Assembly (NCBI GenBank): GCA_964188305.1
Contig: OZ076893.1
Reading direction: 5' to 3' (one strand)
DNA from: Podarcis bocagei
Taxonomy: Eukaryota
DNA: 64,000 nt
The notes beneath the pieces are model-generated. The model had not been told where the DNA came from. It saw only the letters and a program-made list of their open reading frames with translations, and searched no databases. The position numbers and the translations under genes are program-made. Every line of letters begins with the position of its first letter. Position 1 is the first letter of the stretch. Of the stretch, positions 1 through 64,000 are shown piece after piece.

Positions 1-2134
1 GGCCCGCTGGAATGTGGAGTTAACCAGGGCTATTGACTGTTTGGCTCCGAAGCGCCCTCTCCGATTGCATGGAGCCCGGACAGCCCCGTGGTTTTCCACG
101 GATCTGAGGGCAATGAAACAATCGTTGAGACGGCTAGAGCGCCGGTGGCGGATAACTCATTCCGAATCTGACCGGACACAGGTTAGAGCTCAACGTCGAG
201 CCTACCAAGTGGCGATAGCGACGGCGAAGAAGAATTTCTTCACCGCCTCTATTGCATCTGCAGAAAACAGCAGCAGGAGACTTTTTCAGGTGGTTCACAA
301 TTTAGCGGAACCACCTGCAACATCGGGGCCCAGTACGGGCCACATGTTCTCCTGCAATGATTTTGCAAAGTTTTTTGCAGATAAAATCGCCCAGATTCGG
401 GAAGAAGTAGACTCCACCGTGGGAGCAGGGCCGGGGCGGGAGAGTGCTAGAGTTCTGTCTAGTCAAGTTGAGTGGGATCAATTTCAATCTGTTACCTCCG
501 AGGATGTGGACAGGCTGCTTGGACGAGTGAAACCAACCACCTGTCTCCTGGATCCTTGCCCATCCTGGCTTATAAAAGCTAGCCGGGAAGGACTGGGCGA
601 TGGGCTTCGTGGGGTGGTGAATGCTTCCCTCCGTGAGGGAGCCTTCCCAGACCCGCTGAAAGAGGCGGTTATTAAACCGCTTCTTAAAAAACCATCTTTA
701 GATGCGGCCACGATGGCCAACTATCGCCCAGTCTCAAATCTTCCATTCCTGGGCAAGGTGATTGAGCGAGTGGTTGCTGAACAACTCCAGGCACGCCTGG
801 AAGAAGCGGACCATTTGGATCCCTTCCAGTCGGGATTCAGGCCTCATCATGGGACTGAAACTGCCTTGGTCGCACTGGTTGATGATCTCCGGCGGGCTAG
901 GGACAAAGGTGAGAGCTGTTTCCTAGTTCTGCTGGATCTCTCAGCGGCGTTTGATACCATCGACCATAGCATCCTTCTGGACCGTCTTGAGGGGCTGGGA
1001 GCTGGGGGCACTGTTATACAGTGGTTCCGCTCCTTCCTCCTGGGCCGTGTTCAGAAAGTGGTGGTGGGGGATGAGTGTTCAGACCCTTGGGCCCTCACTT
1101 GTGGGGTGCCTCAGGGTTCTGTCCTCTCCCCCATGCTTTTTAACATCTATATGAAGCCGCTGGGAGAGATCATCAGGAGGTTTGGGCTGGGTGTTCATCA
1201 GTATGCGGATGACACCCAGCTCTACCTCTCTTTTAAATCAGAACCAGTGAAGGCGGTGAAGGTCCTGTGTGAGTGTCTGGAGGCGGTTGGAGGATGGATG
1301 GCGGCTAACAGATTGAGGTTGAATCCTGACAAGACAGAAGTACTGCTTTTGGGGGACAGGAGGCGGGCAGGTGTGGAGGATTCCCTGGTCCTGAATGGGG
1401 TAACTGTGCCCCTGAAGGACCAGGTGCGCAGCCTGGGAGTCATTTTGGACTCACAGCTGTCCATGGAGGCACAGGTCAAATCTGTGTCCAGGGCAGCTGT
1501 TTACCAGCTCCATCTGGTACGTAGGCTGAGACCCTATCTGCCTGCGGACTGTCTCGCCAGAGTGGTGCATGCTCTGGTTATCTCCCGCTTGGACTACTGC
1601 AATGCGCTCTACGTGGGGCTACCTTTGAAGGTGACGCGGAAACTACAACTAATCCAGAATGCGGCAGCTAGACTGGTGACTGGGAGCGGCCACCGAGACC
1701 ATATAACACCGGTCTTGAAAGACCTGCATTGGCTCCCAGTACGTTTCCGAGCACAATTCAAAGTGTTGGTGCTGACCTTTAAAGCCCTAAACGGCCTCGG
1801 TCCAGTATACCTGAAGGAGCGTCTCCACCCCCATCAGTCTGCCCGGACGCTGAGGTCCAGCGCCGAGGGCCTTCTGGCGGTTCCCTCACTGCGAGAAGCA
1901 AAGCTACAGGGAACCAGGCAGAGGGCCTTCTCGGTAGTGGCGCCCGCCCTGTGGAACGCCCTTCCAGCAGATGTCAAAGCGATAAACAACTATCTGACAT
2001 TCAGGAGACATCTTAAGGCAGCCCTGTTCAGGGAAGTTTTTAACGTGTGACATTTTACTGTATTTTTGGTTTTTATGGAAGCCGCCCAGAGTGGCTGGGG
2101 AGGCCCAGCCAGATGGGCGGGGTATAAATAATAA

Positions 2135-2166
<32 letters not shown>
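1..2166 (+). mobile_element. Young L2 LINE (5' part outside window) with 3' UTR and (TTA)n tail
   Basis: ORF2 followed by a short 3' UTR (gccgcccagagtggctggg...gggcggggtataaat) and a (TTA)n tail at ~2135-2166. Confidence 0.92.
2..2050 (+). CDS. L2-clade LINE ORF2, 3' part (reverse transcriptase and C-terminal region); frame open from the window edge
   Basis: Stop-free frame from position 2 to TGA at 2050; the GTG at 14 is not the true start. Non-LTR RT motifs NYRPVSNLPFLGKVIE, QSGFR, LDLSAAFDT, GVPQGSVLSP, YADD; L2-type C-terminus SRLDYCNALY, HITPVLKDLHWLP, RAFSVVAPALWN. Confidence 0.95.
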   Translation, partial: ARWNVELTRAIDCLAPKRPLRLHGARTAPWFSTDLRAMKQSLRRLERRWRITHSESDRTQVRAQRRAYQVAIATAKKNFFTASIASAENSSRRLFQVVHNLAEPPATSGPSTGHMFSCNDFAKFFADKIAQIREEVDSTVGAGPGRESARVLSSQVEWDQFQSVTSEDVDRLLGRVKPTTCLLDPCPSWLIKASREGLGDGLRGVVNASLREGAFPDPLKEAVIKPLLKKPSLDAATMANYRPVSNLPFLGKVIERVVAEQLQARLEEADHLDPFQSGFRPHHGTETALVALVDDLRRARDKGESCFLVLLDLSAAFDTIDHSILLDRLEGLGAGGTVIQWFRSFLLGRVQKVVVGDECSDPWALTCGVPQGSVLSPMLFNIYMKPLGEIIRRFGLGVHQYADDTQLYLSFKSEPVKAVKVLCECLEAVGGWMAANRLRLNPDKTEVLLLGDRRRAGVEDSLVLNGVTVPLKDQVRSLGVILDSQLSMEAQVKSVSRAAVYQLHLVRRLRPYLPADCLARVVHALVISRLDYCNALYVGLPLKVTRKLQLIQNAAARLVTGSGHRDHITPVLKDLHWLPVRFRAQFKVLVLTFKALNGLGPVYLKERLHPHQSARTLRSSAEGLLAVPSLREAKLQGTRQRAFSVVAPALWNALPADVKAINNYLTFRRHLKAALFREVFNV

Positions 2167-2360
2167 CTGAAGGTAGTCCTGTATAAATAAGGTTGTTGTT
2201 GTTTTTAAAAAAGTTTATTAAAAAAATATATTTTTATATATGTTGGAAGCTGCCCAGAGTAGCTGGGGCAACTCACTAAGATGCATGGGGTATAAGTAGT
2301 AAAACTATCATTATGGAATGGGATGTCCCTATTTTTATCAGAGAAATGTTGGAGGGTATA
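2167..2360 (-). mobile_element. Partial copy of chimeric hAT-like element (CATACCCTCCAAC terminus plus internal L2 3' end)
   Basis: Reverse complement of 35620-35820: terminus ataccctccaacatttctctgat...aatagggac joined to a degenerate L2 tail. Confidence 0.7.
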
Positions 2361-2627
2361 GGCTTTGTAACTGCTGCCAAATACAAAATCAGTGCATACA
2401 ATGAAATATTTAACTGCATTCATAGTGTCCTTCAAGGCTGATTTAATTTTATACAGGCATTCTTTTATCTGCAATACACACAAAAGTACTGAGGTAACAT
2501 TTATTTCAAAATTCAGGTAAAAAAATAGCCTATTTTTCAATTTAGGGTTCTCTTGGTTTTTTGTTTTTTTTTAAAAAACACCAAATACAACATATTGCAT
2601 TTTTCAACATATTGCATTTTTTAAAAA

Positions 2628-2710
2628 AGAATTCACATGGAAGCTCAGAAAGAATTCATATGGAAGCTCAGAAAACATAAGAAAGAATTCATATGGAAGC
2701 TAAGAAAACA
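2628..2710. repeat. Short tandem repeat, 3 copies of ~24 bp (aagaattcatatggaagctcagaa)
   Basis: Directly visible, with an imperfect spacer. Confidence 0.75.
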
Positions 2711-4379
2711 GATTTTTCTCCAAAGGAAACACTACATTTTTAATTAGCTTTATCCTAATTTGAGGTTAATCCTGGCTAACTGATTTGCATATCCTTTCCC
2801 CATGGGCAGGAAAGTAGGAGCAAATATTGAATTCTAGATAGCTGAGTTCTTCTTTGTAAGAAAAAATGAAATGCAAAGCGTATTTTAAAGACTATATTTG
2901 GGTTAGGAAATTAAGTTACCACGTTTGTTTCTGAAAAATTAAAATAAGGTGTACCCTAGCCATTTCAGATCCAAAAGCAGCTTTCAGTGTTAGAGGATAA
3001 ATTGCCAGATTTTAAGTGTTGTTGTTTTTTATAAAAAAGGAAGCTAGTTGACATAATATATTCATGTATGTGTAATAATTCTCATTTCCATATGCCTTGC
3101 TCCACAAAAGCAAAACAGATTATTTTTAATGGACACAATGCTCCGTCACAATAATTTCTGTCTGCCCTAACAATAGCTCTTTGAGATAAGGCACTCTTCA
3201 CATTATAAAGGCGGAAAGCTAATGACTTAAATTACATAGTTGGAGAGGGCCTTGGAAGCCACCTGGGAACGTTGAGAACTGTAGTTTGTTAAATGGTACT
3301 GAGAGTTGCTAGGATACCTTTAACGAACTACAGTTCCAAGGACTCTTTGAGGGAAGCCATGACAGTTAAAGTGGTATAAGAGGGATTTTAAAGTATGGTG
3401 TGGATGTGTCCCAACTCCATACTTGATTCAGACAGTCCAGAGCTCTAGAGCATCTCCAACAGATTTGCTCAAGACCCCTGGTCTTAGTCTGTGGCAGAAA
3501 TAAAATTTCCACCAAAAATACCTGATGTGCAGTGTGCTTAACTCAATGAGATTAGTGCAGAATTATGTATCCTAATCATTGGATGTTACTTTTTGTGCTG
3601 TAAGTTGCCGTTCACCAAGAGTGTCCTCAGCATAGGTGCCCCTGAAAATGCTGGGATGATCATGAAAACCCCCAAGACAGAGGTTTTCAACCGTTTCGGG
3701 TCCATGTCTCCCTTGATCAACAGCATTCTTCCTGTGGCACCCCTGTGAGGCTCAGGAGCCCAGTTATGTCACCCCTTGCCTGCAGAGCTGGCAGCCCCTC
3801 ACAGCTTTTTGAACAACCTTCCTTGTGGAGTGTTCCATCAACCTTCTTTCTCCTCTCCTTGGGAGTCCTCTGGGCAGCCGCTGCTGCTACCCCCTGGTCT
3901 CTGAGCTGCCCCCACCCCAAAGAGAGGTGCCTCCTCACTCTGCCCCACAGGAATCTGCGAAGAGGATGCCCCCAGCCTTAGTGGAGACTGGCCAAAGGTG
4001 AACATGAGGCCACCGTCTTATGCACCTTGGGAGGCAGCAGTGGGCGCCACTGTACCAGAATGGCAAAACGGCTCCCCTTCAGTGCCAGAAACTCAGGTCC
4101 CTGGTAGGCACTGCACACAGCACAAGAAAGGCAACATAGTGTCTGCCTGCCTGCCCAGCCTCCCACTTGGCTGTCCATTCCCAACAGCAAGGGTTGGTGG
4201 GCTGGCTGGCTGGGCTCCCTCACTTGCTTGCTTATTCCAAGGCCACTTCGGTTCCCTTCCCCAGGGCTACAACTGTTTTGCACAAAGTTATGGCAACTTG
4301 GTTGGGCTTTCAGAGGATCTCCTGTGTGCTGTGGCTTTTCCACTCACCAAGGCCATGTTAAAAACTAGGCTGTGGGATA

Positions 4380-4791
4380 CAGTGGTACCTCGGGTTACAT
4401 ACGCTTCAGGTTACAGACTCTACTAACCCAGAAATAGTACCTCGGCTTAATAACTTTGCTTCAGGATGAGAACAGAAATCGTGCAGCCGCGGCATGGTGG
4501 CAACAGGAGTCCCCATTAGCTAAAGTGGTGCTTCAGGTTAAGAACAGTTTCAGGTTAATAATAATAATAATTTATTTTTACCCCGCCCATCTGTCTGGGT
4601 CCCCCCAGCCAGTCTGGGCCGCTTCCAACAAAACACTAAAATACAATAACCTATTAAACATTAGAAGCTTTCCTAAACAGGGCTGCCTTTAGATGTCTTC
4701 TAAAAGTTTGGTAGTTATTTTTCTCGTTGACATCTGGTCAAAGAGACCAAACCTCCAGAACGAATTAAGTACTTAACCCGAGGTACCACTG
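4380..4791 (+). mobile_element. Tc1/mariner (Tigger/pogo-like) MITE containing an L2 3' end
   Basis: TIRs CAGTGGTACCTCGGGTT / AACCCGAGGTACCACTG with TA on both sides. Confidence 0.85.
4557..4738 (-). mobile_element. 5'-truncated L2 3' end
   Basis: Reverse complement of L2 ~1965-2150, with (TAA)n tail. Confidence 0.85.
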
Positions 4792-5828
4792 TATTGACCA
4801 CCAGGAATTAATCTCAGCTGCGAAAAAAAACATGTTCCCCTCTTTATTTTCGACTCTCCTGGGCACAGGAATTTAACCTTAATTATTTACAATTTTTGTT
4901 TAGCCCGCAAAAAAGAAGGGCTTTTCACTGGCTAGGTTCAATTGTAATCATTCTAACCTGCTTTGGGGTAGGTTTGCAGGTATGGCAGAAGGAGACAGGA
5001 TCTGCCCATGTGATGCCCACCTGGTGGAAACTCTAGCTCACATGGCCCTTAATGGTAAAATATATGAAGATCTCCGCCATATATGAAGATCTCCGCCAAC
5101 AATTCTTAGACCACCTATGTATCCCAACATGGAAACCAGAGACAGAGGTTATACACTTCTTATTACAGGGGAGAGACCAGGAGCTCACCAAGACAGTAAC
5201 CAAGTTCCTCTATTTAATTTTCTGCCACTGAAGTACGCTACAGGACCCTGCCCTTGCCGGAGTCCCACAGAGGTGAAAAAGATTGCTTGCCTCTTCTTCC
5301 CTTTGGCAAATGACTGTACTGTTGAAATGGCAATGAGATTGCATTGGCCTATTTATTCTGAATGTTTGTAAGTGATGCCAATAAAGTTTTGAGGATGACG
5401 ATGATGATGAGTTCCTGGCAACCAGCACCCCTTGGCCAGCCCCAGAGGCACATTTCGCCTGAAGAGCTTGTAGCCAGGGTTGCTGCAACAAACAGCTGTT
5501 CAAGCCTTTGGGAGGCAGAGACATGAGAAGGCATCAGAGGAAGGAAGGGCAGGAAAGAGGAATAGAGGTCAATGTTGCCCGCAGAAGCCCTGACCATCAT
5601 TCAAGGCACCCCAGGATGCCATGGCACACTGGTTGTAAACCACTGCCTTAAGACATCACGGTTTCTCACTTGGTCATGGACGATCCCAAATCCATTGGGA
5701 TCCTTACCAAAACTTAGTTAGTGCTTACCAGGCTTTGGTGGGTGGACACTAGGAAGAGCTCTATTTCTTTGCCGGAAGGCAGCAAAGAAATAACCCACAG
5801 CCACCTTGAGCAGTTCTTAGGTAACTTA

Positions 5829-5997
5829 CCGTATTTTTCGCTCTATAACACGCACTCGACCATAACACGCATGTAGTTTTTAGAGGAGGAAAGTCCGTAG
5901 GCATGCCACCTGTAGGCATTCCCTCTGTAACACGCTCAGACATTTCCCCTTACTATTTAGGAGGAAAAAAGTGAGTGTTATGGTGCAAAAAATACGG
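5829..5997. mobile_element. Tc1/mariner (Tc2/pogo-like) MITE
   Basis: TIRs CCGTATTTTT...AAAAATACGG flanked by TA at 5827-5828 and 5998-5999. Confidence 0.85.
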
Positions 5998-7019
5998 TAA
6001 GTTCCAGACCCCCCGCTGCTGCCTGCCAAAATACAAATTACTGGAAATGTGTTAAAACCAGTAGAATTTTGCCAATATTTTCGCAGGACAAATGTGGGCC
6101 CATAAAACCAGGGACAATTTCCTAGCACACCTTTAACTTGTTTCCAGATATGAATATGCTTGCAGGCACAAGAATATGGAAAACTGAATGATTAAAATTC
6201 CAACAAGTTCTCTACACAGCTTCCAAACAAGGAGAAAAGAGATATGAAAGCATCAAATACTCATTTTTGCCAGACGTTCCCTTTACCTGGCAGCATTTAA
6301 AAAGTAATTAACCAGAAGTCCAGTGGCTACACCTAGGTTTAAAAAAGCATGGCCAGCAAGAAAATGAACCCATTTGGGGCAAGATTAAACCTTGGTGCTC
6401 TTGGGCACTAAATGAGCAAGAGATAAGAAAGCATGAAGTGAAACTGTCTGCTTTGATGAAACACTCTTTGGAAGATTGAAAATTTTCAAGAGCACATAAA
6501 GGAGCGTAAAACTTTAGAACGAATGCAAGATAGTAAAGAATTAAACAAGTTATAACCCATCCTTGCACAGTCTGTGACCCATACCAAGTCAAAAGCAGCC
6601 AATCCGTCATGGTGGTCCACCAGCAGCTGAATAAATCTGTCTAGGCCTGCAGATCAGGAGGGACAGAAAATGCTAGCAGTCTATATCAACGACACATGCC
6701 TGGTAGGCTATGTTAGGCCTCCTGGATCCCAAATTGTCCTGGCTTGCTGCAACCTGTTGTATATTTCAGCAGGTTGGATGGCACAAACAGCATATTCTTT
6801 GGACTTTGGCTCCTTCATATCCATGACATGTTGTATTTCAAATTCGGGGTATATCTTTAGTAGGGATGTAGTGATCTGTCAGTTTTGGTTCTCTCGGTTT
6901 CTCTTTCTTCCATTCTTAAATCCCCCACCCACCCAACACATTTCTGCAGTAATTTTCTTTGCCAGGAGTAGGCAATATGATTCCCTCCAGAGGTTGTTTG
7001 TCTCCAACTTCAATTAAGA

Positions 7020-7383
7020 TAAAGGTTAAGGACCCCTGGAGGGTTAAGTCCAGTCAAAGGAGACTATGGGGTTGTGGTGCTCATCTTGCTTTCAGGCCGA
7101 GGGAGCTGGTGTTTGTCCACAGACAGCTTTCCGGGTCATAAACCACCTCTGGCACAACGGAACACCGTGATGGAAACCACAGTTGACAGAAATGCCATTT
7201 ACCTTTCCACCGCAGCAGTACCTATTTATCTACTTGCACTGACATGCTTTCGAACTGCTAGGTTGGCAGGAGCTGGGACAGAGTAACGGGAGCTCACCCC
7301 GTCACAGGGATTCAAACCACTGACCTTCTGATCGGGAAGCTCAAGAGGCTCATTGATTTAGACCACAGCGCTACCCGCATCCC
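7020..7383 (-). mobile_element. Sauria SINE
   Basis: tRNA-like head at right (gggatgcgggtagcgctgtgg on minus strand), ACCTTT-type tail at left; homologous to 12912-13259 and 54328-54716. Confidence 0.85.
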
Positions 7384-7725
7384 TGTCCAACCTTTACCAA
7401 CTTGAATTAGCTGCACCCAACATGGTCAATGGTCCACCAACAGCTGAAGACCCCCTCATTGGCTACTCCTGTGCACTACCATTTTAGGCAGTTTACTGTG
7501 AAATCCTAACACAGAATCTGCAAGGAGGAGGCAAATCCTGGGCAGTTCCAGCTGAGCTGTGGCTATGCCAGCGTGACATTGTCAGCCAGTAAGTCCCCCA
7601 AAGGGGCATGGATGTGTTGGGATGGGACAAAGAGAGACTTCTATTCATTCCAAACCTCTTACACCTCAGTCAAGTCACCTGAAAACCCAGTGGAACTTTG
7701 CTAGCAAAAAGTGTGGTGTTAGTCA

Positions 7726-8220
7726 ATCTCTCTTGGACTATTGCAATGCGCTCTACGTTGGGCTACCTTTGAAGGTGACCCAGAAACTACAATTAATCCT
7801 GAATGCAGCATCTAGAGTGGTGACTGGGAGTGGCCACCAAGACCATATAACACCAGTCCTGAAATACCTACATTGGCTCCCAGTACATTTCCAATCACAA
7901 TTAAAATGTTGGTGCTGACCTTTAAAGCCCTAAACGGCCTTGGACCAGTAGACCTGAAGGAGCGTCTCCACTCCCATCATTCAGCCCAGACACTGAGGTC
8001 CAGTTCTAAAGGTCTTCTTTTGGTTCCCTCACTGTGAGAAGTGAGGTTACAGGGAACCAGGCAGAGAGCCTTCTTGGTAGTGGCACCCATCCTGTGGAAT
8101 CTCCTCACATCAGATGTCAAGGAAATATGCTTGATGTTTTATCGCGTTTTTAATATTGTGTTTAGAGTCACCCAGAATGGCTGGGGAATCCCAGCCAGAA
8201 GGGCAGGGTATAAATATATT

Positions 8221-8268
<48 letters not shown>

Positions 8269-8308
8269 ATTACCACTACTACTACTATTATTATTACTAT
8301 TACTATAT
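7726..8308 (+). mobile_element. 5'-truncated degenerate L2 with (GTT)n/(ACT)n tail
   Basis: Aligns to L2 ~1582-2135 (LDYCNALYVGLPLKVT...), with a frameshift and an internal deletion. Confidence 0.9.
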
Positions 8309-8749
8309 TTTAAAGGCTTGTTTTTTCTTGGCCTGGCTCAGCTGCAAGTAGCCCCACTCCTGAACAGAGTTTGGAATCAAGGGTAAAGTTTGCCAACTTA
8401 AGACAGATGATGATGATGATGATTGGCATTGCTGACTGCCTCTGGTTAGGATCAACAGAACAACAAAAAGAGCAGTCAAGTCCTACTGGTTTAAACAGGG
8501 CTTATTCTATGTATGCATGCATAGGATTTATTATTATTATTGTTGTGTTGTTGTTGTTGTTTTTATTAAGGGTTTTCTTGGGGTACAGAAGTACATACAT
8601 CATCTCAACGTTCAGATTATAAAGTCCTTTTTACAGATCAGCTATATTCGATGCTAGACTTCAGTAATGTGCATAGTATAAGGTGGGGGGAATAGGTTGG
8701 GGGAGAGATTGGGGAGCAAGGCAGCTGCACTGACTTGGAATTTAAGTCT

Positions 8750-9480
8750 TGCGTGGCAAGACCCTCAAGCCAACCCCCCATTAGCATAAAGAAATTCACA
8801 GAGACACAGAATTTTTGTTTAAGGTTATTGGGCAATTTTTTTGGCCACAACTTTATTGATTACAGGAAATGAGAGCGGTATTGGCTTAGGCATTGGCAAA
8901 AGACTATCTCTGACTCCTGCCCCCTTTGCAGAAAGTCTGTAAGGGTAAACCACCTGAAGGGAAATTGCTTCAGGGGAACCTGTGGGCATCTCCCCTGGTG
9001 TTCCCAGAGGCCTGGCATGGCCCTAGCCCCTCAAGCGGATCCAGGCCCTGGATTCCTTTAACGGAATACCCTTGAAATGCAGGGGCAGGCGATGGCTGAC
9101 CTCCCCGTCCTATACTCAACAACAAGCCAATGCCTAACTGCCAAACCTTACAAAGTTATGACGATTGCTAAGAGGTAGGCAAAAACCAAGTGGCCCATGC
9201 CAATTCGCCAAATGGAGAAATTCCTACCCGGTCTCCAACCCAAGACAGGCAACCAACCAAAGTCCAAAGCGAGGCCAAAGGACACTTAAATTAAAGGGAG
9301 GGTGGGCGGGTGTTCAGTAGCACAAAGCAGGTGCCTGGCACACGTTGCACTGCCACCATGACGTGAGGGTGATGGCTCCACCCACGCCAGGGTGGTGGTG
9401 GGGAAACACCAGGTTGAGGGCCTGCCCGCAACCAGGGCCATCTATTAAGATGATCCCACTTATTGAACAGAACGAGACAA
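8750..9480 (-). mobile_element. Unclassified LTR-like or DIRS/Ngaro-like repeat, copy 1
   Basis: Shares GGCCACAACTTTATT (AATAAAGTTGTGGCC on minus), CCTGGATTCCTTTAAC, AACCTTACAA and a GGGAG-GTGGGCGGGTG-like block with copies at ~25 kb and ~49 kb; boundaries approximate. Confidence 0.6.
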
Positions 9481-9617
9481 CAGAAATCCTATGCAAGCTT
9501 ACTTTGGAGTAAGTTCTTGGATTCAGTGGTGTTACTTCTGAATAAGCAGCCAAAAATTTGTGCTATAACCTAGTTAAAATAAAATGTGTAATCAGCATTT
9601 TTTTTTTGCTGCATATA

Positions 9618-10062
9618 CAGTGGTACCTCGAGTTACATATGCTTCAGGTTACATTCCCTTCAGGTTACAGACTCCGCTAACCCAGAAATAGTACCTCGGG
9701 TTAAGAACTTTGTTTCAGGATGAGAACATAAATTGTGCTCCAGTGGTGCGGCAGCAGTGCGAGGCCCCATTAGCTAAAGTGGTGCTTCAGGTCAAGAAGA
9801 GTTTCGGGTTAAGAACAGACCTCCGGAACGTATTAAGTACTTAACCTGAGGTACCACTGGTACCTCGGGTTAAGTACTTAATTAATTAACTGTTCTTAAG
9901 CTGAAGCACCATTTTAGCTAATGGGGCCTCCCGCTGCCACCGCACAATTTTTGTTCTCATCCTGAAGCAAAGTTCTTAACCTGTGGTACTATTTCTGGGT
10001 TAGCGGAGTCTGCAACCTGAAGCATCTGTAACCTGAAGCATCTGTAACCTAAGGCACCACTG
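9618..10062. mobile_element. Two Tc1/mariner MITEs fused tail-to-tail
   Basis: Plus copy 9618-9859 and minus copy ~9855-10062 share the junction GAGGTACCA-C-TGGTACCTC; TA at both outer ends only. Confidence 0.85.
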
Positions 10063-10914
10063 TAGTTACTGAAAGGAAAAATTATTCAGTCTGTGTGAAT
10101 ACATCTTTTTTATTTTAAAAATTTATGCATTAACTGCATTTGTTGAACAAAAAACCTAGAGGTTATTAATGTCTCCACTATAACACTGCCTTCATGTCTC
10201 TCTATTGAAGTCTGCAGTTGTAAATACTTTGTACAATCCGGCTGGCAGGGTTGGGGGAGGGCAGAAGGCATTAAAAAAAGACACAAACTGTGCCCAAAGG
10301 CTCTCACTTTATGACATGCAGGTTGCCTCGAGGAGCAGCAGAATGAATATCAGACATGTCTGATCACTTTAATGCGATTTATTAGCACTGATGCCTTTGA
10401 AGCAAACCTCCCTTCCATCTTCTGCCTAGAAATAACGAAGAGCGGCTGCCACGGGCTTTCTTGTGGTTTTGTCCCACACAGTTTACCAACAGCTGTTCTG
10501 CAGAAGCAAATATTTCATCGTAACTGGAGTGGGTGTTGAAGTAACTAATATCCAATGTCCCCTAGCAGACGAGGGCTGCTTGGCTTCAGGAAGAAGCTTC
10601 ACGTTACCAGGAGATGCATGGTTGCTGCATATCCAAACATAATGTGTAGTGAGGAAAGGCAACACAGTGCTATTTCATAGGGTTTCGGCTGCTGCAGGTT
10701 TTCGTCATCTTTTGAGTGTTTTAAAAACACCACTATTTAAATGCGTTTTTTACTGCAAATTTTAATATAGTTTGATTCTATTGTATCACATTTTGTAAAC
10801 AGCACAGAGGTTTTCTTCCAGTCAAATAGTATACAAATTTTGTTAAATAAATACATTAAATTAATTTTGTTCTAAAACTGCTTTAACCTGGGAGCTGATT
10901 GTGGAGCTGAGCTG

Positions 10915-10916
10915 AT

Positions 10917-10969
<53 letters not shown>

Positions 10970-11320
10970 ATATAAATATAAATATAAATAACAATTTATT
11001 ATTTATACCCCGCCCATCTGGCTGGGCTTCCCCAGCCACTCTGGGCAGCTTCCAACAAAATATTAAAATACAGTAATGCAACAAACATTAAAAGCTTCCA
11101 TAAACAGGACTGCCTTCAGATGTCTTCTAAAAGTCTGGTAGTTGTTGCACTCTTTGACATCTGGTGGGAGGGCGTTCCACAGGGAAGGTGCCACTACTGA
11201 GAAGGCCCTCTGCCTGGTTCACTGTAACTTCGCTTCTCACAGTGAGGGAACCACCAGAAGGCCCTCAGAGCTGGACCTCAGTGTCCAGGTAGAACGATGG
11301 GGATTGAGACGCTCCTTCAG
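10915..11320 (-). mobile_element. 5'-truncated L2 with (ACT)n microsatellite tail
   Basis: Reverse complement of L2 ~1811-2140 (LKERLNPHRSTWTLRSSSEGLL). Confidence 0.9.
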
Positions 11321-12911
11321 TGTCTGGTGGCTTCTCCTCCTCCTGCTGCATAAGGGAAAGACAGGGGAAGACAGGGGAAGCTGTCCCCAGCCAGTAAGAG
11401 GAGCAGGAGCCATCAGCCATTGAAGCTGTGTTGCTGCTGCATTTGGCTCCACCTCCTAGCTCCTCCCAGCATCCTGACATCACGCACACAGCATCACACA
11501 CAGGGCATTCTCCCCGCCCTCCTCTCCCTTGCAAGTTGGCGCCTCTGATCTTGGGTTTGGATTGCACTGCTCAGTGGGGATCCTCAGTAAATTTCCTTTG
11601 TCGCCATTTCAGTCATCGCAGCGAAGCAACAAAATTCTTGGGATTTTCAGTTAAGAGAATCAAGTGATGGGAAAGACCTGTGCCGCAGCCTCTGGAGAGC
11701 TACTGCCAGTAATACTAGATGATTCCAGGCTGTAAGGAAAAGGTAATCTGACCTGATAGAGTAGAGCTCCCTATGTGACTAACAAACCATGACAAGAAGT
11801 TGCACAAACCTGCCAAAAAGCTTTGGAGACATAGGGCAGGGGAAATGACTTTCACAGCATTATCAATTCATATCCCTACGCAGCAGAACACCTACTGTTG
11901 TCAAGAGGCACCCAGCATGCTAGCTGTATCCATTCTAATTTCATTGCAGCATCCTGATTTGAAAGACAGGTGACAAAAACGTTTCTGTATTGTTACTCAC
12001 TGTGGAAATTCACTATTTAGAAAACAAAAAAGGATGAACATTTAGGGCCTAATTGAACAGCTCCAATAAACTCCTCTCGTGCTCTGTAAGCTCAGTGAAA
12101 TAACACAGTGGGAACACTTTCATGCTTTTTTCTCACTTTTCTTTCTGCAGACCTTCTGAATTTAAAATATTTTAAACTATATTAAATGAGATGCAATATA
12201 TTCATCTTTTATTGGGTTGCCTGAAATGTTACTCATTGTTCATACCACTTTCATATTGAAGGCTTGAGCTTCTGTTAAAGAGAGCACTTCGATTTTTCAC
12301 ATTATGGAAAATACCATATTATTATGATGAATGTGATTTCACTGTAGTCATAGGTCCCTTTGGGAACCTGCTATTTTTGCAGTTTTGAGTAGATTCCTCC
12401 ACCCCAGTGAAGAATTGCCAAAAAGAATAAATAACCCACCATCACTTTCCTTTTGTTGTTGTTGTTTAAATCCTCAGGTGTATATGACTCATCTGTAGCA
12501 ATTTTTGCACATGCTTCCCTGACAATATCCAAAGCCTCTTTGAACACATTTAATGCATCCATTCTTAATGCTCTTAACAGTGCAATGTTGTGCTTGTGAA
12601 CCCAGAAGTAAGTCCCACTGATTTCAGAGAGATTTACTCCCTAGTAAGTCTTGGTAGGCTTGCATCCTAATTCAGGTATGGCCTGTTAGTGGCTCAAGGT
12701 TTGATTCAGCCTATTTATCTGAGTGATTTGCCCACACACATACTCAATGGCTCGACCAAATTTTAATCAACAGGTGATCAATAGATCAGTAGATGATAAA
12801 ATATATTCACTCACGAGGCAAATAAAATTATTAACTGGAAGCAATAGTTCAGGGAATAATTGGGCATATAGAAAGGGGCCAGCCATCAACACTGCAGCTA
12901 TACCACTATAA

Positions 12912-13259
12912 AAGGTAAAGGGACCCCTGACCATTAGGTCCGGTCGTGACCGACTCTGGGGTTGTGGCACTCATCTCGCTTTACTGGCCGAGGGAGCCTG
13001 CGTACAGCTTCCGGGTCATGTGGCCAGCATGACTAATCCGCTTCTGGCGAACCAGAGCAGTGCACGTAAACGCTGTTTACCTTCCCGCCAGAGCGGTACC
13101 TATTTATCTGCTTGCACTTTGACGTGCTTTTGAACTGCTAGGTTGGCAGGAGCAGGGACCGAGCCACGGGAGCTCACCCCATTGTGGGGATTCGAACCGC
13201 CGACCTTCTGATTGGCAAGTCCTAGGCTCTGTGGTTTAACCCACAGTGCTACCCACGTA
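12912..13259 (-). mobile_element. Near full-length Sauria SINE with TSD
   Basis: 12-bp TSD ataccactataa at 12900-12911 and 13260-13271; head and tail as in other copies. Confidence 0.92.
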
Positions 13260-15018
13260 ATACCACTATAATAGCAAGCAATCACCAACAGCCTTGTGCA
13301 GAGCTAGCTGCTGCTTCCTGCTGCTGCTTTTGCACCCTGCCAACCTCCCTGTAGTCTTGTCCCTCTCTGTCCTGATAAGCTGTGAAGCTAATGCAACACC
13401 TCTATCACACCTGGGAAGACATTTCTGGTGCTGCTGAAGCAAGGGTTTACATCCCAAATGTTCTGGGCTCAAGTAGCTCATTCACCTTCTTCACCTTGAG
13501 GAGGAACCTAGCTTCTGAACCTTTGCTATCCCTCATTCTGTCATACCATTTGATAAAATGAAACAGGTGTAGACAGTTGTTGTCATCCCATTCCCAGAGA
13601 ATGAGGTACTTAACAGGCATAGAGAAAGCTTTTATTGGATCAACTAATGTGTATTGCCCCAGTAAAATACATCATCTTTTCTATCGTATATAATTTATAA
13701 ATTAGATAGCACTAATGTAATTTTCAGCTAGATGACTCAATTAAGAAAATATTACCACTTTCTTCTTTAGAGGGTTTTTTTCTTCCAATGGATAGGAGGT
13801 GGGGAGTAAAAAAAGAGATGCATGTAGGTTAAAAAAAATTCAAAAATACGAATAACCTCTTTCCCCCACTGAGCTGGGACTATTGTAACCATAAATACAC
13901 CACCTAATGCCTACAAATCTAATCTGCACTCAGGAGGTTGCAGTGTGTAAACTGAAAAATTCATTATAACCATTGTGGAAAGCCCTATGGAGCATGCACA
14001 GATTCAAGTTCAATTATAATGTATTTCTACATGGCAACACCTCCCAAAGAAATGCAGTGTCGCACATAATTATACAGAAACTAGAGATAACACAAAAGAC
14101 CATCTGTAAGCTTTGAACAGATGTAGCTTTTGAATACTTGGGCTTATCTTGCACTTGAAAATACAAACCTGAAAACAAGTGGGGCTTACCAAAATATCAG
14201 AGGAGGAGCGTTACTTAAGAGAAGCCTGTTTAGAATGTCTCTAGAATGCACAATGTTTTATGCTAAATCAATATGTTCAGTGTGAAATTGAGCATCATTG
14301 TTGCAAGAATTTCACCAGTTAGTTTTTTTGTGTTTTGTTTTTTTGAAAAACGTTTTCTATCAATTTTAATGAGAATTGAAATTGCATTCAAAAATTCTCA
14401 AAGAGGGAAGAAAAAATTAGTGAGATTCTCAGGGGTGGGGTTTAGGGCTTGCCTTACTCCTGAGGTTAAGGGAGGTGGGTTGTGGGTGTTCTTCCCTTCA
14501 TTCTACAAATCTTGTTTCTGGTACTCTTCATGGAAATCTAGCTCAGCTTTTCTGTCAGCATAGGAAGCCAGGAGAATTACCTACCATGCAACTGACAGTG
14601 GTTTCTTCCTTTTGGGGGTGGGTGGGGAGGAATGAAGCCTTTTTGCATTTAAAGAAATAGCACAGTTTTTAAAAAAATAAAGTTAAAAGCAAGAACTTCC
14701 TTTAAAATCAATATAAATAAGTAGACAAATCTCAGGCACTTGGTTGCCAAACTCTACAGGAGTTCATTTCAGATCAAGAAGCACAAGCAACTGGGGAAAA
14801 GGAAAGAAAAACACACACCACCATTGGCCAACTCACAATTGTAAGGTAAGCTCAACCCCATGCTGCAGAAATGCTAAAGGGGCCCATGAATGAGGCATAA
14901 TCATCATCATCACCACCATCCACCTTTTCACAGGAAAAAAAAACCCAATTTCAAATCATTTAAGGGCAGGTTTCACTAGAGTTATCCATGACCAAGACCA
15001 GGATTAGTTGCCTTAAAG

Positions 15019-15154
15019 CAGGCATCCCCAACCTTTGGCCCTCCAGATGTTTTGGACTATAATTTCCATCATCCCTGACCACTGGTCCTGTTAGCTAGGG
15101 ATCATGGGAGTTGTAGGCCAAAACATCTGGAGGGCTGCAGGTTGGGGATGCCTG
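15019..15154. mobile_element. Palindromic hAT (Charlie-like) MITE
   Basis: TIRs CAGGCATCCCCAACCT / AGGTTGGGGATGCCTG; 8-bp TSD ccttaaag/ccttaaat. Confidence 0.9.
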
Positions 15155-15758
15155 CCTTAAATGCTAAAAAAGGTATTGATGGAAGCAATCTTTCCCATTT
15201 CAATAACAGGGGTGTGTGTTTGTGGGTGTTGATTCTGATTCAGGAACATGGTGTGGGACAGGCTAATTGTTACAGCACTCTTCTTCCTAGGCTAGATTAG
15301 TGCACACACGCACACACACACACAACATCTTTGCTGGGTTTATGTTAAAGGAACAATAGCAGTTAAACCATTTGTTTGGCCCTAAGTTGAGCAATGATGG
15401 GATACCAATTGGCGTGGGGAAATGGAAGAGCAAAAGCTTTCCACGATTCAAATACACGAGGCACTAGACAAGAATTTGGTCTGTTTGCCATGAGCAAACT
15501 CTGGACAAAGGGTGAAACCGAAGACAATCCAACCAGGCATGCATCAGTATGCTAGAATATCTTATGCATTACTGCCTGATCACTATAGAAGTGTCTAGAT
15601 TAGCCAAGCAACAAAAATAACTCTTTTGCGTTGGTTTTTTGAGGACATCCTTTTTGTCTTTAGACACACTAGTTCCTTGCCCCGCATCTCAAACCTGTGT
15701 TGTGCATCTCCCACACTGCTAGAATGTGTTCTTTGGTCTACACCACAGAGCAACAAAC

Positions 15759-15759
<1 letters not shown>

Positions 15760-15808
<49 letters not shown>
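15760..15808. repeat. (TTA)n microsatellite
   Basis: Directly visible. Confidence 0.95.
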
Positions 15809-15809
<1 letters not shown>

Positions 15810-16362
15810 GGCCAGGCTCTGTTTCTTGATTATTTCATTCAATCTGAAATTTTGGTAAAGTGAAGAGGCATGCAGGGTGGGGTGGAGCTGCAGACAGGCG
15901 GCTGCTGCTTAGAGGGGAGGGAGAGGGGAAAGTTGCCAGGGAGGTCAGGTCAGTGTAAACACACTGGCAAGGCCGCCAGGTTGGTTCCACCGGCACACTT
16001 GCATCATGCTGACCTCCTCACCACTTTGCCCCTCTCCCTCCCTGTACGCAACATTGACCTACATGCAGGAAAGCTACCATAGTAGCTCTGAGCTATTTGA
16101 TGGAACGAGTCCGTTCTGCCCCAAATTTTCAGAACCTGGCGGTCCTACTCACCTTTCATCCACACTCTCAAGAAATTGTACAAACTGAACAGGTGATGGG
16201 AACAGAACTGCATTCCTCCTCACCATGCATGGCCTGGCCTTGATTAAGGACATCTGAACTAACATCCAGTTGCAGTGAGTGCAAAAAAATAAAAAAGAAA
16301 AAGAAAGATGGCATGTAGAAACATCCATCCATGGCTATCTGCAAGCCTATTACACTTTATAC

Positions 16363-16498
16363 CAGTCATAGGCAAACTTGGCCCTCCAGATGTTTTGGGA
16401 CTACAGCTCCCATCATCCCTAGCTAACAGGACCGGTGGCCAAGGATGATGGGAGTTTTAGTCCCAAAACATCTGGAGGACTAAGTTTTCCTATGTCTG
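16363..16498. mobile_element. Palindromic hAT MITE (same core as 15019-15154)
   Basis: Perfect 8-bp TSD ctttatac at 16355-16362 and 16499-16506. Older relatives at ~18050-18187, ~22753-22897, ~23438-23580, ~26468-26602 and ~44447-44586. Confidence 0.88.
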
Positions 16499-17425
16499 CT
16501 TTATACTGAACATGATGGGACAGGATGGATCAAAATGAGAGCATAGTATACTATCTGTGAGGATGTTTGACAGATATAGTTCACAGATTTTAATAATGCC
16601 ATACCTTATCACAGCTCCCATCACCATAAGCACACTTAGGATCCAACTCATTACTTTTCAATGTGTGACTTAATAGAATATTTGTTTTGGGATTCCCCCC
16701 CCCCTTGAAGAAGGAAATGGTTTTATTTTACATCAGGTGAACAAGATTTGCTATCATTTCAAAAGAAAGATTATGCACGAAGCAGCCAAACCTCCTGTCC
16801 TACATAAAACACTGACTATATTTTACAACAGTTAAATTTACTTTGTATTTCATCCAAATTATTGCAACCAAATTGCATACAGTTTACATAGCTTTCTTTT
16901 TTCTCATGGGTTAGTGAGATGTGGTTAAGCAGAGCTGTGCCTTAAAGAGAGATCACAAATGATAAAGACATGGCCCTGTTTCTGCGACCTTCTTTAAAAA
17001 CTCCCTGCTGAGTCACAGTTTTCAACATCAAAGTTGTAAAGAAGTCTTAAATTAACTCCCTTTTATTAAGAAATGATTGACAATAGTTTCTTGATGGAAA
17101 ATGACTCTAGCAAGGCGCACAGTTAACTAGTAATGCCAGAATGGGAATTAAAAGATGTTACATGTAGAACAATGAGTTTATATAAATAGAACTGCTGGGC
17201 ATGCTACGGAAGGAAGGAAGCTCTCTTAATAATCTACTCAAGTCCATGCTTGACTTTGGCATTAAGGGAGCCGTATTAGTCACTGCTGAGCCAAACAAGG
17301 CAGTCCCGTGGCCTGCTTTCTGATCACCAAGGCTGCTTTTCAGATGTCTATACACACCGCAGCATGAGTCCTGGTGTGTGAAGTGAAGTAATGCCAGTAG
17401 GCCAATTAAACTTGCTGATGTATTT

Positions 17426-17875
17426 GCAATAACAGCAGCAAGAATATTATTGGCCCAAAAATGGAAGCAAGAAGAATTACCGCCGATTGAAGAATGGAGG
17501 ATGAAGTTAATGGACTATGCAGAACTAGATAAATTAACAGGAAGCATTCGAAACGGGAGGGACCAGAAATTCACGGAAGACTGGAGTAAATTTACAGACT
17601 ATTGGAAAAGTATTTGTGAAGATCAGATGATGTTTGTAGTTTTGCAAGTAGTTTTGTGAGGAGTATTATTGGAAGTATTGCAAAAATGGAGAAGGGGAAG
17701 GATGATTTGTTAAGAGATGTAAAGGCAATATAAAGTTAAGAAATGCATAAGAAGTGGTTAAAACAGTGGATCATCAGAGGTGTTGATGGAAGTCTTAAAA
17801 GATTGTATAAGTTTTGTGGTACATTTTATAATTTATATGTTAAAATCAATAAAAATTATTTTAAAAAATAAAAAA
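17426..17875 (+). mobile_element. 5'-truncated L1 (end of ORF2, 3' UTR, A-rich tail)
   Basis: Encodes ITAARILLAQKWKQEELPPIEEWRMKLMDYAELDKLT, typical of squamate L1 ORF2 C-termini. AATAAA and A-rich tail; 19-bp TSD taaacttgct(g/a)atgtattt at 17407-17425 and 17876-17894. Confidence 0.88.
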
Positions 17876-18271
17876 TAAACTTGCTAATGTATTTATAATT
17901 AATGATATATTTCCTTCCTCCTTTAGAAAAGTTATTCAATCAGCTGTTTCTCCAACTGCACCCTGCCCAATGCACACACACAACCCTCGGACACAACCTT
18001 GTCTTCCCAATGTCTACCTCACCACCTTTGGAGCAAGGTCCCTCAACCATAGGAATGAGGAATCAATGGCCCTCCAAATATAGTTGGGCTACAAGTTCCA
18101 TAATACCAGACCTTTGGTCATGCTGCCTGCGACTGATGGGAGTTGGAGTCAAGCAACTTCCGGAGGACCACAGGTTCTCCATTCCTGCTAAACGCACACA
18201 ACTGTGGAAACCCTCTCCACCACCCCACCCCCCAAGACAAAGGCACCTCCATTTTGAGACCCAAACTATGC

Positions 18272-18518
18272 TGTTATGTACTGAAGTTCTCACCCTGGGC
18301 CAGCAGGGGAATACTGTAGATAGTTATGCAAATAAGGGATCGAAAGTGACGTTCAGTGATTGGATAGTTTTAGAAAATTGTTACAGTTACATTGTACTGG
18401 AGCTCTATATAAGCAGGCTGACTGAACCCTTCAGTTCAGTTCTGTTCTGGCCTGTGAATAAACAAGAGCTGTTTGAAGAATCGCTGTGTCGTCTGATATG
18501 TTCACCCACAACTTAACA
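18272..18518 (+). mobile_element. Solo LTR, 247 bp (Gypsy-like)
   Basis: TGTTA...TAACA termini; 5-bp TSD tatgc; ATTGG, TATATAA (18406) and AATAAA (18457) in LTR order. Confidence 0.92.
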
Positions 18519-19870
18519 TATGCCACTCTGAAATCAGACTTAATTTCACTCCCTTTAGTGAATGCATACTTTTCTCCACCTATGTACTGACCTGATTTGT
18601 TTGCACAGTTATATGGCACCCACCGTTGACTGAGAATTCATTCAGATCTGTTTGCAGGGTGCTTAGGAAACATCACAGCACACAATTGTTATCTCACACT
18701 TTGCAGTGTGCTTTCCCATCACTTTCCTTGCTGCAAAAAGACATGGTGGGGGAGGGGAGAAGTGAAGGTGTTCCGCAAGTACACAAAAGTCTGGAAGTGG
18801 TCTTGCACAATTTGAAATAAGCATGTCTTCCAACTGAAAAGACACTCGGCAGCTTCTGCAAAGGCAGTGTCATTAAAGATGCTGTGTCGTGTAGAATGAC
18901 CTGCTGTAGGAATCTGCAGATGTGTTGGAAATAGATTAGAAGAGCATAATTTATCATTATCGCCCTTCTTCAGTTATTATTAGTAAACCTCCACGTCCCA
19001 CTTTGTCCGGCAAAGTTAAAAGACCTTGCTCCCTTGTTTAAACTTTATTTATATATTTCCCAAATCAGTTACACTGCTCTCAAGCTGAATTAAGCCAGGT
19101 AAGCAAACTGTGGCTATTAGAAGCTGATGTAGCAGTCTCCAGCCCATTAATTAATCTTGCTGAGTGGAGTGATCTCTCCTGAACTGTTTTCCAAGGTATA
19201 TCTTGGACTTTAATGCCACACTGCATTTCTAGCAGACACATACAACCATGTTTTGACTTCCATCCAGATGCTCTGTACCAACTTTGACATTTGAATTTCA
19301 TGAGATGACTACTACGGAAAGAAGTGTGTTGGGCAAAAGGACTCCAGCAGTTCACAAATCCAATACCAAACTGACCTAGATAAAGAGTTCATTGGTCAAG
19401 CAGAAGAGTTTGAGTGATATATAGCAATACATAAATCCTGACCGATAATTGTCACCTCATCATGCTTCACCAGACCTATTGCAAAATCTGTATCAGAAGT
19501 CCCATCACTGAGTGTGTGTGCAGTCTTTAAAATTTAAATATGTCCCTTTTGAGAGTATTTTTAAATAAATAAATAAATCAGGTTACTGTGGAAATAGAAC
19601 AGAATGTAATTATGGAAAAACACATGCAAAAGGGACATGGATCAGCAATGGACAGATTCACACATCCATGGCAATTTCCAACCTTTCATATGCTAGGATA
19701 CAGAAACTACATTTATCTACAGCACAATTTAAGACCTCTCTGAAGTTTACATAAGTTAGCTTTGTTTTAATTCCAGTATTATTTAGGTTTGAAGTAAGGG
19801 TTTGATCCAGATTCCACCATGCTTACAGTAGATACATTGAAATAAAATAAGACATAAGTTCAATGACTAA

Positions 19871-20138
19871 GGGCTACCTTTGCTCTGCAGGTCCATGCTT
19901 TAAAGCTCTCTTTGAAGATCCCTATCTGAAAGCCTTTTTTGCCCCTACACTTTCCCTGGGAAAACCTTCTCTTTACCACTGATAAGAAAACGTGAATCAC
20001 CATTTGTTTTGATTCAGTATTAAAGTGTGTGTTCTCCTAGGGAAAGCTGTGGGGCAAAAAAAGTGTTTGGACACAGACCAGGAAAACACAAACCTGTGCC
20101 TCAAAAGCATGGGACAAAAGTTAAGTGTGGATGAGCCC
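19871..20138. mobile_element. PIF/Harbinger-like palindromic MITE
   Basis: GGGCT...AGCCC termini flanked by TAA on both sides; internal inverted arms tttttgcccctacactttccctggg / cctagggaaagctgtggggcaaaaa. Confidence 0.65.
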
Positions 20139-20142
20139 TAAC

Positions 20143-20627
20143 TGAAGTTCCGTCGATTTCGGTAAGCATGATGAAGTCTGGAACCAGTGAAGTGAAGGAC
20201 ATGAGGCAGGAGTTGGTAATGCAGGCGAGCTATGCACAAGCAAGCTGCCAGCTAGCTCTGTGGAGGCTCCTTTTATTGACACAATATGCAAACCCAGACA
20301 GATACATTTTTGGCTGTGACCTTTACACATCTTCCAGTCCCGAGATTGTGGAGTGGTACAAAGTTATTTTGGCACCTGTTTTCCCCGTGTCATTTTCCCC
20401 TTGCACAATGTATGACGAAGGAGACAAAGGTCTCAGAGACAAAGGTCACAGGCAGGACACGGCAGACTACTGACACCACAAAAGGTTAGACAGAGGGCAA
20501 GATGTTCAGACAGCTGTGGCTTTATCTGTGAGGGGGAGTGTACTCCGTACCCCAAGGTCACACGTGCAGACAGCTGAGTCTGCCCGTGAGTGGGAGTGTG
20601 CTCCACAACCCAGCGATCATTCCTACA
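20143..20627 (-). mobile_element. Possible solo LTR (ERV-like)
   Basis: TG...CA termini, AATAAA on minus at ~20272-20277, distinct composition; TSD not clean (taac vs aacc). Confidence 0.4.
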
Positions 20628-22434
20628 AACCAGCCCTATGTGTTTGAAACCCAACACTCCTATGTGTGGTGGAGTTGTGTTTCCCTAGAAACCTTGCAGC
20701 TGGCACGTGCGCAAGGCAATTGACCACAATGCATGCATCTAGTGATGTTTGGTTCTTTCTCTTTCTCTTTCACCATTTTCTTATTTTAACCCCCCAGAAA
20801 CTTATTATTGTTAATGCACAAAAAATACAGGCACCATATAAACACTGACCTGCAGCAATGACCAACAAGCCACAAACAAGTAAGGGAGTGGGCAAACTGA
20901 CTGTTCAGATATCTGAATCTGTGGTATATAGCAAGGACTGGGCATAATTCCTTATGTTTGGATAACTGAATTTGTGCATAACAAGGGGATGGATAGTGCA
21001 ACCTGAATATACTCATGTGATTGGTCCCACCAGCACGGCTCTGGGCCTGTAAATATTCTGAAAGCAGAGTGACCCCAGGGCTAAATGGCTCACACCCCAC
21101 TCCTAAAACTTTTGAAGAACCTGCTTTCCTTTTTTTGGAAACATCACTGACAGAGCTTATACTATAGGAGCATCTTCTTCATTTATACATGGCATCTACT
21201 CCCAATGCACCCACCAATCATATTTTACTTATTCATTTAATATCATTTTGGGGCTGCTTCTTCGCTAAGATAAGAATTCCATAAACAAGACCTAAACTTC
21301 AAATTGTGCTTGTATACAGTTTCTATTAACCTTCAAAGATGACCTTCTTTGCCCATAAGCCTACCATTTATTTTACACCGATTTATCTGTCATTTCGTAA
21401 CTCAGTTGTCCTTGACTATTATATCTCTTTCATCATACTTAGCTTTGCTGTACACTCAGTGTACAGCAATATACCTGAAGTTTCACAAAGTTCTATGGGA
21501 CTACTCAAGAGAAAGCAGTAATGTGAATGGATGTATTTCTGGCCAGAAGTCTCTACAAAGCATGGATTTAAACAATGTGATCTATCATTAGGATTGAAAA
21601 TCCTATATAACAATACAATGAGATTGCCATTTGTCAACCCCTATTCTAAATGGGCTGTTTAAAATGTGCACAACAAATTATGTTTTATTTGCAAAATATG
21701 AGGAAGTTATGCCCTCGTTGATTTCAATCCAAAAACCTTTAGCGTCAAACTCTACATAGAGAATCTAGCTGCAGGAATAACCCACCTGATTTTCCAAAAC
21801 TTTGCTTCACTTCAATTCCTCCTGAAGCAGGAATTTAATTCATCCTAGGCTGATTTAATGCATGACTCCCAGTTGCTAATTAGTCTTTAGAGACCATTCG
21901 AAGTATGTCAATTATCTCCGGTCTAAGTTTCATAACAACAACACTAAAAAGAAAAAAGGGGAGGGGGAGAGATAAGGTCACCTTGCTTCTTCATTAATGA
22001 GCAATTGTGAAAAGTTTCAGCTAAAGGGAAGCTCAAGACAATGTGGTGTGAGATCTTTGAATAGAAATATGGTACAGCTGTGTGGCCCTTAGAAAGTGCA
22101 GCTAGCCATATATAGAATGTGACCTAAAGGCATCCTCATCTAATTGTTCTCTCTGGGCAATAAGAGTTTCTCAGCAAAGGAACCTACGACAAAATGTCAA
22201 GATGTATTAGGAGGCTCATTGCATGAATGATGTCAAATCTTTGTTATTTATAGAACGACCTCGCTGACTCACATGCTCAAAATGGTTAGGGTACTTCCAT
22301 GGCTTAGAAAGCAGAAATTTAAAATGCACATAGGCTGTGTGTACATTTAAAGCAGATGACTCCCCCCCCCCAAAAAAAATCAAATAATAATAATATGGGA
22401 ACTGTGGTATGTTAAGGATGCTGGGAGTTGTATC

Positions 22435-22681
22435 TGTTAAGTTGTGGGTGAACATATCAGATGATATAGCGATTCTTCAAACAGCTCTTGTTTATTCACA
22501 GGCCAGAACAGAACTGAACTGAAGGGTTCAGTCAGCCTGCTTATATAAAGCTCCAGTACAATGTAACTGTAACAATTTTCTAAAACTATCCAATCACTGA
22601 ACGTCACTTTCGATCCCTTATTTGCATAACTATCTACAGTATCCCCCTGCTGGCCCAGGGTGAGAACTTCAGTACATAACA
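22435..22681 (-). mobile_element. Solo LTR, second copy of the 18272 family
   Basis: Reverse complement of 18272-18518 with ~5 substitutions; own 5-bp TSD gtatc (22430-22434, 22682-22686). Confidence 0.92.
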
Positions 22682-24967
22682 GTATCTCTGTAAGGGGTCA
22701 ACTATGGTTCCTAAATGTTTTAAACGTATAGTGTACATGCAGCCATAGTCTATGAAAGGGGTGGGGGACTTGGAATCTTTTAGATGTTGTTGAATTCCAT
22801 CTCCCATCAGGCCCAACTAGCATAGTCAATAGTCAGGGTCAGAGATGATGGGAATTGGAGTCCAACAAAATCTGGAGGACCACACATTCCTTTCTCCCAT
22901 AAAATAGGGATAACATTAGTTTCTCCCTCAATATCATCACACCACCAACAACAGAAGATTTTGGGTATGTATGAATTAATCGAAGCCACCATGATTACTG
23001 AAAAAAATCTAAAAGTTGAAGATTTTTATATATCTATTTTTTATACCTATATCTGCAAACCCAAAGGTCAGGCAGGACTTAAAAGCAAATCAAGCCTCTC
23101 GTGGGAAGAGAAAGAAGACAGCAGATCTTCATCAGGTTAGAGCTTAGCCCATCAAAACAGATTGTTGTTGCACCCACTCCATGCAGCAACCATAACTGGG
23201 AGAAAAATTACCAACTGGGTTGCAGCCTTCATTGAAATGAATGTCTCACCTCCACATGTGCACAAGATATGAGCATGTGAATTCATGTAAGGTGATGGTT
23301 TCAGACTCTATGCTGAGAAAACTTATGGTTCCTTGGGGACTTCAAATGAGTAGATTGGCATTTACAGACAAGGTCAAAAGAGTTCTGTGTTTGTTTTAGG
23401 GTATAGCCTTAATTCTTGCAAGGCAAAAAATAGCTAATGTGTGGCTCACTAGATGATGTTGGACTCAAACTTCCATTAGCACCAGTCAGCATGGTCAATG
23501 ATCAGGGAGGATGGGAGTTGGAGTCCAACTGATGAAGCCCAGGATGGTGAAACAAGGCCAATATTCCGGAAATCCTTGTCTTAGACTTTGTGAAAGGATT
23601 TTGTGGAACTGTAACAACCTTTCATGTGGATGGTTTGGACTTTATGAACAGGTGGAATGGACACTATTACACTATTACACGGATGGACCTTATGCATGAA
23701 CTGACTATAGAATGATCTGATCCAATGGGTCTTCTGCTTTGTTTGTTTGTTGAACTTTATGAGTTACTTCTGCTGAAATTTACAATTTGATACTATGAAT
23801 AGTATATCTTATTTATCTAAGAACACAGCCGGTTACGTCTCATGTGTTTATTGAGTATGCTTTACGTGACCATAGGTTTGTTTGCTGTTGCTGTGTCTAT
23901 TGCAGACAAATTGCTGTAAAAAGTTTTCCTAGAGGGTAGAAAGTCTGGAAACTACTGGCGTCAGCAATAATTCTGTATCCTTCACACAACGAAAGCCATT
24001 TCAGTAGAGCGCATTTTAAATATTCTTCTTTTTCCCCTCTCCTTACATACTTAGCATTTTCCTATTTCCTAGTTGCTAAGAGAAATGGAGTTAGATAATT
24101 CCCTTCTGATATACTGTGTATGTAATGAAGAAGACATAAAATGATTCTGAAGTTGCTAGTAGTTTACTTCAGCTTTCTTTCAAATCTTGATGAGCATTTC
24201 CTTTACTGCAATTATGAGTTATTTTAGTCAAGAAAAGCTGCAGCATAGGAGAAAAGAAAAAGCAAGGGGAGACAAAAATGAAAAGATATTATGTAATGAC
24301 TAAGTACTGGTTTAACAGTAGGGGCGGAAAGACATTATGAAGTATTCATCACAGTCATCTTCCTGCAACAGACAAAAAAGGTAAGCATGGTACCAAAATT
24401 CTCCTCATCTGAATTATTTTTAATGGATTTTGTCATTTTGAATGATGCTGTCTTGTTGCTGAAGGGGAATTGATCTATTCGGAATCTTCCACTGTTCTGT
24501 TTTTCCCCTTTATATTACTAACATTCATATGTGTGCTGATAAAACATTCTAAACAAAGCCACCTTGGTGTGACTGTACATATGGGTGCATCACGAATCCT
24601 TGTGCGTAGTCCAAAAACAGGACTGTATACTCAGTAAAACACCACAAGAATATTGATGCAACCGTGTGTAATATCAAATCGCTGTCACTTTTTTGTAGAG
24701 TTTTATCAATGTGAGCATGCAGATCCATAACACAGAAGGGTGGACAAATGGAAGTGTAGGCAAGAGAGAAATGTGCAGAAGATATTTTTATTTGAATGGG
24801 CCAGACATATCCTCCCCCCCCCCCATGGTTACATTCAGATCTGCTTCCCTGGCCCCCAGCCATACAAAAGCACACTCAGTCAGAAGCTTGCCTGATCTGT
24901 CAAGGTGGACATCATCTGCATTGCTATCCAATCTTGATTGTCCATGAATCAACATTCTAATGTACTT

Positions 24968-26210
24968 GCGTGTGAAGACCCCCAAGACCTCCCAAATAAA
25001 GACACAGTTGACACCAATATTAGTTTAAGGTTATGGGCATAATTCTGGCCACAACTTTATTGATTACAGAATGTGAGTGGTTTGCTTAGGCATTGGTTCA
25101 ACTAGCTGCACCTACTCCTCTGGCAACTGGACACCGGCAGAAGTCAGTACGGGTAAACATCCTGGGGGAGCATTGGTCCTACCACAGATGCAACCTCACC
25201 CCAAATGATCCCAGGTGCTCTGGCATGGTCCTAACCCCTGGAAGGGGATCGGACAAAAGCATGGTGAGCACCTGGATTCCTTTAACGGAACACCCTATCG
25301 CACATTGGGAGGGGCAGGTATGACAACCTCCTCTCCACCACACCTTGAACCAATGCCTAACTGCCAAACCTTACAAAGTTGTGACGATTTGCTACGCGGC
25401 AAGCGAAACCCAAGTGGCAGCAGCCAATCAGCCAAATGGGGAAATTCCTACTGGGCCCCTGCCCCAAAGCAGATGACCCACGAAGGCATATCAACGTCAT
25501 AGCAAGACCCTAAATATAGGGAGGGTGCGCAGGTGATCTGATGCACGAGGCGCTAAAAGGTGTTACGATATAGAAGCAATGCGGCCGCGAGCAGCTGCTA
25601 GCATGAAAGCAAAACATGATGGGAATGTTGGGACTGTTCCGTGGGAACAGAGGGACAGTCTATTCACAGTGCAAAGCACCGGATTTAGCTCAGAGTGTAA
25701 TTTGAGCTGTACAGGAAGTACAGGAGGTGGAGTTTGTCTCTCTGCTGTTGGAGTTTGAAGAGAGCAGACGTGTTTCTTTGTAACGCTGCAAAGACAGAAA
25801 TAAAGGCATGTAAATACATTTCTGTCCATCTCTTTCCCCTGCCTGGGGGCAGGAAGAGTTGTGTGTTCTTCTCACGCTTGAGGAGGATTGCCGATTGTGA
25901 CCTAGCCTGGATCCTGCTCGGGAATGCAGACAGGGAGGTCAACAGGAGATCAAGCCGGGTGCCTGGAGAGTGGCCAGTTTCTCCTGAGAGGCAAGATTTC
26001 CTGACAAAAGAAGGCTTGGCGTAATGTGCGGCGATATAAATAGGTTCTTCAGCTGCTTATTCACACCAATCCATTGGCCGGAATTACCCCAGCAACCAAG
26101 GGATTCAGTCGGGTTGTTGTGGCGATCCAATCGCTCCCACCCACACAAAAGATGAGGTCAGTCTTAGTTATCTCACCGCAACACGTGCCCTCTGTAAAGA
26201 GGACACGATT
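24968..26210 (-). mobile_element. Unclassified LTR-like or DIRS/Ngaro-like repeat, copy 2, with nested LTR
   Basis: Shares the polyA-signal block with the 8.8 kb and 49 kb copies and the promoter-like block (~26033-26210) with 49567-49745 and 32160-32333. Confidence 0.6.
25626..25932 (+). mobile_element. Solo LTR, ~307 bp
   Basis: TGT...ACA termini, AATAAA at ~25799, flanks gggaa/gggag (5-bp TSD with one mismatch). Confidence 0.6.
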
Positions 26211-27250
26211 TGCCATTTAGTGGGGCCACAGATGACTTCTAACAATGCATAGCAAAAACCCTTCTTAAAGATTTTGTGGTGTCTGGGCTGTAAGATATCT
26301 TTGGACTTGCGCTCCTTTTCAAACATGTTTTGTAAGATGTTTGTGTGCCTTTTAAGATTCCAGAAGAAGAAGAAGAAGAAGACAACAATGCCTGTTTCAA
26401 AGATAGTATTCTGCTTCACAATCATGGCTATTCTGACTGTGAAAGGAAGGTAGGGATGATGCTAGAACAGTGTTTCCCAGTGTTGGGTATCCAGCTGTTT
26501 TTGCACTACAACTGCCATGATCCCTGGCTAGCAGGACCAGTGGTCAGGGATGATGGGAATTGTAGTCCAAAAGGAGTTGGAGACCCAAGTTTGGGAAACA
26601 CTAAGCTAAAGGAACGGTGGTGATGCTACCACCTAAGGCTTCAACTACATAATAGATTCCTGCATTCCTTAAGCCATGTTTTTCCTCTGGATGAAAAGCA
26701 CAAATCTGGTGCAGAACATACTCCAGACATCATCATGAACAAGTTGTCATCTTGCTTTCTATCCCATTACTTCTCCTTTTGACTCCTAAAGAGATATTCT
26801 CAAACTTAGACGTCAGGCAGAGCAGCAGGATGCCGCATGAAAGCATCTTCTCCTGTTTAAAGCATTGTCTGTACTTCTGCCTTAAATCAGAAATTTAAAG
26901 TCAAATATCTGAGAGCAATGTTTTGGTTGAAATGACTCCAGCGTTAAACAAGGAACAGAATGACTAAAGAGAGATTTAACCAGAGCCAGTTAATGATGTG
27001 GCTTTTTAAAAATGGGTTTTTATTCTTAAAGAGTTGTGCACAAAAGAAGCCTTTTAAAATACAGCACAACCCCCACGGTATGCTGTTCAAATGTATGCAT
27101 GCAGGATCCAAATATCCCAGAAGCTTCTGCACACAAAATGTTTTCTCCAAAAAACTTATTATTCTTGGAATAGGGGATTCCCCTGCTGTACCAACATAAC
27201 TTGCAGTTGCAAAAAGGGGTTTGCAAAAGTGCACGATGGTGGCTATTTCG

Positions 27251-27406
27251 TAGAATCACAAAATCACAGAATTGTAGAGTTGGAAGGGACTACAAGGGTC
27301 ATCTAATTCATCCCTCTGCAATTCAGGAAACTTTTGCCCAAAGTAGGGCTCAAACCCACAACCCTGAGATTACAAGTTTCATGCTTTATTGACTGAGCTA
27401 TCCCAG
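27251..27406 (-). mobile_element. tRNA-Lys-derived SINE with CR1 3' tail
   Basis: ~27337-27406 is the reverse complement of a decayed tRNA-Lys (tagctcagtc...agcatga...aatctcagggttgtgggtttgagcccta), directly followed by a CR1 3' end (gacccttgtagtcccttccaactctacaattctgtg). Confidence 0.75.
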
Positions 27407-29899
27407 AAAAAAAAAAGAAAGTCCAATAGTCTCACTGGTCATGCATGTCTGCTATAAGCCACCTATAGTATACCATGTACACTAAAAAACAAGAAACACA
27501 CAAAAAAACTCTTTTCTGTGGTGCAACTGGCATGGAAAGAATTGTTAAACATCTTTTTCATGCTGCCATCCTATGGCTTCTAAAAGAATTGAAGAGCAGT
27601 TGCTTTTCAAGTACCAAAAGTTAGTCATCCTAGCAAAGTTACTTAAATTATGCAGATTGAGTCCAAAGACAAAATAAAACCCAGTTGACACTTTGCTGAG
27701 GAAGCTGAACAAAAATAAGGTGTATAATCTGAGAAGAAATAAACAGAGAAGTTTTGACTTTCTTACTTCAGGCCTTGTACAGAGCAAGGAGACATTCACC
27801 CAAACATACAGAGGAAAAAATCTTCAGAACTACATTGCCAATCAGGGCACATGGTAACTCAGCATGGTTTAATGCCTCATGCATTGAACTGTTACGAAGA
27901 ACAACCTCATGGCTAGCTGACTGCGACACTAACAGAAATAATTCTTAATTTGCACAAGGAATGACCTCTGATGTTGTATTTCCAACAAGTCATCCTTTAA
28001 AACAGAAACATGACCTTGTTCCTAGGGCAGAAATGGCAACCCTGCTCTCTTCTCATAAAAAGCATGATTGACAAATATAAGATTGTGATGAGATAAATCA
28101 GTTCGTTTGTCAACCTGTTTTAATCAATCATTTGGGCTCTGCTAAATTGCAAAGAAAACTTCATCACTATTGTTGCCTCCTTGGAACCTGCACTAACCCT
28201 CAGAATTTGTTCTTAAGAATAAAGCTAGGAGATATATATATATATATATAGCTCTTCCTCTCCCCTGTAGTGCTTCACATATGTTAGCATAGCAATCCTC
28301 ACAGCCACCTTGCAAAACAGGCCAGGATAATTATTCCCATGTTACAGGTGAATCTAAAAAAAGACACAAATTAAACTCAGGAATAAAACAACATCAGCAC
28401 AAACACGGCCCGTGAAAGAACAGATGAGTTGTATTTTTCTTCCAATGAGTCAACAGGCAGCTATGCTTAAATAGATATTTCAGTAGGGAGAACATTCCTT
28501 AGCCTATTTCGCCTGGGTTGATGAACCTTCCTGCAGCTGTAACGATCTCTTTCATACTTCACAGCATTTTACAAGTGATAGTTCACCTGCTTTATATGAA
28601 ACAGTCCCACATTCAATCCTTGCTATCTCTAGTTTAAAAAACAACAACAAAAAACAGGTAGCAAGTGATGGGAAAGATCTTTGCCCAAAGCCCTGGAGAG
28701 CATCTTCCAGTCATGACAGATGGTACCAGAGGAGATGTCAAATAGCCTGACCAGGTATAAGGCAGCTACCTATGTCTCCTCTTTTAACACCCCTGTTCTT
28801 ACACCACAGTCAAGGGCCTGAGATCCATGTTATCTCACACACAGACACACAGACACATCCCTGCTGGTATTACAGATTGCTGCATGCTGTGTTCTGTTTA
28901 GCTTGCAACAGTTTCCCTGATGCTGATTCAAAAGCAGAGAGCATTTGTTCTTTTGAATGTAGATATACAAGAGATGGCTTATAATATGCAGGCAGTGGTT
29001 CAGGCTGAATCTCACCTGCTGCGGCTTTGCACCACATGAACAGTATAATGCCCATGTACAAGTATTTACGTCCTTCTTCCAAACAGCTAAAGGTTCTTGA
29101 AACTGGAAGAATGGCAATTTGTCCTTCAATGGCAATAATAGGAACAAACAAAGGCAGTGATTTGTTAGAGACGGTTAGAAGAACACAGAGGGTGTCTCTT
29201 GTAAATTAGGGGTGGGAAGATGGTGTTTCCCCAGAGAATTTTCTTAACAGATGAACACTCATACAGAGAGGCATTTTCTGAACAACACAGGTCACACACA
29301 GCTTTACTGACCTTTAAACAGCATCTCTCAAGATACACCAAAGCCAATGGTTCCCAGCCAAACTTAGTCGTTCTTAAAGTAGACCCACACTGTGAGGTGG
29401 GTGAGATTATCTGCTGGCGATCAGGCAATAGGTTTTTTCACCTGCCTTGCCCTACCCTCCAGCCCTAGGAGCCTTTCCCAGACCATGCTTTTGAGAACAG
29501 CAGCAGAAGCTGGGAAGAGAGAAGACGAATCCAGGGATATGTTTTAAAATAATTTTTAAAGTTGTGCATCCGTGTTTCTCAATTTGATCCTTTAACATGG
29601 TGCTTTCATGTTCTGTGGTATTTTATGCATTGTGACTTGCCATTATTATTTTTTATTATAGTTTAGTAATTCTAGTAATTGATAAGTGTAAACTGTTTAA
29701 TTATGATTTGCTGATATTTGATTTTGCTGTTTTCTATTCTATTCTAATGGGTCATTGAATATTGTTTTATTTGATATAAGTTGTTTATTTCAAAGTTATT
29801 GTGACTCTTATTTATTTATTTATGATTATTACTTTATCAAAATAAAAATAAATAAAAAAGAATGTATAAAATAAATAAACGTTATTGTGACTTTTTTCT

Positions 29900-30180
29900 T
29901 CAGGTATACTGCTCCGAGGCCATTTGGGGCTCTTTGAATTGTGCTTGGAATATAATTCAAAACAATTTAAAGCAACCTTTAAACCCCATCCCAATTAAAC
30001 AACAATTTTAGCACAAGGGAGCCGGCCCACACCCTTGCTCCACCCCCAGTATAGCACCTCCAAAGGGCAGTAGCAAGAACAGTAAATTCCCCAGACCATT
30101 GCATAATAGATGATGAGTGTTTATCTTTCCAGACTTGGAGGATAAGTCTCCTAGATACTACATAGATGGCCAACCCTCCA
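29900..30180 (-). mobile_element. Old L1-like ORF2 C-terminal fragment
   Basis: SRRLILQVWKDKHSSSIMQW resembles the L1 C-terminal motif seen at 17.4 kb. Confidence 0.35.
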
Positions 30181-30288
30181 TTGTTAGTTTGTTGTGTGCC
30201 TACTGTTGGTTTGCCATGCGCTTACTGCTAGGTTGCGCATAGCCATGCCACCCCAGTGAAATTCTTCTTACAAAATGTTATCTTAGAC

Positions 30289-30366
30289 CATAGCTGTCAA
30301 CTTTTCCCTTTTCTTGCGAGGGATAAGGGAATTCCCCTTAAAAAAGGGAAAACAATGACAGCTATG
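30289..30366. mobile_element. 78-bp hAT MITE
   Basis: TIRs CATAGCTGTCA / TGACAGCTATG; 8-bp TSD tcttagac/tcttaggc. Confidence 0.85.
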
Positions 30367-32149
30367 TCTTAGGCTAATGCACATTTACCGCTGTATGCAC
30401 GAGTTGTTTGTATGAGATCCACACATACCCCAGAAACACTACATTTATCGTCTGGCTTGTCCCCCCCCCCCCCATTTTTCCTAAGCTTTGTTCATGCAGC
30501 CTCCCAGTAGCTGGATCCATGTCCTCCCTGGATACTTTACAAATGAACTCAGTTCTGAAGACTTTTTCATGCGTTCATCTGTCAGTCACATCAGACACAT
30601 TGTGCCCAGGCACCATAATTAGTATTCTGCAGTGGGGACCCTACCTGTGCCTGGAATTACATCTATGCGGATCATGGCAGGGAGGAGGGTCTCCCAACAG
30701 ATCTTGCCATGACAGGCTGCACAAATCAATTTTCATTAATTCTGCCTCTTTAAATCTGTCTCCTCTTTTGGAAAGATTGTTATCTGCATCAGACAACTAT
30801 GGCAAGATAATTAACAAAAACACGGCAGGATGCTGATAGCGCCAGCAGCCAATTTACTTGGCAATGGTCTCTCTCTCACACACACACTCTTTTTTTATAA
30901 GTGAGCTGGGTTAGAAATAATACAACAGATCTTTGCGGAGTGACATCATGTATAAAATTCCAATACTAATCCAAAAATAATACCTTCTCAAATTTTAATT
31001 ATGTAGCGTCAAGGAAGGATTAATGACTCGGAGTTTCTGACAAACAACTTGAGCGTTACATGGCCCCAAAAATGTTCACCATAAGATTGACAGCTCAGAA
31101 TCAGTGTCTCAGGGCTGCTCTAAAGTTCTTGGGATGGGGGGGAGGGAGGCTGTAAGCTTATCAACCACTCTCTTTTGCACACTACTTGACATTCACTTCA
31201 AGCCATCCACTATATAACCCTGATTTCACAGAGGTAATGATGTCTCAGTTGCATGATGCAATTTCAGTTTCCATCAATGGCTGAGCCCGGAGAAACTGCA
31301 ATTCAGCCCGGCAATGACAATGCAATGTGTTGACATCACCAGTGATCTGGCATTTGTTTGACATATTCCATTAGCGCCTTAAGTAGTTAAGGCTTGTGTA
31401 ACAAGTGTATGCTCAGCAAACACAGGGCTTCTCTCTCCTCCAAGTTTTATATGTCTCAATCACAGCTCGGAAGGAAACAATTCCAATAATGTGACAAGGG
31501 GAAAAAAAGAAATCAATAGACATTTTAAGGGCGAGACCAAGTCAAGGGTTGCTTCTAGTGCTACATTTCCCCACTCACATTTAAAACTCTCCAGCTCTCG
31601 TAAAAACACTACTTCATTAATTGGATAGTGGGGGTTCAATGGAGCTGGGTTAAGTCATTCTGTTTGGCAAGAACTCCAAATGAATGTAGAACAAATAAGG
31701 ATTTTGTACTTGCAGTTCAGGTGTGCATAAACCACAAAGACGGTATTTGGGGTCTGTAGTGACCCCAAGGTTTAACCCCCATGAGATACTTTTTCTTAAC
31801 AGCTGCATCAACATAATACGGGCTATTAATTGAAAGGGTGTTTTATATATATATATAAAATCACTTGGGCAGTACATAAACTTCAAGACATTGGACTGGA
31901 AGGGTTTCTTTTCACCCCATTTCACTTTAAATGTGGTTTTACTGATCACTGTATCTTTAGTAAAAAAAAGTTCAAAAACCCCACAAAAAAAACAGAAAAG
32001 CCATACACACAATATAACAGCAAAGGGGCTGAAAGCCTGCAGAGTAATTTAACTCCTTATGGCAGGTCTTATTGTGGATCTCTTTCTTTCCTTCTCTCCT
32101 CCTCCTGTGCCTCTGCCATTTTTCTATCACCTTCTCCGTCTAACCCTCG

Positions 32150-32340
32150 TGCCTAGAAAAATCGTGTCCTCCCTAAAAGAGGGCATGTGTTGCAGTGAGA
32201 CCTGGAGACTGACCTCCCGGTTGTGGGTGGGTTTATTGGACAACCACAACATCTGATTGGTAGGTCCCTTGTTGCTGGGTTTAATCTGGCCAATGGGGTG
32301 CAGTCTAAATGGATCGAGGGACCTATATATACCTTTGCAC
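32150..32340 (+). mobile_element. Promoter-end fragment of the LTR/DIRS-like family
   Basis: Reverse complement of 49567-49745; contains ATTGG, CCAAT and TATATATA. Confidence 0.6.
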
Positions 32341-32540
32341 ATGAGTGCAGAAAGTACAAACACCATGGTTCATCTGCAGCAGCACAACCGGACACCTCCA
32401 TCTGCCCCAGCTGCAACAAAACATGTCTGTCCTGTGTTAGTCTTTACAGCCACAGCAGGCTCTGTAAACTTCCAACAGTGTGACTTCACCCCCAACGGCA
32501 CACTCCTTCATTGTCTCCCAAGACAGACGATGTAATAATA
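32341..32540 (+). mobile_element. 3' end of an RTE-clade LINE
   Basis: Encodes a C2H2-like tail ICPSCNKTCLSCVSLYSHSRLC, then a short UTR and (TAA)n. Confidence 0.65.
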
Positions 32541-33135
32541 AGAGACGGGGGGAGAACAAGACCTGCTCCCTGAGATGTTTAAAAAGGCCATAGGCCTGGC
32601 TGAGGAAATGTCTTCTAGTGTTTCCAGCTATGAAGGCAATAACAGAGCGAGCATGTTCCACATTGGTCATCTGCTCTGCTGAGCATCTTAAAGATCTTAG
32701 CAAGATCATCTGAGAGTTGGACTTGACTGCCTTCTCGTACTGCTACTTTAACCCAGAAGCATTTGATGTCACCGGACTCGGTGAAATCACTGAATTTTCC
32801 AGCATTTAAGACAGTGGTACAGAGAAAAGAGACTGAAAATGAAACAGGGGACATAAGAGAGTCATTTTCCTTCCTTTTTGGTCATTGGTATCACTGCCAC
32901 TGGAACATTGTAAGTGACATCACAGCAGCAATGAGGATTGGTAAGTAAGGATATCTAAGGATCCCAGTGGAAAGGAGTATGGAAACTGCCACAATTTGCA
33001 TGTTGCTCAAGGTCAGAAATGGAAATCATGCAAGTGAAAATCAATGGTATCCACTATTGTTACTTTAGCTCACAAATGTTACATAAATACATTATTTTCT
33101 GCATTGTTCTTGACATTCGCCTTCCACTGTAATTA

Positions 33136-33367
33136 CAGTGGTACCTCGGGTTACAAACACTTTGGGTTACAGACTCCACTAACCCTAACCCGGAAGTAGT
33201 ACCTTGGGTTAAGAACTTTACTTCAGGATGAGAACAGAAATTTTGCGGTGGCGCTGTGGCGGCAGCAGGAAGCCCCATTAGCTAAAGTGGTACCTCAGGT
33301 TAAGAATGGTTTCAGGTTAAGAACAGACCTCGGGAATGAATGAAGTACGTAACCAGAGGTACCACTG
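33136..33367 (+). mobile_element. Tc1/mariner MITE (CAGTGGTACCTC family)
   Basis: TIRs and TA flanks. Confidence 0.88.
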
Positions 33368-34378
33368 TATAATAATTATTTGCATTGGTTTGGGTTATAG
33401 CCGATAGTGAGATGAATAATGTAGGTTTAGAGGAAGGCAAGCTGCAGCAGAATGGAAACAGCACTGATTGCTGCAAGCTCAGGGTGAAACAGGATGTACA
33501 CATGGAAGCAGACTTTTGGACCCAGCCACTGACTTTCAAAAGGTAGCATAGGAAGAGGCCTGTTAACTACAGAATGGAATTATTCATATTTCCATCTAAT
33601 TTGTTGAGAAGTCACTCCACCTAATATTCTACTAATGGTCTCAGGACATAATCTGAAGGCCCAATATATAGCAACCTCACTGATCCTAAGCATGCTGGGG
33701 TGATGGGTGCCTATATAGGAGACTCCCCTGGTATCCTTGAAGAACAGCAGAATATAAAACAACAATCCAAGGACAACTCAATGAATTCTTGTAAAAAAAA
33801 CCCTTTCATCTGCAGGTTATGTCATTCAGCCATACATATATAGCTCACCCTGCTTTTCAATCACACTTCTTTTACTTGATTTTCCTCTACTGTGACATAT
33901 AAACAGATAGAAGCCAAGCTCATAAAAGAAAGTGAAATATGAAGCTTTCTAAGCCTTTGCATTTGTCTATTGTAAATAGCTGCCCATCTAAAGGAGCCAC
34001 CTCAGAAACTGGAGATATCAGAGAGAATAATGATCATGTTTACTTATCCATAGGTGTTTAATGCTTTTTGGCAGTTTCCCAGATGTGGAGGCATTGGTGA
34101 GTCGGAGGCTGAATTGCTCTTTGTTTTCATGACTGCTGCTGTGATTTTACAGAAAGGTGCCTGTGAGAGTCATTCTGATGATCAAAAGCAGGTTCTCAGG
34201 AGGAGAAAAAACAAAATGAAATGTCCTGCTTGTGGGAGTGGTATACTTGTGTGACCAGTTTAGGGGGGGGGGTGAGAAAGAAAGAAAAATCACACGTTGT
34301 GGTTCTTCTTCCGTGAAATGAAATGTTATGTTATTCATACAAGTGGACAACTTTTGGTGAGCAGCTTAATTTTTAAAA

Positions 34379-35505
34379 GCATCGCAAGGCCACGTAAAAG
34401 ATTACTGCTAGGAGGAACAAGCTGGACACTGAGCAGATGGCAATGATCAGTAGACATTGACATTGTCCACCAAAGGCTTTGAGCTTTCACCTGTCCTGGA
34501 AAGGGTGTCAGTCTTAACAGCCTGGGCACTTGCCACCAGTGACAAACTCAGTGTGGCTGTGGCCATGTGCTGGTCCTGGGAGGGGGAATACCGTGAGGCG
34601 TGGTCAGAGTCCGGTCCTGGGTCGAGGGTCTGGAGACTGTCCACCAAGGGCAAAGCGGGGTCCAAAGCAAGAAGCCGGGCGTGGTCGGGAACTCCGGAAA
34701 AACAGGTCTGGGTCTGGCAGCAACAGGTTTCCAAGGACGTTGCTCCCGCAACCTGGGACTGGGCTGACTTGCCTTTATCTCCTCTGGGGCCTAGGGTGGT
34801 CCCGGCCCACAGGTGACTCGCCTCTCCTGGCCTTAAGGTGAGCATTCCTCCTGAGAGAACTTAGTTCCCTCCACCTCTCTGCCCTGAGCCTCTGCAGGTC
34901 AGGAGAGGCTGGAGGTTTACTGGACCCAGAGGTTGCCTCACCTTCCCCTGACAGGGCTGGGAGAGGAGCACCTGCAGGCAATGGGTCCTCAACCACCCCC
35001 GGAGCCAGAGTGGATTCATCTGGTGTCTGCTCCTGAGGATCCGGCACAGGTGCGGGCCCTTCAGATTCAAGGGGACTCCTGTGCAGGCTGGGATTCCTCC
35101 GGTTCAGCCTCTGAATCAGATTCCCAGGCCATCACAGGCCATGAGTGAAGGTGTGCCGTGATCTTTCACCAACACAAGGAGAGTCTGTCTGCTTCTGCCC
35201 TCCACCTTATCCAGGGCACGTGTGGTACTGATCTCCCCACTGTATAGCCCCACACGCCAAGGGCCAGTGGTCAACTCACGCATCTCATATCGCAACCATG
35301 CATTGAACCCTGAGTCAGCATCCAAGGCACGGATCTTGCCCACCATGTGTCCAGACAATACAGGAGCCACTAGAACAATTGGAGTCTCTTCTGATGACGC
35401 AGCCACTGTAGGCGCATTGTCATTCTCATCCACCACAAATACCTGAACTGTAGTGTTGCCACACAAGGAGGGCAACCCGGCATCCTTGGCCCTCACTTGG
35501 AACTC
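34379..35505 (-). pseudogene. PCDHA: Alpha-protocadherin variable-exon fragment (end of EC5, EC6, TM), disrupted by a solo LTR and a frameshift
   Basis: 35505-35137 reads EFQVRAKDAGLPSLCGNTTVQVFVVDENDNAP...IRALDADSGFNAWLRYE...VGLYSGEISTTRALD...LLVLVKDHGTPSLMA. After removing the LTR it continues TATLSLSLV...LVDNVNVY, then after a 1-nt loss at ~34449 IIAICSVSSLFLLAVIFYVALRC. These match clustered alpha-protocadherin motifs. Confidence 0.9.
34566..35136. mobile_element. Solo LTR, 571 bp (Gypsy-like), inserted in the protocadherin fragment
   Basis: Termini TGTGCTGG...CCATCACA; perfect 5-bp TSD GGCCA (34561-34565, 35137-35141); its removal restores the frame KDHGTPSLMATATL. Confidence 0.9.
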
Positions 35506-35664
35506 CGGTATAATTATCGTAATGCCATTAAGGGGGAGTCTGAGTGAAATGTATCCTGCCATTGTAATAAGAAACCGAAAGCATAGGGTCTATGGCTTAT
35601 AGTTAGAAAAATGCTTCAGCATACCCTCCAACATTTCTCTGATGAAAATAGGGATGTCCTACTC

Positions 35665-35710
<46 letters not shown>

Positions 35711-35841
35711 TCTATTATTTATATGCCACCCATCTGGCTGTGTTACACCAGCCACTCTAGGTGACTTGCAACATATATAAAAACATGACAAAACATTAAA
35801 CGACTTTCCTATACAGATGTTTTCTAAAGGTTGTATAGTTA

Positions 35842-36837
35842 CCGTATTTTTTGCTCTATAGAATCATAGAATCATAGAGTTGGAAGAGACCACAAGGGCC
35901 ATCGAGTCCAACCCCCTGCCAAGCAGGAAACACCACCAGAGCACTCCTGACATATGGTTGTCAAGCCTCTGCTTAAAGACCTCCAAAGAAGGAGACTCCA
36001 CCACACTCCTTGGCAGCAAATTCCACTGTCAAACAGCTCTTACTGTCAGGAAGTTCTTCCTAATGTTTAGGTGGAATCTTCTTTCTTGTAGTTTGGATCC
36101 ATTGCTCCGTGTCCGCTTCTCTGGAGCAGCAGAAAACAACCTTTCTCCCTCCTCTATGTGACATCCTTTTATATATTTGAACATGGCTATCATATCACCC
36201 CTTAACCTCCTCTTCTCCGGGCTAAACATGCCCAGCTCCCTTAGCCGTTCCTCATAAGGCATCGTTTCCAGGCCTTTGACCATTTTGGTTGCCCTCCTCT
36301 GGACACGTTCCAGTTTGTCAGTGCCCTTCTTGAATTGTGGTGCCCAGAACTGGACACAGTACTCCAGGTGAGGTCTGACCAGAGCAGAATATAGGACGCA
36401 CCGGACCATAGGACGCACCGGCCCATAGCAGGGGGAGAACAGGGGGATATTTTTTTTCCCTTGTTCTCCCCCTCAAAAACAAGGTGCATTCAAGAGCAGG
36501 TCGGGGAACAGTGCAAAGGCTGCTCACAGCCTTGCCGCTGCCCCCCCCCCAGCTTGTGGGGCATGGCGGTGGGGGGAAGCACTGCTTTCCCCCACCGCCA
36601 ACCTCAAAGATTCCTGAAGCCTTTGGAGCGCAGCTGCACTCCAAAGGCTTGAGGCTTCGGGGACATCCTTTGTAGCCTCAGCAGGGCAGCAGGGTGCCTT
36701 CACCCCGCCACCCTGTGGAGGCTTTCCGCAGCCATCCCGAAGCTAGAACAGCTGCAGGCTGCTATCCACAAGCCTTCGGAGCCCGCGGGAGTTCCTGCCA
36801 GACTTGCGGATAGCTGCCCTAAGCCCGGGTTGCCCAG
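35842..36837 (+). mobile_element. Tc2/pogo-like non-autonomous element (left TIR only), hosting a CR1
   Basis: TA-CCGTATTTTTTGCTCTATA resembles 5829; resumes as ggacgcaccggaccataggacgcac after the CR1; GC-rich body; right TIR not visible, TA at 36838. Confidence 0.6.
35858..36391 (-). mobile_element. 5'-truncated CR1 LINE (RT C-terminus and 3' UTR)
   Basis: [18 protein letters not shown]...[16 protein letters not shown]...[16 protein letters not shown]...NFLTVRAV; (ATTCTATG)n terminal repeat. Confidence 0.95.
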
Positions 36838-37635
36838 TACTTATCTATTTTAGTCGGGGGTTACACAACTCCATACCCTCCAACATTACTCCAATGAATG
36901 TAGGGACTTCCTAAGGAAAAGCGAGACATTTGGGGATCAAATCAGAAACTTGGATGGCTTCTGTAAATCTGAAACTGTCCCTGGAAAATAGGGACACTTG
37001 GAAGGTCAGCTTCAGTAGACTACTTGGAAAATTGGAAGCATAGGAATGATAAGCCTGAGGGTGACAGATGCCAAATTTGAGGTAAAAAGATAAGAGATGT
37101 TTTATTTAGAGCAAATTAAACAATTGACAACAGACTCTGGCATGCTAACAAGTGCTGTGTGCTTTTCTTTCATAGACTTTGCCAGAGGTTTTTCCAGAAA
37201 CCTTTCTCCATTCTGGAGAATGCTTTGTTGTGTTAGGTCAAGGAAAATGTGTAGTATGTGCTACTGTCAAAGACTAGTGAAACATGGTTGCCATTGTTAT
37301 TAAAATGCTTTTGTTTCCCCAGCTTGTGAAATTCATTGGGCTTGTGAGTCGTCACCTGCTGCTGCTAAGTAATGGTTTCTGGCCAATTTTAGCTCTGGCA
37401 AGATTGCCATAGATCAGGCCTCAATCCTGAAGAATTTACAGTTGGACGTTAGATGTGAAAGGAGATGGGGAGAGGAAATCACAAGTGATGGGAACATATA
37501 GTCTGGGAAGCATAGAGAAGGGGAAAGTATATCAGAGGTGCACAGTGGCTGGTTTTTGGTTATCAGTTTTTGAAGGTACAGAAGAGCCTTAAGGAAAAAA
37601 GTGTGAAGTAGATTTAGTGGGCAGTTGTGTGACTA

Positions 37636-37841
37636 CAGTGGTACCTCGGGTTACATACGCTTCAGGTTACAGTCTCTGCTAACCCAGAACTTTGCTTCAG
37701 GATGAGAACAGAAATCGTCCTCCAGCGGCATGGCGGCAACAGGAGGTCCCATTAACTAAAGTGGTGCTTTAGGGTAAGAACAGTTTCAGGTTAAGAACGG
37801 ACCTCCGGAACGAATTAAGTACGTAACCAGAGGTATCACTG
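37636..37841 (+). mobile_element. Tc1/mariner MITE (CAGTGGTACCTC family)
   Basis: TIRs and TA flanks; short internal deletion. Confidence 0.88.
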
Positions 37842-38659
37842 TATTTCCTTCCCGCCCCCCATTGCAATATTTAAAGGCTGGGCTTGCCAGCTGAACAGAT
37901 ATTCTCCTGTTGGGCCTCCTACTGTGTCTCAAAGAACCATGCAACATGCAGAAATCAGCCTGGGTGGTTGTAGGATATGAGAGCCAACATAACTCCTGCC
38001 TATGCCAAGCAAAAAATCAGGAGCTAGTAAAAGTTAGCAATGTTGTTAAAGACAGAGGAGCCTGGTTAGGATAAACGAACATTTGCAACCCTTATTTCTA
38101 AGCTCCACCCATTTTTTAAAAAAAATGAATTGGTTGCTGCAGGTCGTTAGGGAAGGAGCTGCACCCACTAAAATTTGGCAACTCAAAGATACAAGAGTCA
38201 GGGATAGAGGGAGGTAAATGTAGGGGTGGCTGTGTAGCTTTATCTACTCAATTCCCTCCTTTTCTCTTGTACCCTTTAAAAAATAGGCTTGTCAAATGTT
38301 CTGAAATCCCCTCAGTTCTCTGGCTAATTCTGCCAAAAAGAAAACCTAACCAAAACTCTGGCGGAAGATGTACTGAAGGAGTAAGGAGAAATGTTTCTCA
38401 TTTCCTCCATTAAGCATGGAGTTGGACTATATTATATTCAATAACCCTTTTATCTCTGCCCCAAGGAACTGCTGAAGCTGGAATAAGTGTAAGGAAGGAC
38501 ACCATACTATATCAATATTGCCTGAAGAATATATCCTTTAAGAGTATGCCTCTTAAGAGCTGAAATTTCCTGGCATTTTGGAGCATGTGTGAACGTGAGA
38601 AGCTCTTTAACACATCAAGTTAAATTGGAAGAGTTTTGTTGTTAATTTATGTTTTAACT

Positions 38660-38878
38660 GAGTGCATTTATACCCTGATTTTCCTCTAAAGAGCTCGAAG
38701 CAACATACATAATTATGGCCATTCCATTCTTTTATTGACAACAATGCTACAAGGTAGCTGAGGCTGAGAAACTCTAAGTAGCCCAAGATCAACTAATTTC
38801 ATGTCTGAGTGTGGATTTGAACCTGAGTGTGGAGTTTCTCTTGCCTTTGTCCAACATTGTAAACACTACAAGACACTC
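38660..38878 (-). mobile_element. Old MIR-like/CORE SINE
   Basis: Motifs acaacaat...aggtag...aggctgaga, cccaagatca, ggatttgaacctg; highly decayed. Confidence 0.45.
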
Positions 38879-40009
38879 ATATGATTGGAGTCTGAGGATA
38901 GGATTTGAGATTTTTAATACAGTCTGCTGCCCTGTCCACTCCCCACTCTCCAAGATTTCCAGGGTTCTGAATGAGGGTTAGGGGAATATGTTCAAAAGAA
39001 AGTATATTATCTAGGTTTATGTTGGCTATCCTTATTCCATCTTTTATTCAGATCTGCAAGAGTCTTAGCAAGATTCAGATTATCGTCATTATTTTTTGAA
39101 GAGAGAGATTCAGTGTTTTGCAATGGGTCAGGGCAAAGACTATGAAACACTGACTTTGATGGAAATCTTTTGATTTTCCCCAGTAATAAGGAACTAAAAA
39201 CTCCTGTTTGCTTTGCTTTGCTGGGAGAGGAAGCACCCTGTGTACTTCACATGATTCATGCAAATCAATTTGTGCTGTTTGTGCCAATTCTTAGGGAGGG
39301 GGATCAGTCTATATTGGTTAGGGTAAGGTGGATGAGATGAACGTCTTGAATCTGTGGAAGATTAATTATATGACAGACCTTCTATTTATTAGAAACATGA
39401 AAATGCAAATTATTAGATACTGCGAGATTGATTTTCTCTATTCCCATGTTGAAGAATGACCTTCTCCTAGAGATACATTAAGTACCTTCAATTATGGTGT
39501 TCCATTGCTTGATCAAGAAATATTTATTTGTGAGGGGAAACACTGATTTTTAGTGCCAGCTCTAGTGGATTTTTTTTTAGATATCTGTGGTACTTGTGCT
39601 TTTTAGTACCTGACTTTTTATTATATTGATTTTTTACCTTGTAAACTACCTTGTTGTTTTATAATGAACAAGGCCCTGTGGAACACCCTTTGGAATGCCC
39701 TCCCATCAGATGTGAAAGAGATAAATATTTATATGACCTGTTTGTCAGCCCCTGTATGGGCAGACATTTTGTGAGGCCCGGCCCTAATTCAACAGAGGCC
39801 ACTCCACTGAGCATGCTTGAAACAATTTACTGCCAAAGAAATGTGATATGTGATTTGCTGACACAGGTAGTTCCAAAACTGGGGTGTCCTTTTGGGAGAA
39901 CAGAGTAGCACCCCAACATGTTGAGCTTCAGGTGACATGCTGTCCTGTGAACATAGGAGCACCTACATTTTGAATATGGATATGAATGGATGGTCCTCTG
40001 TCATGGATG

Positions 40010-40102
40010 CTTTAGCGGAGATTCCTGCATTGCAGGGGGTTGGATTAGATGACCCTTGGGAATCCCTTCCAACTCTACAATTCTACAATTCTATGGTTCT
40101 AT
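40010..40102 (+). mobile_element. CR1 3' end
   Basis: gcagggggttggattagatgacc...ccttccaactctacaattcta; its tail is the insertion site of the BovB. Confidence 0.8.
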
Positions 40103-40597
40103 CTTAAAAAGCAGAGACATCACCTTGCCAACAAAGGTCCGTATAGTTAAAGCTATGGTTTTCCCAGTAGTGATGTATGGAAGTGAGAGCTGGACCATAA
40201 AGAAGGCTGGTTGCCAAAGAATTGATGCTTTTGAATTATGGTGCTGGAGGAGACTCTTGAGAGTCTCATGGACTGCAAAAAGATCAAACCTATACATTCT
40301 GAAGGAAATCAGCCCTGAGCGCTCACTGTAAGGACAGATCCTGAAGCTGAGGCTCCAATACTTTGGCCACCTCATGAGAAGAGAAGACTCCCTGGAAAAG
40401 ACCCTGATATTGGGAAAGATGGAGGGCACAAGGAGAAGGGGACGACAGAGGACGAGATGGTTGGACAGTGTTCTCAAAGCTACCAGCATGAGTTTGACCA
40501 AACTGCGGGAGGCAGTGGAATACAGGAGTGCCTGTTGTGCTCTGGTCCATGGGGTCACGAAGAGTCGGACACGACTAAACGACTAAACAACAACAAC
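40103..40597 (+). mobile_element. 5'-truncated BovB (RTE) LINE
   Basis: LKSRDITLPTKVRIVKAMVFPVVMYGSESWTIKK...FELWCWRRLLR; end ggggtcacgaagagtcggacacgactaaacgac + (CAA)n; 10-bp TSD atggttctat (40093-40102, 40598-40607). Confidence 0.95.
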
Positions 40598-41342
40598 ATG
40601 GTTCTATGAAAAGGCCCTATGTCAAATCGATGCACTTCAAAGGCACAGGTCCCTTTGCTTGGAAAAGAGGATTGTGTGAGAGATGACTTTCATACAAACT
40701 GATACCATTGCAAATGTTACAGACATTTTCAGAAGTAACTGCAACAGAGAGCTCTCATTTAAAAAACAAAACAAAAACCAACCATTTTGCACCCCCATCA
40801 ACATCTCCTTACCGCTGTTTTCCAGCCCGCCACTCCCCCAAAATGTACTTCCCTTCTCAAAATCAAAATGCCCAATGAAACAGCACAAACAACACAGCTC
40901 CTTCTGATATACTGTACAGAACACAGAAACCAAAAAGGGGAAGAGGAATCCAGCCTCTCTCTTTGAAGATCAGTTGCTTGAGAAACGCGAGTAGTAGCCA
41001 AACTTCAAAGAGAACGTGGCCTTCCTACCTGGCTGAAGCACTTCAGAGAGAGCTAATTTACCTTCTCTGGTAAAATCAAGCCTTCGAGCAGGTTTGCTGA
41101 CTGTGAACTGCTAAAGCTAGTGGACATTTGAACCTAGGTATCAATCCCTTTGAAGTTTGCCCACAGTAGTCATTAGCATTTCAGAGATGGCAGAGCTACC
41201 CTTCCCCCCACCTAAAAAATTCCTCCCCACCTTAGGAAGTTAATATCAGGGTTGAACTTTCTGCAAGGGGTGGGGGATCATGCGCTTAAAAGGACAACAT
41301 TTAAACAAGGCAATGTCTGCAGGTACCTGGCTACAATGAAAT

Positions 41343-41598
41343 CCTAGCAGTTCAAAAGCACACCAGTGCAAGTAGATAAATAGGTATCGTTGCGGCGGGA
41401 AGATATATGGCATTACCGTGCACTCTGGCTTCCATCACAGTTTCCCGTTGTGCCAGAAGTGGTTTAGTCATGCTGGCCACATTACCCAGAAAGCTGTCTG
41501 TGGACAAACGCCGGCTCCCTCAGCCTGAAAGGGAGATGAGCACCACAACCCCATAGTCACCTTTGACTGTGGATCCATCCAGGGGTCCTTTACCTTTT
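41343..41598 (+). mobile_element. Sauria SINE, 5'-truncated
   Basis: Homologous to ~54447-54716, with cctttacctttt tail. Confidence 0.8.
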
Positions 41599-43654
41599 AA
41601 CGTGAATTCCAGTGGATTTTGAAGGCTGGGCCATAGTTTAGCTTACATGGGATTGAGTGCAGACACAGTTGTATAAGCCAGTACCACTTAGTGGGAATGC
41701 ACACACAGTTGCTGCAATGTTTTGCCATCAACTGGGTCGTAAGTCCTTCAATAGACCATTACACTGGGGCCAAGGGTTTGTTGGTTTATTTGCTTTATTA
41801 AACAAATTTATAGACCACATCACAGCAAGAAGCCATCAAAATGGTGTATATGTTAAAAACAGAATGAAATGGAAACCCAAACTCTAAAATCAGTTTAAGA
41901 AGCTCTAAAATAATAAGGCCATACATACAAACTGTAAATACAACAGAGCAATGCACTGGCCTGACATTGTTCAGAAAGAAGCCAAAGACCTTTGCAAATA
42001 TCACCTAATGAAAAGCTCAGCAACCTTGGACTAATTATGATCTTTTCTTTTCTTTTTAAGGCAATGGAAGTCATTACAGGAACAAAGACATTTATTACAT
42101 ATCTTTTAACAGTATTTAACCCATTGTAAAATGACATGATGAGGCACATTTTAATTAAAATGAAATGAGAAAAATCAGTTTAAAATCAGTGAACCACCTG
42201 AAGCTTTCAGGCTGTTTAAAAAAGACATTTTCAGCAGATAAACTAAGGTTCTTTAAGCTTCAGTTTAATAGCAGGAGGAAACTCTAGGGTATGTTTTATT
42301 GGGCTGTTAATATATACCTCTACTGGCTAAATGCACTTGGTCACACAATGAAACCCAAAAATGTATTAATTGGCCAATAAAGCATGGTCTGTCGAGTCTT
42401 GATGCCACAATGTAATGACAAAAGCATTTGTTTACAAAATGTCCCCAGACAACAATTAGTAACTCACAGAAGGGGATCAAATATGTGGACATGTGGACAT
42501 GCAAGTATAGAAACAGATGGCTGCATCAAATGTGATGTTGACATGTTCTTTGCTTGCATTGTATATTGTGCATGCAACATTCAGATTCAAAACCTATACA
42601 AAGCTCCCTTAGATCAGGACAAATTTGTCTGGGTGCAAAATTGTTAGGGGTGCAAAATTTCAACACCTGGTACTGCCTCAATACAGCTGTGTGCTTCCAT
42701 CACTGGACTCTGTTGAAAACGGATTCTCCATGCGAACCAGGAAGTGACGTCTCCAAAAAGCAGAACAACTCCTCTTTTTCTTATCTCTGTGGCTGCGATC
42801 TCCTAGGTGACGTGGATGCCATTAGGCAGTTGAATGTGCAGGCATACTCCATCCATTTCCATCCCTTCCACCCCCATCCACATGGCCTCAGGTGCTGGCA
42901 ACCCATGCTATGCCACTGATAGGGCCTTCTCTGTGGTGACTCTTTATTCCTTGAATTATGTCAAACACATTCATCAAGGCCTAAGGGCCATCTTAATCTG
43001 GGTGTTTAGGGTTTTTTTTTCTTTTTTAAAAAAAATTGCTCCTGTGTTAGTTATTGGCATTTGATGTTTACCTGGGCTTTAGCAAGCTACTCTGTCATTG
43101 TTTTACTGGGATGCGTGTATATTGTTTTCTTTTTAGTCTACTGTAAGCTACTCTGGGGTCTTGGATGAAATGCAATATGAAAATGGCATGAGTTATAATA
43201 TTATATTTAAAACAATGTTTGCTGTGTTATTTTAAGAAAAGTGAGTCCTCCTCTCAATTGACATCCATCTCATCCCAAATAAACAGAATAATTCATTATT
43301 AATTGTTCCTACAAATAGGATTTTCCTGTTGGCTCTATTCTCCCTTGAAAGTGCGTGCCCTTACACTTGAAAAAGCAACACAACATTGCAGGACCTCATA
43401 GTTATAAATTATTGAATCTCAGCAGCTATTAAAGGAGCAGCCCACCTCCAAGGCAAGTTCACCTGACATGAAAAAAGGGAAATTTTCTTGCAAGCCTGTT
43501 CATGTTCCTCGGGAGATTATGGGTGAAAGTACTCATCCATGCTGAAATATAGCCATTGGAGATCCAATTGACCAAGGTAATCAAGGTGATTAATGCAGGA
43601 ATCATTGCCCTCACTCTCTGATTATGTCATTTGCATTCTGTGAGGTCATTATAC

Positions 43655-44340
43655 TAGGGTTACCAGACATCCCCGTTTCCCGGGGACAGTACCCGGATTT
43701 GCGAATAAGTCCCTGGACAAATTCCATCCCTGGAACGTCCCTCGATTCCATCTAATGTCCCCAGGAAACACAGCAGTGGCAGTCTCAGCAGCCCGGAGCA
43801 GTTGGCTCTGGCTGGCTTCAGGAGCTGCTCAGAAGTCCCCATATGATGGAGGTGCAGGGGCTCTAAGATGCAGCTTCCGGGCTGCCTCCACCTTCCCTGA
43901 CCCCAGCAACTAAGCTGGGAAGGGAGGCATCGCGCTGCCTATCAGAGCTTGTGTGCAAGCAGGAGAGGACAGGGATCTCTCAGTTAGGCAACGGGAAGCT
44001 TCCCTTCCCAGCTGAGGGATCCCCACCTCCTCCTGCTTGCACGCAAGTAGGAATGGGATTGGGGCTGCTTTGATGGGAAGGGAGGCATCGCGCTGCCCGA
44101 GTCTTGCCGCACCGCCACTCTAGGCCCTCCTTCTCTGCCTTCCATGCCTGACCCACCGCACACCGCTTCCCCACCACCACCACCATTGAAGAACCAACAA
44201 CTCATGGGCTGCCCGGGTTCATGGAGAAAGGAAATAGAAGCCCAGGAGGAAGGGGAAACGTGGCGAACATGTAGTATTTATTTATGTATTTATTGATTTA
44301 AAGTGTCCCTGGATTCATTGAAAAAAATCTGGTAACCTTA
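43655..44340. mobile_element. Non-autonomous hAT (Blackjack-like) DNA transposon
   Basis: TIRs TAGGGTTACCAGA / TCTGGTAACCTTA; perfect 8-bp TSD cattatac (43647-43654, 44341-44348); subterminal gtccc/gggac repeats; internal repeat gggaagggaggcatcgcgctgcc. Confidence 0.9.
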
Positions 44341-45733
44341 CATTATACCATCAGTTGCTACCATTATGTCATCATATTCACTACATGACTCTTCATGAAA
44401 GGAGCCTTTGCACCTATACCCAGGAAAGCTCACTGCTGCTTACAGCAGAGTAGTGTAACCTCTGACCCTCCAGATGTTGTTGGCCTCCAACTCCGATCAG
44501 CCCCAGACAGCATGACCAATAGAGTCAGGTATAATGGGAGCTGGTGTCCAATCACATCTAGAGGGCCACAGGTTATCCATCTCCGCCTTAAAGATCAAAT
44601 CCAAATGTCCCATGACAATACTGTCCCATTGCGTCATTGATGCTTTTTTACGCTAGCCACAATTGTGATCTTTGTAAAACTATTTAAGGAGACAGGCTAT
44701 CATATGTTTCTAACACAGTGTTTGGGAAATCATTTCACAGTCAATTAGTCTGGCTCAGCTCTATGTCATTTTGTGCAACCTTCTATTTCTTAAAGAAGTT
44801 ACTTACTTCCCTGTCTCATTTCCCAAAAAGTGCATTTCACATTCTGTTGTTTGTTTTTGTTTCTTTATTTATGGCTTTTGTCTGCAGTGCTGTTTTTTTA
44901 AAAAAAGTTTGACTTTATTTTCTAGCACCAAAGTTCTACTTTCACCAAAAACGGTTTTCTACTCAGGAACACTGGAAATTTGCACACACACACACACACA
45001 CACCCCATGTTCTCTGCTCCTAACCTGCACACAGTTGAATCTGTGATATTTTTTACCCCATTATCAGCTTCTTTGCATTCAACTGGATACTACTTTATTT
45101 CTGCTCGAAAAGACTCATAATAAGAGTGTCTCCTGATAGCAGAACTGGGACAGATAAATATGCAAGTCATTCTCCACCTATACTGGTTTTCTTGCTTCCC
45201 TGGAATACATAAAAGGGATTAAGAACCAAAATATATTCACATAATTCCCAACCATGAGACTACAAAATTCTTCTGAAGCCCACAGTCATAGATATACCAG
45301 TACATTATATGATGACATAAATGTCAAATCGGAGCAATCAAAACCCAGTGTCTGCCAGCAGGAGCCTAGTTTGGAATAGGCAGGTCTCCAACTGATCTCT
45401 AACTTAACTCAGTTCTGTAAGTCCCCAAAATGTCGCAGCCAAAGCAATGTTCACAGCAGATAGCTTTTATTGTCAAAAATAACACTTACAGTCACTTCTG
45501 CAGCTCTGGATATCTATGTACACCAATCTAATGGCTAGGCAGCTATTCCCGGGTCAGTTGCAGCAACAGGGGACCACTCCCCCTCCCATCAGTTTATGTA
45601 CCTTCCCCTGGCAGGCTGCATGCACACAGCCAGAGACTGTGCATGTGTGGAAACTACCTCTACTCTTCCCTTTTCAATCCCCTCCTGGTTCTGGGAGGCA
45701 GTGGTGCAGGAGAGGGTGAGGAAGCACATAGCC

Positions 45734-45987
45734 CATGGGTAGGCAAACTAAGGCCCAGGGGCTGGATGTGGCCCAATCGCCTTCTCAATCCGGCCCGGCG
45801 ATGGTCCGGGAATCAGTGTGTTTTTACATGAGTAGAATGTGTGCTTTTATTTAAAATGCATCTCTGGGTTATCTGTGGGGCATAGGAATTCGTTCAATTT
45901 TCTTCTTCAAAATATAGTCTGGCCCACCACAAGGTCTGAGGGACAGTGGACTGGCCCCCTGCTGAAAAAGTTTGCTTGCTTGACCTG
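45734..45987 (+). mobile_element. hAT MITE (CATGGGTAGGCAAACT family)
   Basis: Reverse complement of 48007-48326. Confidence 0.8.
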
Positions 45988-48006
45988 ACTCTTCCTTCTT
46001 ATCTTCCGTCCCTTCCTCTGCTCCACCCTTCAGCTATGAAGTTTCCCCTGCTTCTGATTCTTGCCTCCTGGCTGGTAAGGGTCCCCACAAACCACTGCCC
46101 CTGTCTCCCAAGTCAGATTCCAGTTCCACTGCCCCTAGTGCACACTTGTTAGCATCTTGCCAGTCCCTGATGCAAATGGAGCATTGCAGGGGCAGGGCAG
46201 GGGGAGACCTAGCCCTATTCCAAACCCTGCTATAACCTAGTGAGCCAGAGGAAGTTACAGTGACCAAAAGGGTGATGGAAGTCAAACACTATTTTAAAGA
46301 CACGTTGGAGTAATTTGCAAAGTTGGAGGCGTAATTTACTCCAGCCTATTTTTTCACTGGCTTCCTTTAGTTTGGATTGCTCTGCAGATCGATGTACTAT
46401 TCTAACACTTGCATTCTGCCCCTCCCCAAGGATGGAAGAGGATTCTTGTCCCTCTTGCTTATGACTCAGTGGAGGTCTCTACCCACTCATCGCCTTGTCT
46501 CACCAGCTGGTGTTGACCATAACTGTTAACATTTAGTTTTGCACACATTTCATTTTGAACACAACATGTTCTACGCATAGGAGGTGATTTGGGGATTTAG
46601 CACAAAGTGCCATCAGCATGCTGCAGACACTCCAGCTCTCTTTCTCATCAGATTCAGCTGGGTTTCTATGGAAGAAGAGCCCTCGTCTTTTGAAGTGTGG
46701 TCCTGATGCCTTGACTCAAAGATGCAAACCCACCATGGCTGTCCTCCATTCATAGGTCGCAAGAATGACTGTTATTTCCTATTCAACAGATGTGGGGCCT
46801 CCAGAATATCTGGACCACTTCCTTCCTGATGCAGCAAAGCTGTCCTATGACACTTATTGATTGCCAATCTAGAATCCCAAAGGGAGATATTATCTTGCAT
46901 CAAGTGATTCCAAACCCATACCCCTGTTCAAGAACCAATCTCTGACATGACGTGTGAGAAAGCAGTTTCCAACACTGATCTTTTGATAAACTTTCACCCC
47001 TAACTTCTTATCTTTTTTTCTCAGTCTCCAGGTTTTAAATTGAAACTCTGCTTCTGTCACTGACATTGTTTTTGTTTATTGGAACTGTCTGGTCACTTTG
47101 TCTGTCATATTTAGGTGATGACTCTGTGCCCTGCATTGGCCTTACACAGCAAATGTACAGGATACCTTTTTATTTTATTTTTAAAGTCAGTTTCTCGTCA
47201 CTCCTATCAGAAAACAGCAGCGCGCATTGCCAAAAGAAGAAAAAAGAACAAATAAACAATATTAAATTGAATATGAATATGAATATGAATATGTCATGGA
47301 TTTCTTTCCTTGGCAGCAATGTTTGCCATTTTCTCTCATTACCCATTACCCATATTCTTATGCTAAATTGGAAATGATTTGTATTATTCTGAATGTTTAA
47401 TATTTCGTTTAGAAATTATTCAGTTACTAATTGAATACTTGTTTTTAGGAAGTTGATGATTTTTTTCATGAAAGGTCAAGGATAATTAAATGCTGGCTTA
47501 CTTTTAAGCTTATTTTATATTTTATATTTTATATTTGTAAATAAAATGTAAAGGCAAGCCAGATGATTCTATTGTGCCATTTCTTTCTTTTACAGTGCAG
47601 CAAGGTAAACTAATAATTATGTTAGACTAACATTAAAGCTGGTTGTCAAATCAGATAGTGATGGCCATTTACCTTTGTTTAGATTCTTGCTTGTCTCCAA
47701 ATATAGTATTGAATTGAATTTTATTAATATGGTCAAAGGAGAGAGAAGGGAGAATTGCTGGAGCTGGAGGGGGCTAGAGGAGTACGCAGGGAAACTGGAG
47801 GCTGTGCCTTACAACACTGTGATTCATTTTATTTTTCTATTCTAATATACTTATTCCACGTCTTCGCCCCTCCAAATATAGTATTTCTTTAAAATTCTAA
47901 TTCTACAAAAAAATACTTAGTTCATTATACTGTAACATGAAATGCCTGGATGACTCAACCAAATGGATTTAAGTGTCCATCTCTGAGTAGGTGGAATGGT
48001 ATAGGT

Positions 48007-48326
48007 CAGGGGTCAGCAAACGTTTTCAGCAGGGGTGTGGTCCACTGTCCCTCAGACCTTATGGGGGGCCGGACTATATTTTGAAGGGGGGGAGAATGAA
48101 TTCCTATACCCCACAAATAACCCAGAGATGCATTTTAAATAAAAGCACACATTCTACTCATGTAAAAACACCAGGCAGGCCCCACAAATAACCCAGAGAT
48201 GCATTTTAAATAAAAGGACACATTTTACTCATGTAAAAACAAGCTGATTCCTTGACTGTCCACGGGCCGGACTTAGAAGGAGACTGGGCTGGATCCGGCC
48301 CCCAGGCCTTAGTTTGCCTATCCATG
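48007..48326 (-). mobile_element. hAT MITE with internal ~70-bp tandem duplication
   Basis: Termini CAGGGGTCAGCAAAC / GTTTGCCTATCCATG; TSD gtataggt/gtgtaggt; ccccacaaataacccagagatgc...catgtaaaaaca occurs twice. Confidence 0.85.
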
Positions 48327-48949
48327 GTGTAGGTGTTTTAGGTAATCCTCTCAAACAAGAAAAGGCTAAGCTGAAGAACAATGAATATTGTTTGGAAGTC
48401 TTTGCACTGCAGGCAAAGACAGGCTCTGGTCATGAGGTGGCTGGCTGAAATGAAGAGTGTAAAGAATTATGTAGAATACCAAATGGGGGTGGAAGTGGCA
48501 AAGCAATGCTTTTTATGTTGTGCAGGGGATATTAGCAGCTTTAAAGCATATCATATTATAAAATATACAATATGGAAAGAGGGCTTTTTTAAAAAGAAAG
48601 AAAGAAAGAAAAACATACTATTCTGTGATTATATTGTGTGCTTTGGGGACGGATGATTTGTATTGGAGTAACACACTGCATTCAACTAGCAGGCAATGCG
48701 GTTCAGTCCTATAAGTCCAGTCCAGGAACTTCTCTCTTTGATCCCAGAGATAGAACCTCTTGCTTAATGCAAACTTCTCTGCTATGCAAATGCAAACATC
48801 TCTGCTTTGCAAATGCAAACTTTTCCACAAGTTTTAACTTCAATATTGAGCTAGAGTGGATGTTTTTGGCTTGATAGCCTGAAACTCAAAAGTATAGTTG
48901 AATTCATAGTTGAGATACCTGCTATGGAGATGCACCTAATTGTGTGTTC

Positions 48950-49790
48950 ATACCCATAAACCTCCCCCCTAAATAAATTCACACTTGACTCAAATTTTAG
49001 TTTTGGTTTTCAGCAGAATTTAGACCACAACTTTATTGACTACAGAAGGTGAGTGGTTGTATAGGCTCTGGTTCGACTAGCTCCCTGCACCCTTGCAGGC
49101 AGCACTGACCCAGAGCTCTATCATAGGTCAGCCAAGGGTGAACACCTGGGTAGGCAAAAAGCCAGGAACAGACTATGTTCCCCTCCCAGATGACCCCCTG
49201 GACTCAGGCACAGGCACAGGCACAGGCACAACCTCCTCTGGGGGGTTGACCAAACCAGGTGAGTCCCTGGATTCCTTTAACACAATACCCTTCACATAGG
49301 CGTGGGGAGAGCGTTCTCCCATCCCTATCACCTGAACCAGAGCCTATCCGCAACCTTACAAGTTGTGATGATTTGCTACGCAGCAGGTGAAACCCAAATG
49401 ACAACAGCCAATCAGCCAAGTGGGGAAAATTCCTGCTGTGCCCCTGTCCCGACGACAGACGGCACATGATGGCATAGCAAGGTCGTGCATAGCTTTAAAA
49501 GTAGGGAGAGGTGGGCGGGTGTTCTGAATGCACGCACCGAAAAAAGAAGCTCTGGGTCACGTGCATGGGTATAAATAGGTCCCTTGAACCATTTGGACTG
49601 TGGCCCATTGGCCTGATTGCACCCAGCTACAAGGGACCTACCAATCGGGTGTTGTGGCTGAGCAATCATACCCACCCAGAACACAGGGTGTTGGTTTCAA
49701 GGTCTCACCACAATACATGCCCTCTTTAAGGGAGGACCCGATGTATCAGCACAAACCAGGCCGGTATGACAAGAACTATTAGTGCGAAAC
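48950..49790 (-). mobile_element. Unclassified LTR-like or DIRS/Ngaro-like repeat, copy 3
   Basis: On minus: CCAAT/ATTGG boxes, then TATTTATA (~49570-49577), a CCCGCCCACC block, and AATAAAGTTGTGG (~49025-49037). Confidence 0.6.
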
Positions 49791-51699
49791 AAGCACAGAC
49801 AAGTAGCAAGCCCCATCCCTAGGAGCAACTGAATGGCACAATCCCATCCAGTGCTCATTACCTACTTACTCCCTGTGAAGTCTGGTGGGGCAGAGAAGTG
49901 AGTTGTGCTCAGAAAAAGCAGAAAAGCCACCTCCAAGGATGGTTTTTCTTCGCTCATAAGAGCCTTTAATTGGGAGCCATGCTACCATCTAGTTTGTACT
50001 GGCACAAACAGGAAATTGACTTCCCTCCTTCTCCAAGCTCTGAATTTTCCAATTGCCCCCCCTCCCCAGGTTCATATTGATTTTGGTTGCTTTGTATTTG
50101 GATGGGGGAAAAAACCTACCTTGTTGAAAGGGCAGCTTCTGATCCAAAAAGCGAAACACACAAAGCTCTAATATTTTAAGTGTCACTTTCCCAGCTTCCC
50201 TGTTCTTTCCCTCCCCTCTCTGTCTTTTTCTTCAGTCTTAGGCTCATCATTAGTTCTTTATCCCTGCTGCCAGCTGCAGCCTCTTACGGATTTATATCCA
50301 GATGCACCAACAGGTACCAGGTTAATGCTTGTTTATTAGCAGAGTTCCAGCCATCTGCTCCGTACGCAACAGCTTGTGCTCTCCAGCAGATCTTGGCATT
50401 TCTCAGTGCAGTACCAAAGCAGCCTTAAAAAGAACATCTTCTTTGCAAACTTGTACAAGCAAATAAAGAAAGAGATTCTTTTCCCCCATTCGTGCAGATC
50501 AGGGAAGGAGAAGAATTGAAGTATATATGCTACTCAGATTTGCTCGATTTGCTCTAAATCCATTGCATGAGAAAGGCAATGAATTGGTTCACCCCATTCA
50601 TTTTATACTGAAAATACCAGCATTAAAGATGACTTTCTACCTACCTGTACACTGATTATAACCAGTGTAATCAACTATATCTAACAAAAGCCTTATGCTG
50701 CAGCAAAGTTAGATTTCTAAAGTGTTCTGAAATTTAAACCAGTGGACGGTATGAAACACCCTCCCTGTGTTGGAGGTGTTTATCGGTATTTTAAAACTCT
50801 GATTTTCTCCCCTTCTCTTTCACCTTTCACGGCCTTACAAATTTAACCATCGTTTCAATCAAGAACTTGCCTCCCCAAACCCTAGAACACAGCTCTCCTT
50901 AGTTCAGACAGCGTCTAATAACCAGGGGATGAAACAAACCCTACAAGTTTGAGGCAGGAGGTTTCCAGACCTCACCAGACACAGCTGAAATTAAGAGGGG
51001 AAAAGAGCTAAAACATAGGTTCTCTGTTTGCTGAACCTCAGATCAAACACTTAATCATTAGCAAGTAACAAAGGTTGTTAGAAACTGGATTCTGTACCAA
51101 GCAAAACAGCATTCACCCCAAACAGACAGACATCAATCTTAGGGAAAGGGTAAAAATGGAATAAAAATAAAAAGCAAAACCACCACTGGAGACTTAATTG
51201 TCTTTAATTTGTTAGGATTCAGCATTGATTAATCATTGTATTTCACTCACTTTCCAAAGATATCATGGCAGTGTACATGGAGTTCAATGCTGATGAGATA
51301 GGTTTAGAATAACACCTAATCTGGAAACTTTGGCTCTTTATCATTCAAATTATAAGGAACTACTAAGGGGGCAGGGGAGGTCATTCATAATTACCCAGTG
51401 GAAAGAGTTGGGAATGGCAGTCTTGGATAGAAATGATAAACATTTCTGGAATTTGATCTCAGACACAGGTTTTAATCCTATGTTAGATGCTTTGCATCTT
51501 GGCTAATACTTGGGTGGAATCTACACACATATAAAAACCATTCTGAAAATGCTTTTTTAAAAAGCATTTTTAAAGAATCATTGAATTTCCCATAAGGCTC
51601 GCCATCTAGTGTCACATTGTATATTGCACTTATAACACACTTAAAATGTTTTATTTGCAGCTGTATAGCTGAGTCCTCGGTGTATTTACATCAGTAAAA

Positions 51700-51990
51700 T
51701 CATTGAGCAGCAGTCCTAATGAACCAACTATTACTCAGGACTGGTTAACGCCATTACCAGAATGGCCCCCCATTTCAGAACAAGAAGTGATCTCATAGAT
51801 GCTTTAGTGAATGACCGCTTCAGAGGTTTCTAAGAAAAGCTCTGATTGGTGGTCTCCTCTCCTAGCAAAATTATTTTCTTACATAAACTGGTCTGGCACT
51901 TTCCCCATGGTCTGGAAGCAGAGTATAATCATTCCAATTCACAAGAAAGGTGATAAACATAACCCCCAGATTATAACTATCAGTTTATTA
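51700..51990 (+). mobile_element. Degenerate non-LTR RT N-terminal fragment (RTE-X-like)
   Basis: LPEWPPISEQEV...WWSPLLAKLFSYINWSGTFPMVWKQSIIIPIHKKGDKHNP, the N-terminal part of a non-LTR RT. Confidence 0.7.
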
Positions 51991-54327
51991 GCTTATTGGA
52001 CTAATTGATATAACTCATCCCAGGACTTCCTGGCAGTTTTATTATTATTATTATTGAGTATGGCCAAGTCTGCAGTTGCTGTGTCTTCCCCCCTTAACTT
52101 TTCTCCTTTAGACAACAATTTGTAGCAATTACTGCATGGTTGTTTTGTTGGTGTATTGGTCAATTGAATATACAAGGGGTAATGCTATCATTCAGGTATC
52201 CTGTTCTCTGATAGTATTGGTGGTAGTAGTTGTAGTAATGCAAGAAGAAGTATTCAAGGTCTCCTCAGACCAAAGGATGGAGGCACAAGAGACACTGCTG
52301 TGAGACTTTCTTGTAGTAGAGAGGTGGGAAACCTGTTGCCCTGGACCTGCAGGGAACCCTCAATTTCACACAGCCCATGGCCCAATTTTTCTTGAGTGCC
52401 AAGGAAAACCAAAAGAGAGAAAGGGAGGTGGCATCAAAATATGTGGGTGGATGGAGGACGAAAACAAAGCACTTTTGGCTCTGGGCCTCTCTCATGACTG
52501 GAGTGCAGCCCCCAACAAATTAACCCCCAGACAATGTGGCCTTCAACAGGAGCAACAGCCCATTCCTGATGTAAAGTGTTGCCACAGGTTTCTAGGCAAG
52601 AATGTCTCTAGTGACTTTGTAAAGCAATTAAGGGTTTGGGCCGAAGTGATTGGTTAAGATATTTCTCTGTCTAGGCTCTCTAATGATATTGTTAACAAAG
52701 AGTGAACATCTTAAGCAAGTAAAACAAGTAAGGTTGTGCCTTTGGAAGGCAGTACAAAGGCAGCTGTTCTATGTAGCTTGCGCTATGTATAGTAAAGGTC
52801 AGGAGCCAATTTAATGAGATGCTTGATGCATAGAAAGCAGCTACCTGTGTTATGTTTGGCCCAGGTGGAAACGGCACTGGGGTGTGCATGCATTCAAAGC
52901 AGACTGTGTATGGTTGCAAACCCTTCAAATTTGAGTACTGGGGAAACTACGCTGGTAATTATTTTTAGCAAACCCTGTCTCATATGCAAAATAATTCTGG
53001 GTCCCAGCTTACCGCTATGGAAAATTATGACTCTTCCCAACATTTGCACAGAAATGTCTGAAGTAGGACGGTTTCTGCATTTCACCCCAAGCAAAATTCA
53101 CATTTAATTTGAGGAGTAACATTCATACAAATTCCAGAGAGGAAAACCAGATGGATCAGATCGCCAGGGGATTACTGAGTATCATGGAAATGGCTTCCTT
53201 TATTTTTTTGGCTAGTTCACATAACCAGCCTTTCAATGGAACAGACCTTGGGCAACATTTCCAAAGAACTGAATTCATCTTCTGAATAAAGAAAGCAAAG
53301 AGAGGGCAAAAGAACCACCATCGCAACTGTGGTAGCTTCCCTGGGGTGCTTGGAGAGAGCTCATCAGGATAATGCTTTAGGGTTGCTTTATCTCCCTTCT
53401 TTATTGAATTCAAAGGGCTTTAGATCAGGAGCAAAAGGGTTAATGAATGGTTCTGTGACAAAAATAAAGAAGGATAGCTTAATGACCCCTTCTAGTTCCT
53501 AGATTTTAAGAGAGAGGCACCGCTCTGTCCATACCTCATTTTCAGCACTTTAATCAATGTTACAGTACAGCTATTCCTGACCTTTCATGCCATATGCCCC
53601 CGTGCCACAATGTACTTTATAAGAATAGCTACAATTGGTTCATTAATCACAGGGATCTCCACTAAGATGGAGCATTTACAGAAGAGTCTGCAAGGAGGTC
53701 TGGAAGAGTGTGGATCACAATATTGATAAATTAGCTAATTGTTACACTGCAGACAAAAAAAGAAGGAGGAGGCGAGTACCAATTTTTCAACGCATTGCAG
53801 ACATAAACCAAGGTAGGTCTTAAAAAACAAGGGAAACCATTGACAAGATCTGAGCTTTCCTTTTATATTAAAAGAGCCATATCATTTGTACAACTTAAAG
53901 TGGGTAAGCAATGGAAGACTATTAATTCTAAATGATTCTAGTTGATTTAACAAGAGTGAAAGGTGAGGCTGCACACATTGTTACCCTTGCAAACTTACGG
54001 ATTTGTTTCCTGTGGTGTTGCCAAATAAATGCTTTATGACTGAGCTACAGACATTTCCGGGACATGTTATATTGCTCAGGAGTTGAAGCTAATGGGAGCT
54101 GGCCCAGATGAGTGACTGGACAAGGGACCTCTTGGGAACAAGATAGAAGTGGTGAGGAAGAGCAGCAGATAAGCAAAATATATAATAGCAAAACCAAGCA
54201 AAGTATAATAGCACATTGAAACAAATAATAAATCTTGTAAAGTAGATATTTTCATGAATTCCATGCAAGACTACCCCAGTGCCTCCAGGAGTGCACTCAG
54301 ATTACTGAACCAGCTTGGCAGTGGCAA

Positions 54328-54716
54328 AGACGCAGGTGGTGCTGTGGTCTAAACCACTGAGCCTCTTGGGCTTGCTGATCAGAAGGTCGGCAGTTTGAAT
54401 CCCTGTGATGGGGTGAGCTCCTGTGGTCTGTCCCAACTCCTGCCAACCTAGCAGTTCGAAAGCACACCAGCACAAGTAGATAAATAGGTACCACTGCGGC
54501 GGGAAGGTAAATGATGTTTCCGTGAACTCTGGTTTCCGTTACGGTGTCCCGTTGCACCAGAAGCAGTTTAGTCATGCTGGCCACATGACCCGGGAAGCTG
54601 TCTGTGGACAAACACTGAAAGCGAGACTGAAAGCGAGATGACTGCCGCAACCCCATAGTCTCCTTTGACTGAAATTAACTGTCCAGGGGGTCCTTTACCT
54701 TTTTTTTTTACCTTTA
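54328..54716 (+). mobile_element. Sauria SINE
   Basis: Head gacgcaggtggtgctgtggtctaaacc; tail cctttacc...taccttta. Confidence 0.88.
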
Positions 54717-56368
54717 TGGTCCACTCTGACTAGAAACATCTTTTCAAAATCTCAGAACAAGGCTCTGTTCCACTCCCACTAGCAAAGATGACTCAACCCA
54801 GGACTTTCTGCATGTGTCCTACTACTGAACTATGGCCACTCCCCATAGAGCGGGATGGGGGGGGGATCTCCATGACATCAGGTGAGGGAGCAGGGCTTTA
54901 AAGGAACAATTGGGAGCTCGGGAAACCCAGCCAAGGTGGGTGGGGTATAAATAATAAATTAATAATAATAATAATACTTATAGTGTGCCCCTGGTGGCTC
55001 TTTTGCTAGATCAAGGCATGTTCCCAATTGTCTGTCAGCTGATGGGCAGTCAGAGCATGCCTTGCTCAAGGGAGGGGAAATGGTTTCCTTTCAGCTTTTT
55101 CCTCCCAGGTCTGCTCTTTGAAGCAACTGCTTTGAAGGAGACGCTTCTTTAAAAGTCCAAAAATCAGAAGTTTCAAGTAGTGGAGGGGCTTGCAAAGCAT
55201 AAGTCTGGCCATGCCCCTTGCACTGTGGTTCTTCCCAAGTTCAAGGGATTTTGACCAGTGTGCAGGACTTGTCAATCATCTTACATCCTAATACATCACA
55301 TCAGAAAGGGTTCTCCACCCCTACCACATAGAACGTCATGTATGAACTGAAGCTGAAGTACTTATTTCCATGATTGAATTGGCAGTTTTCAATCACTGTG
55401 AGTCACTTCCAGGACACGGTGACTATATATATGGAGACTAGAACCATGATCATACAGGATGTATGTGTGAATGCATCCTTGGGAAGCACTATACAAAACC
55501 AAAATGGAGTCAGCCAAACTATTCCAGAAACTTCTGAAGAATCTTTATTACAGTGCATATCCACTGAATTTGGCGGCTGCAGTTTTCAAAATACAGTATA
55601 AAGTTCAAATGCTTCTAGTTCCCAAATCAACAAAAAAGACCTTATTAACCTGATAGGGTTAATATAATCCATCTCATAAATGCCAGGAAGTTCTAACAAA
55701 AAATGTCTTCTGGATAGTGAATTAATTTATTCTCTGGGGTTGCGAGCCTTATCTAGCAATATATCCCTTCATGTACATATATGGGGGGGGGGGAATAAAC
55801 ATATGAAAAGTGCATTTTGAACAAACTAAGAAACAAAGCACTTTGTTTTCAAATAAGCATAGGACCACATCTAAGGAGGAGCTTGTACAATTTGACAGAG
55901 AGGCAGGGTGATCAGCTGTCATGCAGCCACATTGGATTTCTATCACTGCAAGGTGTCAAACAGCTATATGCAACTATTGTGCTGATAATAATCTGATGGT
56001 GGCTAAATTGTGGGTGAGGGGTGGAAGGAATCCCAGAAAATACTTTTTTTTAAAAAAAAGAAGAAGAATGTGTCTGCCTTGACATTTATAGAATGCTCTT
56101 TGAATGTCACTGACTTTTTTTGGCTAAGGTGATTCTTTTTCTATCAATATTCTTATCATGTTATTCTAGACAGGCTACATAAAAGACTATTTTCAAGCTT
56201 AGTAATCTCTCCTCTCAGAGAGGCAGAGTATTGGGCTAAGTCACAGGTGCACCATTCAACATTTCATCTTTTTTCTAAGTGATCAATGGGACTTGGACTA
56301 CCCATGTAGCCAAAAGTGTGGTATAAAGTCCTGAGGAAATTTAGTAGATTGTATCACTTAAGAGTGCA

Positions 56369-56372
<4 letters not shown>

Positions 56373-56412
<40 letters not shown>
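56373..56412. repeat. (GA)n microsatellite
   Basis: Directly visible. Confidence 0.95.
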
Positions 56413-56414
<2 letters not shown>

Positions 56415-56723
56415 ATGCACAGGTACAGAAAGATGCCACATTACATAGGGGGTGTCATTTAAAAATGCCCCCCCCCATTAAAAAAGCAAAGAAAATCCAA
56501 AACTCCATCCCATAATAAAATTAGCTTAATAAGAGGAAAGGTTCTAGTCTCCATCTGCCCTTGTAGCTTCCTGCTCTCAGGAAGATTTTCATGAAGCAGA
56601 GCCTTCCAAATTATGCTGTTTCCAACCCCCCTCAGCCAGTAATCAAATATCTCATGATTAATGTTATTTCTCCCTTAATAGTGACTTGCAGCTGAATATG
56701 TAATCTGCTTCCATTTAAATGTA

Positions 56724-56965
56724 CAGTGGTACCTCAGGTTAAGAACTTAATTCGTTCTGGAGGTCCATTCTTAACCTGAAACTGTTCTTAACCTGAAGCT
56801 CCACTTTAGCTAATGGGGCCTCCCGCTGCCGCCGTGCCACCACTGTGTGATTTCTGTTCTCATCCTGAAGCAAAGTTCTTAACCCGAGGTACTGTTTCTG
56901 GGTTAGTGGAGTCTGTAACCTGAAGCGTCTATAACCTGAAGAATCTGTAACCTGAGGTACCACTG
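56724..56965 (-). mobile_element. Tc1/mariner MITE (CAGTGGTACCTC family)
   Basis: TIRs and TA flanks. Confidence 0.9.
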
Positions 56966-57007
56966 TATTTGGGGACATTCTAGCCAAAGTTAGTTGTAAC
57001 TGAGCCC

Positions 57008-57187
57008 CAGGGGAGCCAACTTGAATAAAATACTGGGTGAGTCCAAGTAAACTCCACCCCACATAACTGATCACAAGACACGGAACATGCACACCATTTG
57101 AATGGCAGTGCCCATCAACTTTGGGGGCCCCTCAAATATTTTATTTGGGGGGGAAGTGTCCTTAGCCTCCAAGAGTTGGCTCCTATG
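57008..57187. mobile_element. hAT-like MITE
   Basis: Imperfect TIRs caggggagccaact / agttggctcctatg. Confidence 0.5.
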
Positions 57188-57288
57188 TTCAGACCTACTC
57201 CTGGAGTTGCTTGACTGCTGCATCAGCTTCTGTGGCTCCCCCCCCCCCCCCGCCAGTGACACAGAAAGCCAATTGTGACATACTAGTG

Positions 57289-57413
57289 AGTGCAGGTGAC
57301 GCTGTGGGTTAAACCACAGAGCCTAGGGCTTGCCAATCAGAAGGTGGACAGTCTGAATTCCTGCAACAGGGTGAGCTCCTGTTGTTCAGTCCCAGCTCCT
57401 GCCAACCTAGCAG
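57289..57413 (+). mobile_element. Sauria SINE 5' fragment
   Basis: Matches the head of other copies up to cctgccaacctagcag. Confidence 0.75.
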
Positions 57414-58103
57414 GAAGATGGCACTCCACAACTTCAGATGATTGTTTCAGATTATGTCTGGCAGAATATCTCTTATAATATTCTGCTGTTTTTCATAGTG
57501 CCATAGTGGTGGAAATGATCCTCACTAACCCAGAGAGATCTAAATTCTCTTTGGTGTCAAACTTAGTAAGTCTGTTTCTCCAATTTCAAATTATATCTGG
57601 TCCACTAGAATGGCAATGGAGAAACCTGTGTCAGAGGATATGCTTCCAGAAACACCTGGATCAGAGAGGATATTTGCAGGGGAGATATAGTGGGCAGGTG
57701 GAGGATGCTTTAACCACCCAACACTTTTCATGTGTAACTCTTGCTGCTCCTCACACACATCTCATTATTTGCACAAATTCTTAGGTGCCTATTACCGGCA
57801 TGGGTGGAAAAAACATATAGGATAAGAAGTTGAAGATGAATAATCCATCTGGAAAAGTTTATGTGCCATCCCTCATCCCCACCATATCTCCTCTAGGAAT
57901 CTCCCTCCCCATTCTCTACTTTACACATTTGGCAGAAAACAAATAATCTGGAATCCCATGTTTGGCGTGTAACATGTAGTTCAGCCCTTTGGCGCTATGA
58001 GAAAGTCATAAAGTCATGCATTTACTAGGGGAAATGGATGTGACAGCCTATTAATTGTACATATGTATAGTGACACTTAATGCTTTGCTAAACATAACAT
58101 AAA

Positions 58104-58140
58104 GGTCAAGAAGAGTCAGACACAACTAAACGACAACAAA
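58104..58140 (+). mobile_element. Very short BovB 3' end
   Basis: ggtcaagaagagtcagacacaactaaacgacaac resembles 40553-40595. Confidence 0.55.
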
Positions 58141-59187
58141 ACACAGCACAAAAAAAGATTCCCTATTGCAACAATACAGCTCTACATGGGAATACTGTTT
58201 TCCCACATATCATCACACACACCCATGTGTTTAATGTTTGCAACACACAAATACTGTGTTCACCTCTTGCAGGGAATTCCACTGACAGGTAGAGGAAAGA
58301 AACAAATGAAACAATTCTGCTACACAGCCCCAAGGTACAGAGAGATGGACTATTTTTGCAGCCCTGACATAAGCGTGAAAGCTGGAATCTCCAGATTTTC
58401 CTTTCAGTGCCACAAAAACGCACACAGAAACACTCGCTGCAATTTCTCTATAATTTATCCCCCAAAGTATTCCAACTGTCTTATTGCTGGTTAGTATTTG
58501 AAGTGGATCTGAAAATTAAATCACTATTGATCCACCGTTCCCATCCCCTTCTACATGTTCAGTTCTGTCTATGAAAAAACAAAAGCATTATTATTTGCTC
58601 TGGAAAATTAAAGAGAAACCAAACTCAGCTTCTTGTCCTTCAGCCTATATTTGCTGTATATTTGCTGGCATGATGAGTAGTATACTAGCTCTGCCATTTC
58701 ATTGGCTTATGGTCACATCTCTCAAAAAGCACAACTAATGGTGAGCCAGCTATTCCCGTTCCACAAGCACCCGCCTCCAGCAGATTTATTGCTGCTCTCA
58801 GTGAAATGAATGTTCTTATGAAGCAGTAAACAGGTTTAAATATCATTTCTTTTATTCCCGTGCCTTGGTGCAAAAGAATTGATTGATTTTTTTTCTTTTG
58901 AAAAACACATCTTTCAAAGTGGCATCGAACTGTCAGTAGACTCCCCTCCCCCTTCAAACTCGATGAAAAACAGACAGGGTAGTTTTCCAGGTTTGGCACA
59001 TAAAATTAGGCACAGAGGCTGACAATAGAAAACAGCTGCCCACATTGTTAGCAGAGCAGGACAGGACCGGAGAATTCATGCATTTGACATTCATATTTCA
59101 GGCACAGTATATACAATATACAATGCCTGTAATACACACAGAAAATGTATAAGTCTAATATCTTGGAATTGCTTTCTGCTGCAGTTC

Positions 59188-59241
<54 letters not shown>
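59188..59241. repeat. (TAT)n microsatellite
   Basis: Directly visible; explains the poly-N/L/I ORFs. Confidence 0.95.
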
Positions 59242-59242
<1 letters not shown>

Positions 59243-59788
59243 TTGTGAGAAAGACAAGGAATGCAACAAATCCCTTCTTGATGATCAAGACAAGCGACAG
59301 AAAGCAAAAATTGTAGCAGGAAAGTAGAATCAGCAGTGGAAGTAGCATGGCTTCTTTCTTTTTCCTGATATTTTCCTGTCCCCTTCCCTTCCCTTCTGCT
59401 ATTGCAACTTTCTTGACAGTCTTCCCACTCTCCCCTTCCCAAAGAAGCTCAACTCTGCCACCCCCAAAGCTCAGTGATTGCTGGTGAGGGAACAGCTGAT
59501 AGGTGGCCTGTTAGACTCATGGGGCTGTTAGCCTCTGGGCAATCCTCCCCCCCCCCAAAATTTCAACAAGTCAGGCCAATTTCCCCCCATTTTCTTAATT
59601 TGGGGTCCCCAAAAATAGGGGGCATCCTATACATGGGGGCATCCAATACACGGAAAAATAGGGTATACTGGTGAGAAAAAAGGGAAATCTGAGCAAATTT
59701 TTCAAGAAAATGTCTTTGGAGAAATTTCAACTTTGCTCTAACCCATACTCACAGTAGCCACTGGGCACAAACAGCACTTGCCTTACAC

Positions 59789-60299
59789 CAGTGGTTTTCA
59801 GCCAGTGTGCCGTGGCACCCTGGGGTACTTTGAATGATGGTCAGGGTGCTGCAGGCAACACTGGGCTCCATCCCTCTTTCCTTCCCTTCCTCCGCTGATG
59901 CCCTCTTGCATCTCTGCCTCCCAAAGGCTTGCACAGTTGTTCGTTGCAACAGCCCTGGCTACAAGTTCCCCAGGTGAATGGTGCCTCTGGCGGTGGCCAA
60001 GGGGTACTTCCCAGGCCCCGGTGGGGCAGTGTGAGGAGGAACCTCTCTTTGAGGCAGTGTGGGGCAGCTCAGAGACCAGGGGCGGCAGCAGCAACTGCCC
60101 AGAGGACTCCCAAGGAGAAGGAAGAGGAGAGGAGGGTGAGGGAACACTCCACAAGGGAGGGTGTTTGAAAAGGGGTGAGGGGTTGCCAGCTCTACAGGCA
60201 AGGGGTGACATAACTGGGCTCCTGAGCCCCACATGGGTGCCACAGAAAGAAGGTAGTTGGTCAAGGGAGCTGTGGACCCTAAAAGGTTGAAAACCTCTG
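59789..60299 (-). mobile_element. Intact non-autonomous hAT element, 511 bp
   Basis: Termini CAGTGGTTTTCAGCC / GGTTGAAAACCTCTG; perfect 8-bp TSD ccttacac (59781-59788, 60300-60307). Confidence 0.92.
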
Positions 60300-61290
60300 C
60301 CTTACACCAATTAAAGTTCAGTTGACATAGCTGAAAAAGATTAACAAATTAAGTGCCTTAATGCAACATAGGAGCTACTTGTCCTTGGCGATAGCCTACA
60401 ATCTGCTGTGGTCTATCATATACTACCACCATCTACTGGATTCTAGAGGAAGCAAAAGGGTGAATGTATTAGATCTGGAGCGGGGAATCTTTTTCAGCCA
60501 AAGGGCTACATTCCCTCATAGTGGCCACATGCCAAAGGCAGACATGACCAGACACACAGGTCAATATGGCCAGAGGCAAACAGGTGAGGAACAATGGATG
60601 TGACATTTACCTTTGTACAGTTGGTTGTATTTCAACCACACAAAAGCCAGAGGTTTCATCCACATCTCTCGCAGCATCCACCCAAGTGCAAAAACCGAAT
60701 CCAAAACAGCAGACATCTGCCTATTGAAGTCCCCACACCCTTACAATGCCAAACATCTAATGAGCCCACCATCCAGTTAGCAAAAGGTGTCCTGCACCAT
60801 GCATGCATTTTTTGGCTTGGAATATACAATTTACTCTCATCCCCCCCCCCCCGATTGTGCATTTAGGGCCAATGTCTGCTGGACATAGGCCATGCTGCAG
60901 ATGACAGCTACATGTGGAGGCCAAGCACAATGGGAGTATAGAGCCAGCATATGCAATCCTGCTCTTCTCACACATACATTTTTGAAAACCATCCGAGACA
61001 AACATTTGGTTGCTAATATGATCATCTTGTGACATCAGTCGTTGCCTAGAATTGTGTTGCTAAACCAAATTACAAGATTTGCAGTTGCAGCACCTTGAAG
61101 GGCCATTGCTTGGTGGAAGCTACACCAGAAGGACTGGGAGCAAGACATTTCTCTTGGGAGGAGTCAAGTTCTCCAGTCAATGAGTCAGTCAGACTCATTT
61201 CAGTCGCCTCACACCCAACATCCCGGCTCTGTTAGCTGCCACCTGTCCATGAAAAAGAGGCCATATTCACTTAGAAAATCACATTCCAAA

Positions 61291-61360
61291 CTGCTTGGCA
61301 GGGGGTTGGACTCGATGGCCCTTGTGGTCTCTTCCAACTCTATGATTCTATGATTCTATG
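61291..61360 (+). mobile_element. CR1 extreme 3' end
   Basis: Reverse complement of ~35858-35926, with (ATTCTATG)n. Confidence 0.9.
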
Positions 61361-63850
61361 CTACCCCTTGTACAAACAGAGAGAAAAGAGAGGCAAAGTG
61401 TTTCAGTGCTGATGGATTCTTCAGTTTCAGACTGACTGTGCTAAATTTAAAATTCAGAGACCAGCAACAGTCAGAGGAACAGAACTGAGCTACTACACTA
61501 TTTAATGCCAGATGTGCTGAATGAATGCTGAATTAACAGTCAGCAGTTAGTAAGTTGTTCAGCAATTTAACATAAATTTGCACTCATTTGCATGGAGGGA
61601 AAAGCTCCTTTCATGTGCCACCATTATTGCTCTGCAACCCTACATCCAAAGACATTAGGACAAGGTGAAAGATTCCTGATGCCACTTTAAATTCTAATCC
61701 ACTAATTCACAAATTCCCCAATCCCTCAGGGATTCCCTGACATGGGTTGGAGTCATGGATGGGGCAAGAACAGCATGGAAAAGGAGGGGGATAGCTATGC
61801 CACCAAATCCTAACTTCCCCCATTTCAAAAACACAATAGAAATCTATAGATCATGGGAAAGACAAAATAAGACTCATTTTATCCCAACTCCCAAGCTGGG
61901 GACCATTTGAATGCTTGGGGCAGCCCACAGACATTAACTACCTCATCCTAGTAGGAATGGGAATACAAGGTTGTTCTGTAACCAACAAAAGATGCAAAAT
62001 CTTGGTGGCCTTCTGCCTAATTCGAGAAAGGGCTAATCCAAGCTCAAACTTCATGTAGGCCATCAAGGTTTCAGTAAATTGTTATTTTCCAATTATAAAT
62101 ATGACTTAGGCAGGACATGTATTTATATCACCAGGGATTTTGATTCACCACTCAGGCAATTTCTAGAGTCACCCATCTTGACTCGTCATTGCCAAATAAA
62201 TGGGATAACTTCAAGATGAATCTCTGCCTGCTTTCTCCTATTCACAGTCCCTTTTTAATACATTGTATGACAGGGGAAATCATCCAGCTAGTTCTTTTGA
62301 GCTTTTCCTAGCTAGTGCTAGCTAAGCTGTCACCTTGTGTTTGTTTGCCAAAGAGATGCTCTTCCCTCCAAGGGGAGATCTGCTGCCTGCTGGCGATAGA
62401 GATGTAAATGGGGAGGACACCACAAGTGTGAAAGGACATGCAGCACATAAGCTGAGATATGAGAGAGCCAATTAAGAGGGTCTAAAGGAGTGAAGGGGGA
62501 ATGGCAACAATTATGAGTTTGGTTCTGAGAATCATCTGAAGCGTGCTTATTTATTTCGAGCACTCTACGAGAGAATGGCCAGTCTGAGAGAGAGGAGAAA
62601 TGAAAAGCCACTCTGAAGGGGAAGCCAAGGTTTTCGTAGTTCTGTCGTAGTTGCATCAGTGTCAACACAGTCTTAGAAAAGTTAATTCCTGGACACTCAA
62701 GAGCTTCTGACATTCCTGATACAACACCTTTGGGCAGAGTTGGGGAGGTTATAATTGTTAGGCTACAACTCCCATCAGCCTCACCTAACATGGTCAATGG
62801 TCTGGGTGTGCCGGTTTCTTTGAGGAAAGCCATGACTGTTAAAGTAGAATGATACTGATTGAAATGGGGCCAAAGAAAAGAGGGATTAGAATAGACACAG
62901 AAAGAAATGGGTGGAACACTTTTGACTCAGGCTCCGCCCACTGCCTACATGTAGCCCTCCAGTAGATGACATTTGAGGGAATTCAGACTTTAACTGAAGA
63001 AAAGAGGAGCCTTGTAGCTCTGAGGAAATACAGCCTTACAGTTGTGTGAAATTAAAATCCCTCCAGAAGCTTTATGAGTTGGACAAATGCATCACATTTG
63101 CTCGTAAAATGAGCCGCATATTTGTATTCACCTGCTGTAAATTGTCTTTAAGAACGAACAACAACCCTAGGCAAAAATGCTTTTTTTGGAAGCAGAACAG
63201 TGCATCGTTTGTACAAAATGGGCCTTTATCAATCCACAGATTGCAGAAAGCAAACTTATCAAAATGTCCCGTATGTGTTTGCACACCATTATGGCAGAGC
63301 TTAGCAAACAACTGGATGTTTACCTTCCCAATTAATTGCATTCTTAACCTTCCTAAATGGGCAGAAAAAATAGCAATCCTGTATCACATGGCTCTGTAAA
63401 CCAGATTTCATCTAGTTGTGGAAATAGGTGGCAGCTAATTAAGCAGTGCAGTAAATGAATTTTTATCTGATGTATTTATAGCCATTAGGTGCATTGCTAT
63501 TAACAAGGTTTTTTATCATGTATTTTCATGCCTTGTAGCTCAATAAATTTCATAAAGCATAGCATATAAAAAAGAAAGAGAGAAAGATTATAAACTTTGC
63601 AATAAACTGTCATTCAATTAATTTACAATGGTCTTTTAATTATAAGACTGCAAGTATTTATTTCATTATCATCATCATCATCATCATCTGGTGGCATATT
63701 CAGTGAATTTCCAGAAAATCAATGGACTGAAGTTAGTCATCACACACCCACATACACCATTCACCCACAACATTCATATAAATCAGTATTTCCCAACCTT
63801 TCTCTGACCGTGGCCCCCTTCCAACCTTGTTTCCTTCCTGTGGCCCCCCT

Positions 63851-63968
63851 CATGGGTGTAGCCAAGGGGGACGGGGGGCAGCTGCCCCCCCAATAAATTA
63901 AAAATCAACACAAATCAAAACAAATCTGAGGTTCTGCCCCTCTAACTAAAATCCTGGCTATGCCCATG
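63851..63968. mobile_element. hAT-like MITE
   Basis: TIRs catgggtgtagcca / tggctatgcccatg. Confidence 0.6.
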
Positions 63969-64000
63969 CCCCCATCCTACCAGTAGAAAGGCAGCTATTT

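Follow-up and report, generated by a model that had tools for sequence, protein, structure and literature searches.

An ectopic fragment of an alpha-type protocadherin exon in Podarcis bocagei, split by a solo LTR and probably captured during break repair

The window analyzed here is a stretch of 64,000 nucleotides of Podarcis bocagei contig OZ076893.1 (assembly GCA_964188305.1). On its minus strand, positions 35508..35137 followed by 34560..34379 encode the last strand of EC5, the whole of EC6, the linker, and the TM helix of an alpha-type clustered protocadherin. Variable exons of alpha-protocadherins are single exons of ~2.4 kb (~800 codons) arrayed in one cluster; the present fragment (~554 bp) corresponds to the middle of such an exon and lies inside single-copy DNA. 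The features of the locus are the following.

34296..34378, no strand: left flank, single-copy, no protocadherin homology, ends ...TTAATTTTTAAAA
34447..34379, minus strand: TM helix and first cytoplasmic residues, 23 codons, IIAICSVSSLFLLAVIFYVALRC; homology stops after the Cys codon
34448..34449, minus strand: frameshift site, the 2 bases left of a Leu codon; in relatives, a G is put in behind 34449 on the plus strand
34560..34450, minus strand: end of EC6 and juxtamembrane linker, 37 codons, TATLSLS...VDNVNVY; TATLSLSLVASAQAVKTDTLSRTGESSKPLVDNVNVY
34561..34565 (left) and 35137-35141 (right), no strand: target-site duplication of the LTR element, GGCCA, perfect 5 bp
34566..35136, no strand: solo LTR, 571 bp, 61% GC, TGTGCTGG...CCATCACA, TG..CA termini with 7/8 bases inverted
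35137..35508, minus strand: upstream piece, with the last strand of EC5 (L-EFQVRAKDAGLPSL), the DENDNAP linker, and most of EC6, ends ...DHGTPSLMA
35505..35137, minus strand: coding part of the upstream piece, 123 codons, EFQVRAKDAG...GTPSLMA; EFQVRAKDAGLPSLCGNTTVQVFVVDENDNAP...DADSGFNAWLRYE...LVLVKDHGTPSLMA
35509..35619, no strand: right flank, single-copy, no protocadherin homology; high-copy repeats from 35620

For comparison, Logan contigs of four runs were used, which represent four lizard species coded A, B, D, and E; species A (run X2) is the species of the window.

The first-pass annotation had stated that removing the 571-bp LTR together with one GGCCA and adding one base at ~34449 gives ~184 stop-free codons, and both the sequence and a script agree with it. 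Once 34566-35136 and one GGCCA are taken out, ...SLMA joins TATL... in exact frame, and with the broken codon counted as X the three pieces of the fragment yield 184 codons and zero stops. Because alpha-named relatives align colinearly on the three pieces, the LTR interrupted what had been one coding sequence and removed nothing from it, and a single-base deletion accounts for the frame break at 34449/34450; the extra base at 34450 is carried by 3-5 contigs in each of the four runs. The proposed coverage of the end of EC5, EC6, and the full TM helix is borne out by translation, Pfam, PDB, and tblastn. A complete variable exon would hold a signal peptide, EC1-EC6, TM, tail, and splice donor in one frame. 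The fragment has 184 codons, an LTR insertion, and a 1-base deletion, and signal peptide, EC1-4, cytoplasmic tail, and splice donor are all absent from it.

As for the protein family, the large piece matches the Pfam Cadherin domain (PF00028) with E=1.2e-9 and 38.8 bits (cutoff 28.8), and the calcium motifs DENDNAP and DADSG (DxNDN / DAD type) are both present in the fragment. Matches to EC5/EC6 of protocadherins in PDB reach E=5e-38, the best local stretch being residues 499-625 of PcdhgammaB4 (EC5/EC6 boundary and EC6); to our knowledge, no alpha EC6 structure exists for comparison. In a word search with the 148-residue piece against proteins of 81-259 residues, those named protocadherin alpha by their source show 52-62% identity, and the best match is a gecko fragment (P0001) with 77%. 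According to tblastn, residues 5-104 of the gecko protein align to 35505-35206 at 77%, and residues 1-117, 116-155, and 156-179 of P0002 align to 35475-35137, 34566-34450, and 34450-34379, respectively. The TM piece (34447..34379) is 83% identical to residues 130-153 of P0001 and 67% identical to residues 156-179 of P0002. The membrane segment ...LV.VNVYLIIAIC.VSSL...ALRC is common to the window and the alpha-named proteins, and the alpha-type juxtamembrane/TM pattern (ATAT..L.SLV...VNVYLIIAIC.VSSL...ALRC) is found, with P0002, P0003, P0005, P0007, and the gecko P0001 colinear. On the basis of this colinear alignment, which extends over all three pieces and includes the membrane segment, the fragment is identified as a piece of an alpha-type variable exon, as had been suggested at first sight. 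The whole-library search returned mostly giant multi-repeat cadherins and one close match (P0011, a fused model of 3002 residues in which EC6 occurs eight times, at 63-73% identity); it gave no normal-length protein close enough to lead to wall-lizard alpha proteins.

LTR-free relatives carry a single GGCCA, and their joint 34560>35137 skips 576 positions (571 + 5) in all four runs. The LTR belongs to a high-copy family, with a summed contig depth that exceeds the depth of the flanks 100- to 10,000-fold and ~30-95 distinct contigs per site per run. No TATA or AATAAA motif is recognizable in it, the window has no second copy of it, and no retroviral ORF (gag/pol) lies nearby. Its right junction is crossed by a contig in species D, and among the contigs listed for species B and E none crosses an LTR junction. 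Because the GGCCA duplication lies within the coding frame, the LTR must, on this evidence, have come after the exon copy, which is the order first proposed; all but one LTR of the element were presumably lost through LTR-LTR recombination. The sole reverse-transcriptase ORF of the window belongs to a LINE, 32 kb from the LTR. It is an open frame of 678-682 codons that enters from the left edge (2-2047, plus strand), matches RVT_1 with 1.1e-37, is of LINE type, and looks intact there.

Concerning the limits of the fragment, originally set at 34379 and 35505, the left one stands and the right one shifts to ~35508. Protein alignments extend from EFQV (35505) to ALRC (34379). Base 35507, however, is G in the window's species and A in species B, D, and E, where the minus-strand codon is CTG and encodes the Leu found in the paralogs (LLEFQV). 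Because this A restores the paralog residue in three other species, ~35508 rather than 35505 is taken as the right breakpoint. The G is a lineage-specific change in the window's species, turning Leu into Pro at the last homologous codon, which accounts for the earlier boundary. The ends of the contigs support the two breakpoints as well: own-locus contigs end at 35506 in the window's species, and left-flank contigs end at 34408-34413, 30-35 nt inside the fragment, a depth to which those of species B, D, and E enter it. Such ends would be branch points of a 31-mer assembly graph if a paralog is identical from 34379 up to ~35506.

Paralog contigs stop short of both flanks, and both immediate flanks are at unique-sequence depth in 4 of 4 runs (bin 35514-35600 for the right one). 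The unique depth of the flanks and tblastn both agree with the initial observation that homology ends abruptly, with no EC1-4 and no variable tail. The cytoplasmic residues that follow ALRC in relatives (QSEEK... in gecko, SA.P.EG...CSSAVGSW in mammals) are matched nowhere in the window. Upstream of EFQV, the window's AGYISLRLPL was set against the paralogs' SGKVYALQPL and rejected as homology, with 3 identities in 18 residues and no paralog contig aligning there. A duplication at an inversion breakpoint is ruled out, since exon sequence continues on neither side of the fragment. Also in line with the first-pass annotation, neither a clear target-site duplication nor poly(A) was found: the flanks share just the word TAATT, away from the junctions, and the 3' junction, which reads ...CGATGC followed by TTTTAAAAATTAAGC, has no A-tract. 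No terminal inverted repeats bracket the fragment.

Further protocadherin, EC1-4, or constant-region sequence was searched for by tblastn with the pieces and seven protocadherin proteins, and none was found in the 64-kb window, as had been claimed of cadherin sequence in general. A weak repeated match at 62159-62281 (E 0.4-4.8) is due to chance. When the 300 longest stop-free stretches in the window are compared with Pfam, the only credible matches are the LINE reverse transcriptase and the cadherin of the fragment; a match to ABC_trans_CmpB (6.8e-5) was discarded as a low-complexity artifact with no credible ORF attached. The longest non-transposon ORF of the window is a 204-codon ATG-to-stop frame at 17902-18516 (plus strand), with no Pfam match and a non-coding-like composition.

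Several other elements were noted in the window. Nested very-high-copy repeats at 35620-36913 start 111 bp to the right of the fragment. They include an (AAT)15 tract at 35665-35709 and a 42-nt word at 35620 that recurs at 36872 (83%); in other genomic copies 35842 directly precedes 35620, i.e., the sequence goes back 223, so that the order found here is a rearranged version of that in the repeat family. A 17-bp tandem duplication (ATAGGACGCACCGGACC, 2.2 copies) lies at 36391-36428, and the interval 36541-36654 has G/C-rich near-perfect palindromes at 36564-36600 and 36613-36654. To the left of the fragment, a MITE-like unit at 33134-33369 has 21-nt inverted ends (TACAGTGGTACCTCGGGTTAC / GTAACCAGAGGTACCACTGTA, 95%) and an interior of ~194 nt with three copies of a 22-nt motif.

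According to index coordinates, taken as given, the protocadherin cluster lies 11.76-12.0 Mb upstream on the same chromosome, with gamma-b exons/promoters 11.996, 11.858, and 11.814 Mb and gamma-c6/c7 11.761 Mb before the start of the window. Because the order from gamma-b to gamma-c runs with rising index coordinate, these positions imply that the cluster is on the plus strand and that alpha is yet further upstream, which places the fragment at least 12 Mb from its source and in inverted orientation. A cluster exon would stand in a tandem array upstream of the constant exons, and the window has no neighboring variable or constant exons. By index distance, and with no other protocadherin exon in the window, the fragment is thus an ectopic copy, inverted with respect to the cluster, as first proposed. 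An exon that decayed in place, left over from a protocadherin gene or a part of the cluster once located here, would fit with window and cluster being on the same chromosome and with the 14 pseudogenes of the anole cluster (PMC2764143). We nevertheless hold it to be very improbable: the cluster is ~12 Mb away by index coordinates rather than around or next to the window, the 64 kb contain no EC1-4, tail, promoter, or neighboring exons, and a 95-97% identity to one living paralog, with 79-84% to the rest, misfits an old relic.

Regarding the lizard contigs, those of the window's species show 0 differences in 896 nt at the locus. In species B, D, and E, contigs that differ from the window by 1-2% bridge the flank-fragment junctions, one contig of species D bridging the right junction over 35455-35642. 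Because contigs of other species cross the junctions, the insertion is taken to be real and older than the split of these species; four or more related species of lizard carry the fragment. The suspicion of an assembly chimera, likewise raised at the outset, or of contamination can practically be dismissed, given that the left, right, and LTR junctions are crossed by contigs of independent studies and four species. With all four species carrying the fragment, no empty site exists among them.

In every run there is one LTR-free contig that joins 34560 to 35137 and has the missing base, which bears out the earlier expectation of a donor-like relative in the same genome. It differs from the window in 5 of 131 bases in species A, 6 of 253 in B, and 11 of 313 in E, and its alignment stops at 34450. 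In the window's species this contig is judged to be a paralog and not an empty allele, because it is far too diverged (5/131 vs 0/896 at the locus). The LTR-free relative is 95-97% identical to the fragment and the remaining paralogs are 79-84% identical (16-21% diverged); it is likely the donor exon by its sequence, although it could instead be a second ectopic copy. The more distant paralogs number 5-13 contigs per site. The protocadherin cluster of the green anole has 17 alpha genes and 14 pseudogenes (PMC2764143), and the paralog contigs would fit an alpha subcluster of anole size. At sites 35208, 35279, 35306, and 35325, the paralog contigs share, without exception or nearly so, a base that differs from the window's, the pattern to be expected if these changes arose in the dead copy.

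The divergence from the LTR-free contigs is uneven. The linker (34450-34560) shows 0-1 differences per 111 nt (99-100% identity) and the EC6 part (35137-35338) is 4-5% diverged (95-96%); the difference is marginally significant, with P ~0.03-0.06 according to a simple binomial in which the species are not independent. Chance may explain it, as may a contig of mosaic origin or gene conversion that took place later between exons of the cluster. Overall, the copy is ~3-4% diverged from its closest relative versus 1-2% for the orthologous flanks, which suggests, without calibration, that it is ~2-3 times older than these species splits. With four or more species sharing the copy and a divergence of this size, its initial dating as fairly recent was too strong.

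Taken together, the fragment is a non-functional partial ectopic copy of one alpha-type variable exon, in our estimation probably captured as a break-repair patch. A short patch, taken from the DNA of the exon or from cDNA of its transcript, would have been captured at a germline double-strand break closed by end joining, which would make it a class 2 templated sequence insertion. An LTR retrotransposon then entered the EC6 part, making the 5-bp GGCCA duplication, and presumably shrank to a solo LTR via LTR-LTR recombination; the fragment would have drifted neutrally since. Class 2 templated insertions are defined by the lack of target duplication, poly(A), and transposon ends (PMC5110952), and the fragment is indeed a short insert from a distant locus with none of the three. 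Of the three mechanisms named at first (DNA-break capture, transduction, and truncated retrocopy), the evidence narrows the choice toward break capture, short of proof.

An RNA copy of an alpha-protocadherin transcript made by LINE machinery, either as a truncated retrocopy, by template switch, or in an endonuclease-independent event, is unlikely overall. The fragment lies within a single exon, which makes an RNA template possible, the A/T-rich TTTTAAAA at its 3' junction resembles an L1 nick site, and the intact LINE reverse-transcriptase ORF of the window indicates that such elements live in the genome. However, poly(A) and target-site duplication are both absent, and the copy ends after ALRC, just past the TM helix and ~90 codons before the splice donor, with no constant exons or 3' UTR. 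The downstream flank is moreover single-copy and has no fused LINE or SINE 3' end. With poly(A), target duplication, and the 3' portion of the mRNA all missing, a standard LINE-made retrocopy is thus unlikely; the A/T-rich junction would to some degree be compatible with a LINE-related event of endonuclease type.

We assign a similarly low probability to the idea that a larger block was duplicated, transposed, or transduced (segmental duplication, DNA transposon, or Helitron) and that later deletions trimmed it to ~550 bp. With no empty site among the four species, the size of the original insert is not fixed, and the inserted DNA could once have been longer and trimmed later; the right flank also soon meets the nested high-copy repeats (from 35620). 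Both adjoining flanks, however, are single-copy with no protocadherin homology, no terminal inverted repeats surround the fragment, and trimming on two sides to clean ends inside the exon costs two extra events. Capture by a transposon in particular is unlikely, given the single-copy flanks and the absence of terminal repeats.

Finally, the fragment might have been put to use, as an exon of a new transcript (an ATG-started ORF of 148 codons spans 35562..35116) or as a regulatory element. It is kept in four species, and zero stop codons have arisen in it, the LTR and one frameshift aside; ~17 substitutions in 184 codons, however, predict <1 stop, so the absence of stops carries no weight. The 148-codon ORF lacks a signal peptide and reads on into the LTR, none of the 81-259-residue proteins in a set of 5.8 billion matches it above 77%, and the stretch is found in no run on record as RNA. 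Reuse is hence hardly credible to us, and the preferred reading remains that of a patch captured during break repair. As a more specific version of it, the fragment would be a fossil, fixed in the germline, of a templated patch whose source was an alpha exon under active transcription or broken, pasted inverted into a break 12 Mb off on the same chromosome; we regard this as quite doubtful. If further intrachromosomal patches from the cluster exist, they would point to the cluster as a preferred donor in lizard germ cells, via fragility or long-range contacts.

The locus is ordinary genomic debris, a gene fragment that was inserted, is dead, and later received what is now a solo LTR. It carries little weight for biology, as the fragment cannot make a protocadherin and shows no sign of use. 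For annotators it is a warning that a cadherin-like ORF is here a pseudogene fragment and not a hidden gene. The fragment and then the LTR provide a clean, datable insertion marker for wall-lizard relationships, and the locus documents, in a non-human vertebrate, a fixed gene-fragment patch without the hallmarks of retrotransposition.

Among known systems, class 2 templated insertions (Onozawa & Aplan, PMC5110952) share with the fragment a sub-kilobase piece of a distant locus set in unrelated single-copy DNA, an intact donor, and the absence of poly(A), target-site duplication, and transposon ends. Those insertions, however, were described in humans as polymorphisms and in cell lines, whereas the lizard fragment is fixed across several species. 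Half of the pseudogenes within the anole cluster carry a single-base indel (PMC2764143), like the lizard fragment. With alpha variable exons it has the alpha-type EC6, linker, and TM sequence in common; it differs from these exons and the in-cluster pseudogenes in having 184 of ~800 codons, in lying ~12 Mb outside the cluster and inverted, and in lacking promoter, signal peptide, and splice donor. As for the insert, it agrees with solo LTRs of LTR retrotransposons and endogenous retroviruses in its inverted TG..CA ends, 5-bp duplication, many copies, and absence of an internal region, but unlike them it has no recognizable TATA or AATAAA. Finally, NUMT-like and gene-fragment captures, as well as non-processed pseudogene fragments, are likewise dead pieces of functional sequence dispersed by break repair, although in this case they come from a multigene cluster that is nuclear, specific to neurons, and located on the same chromosome.
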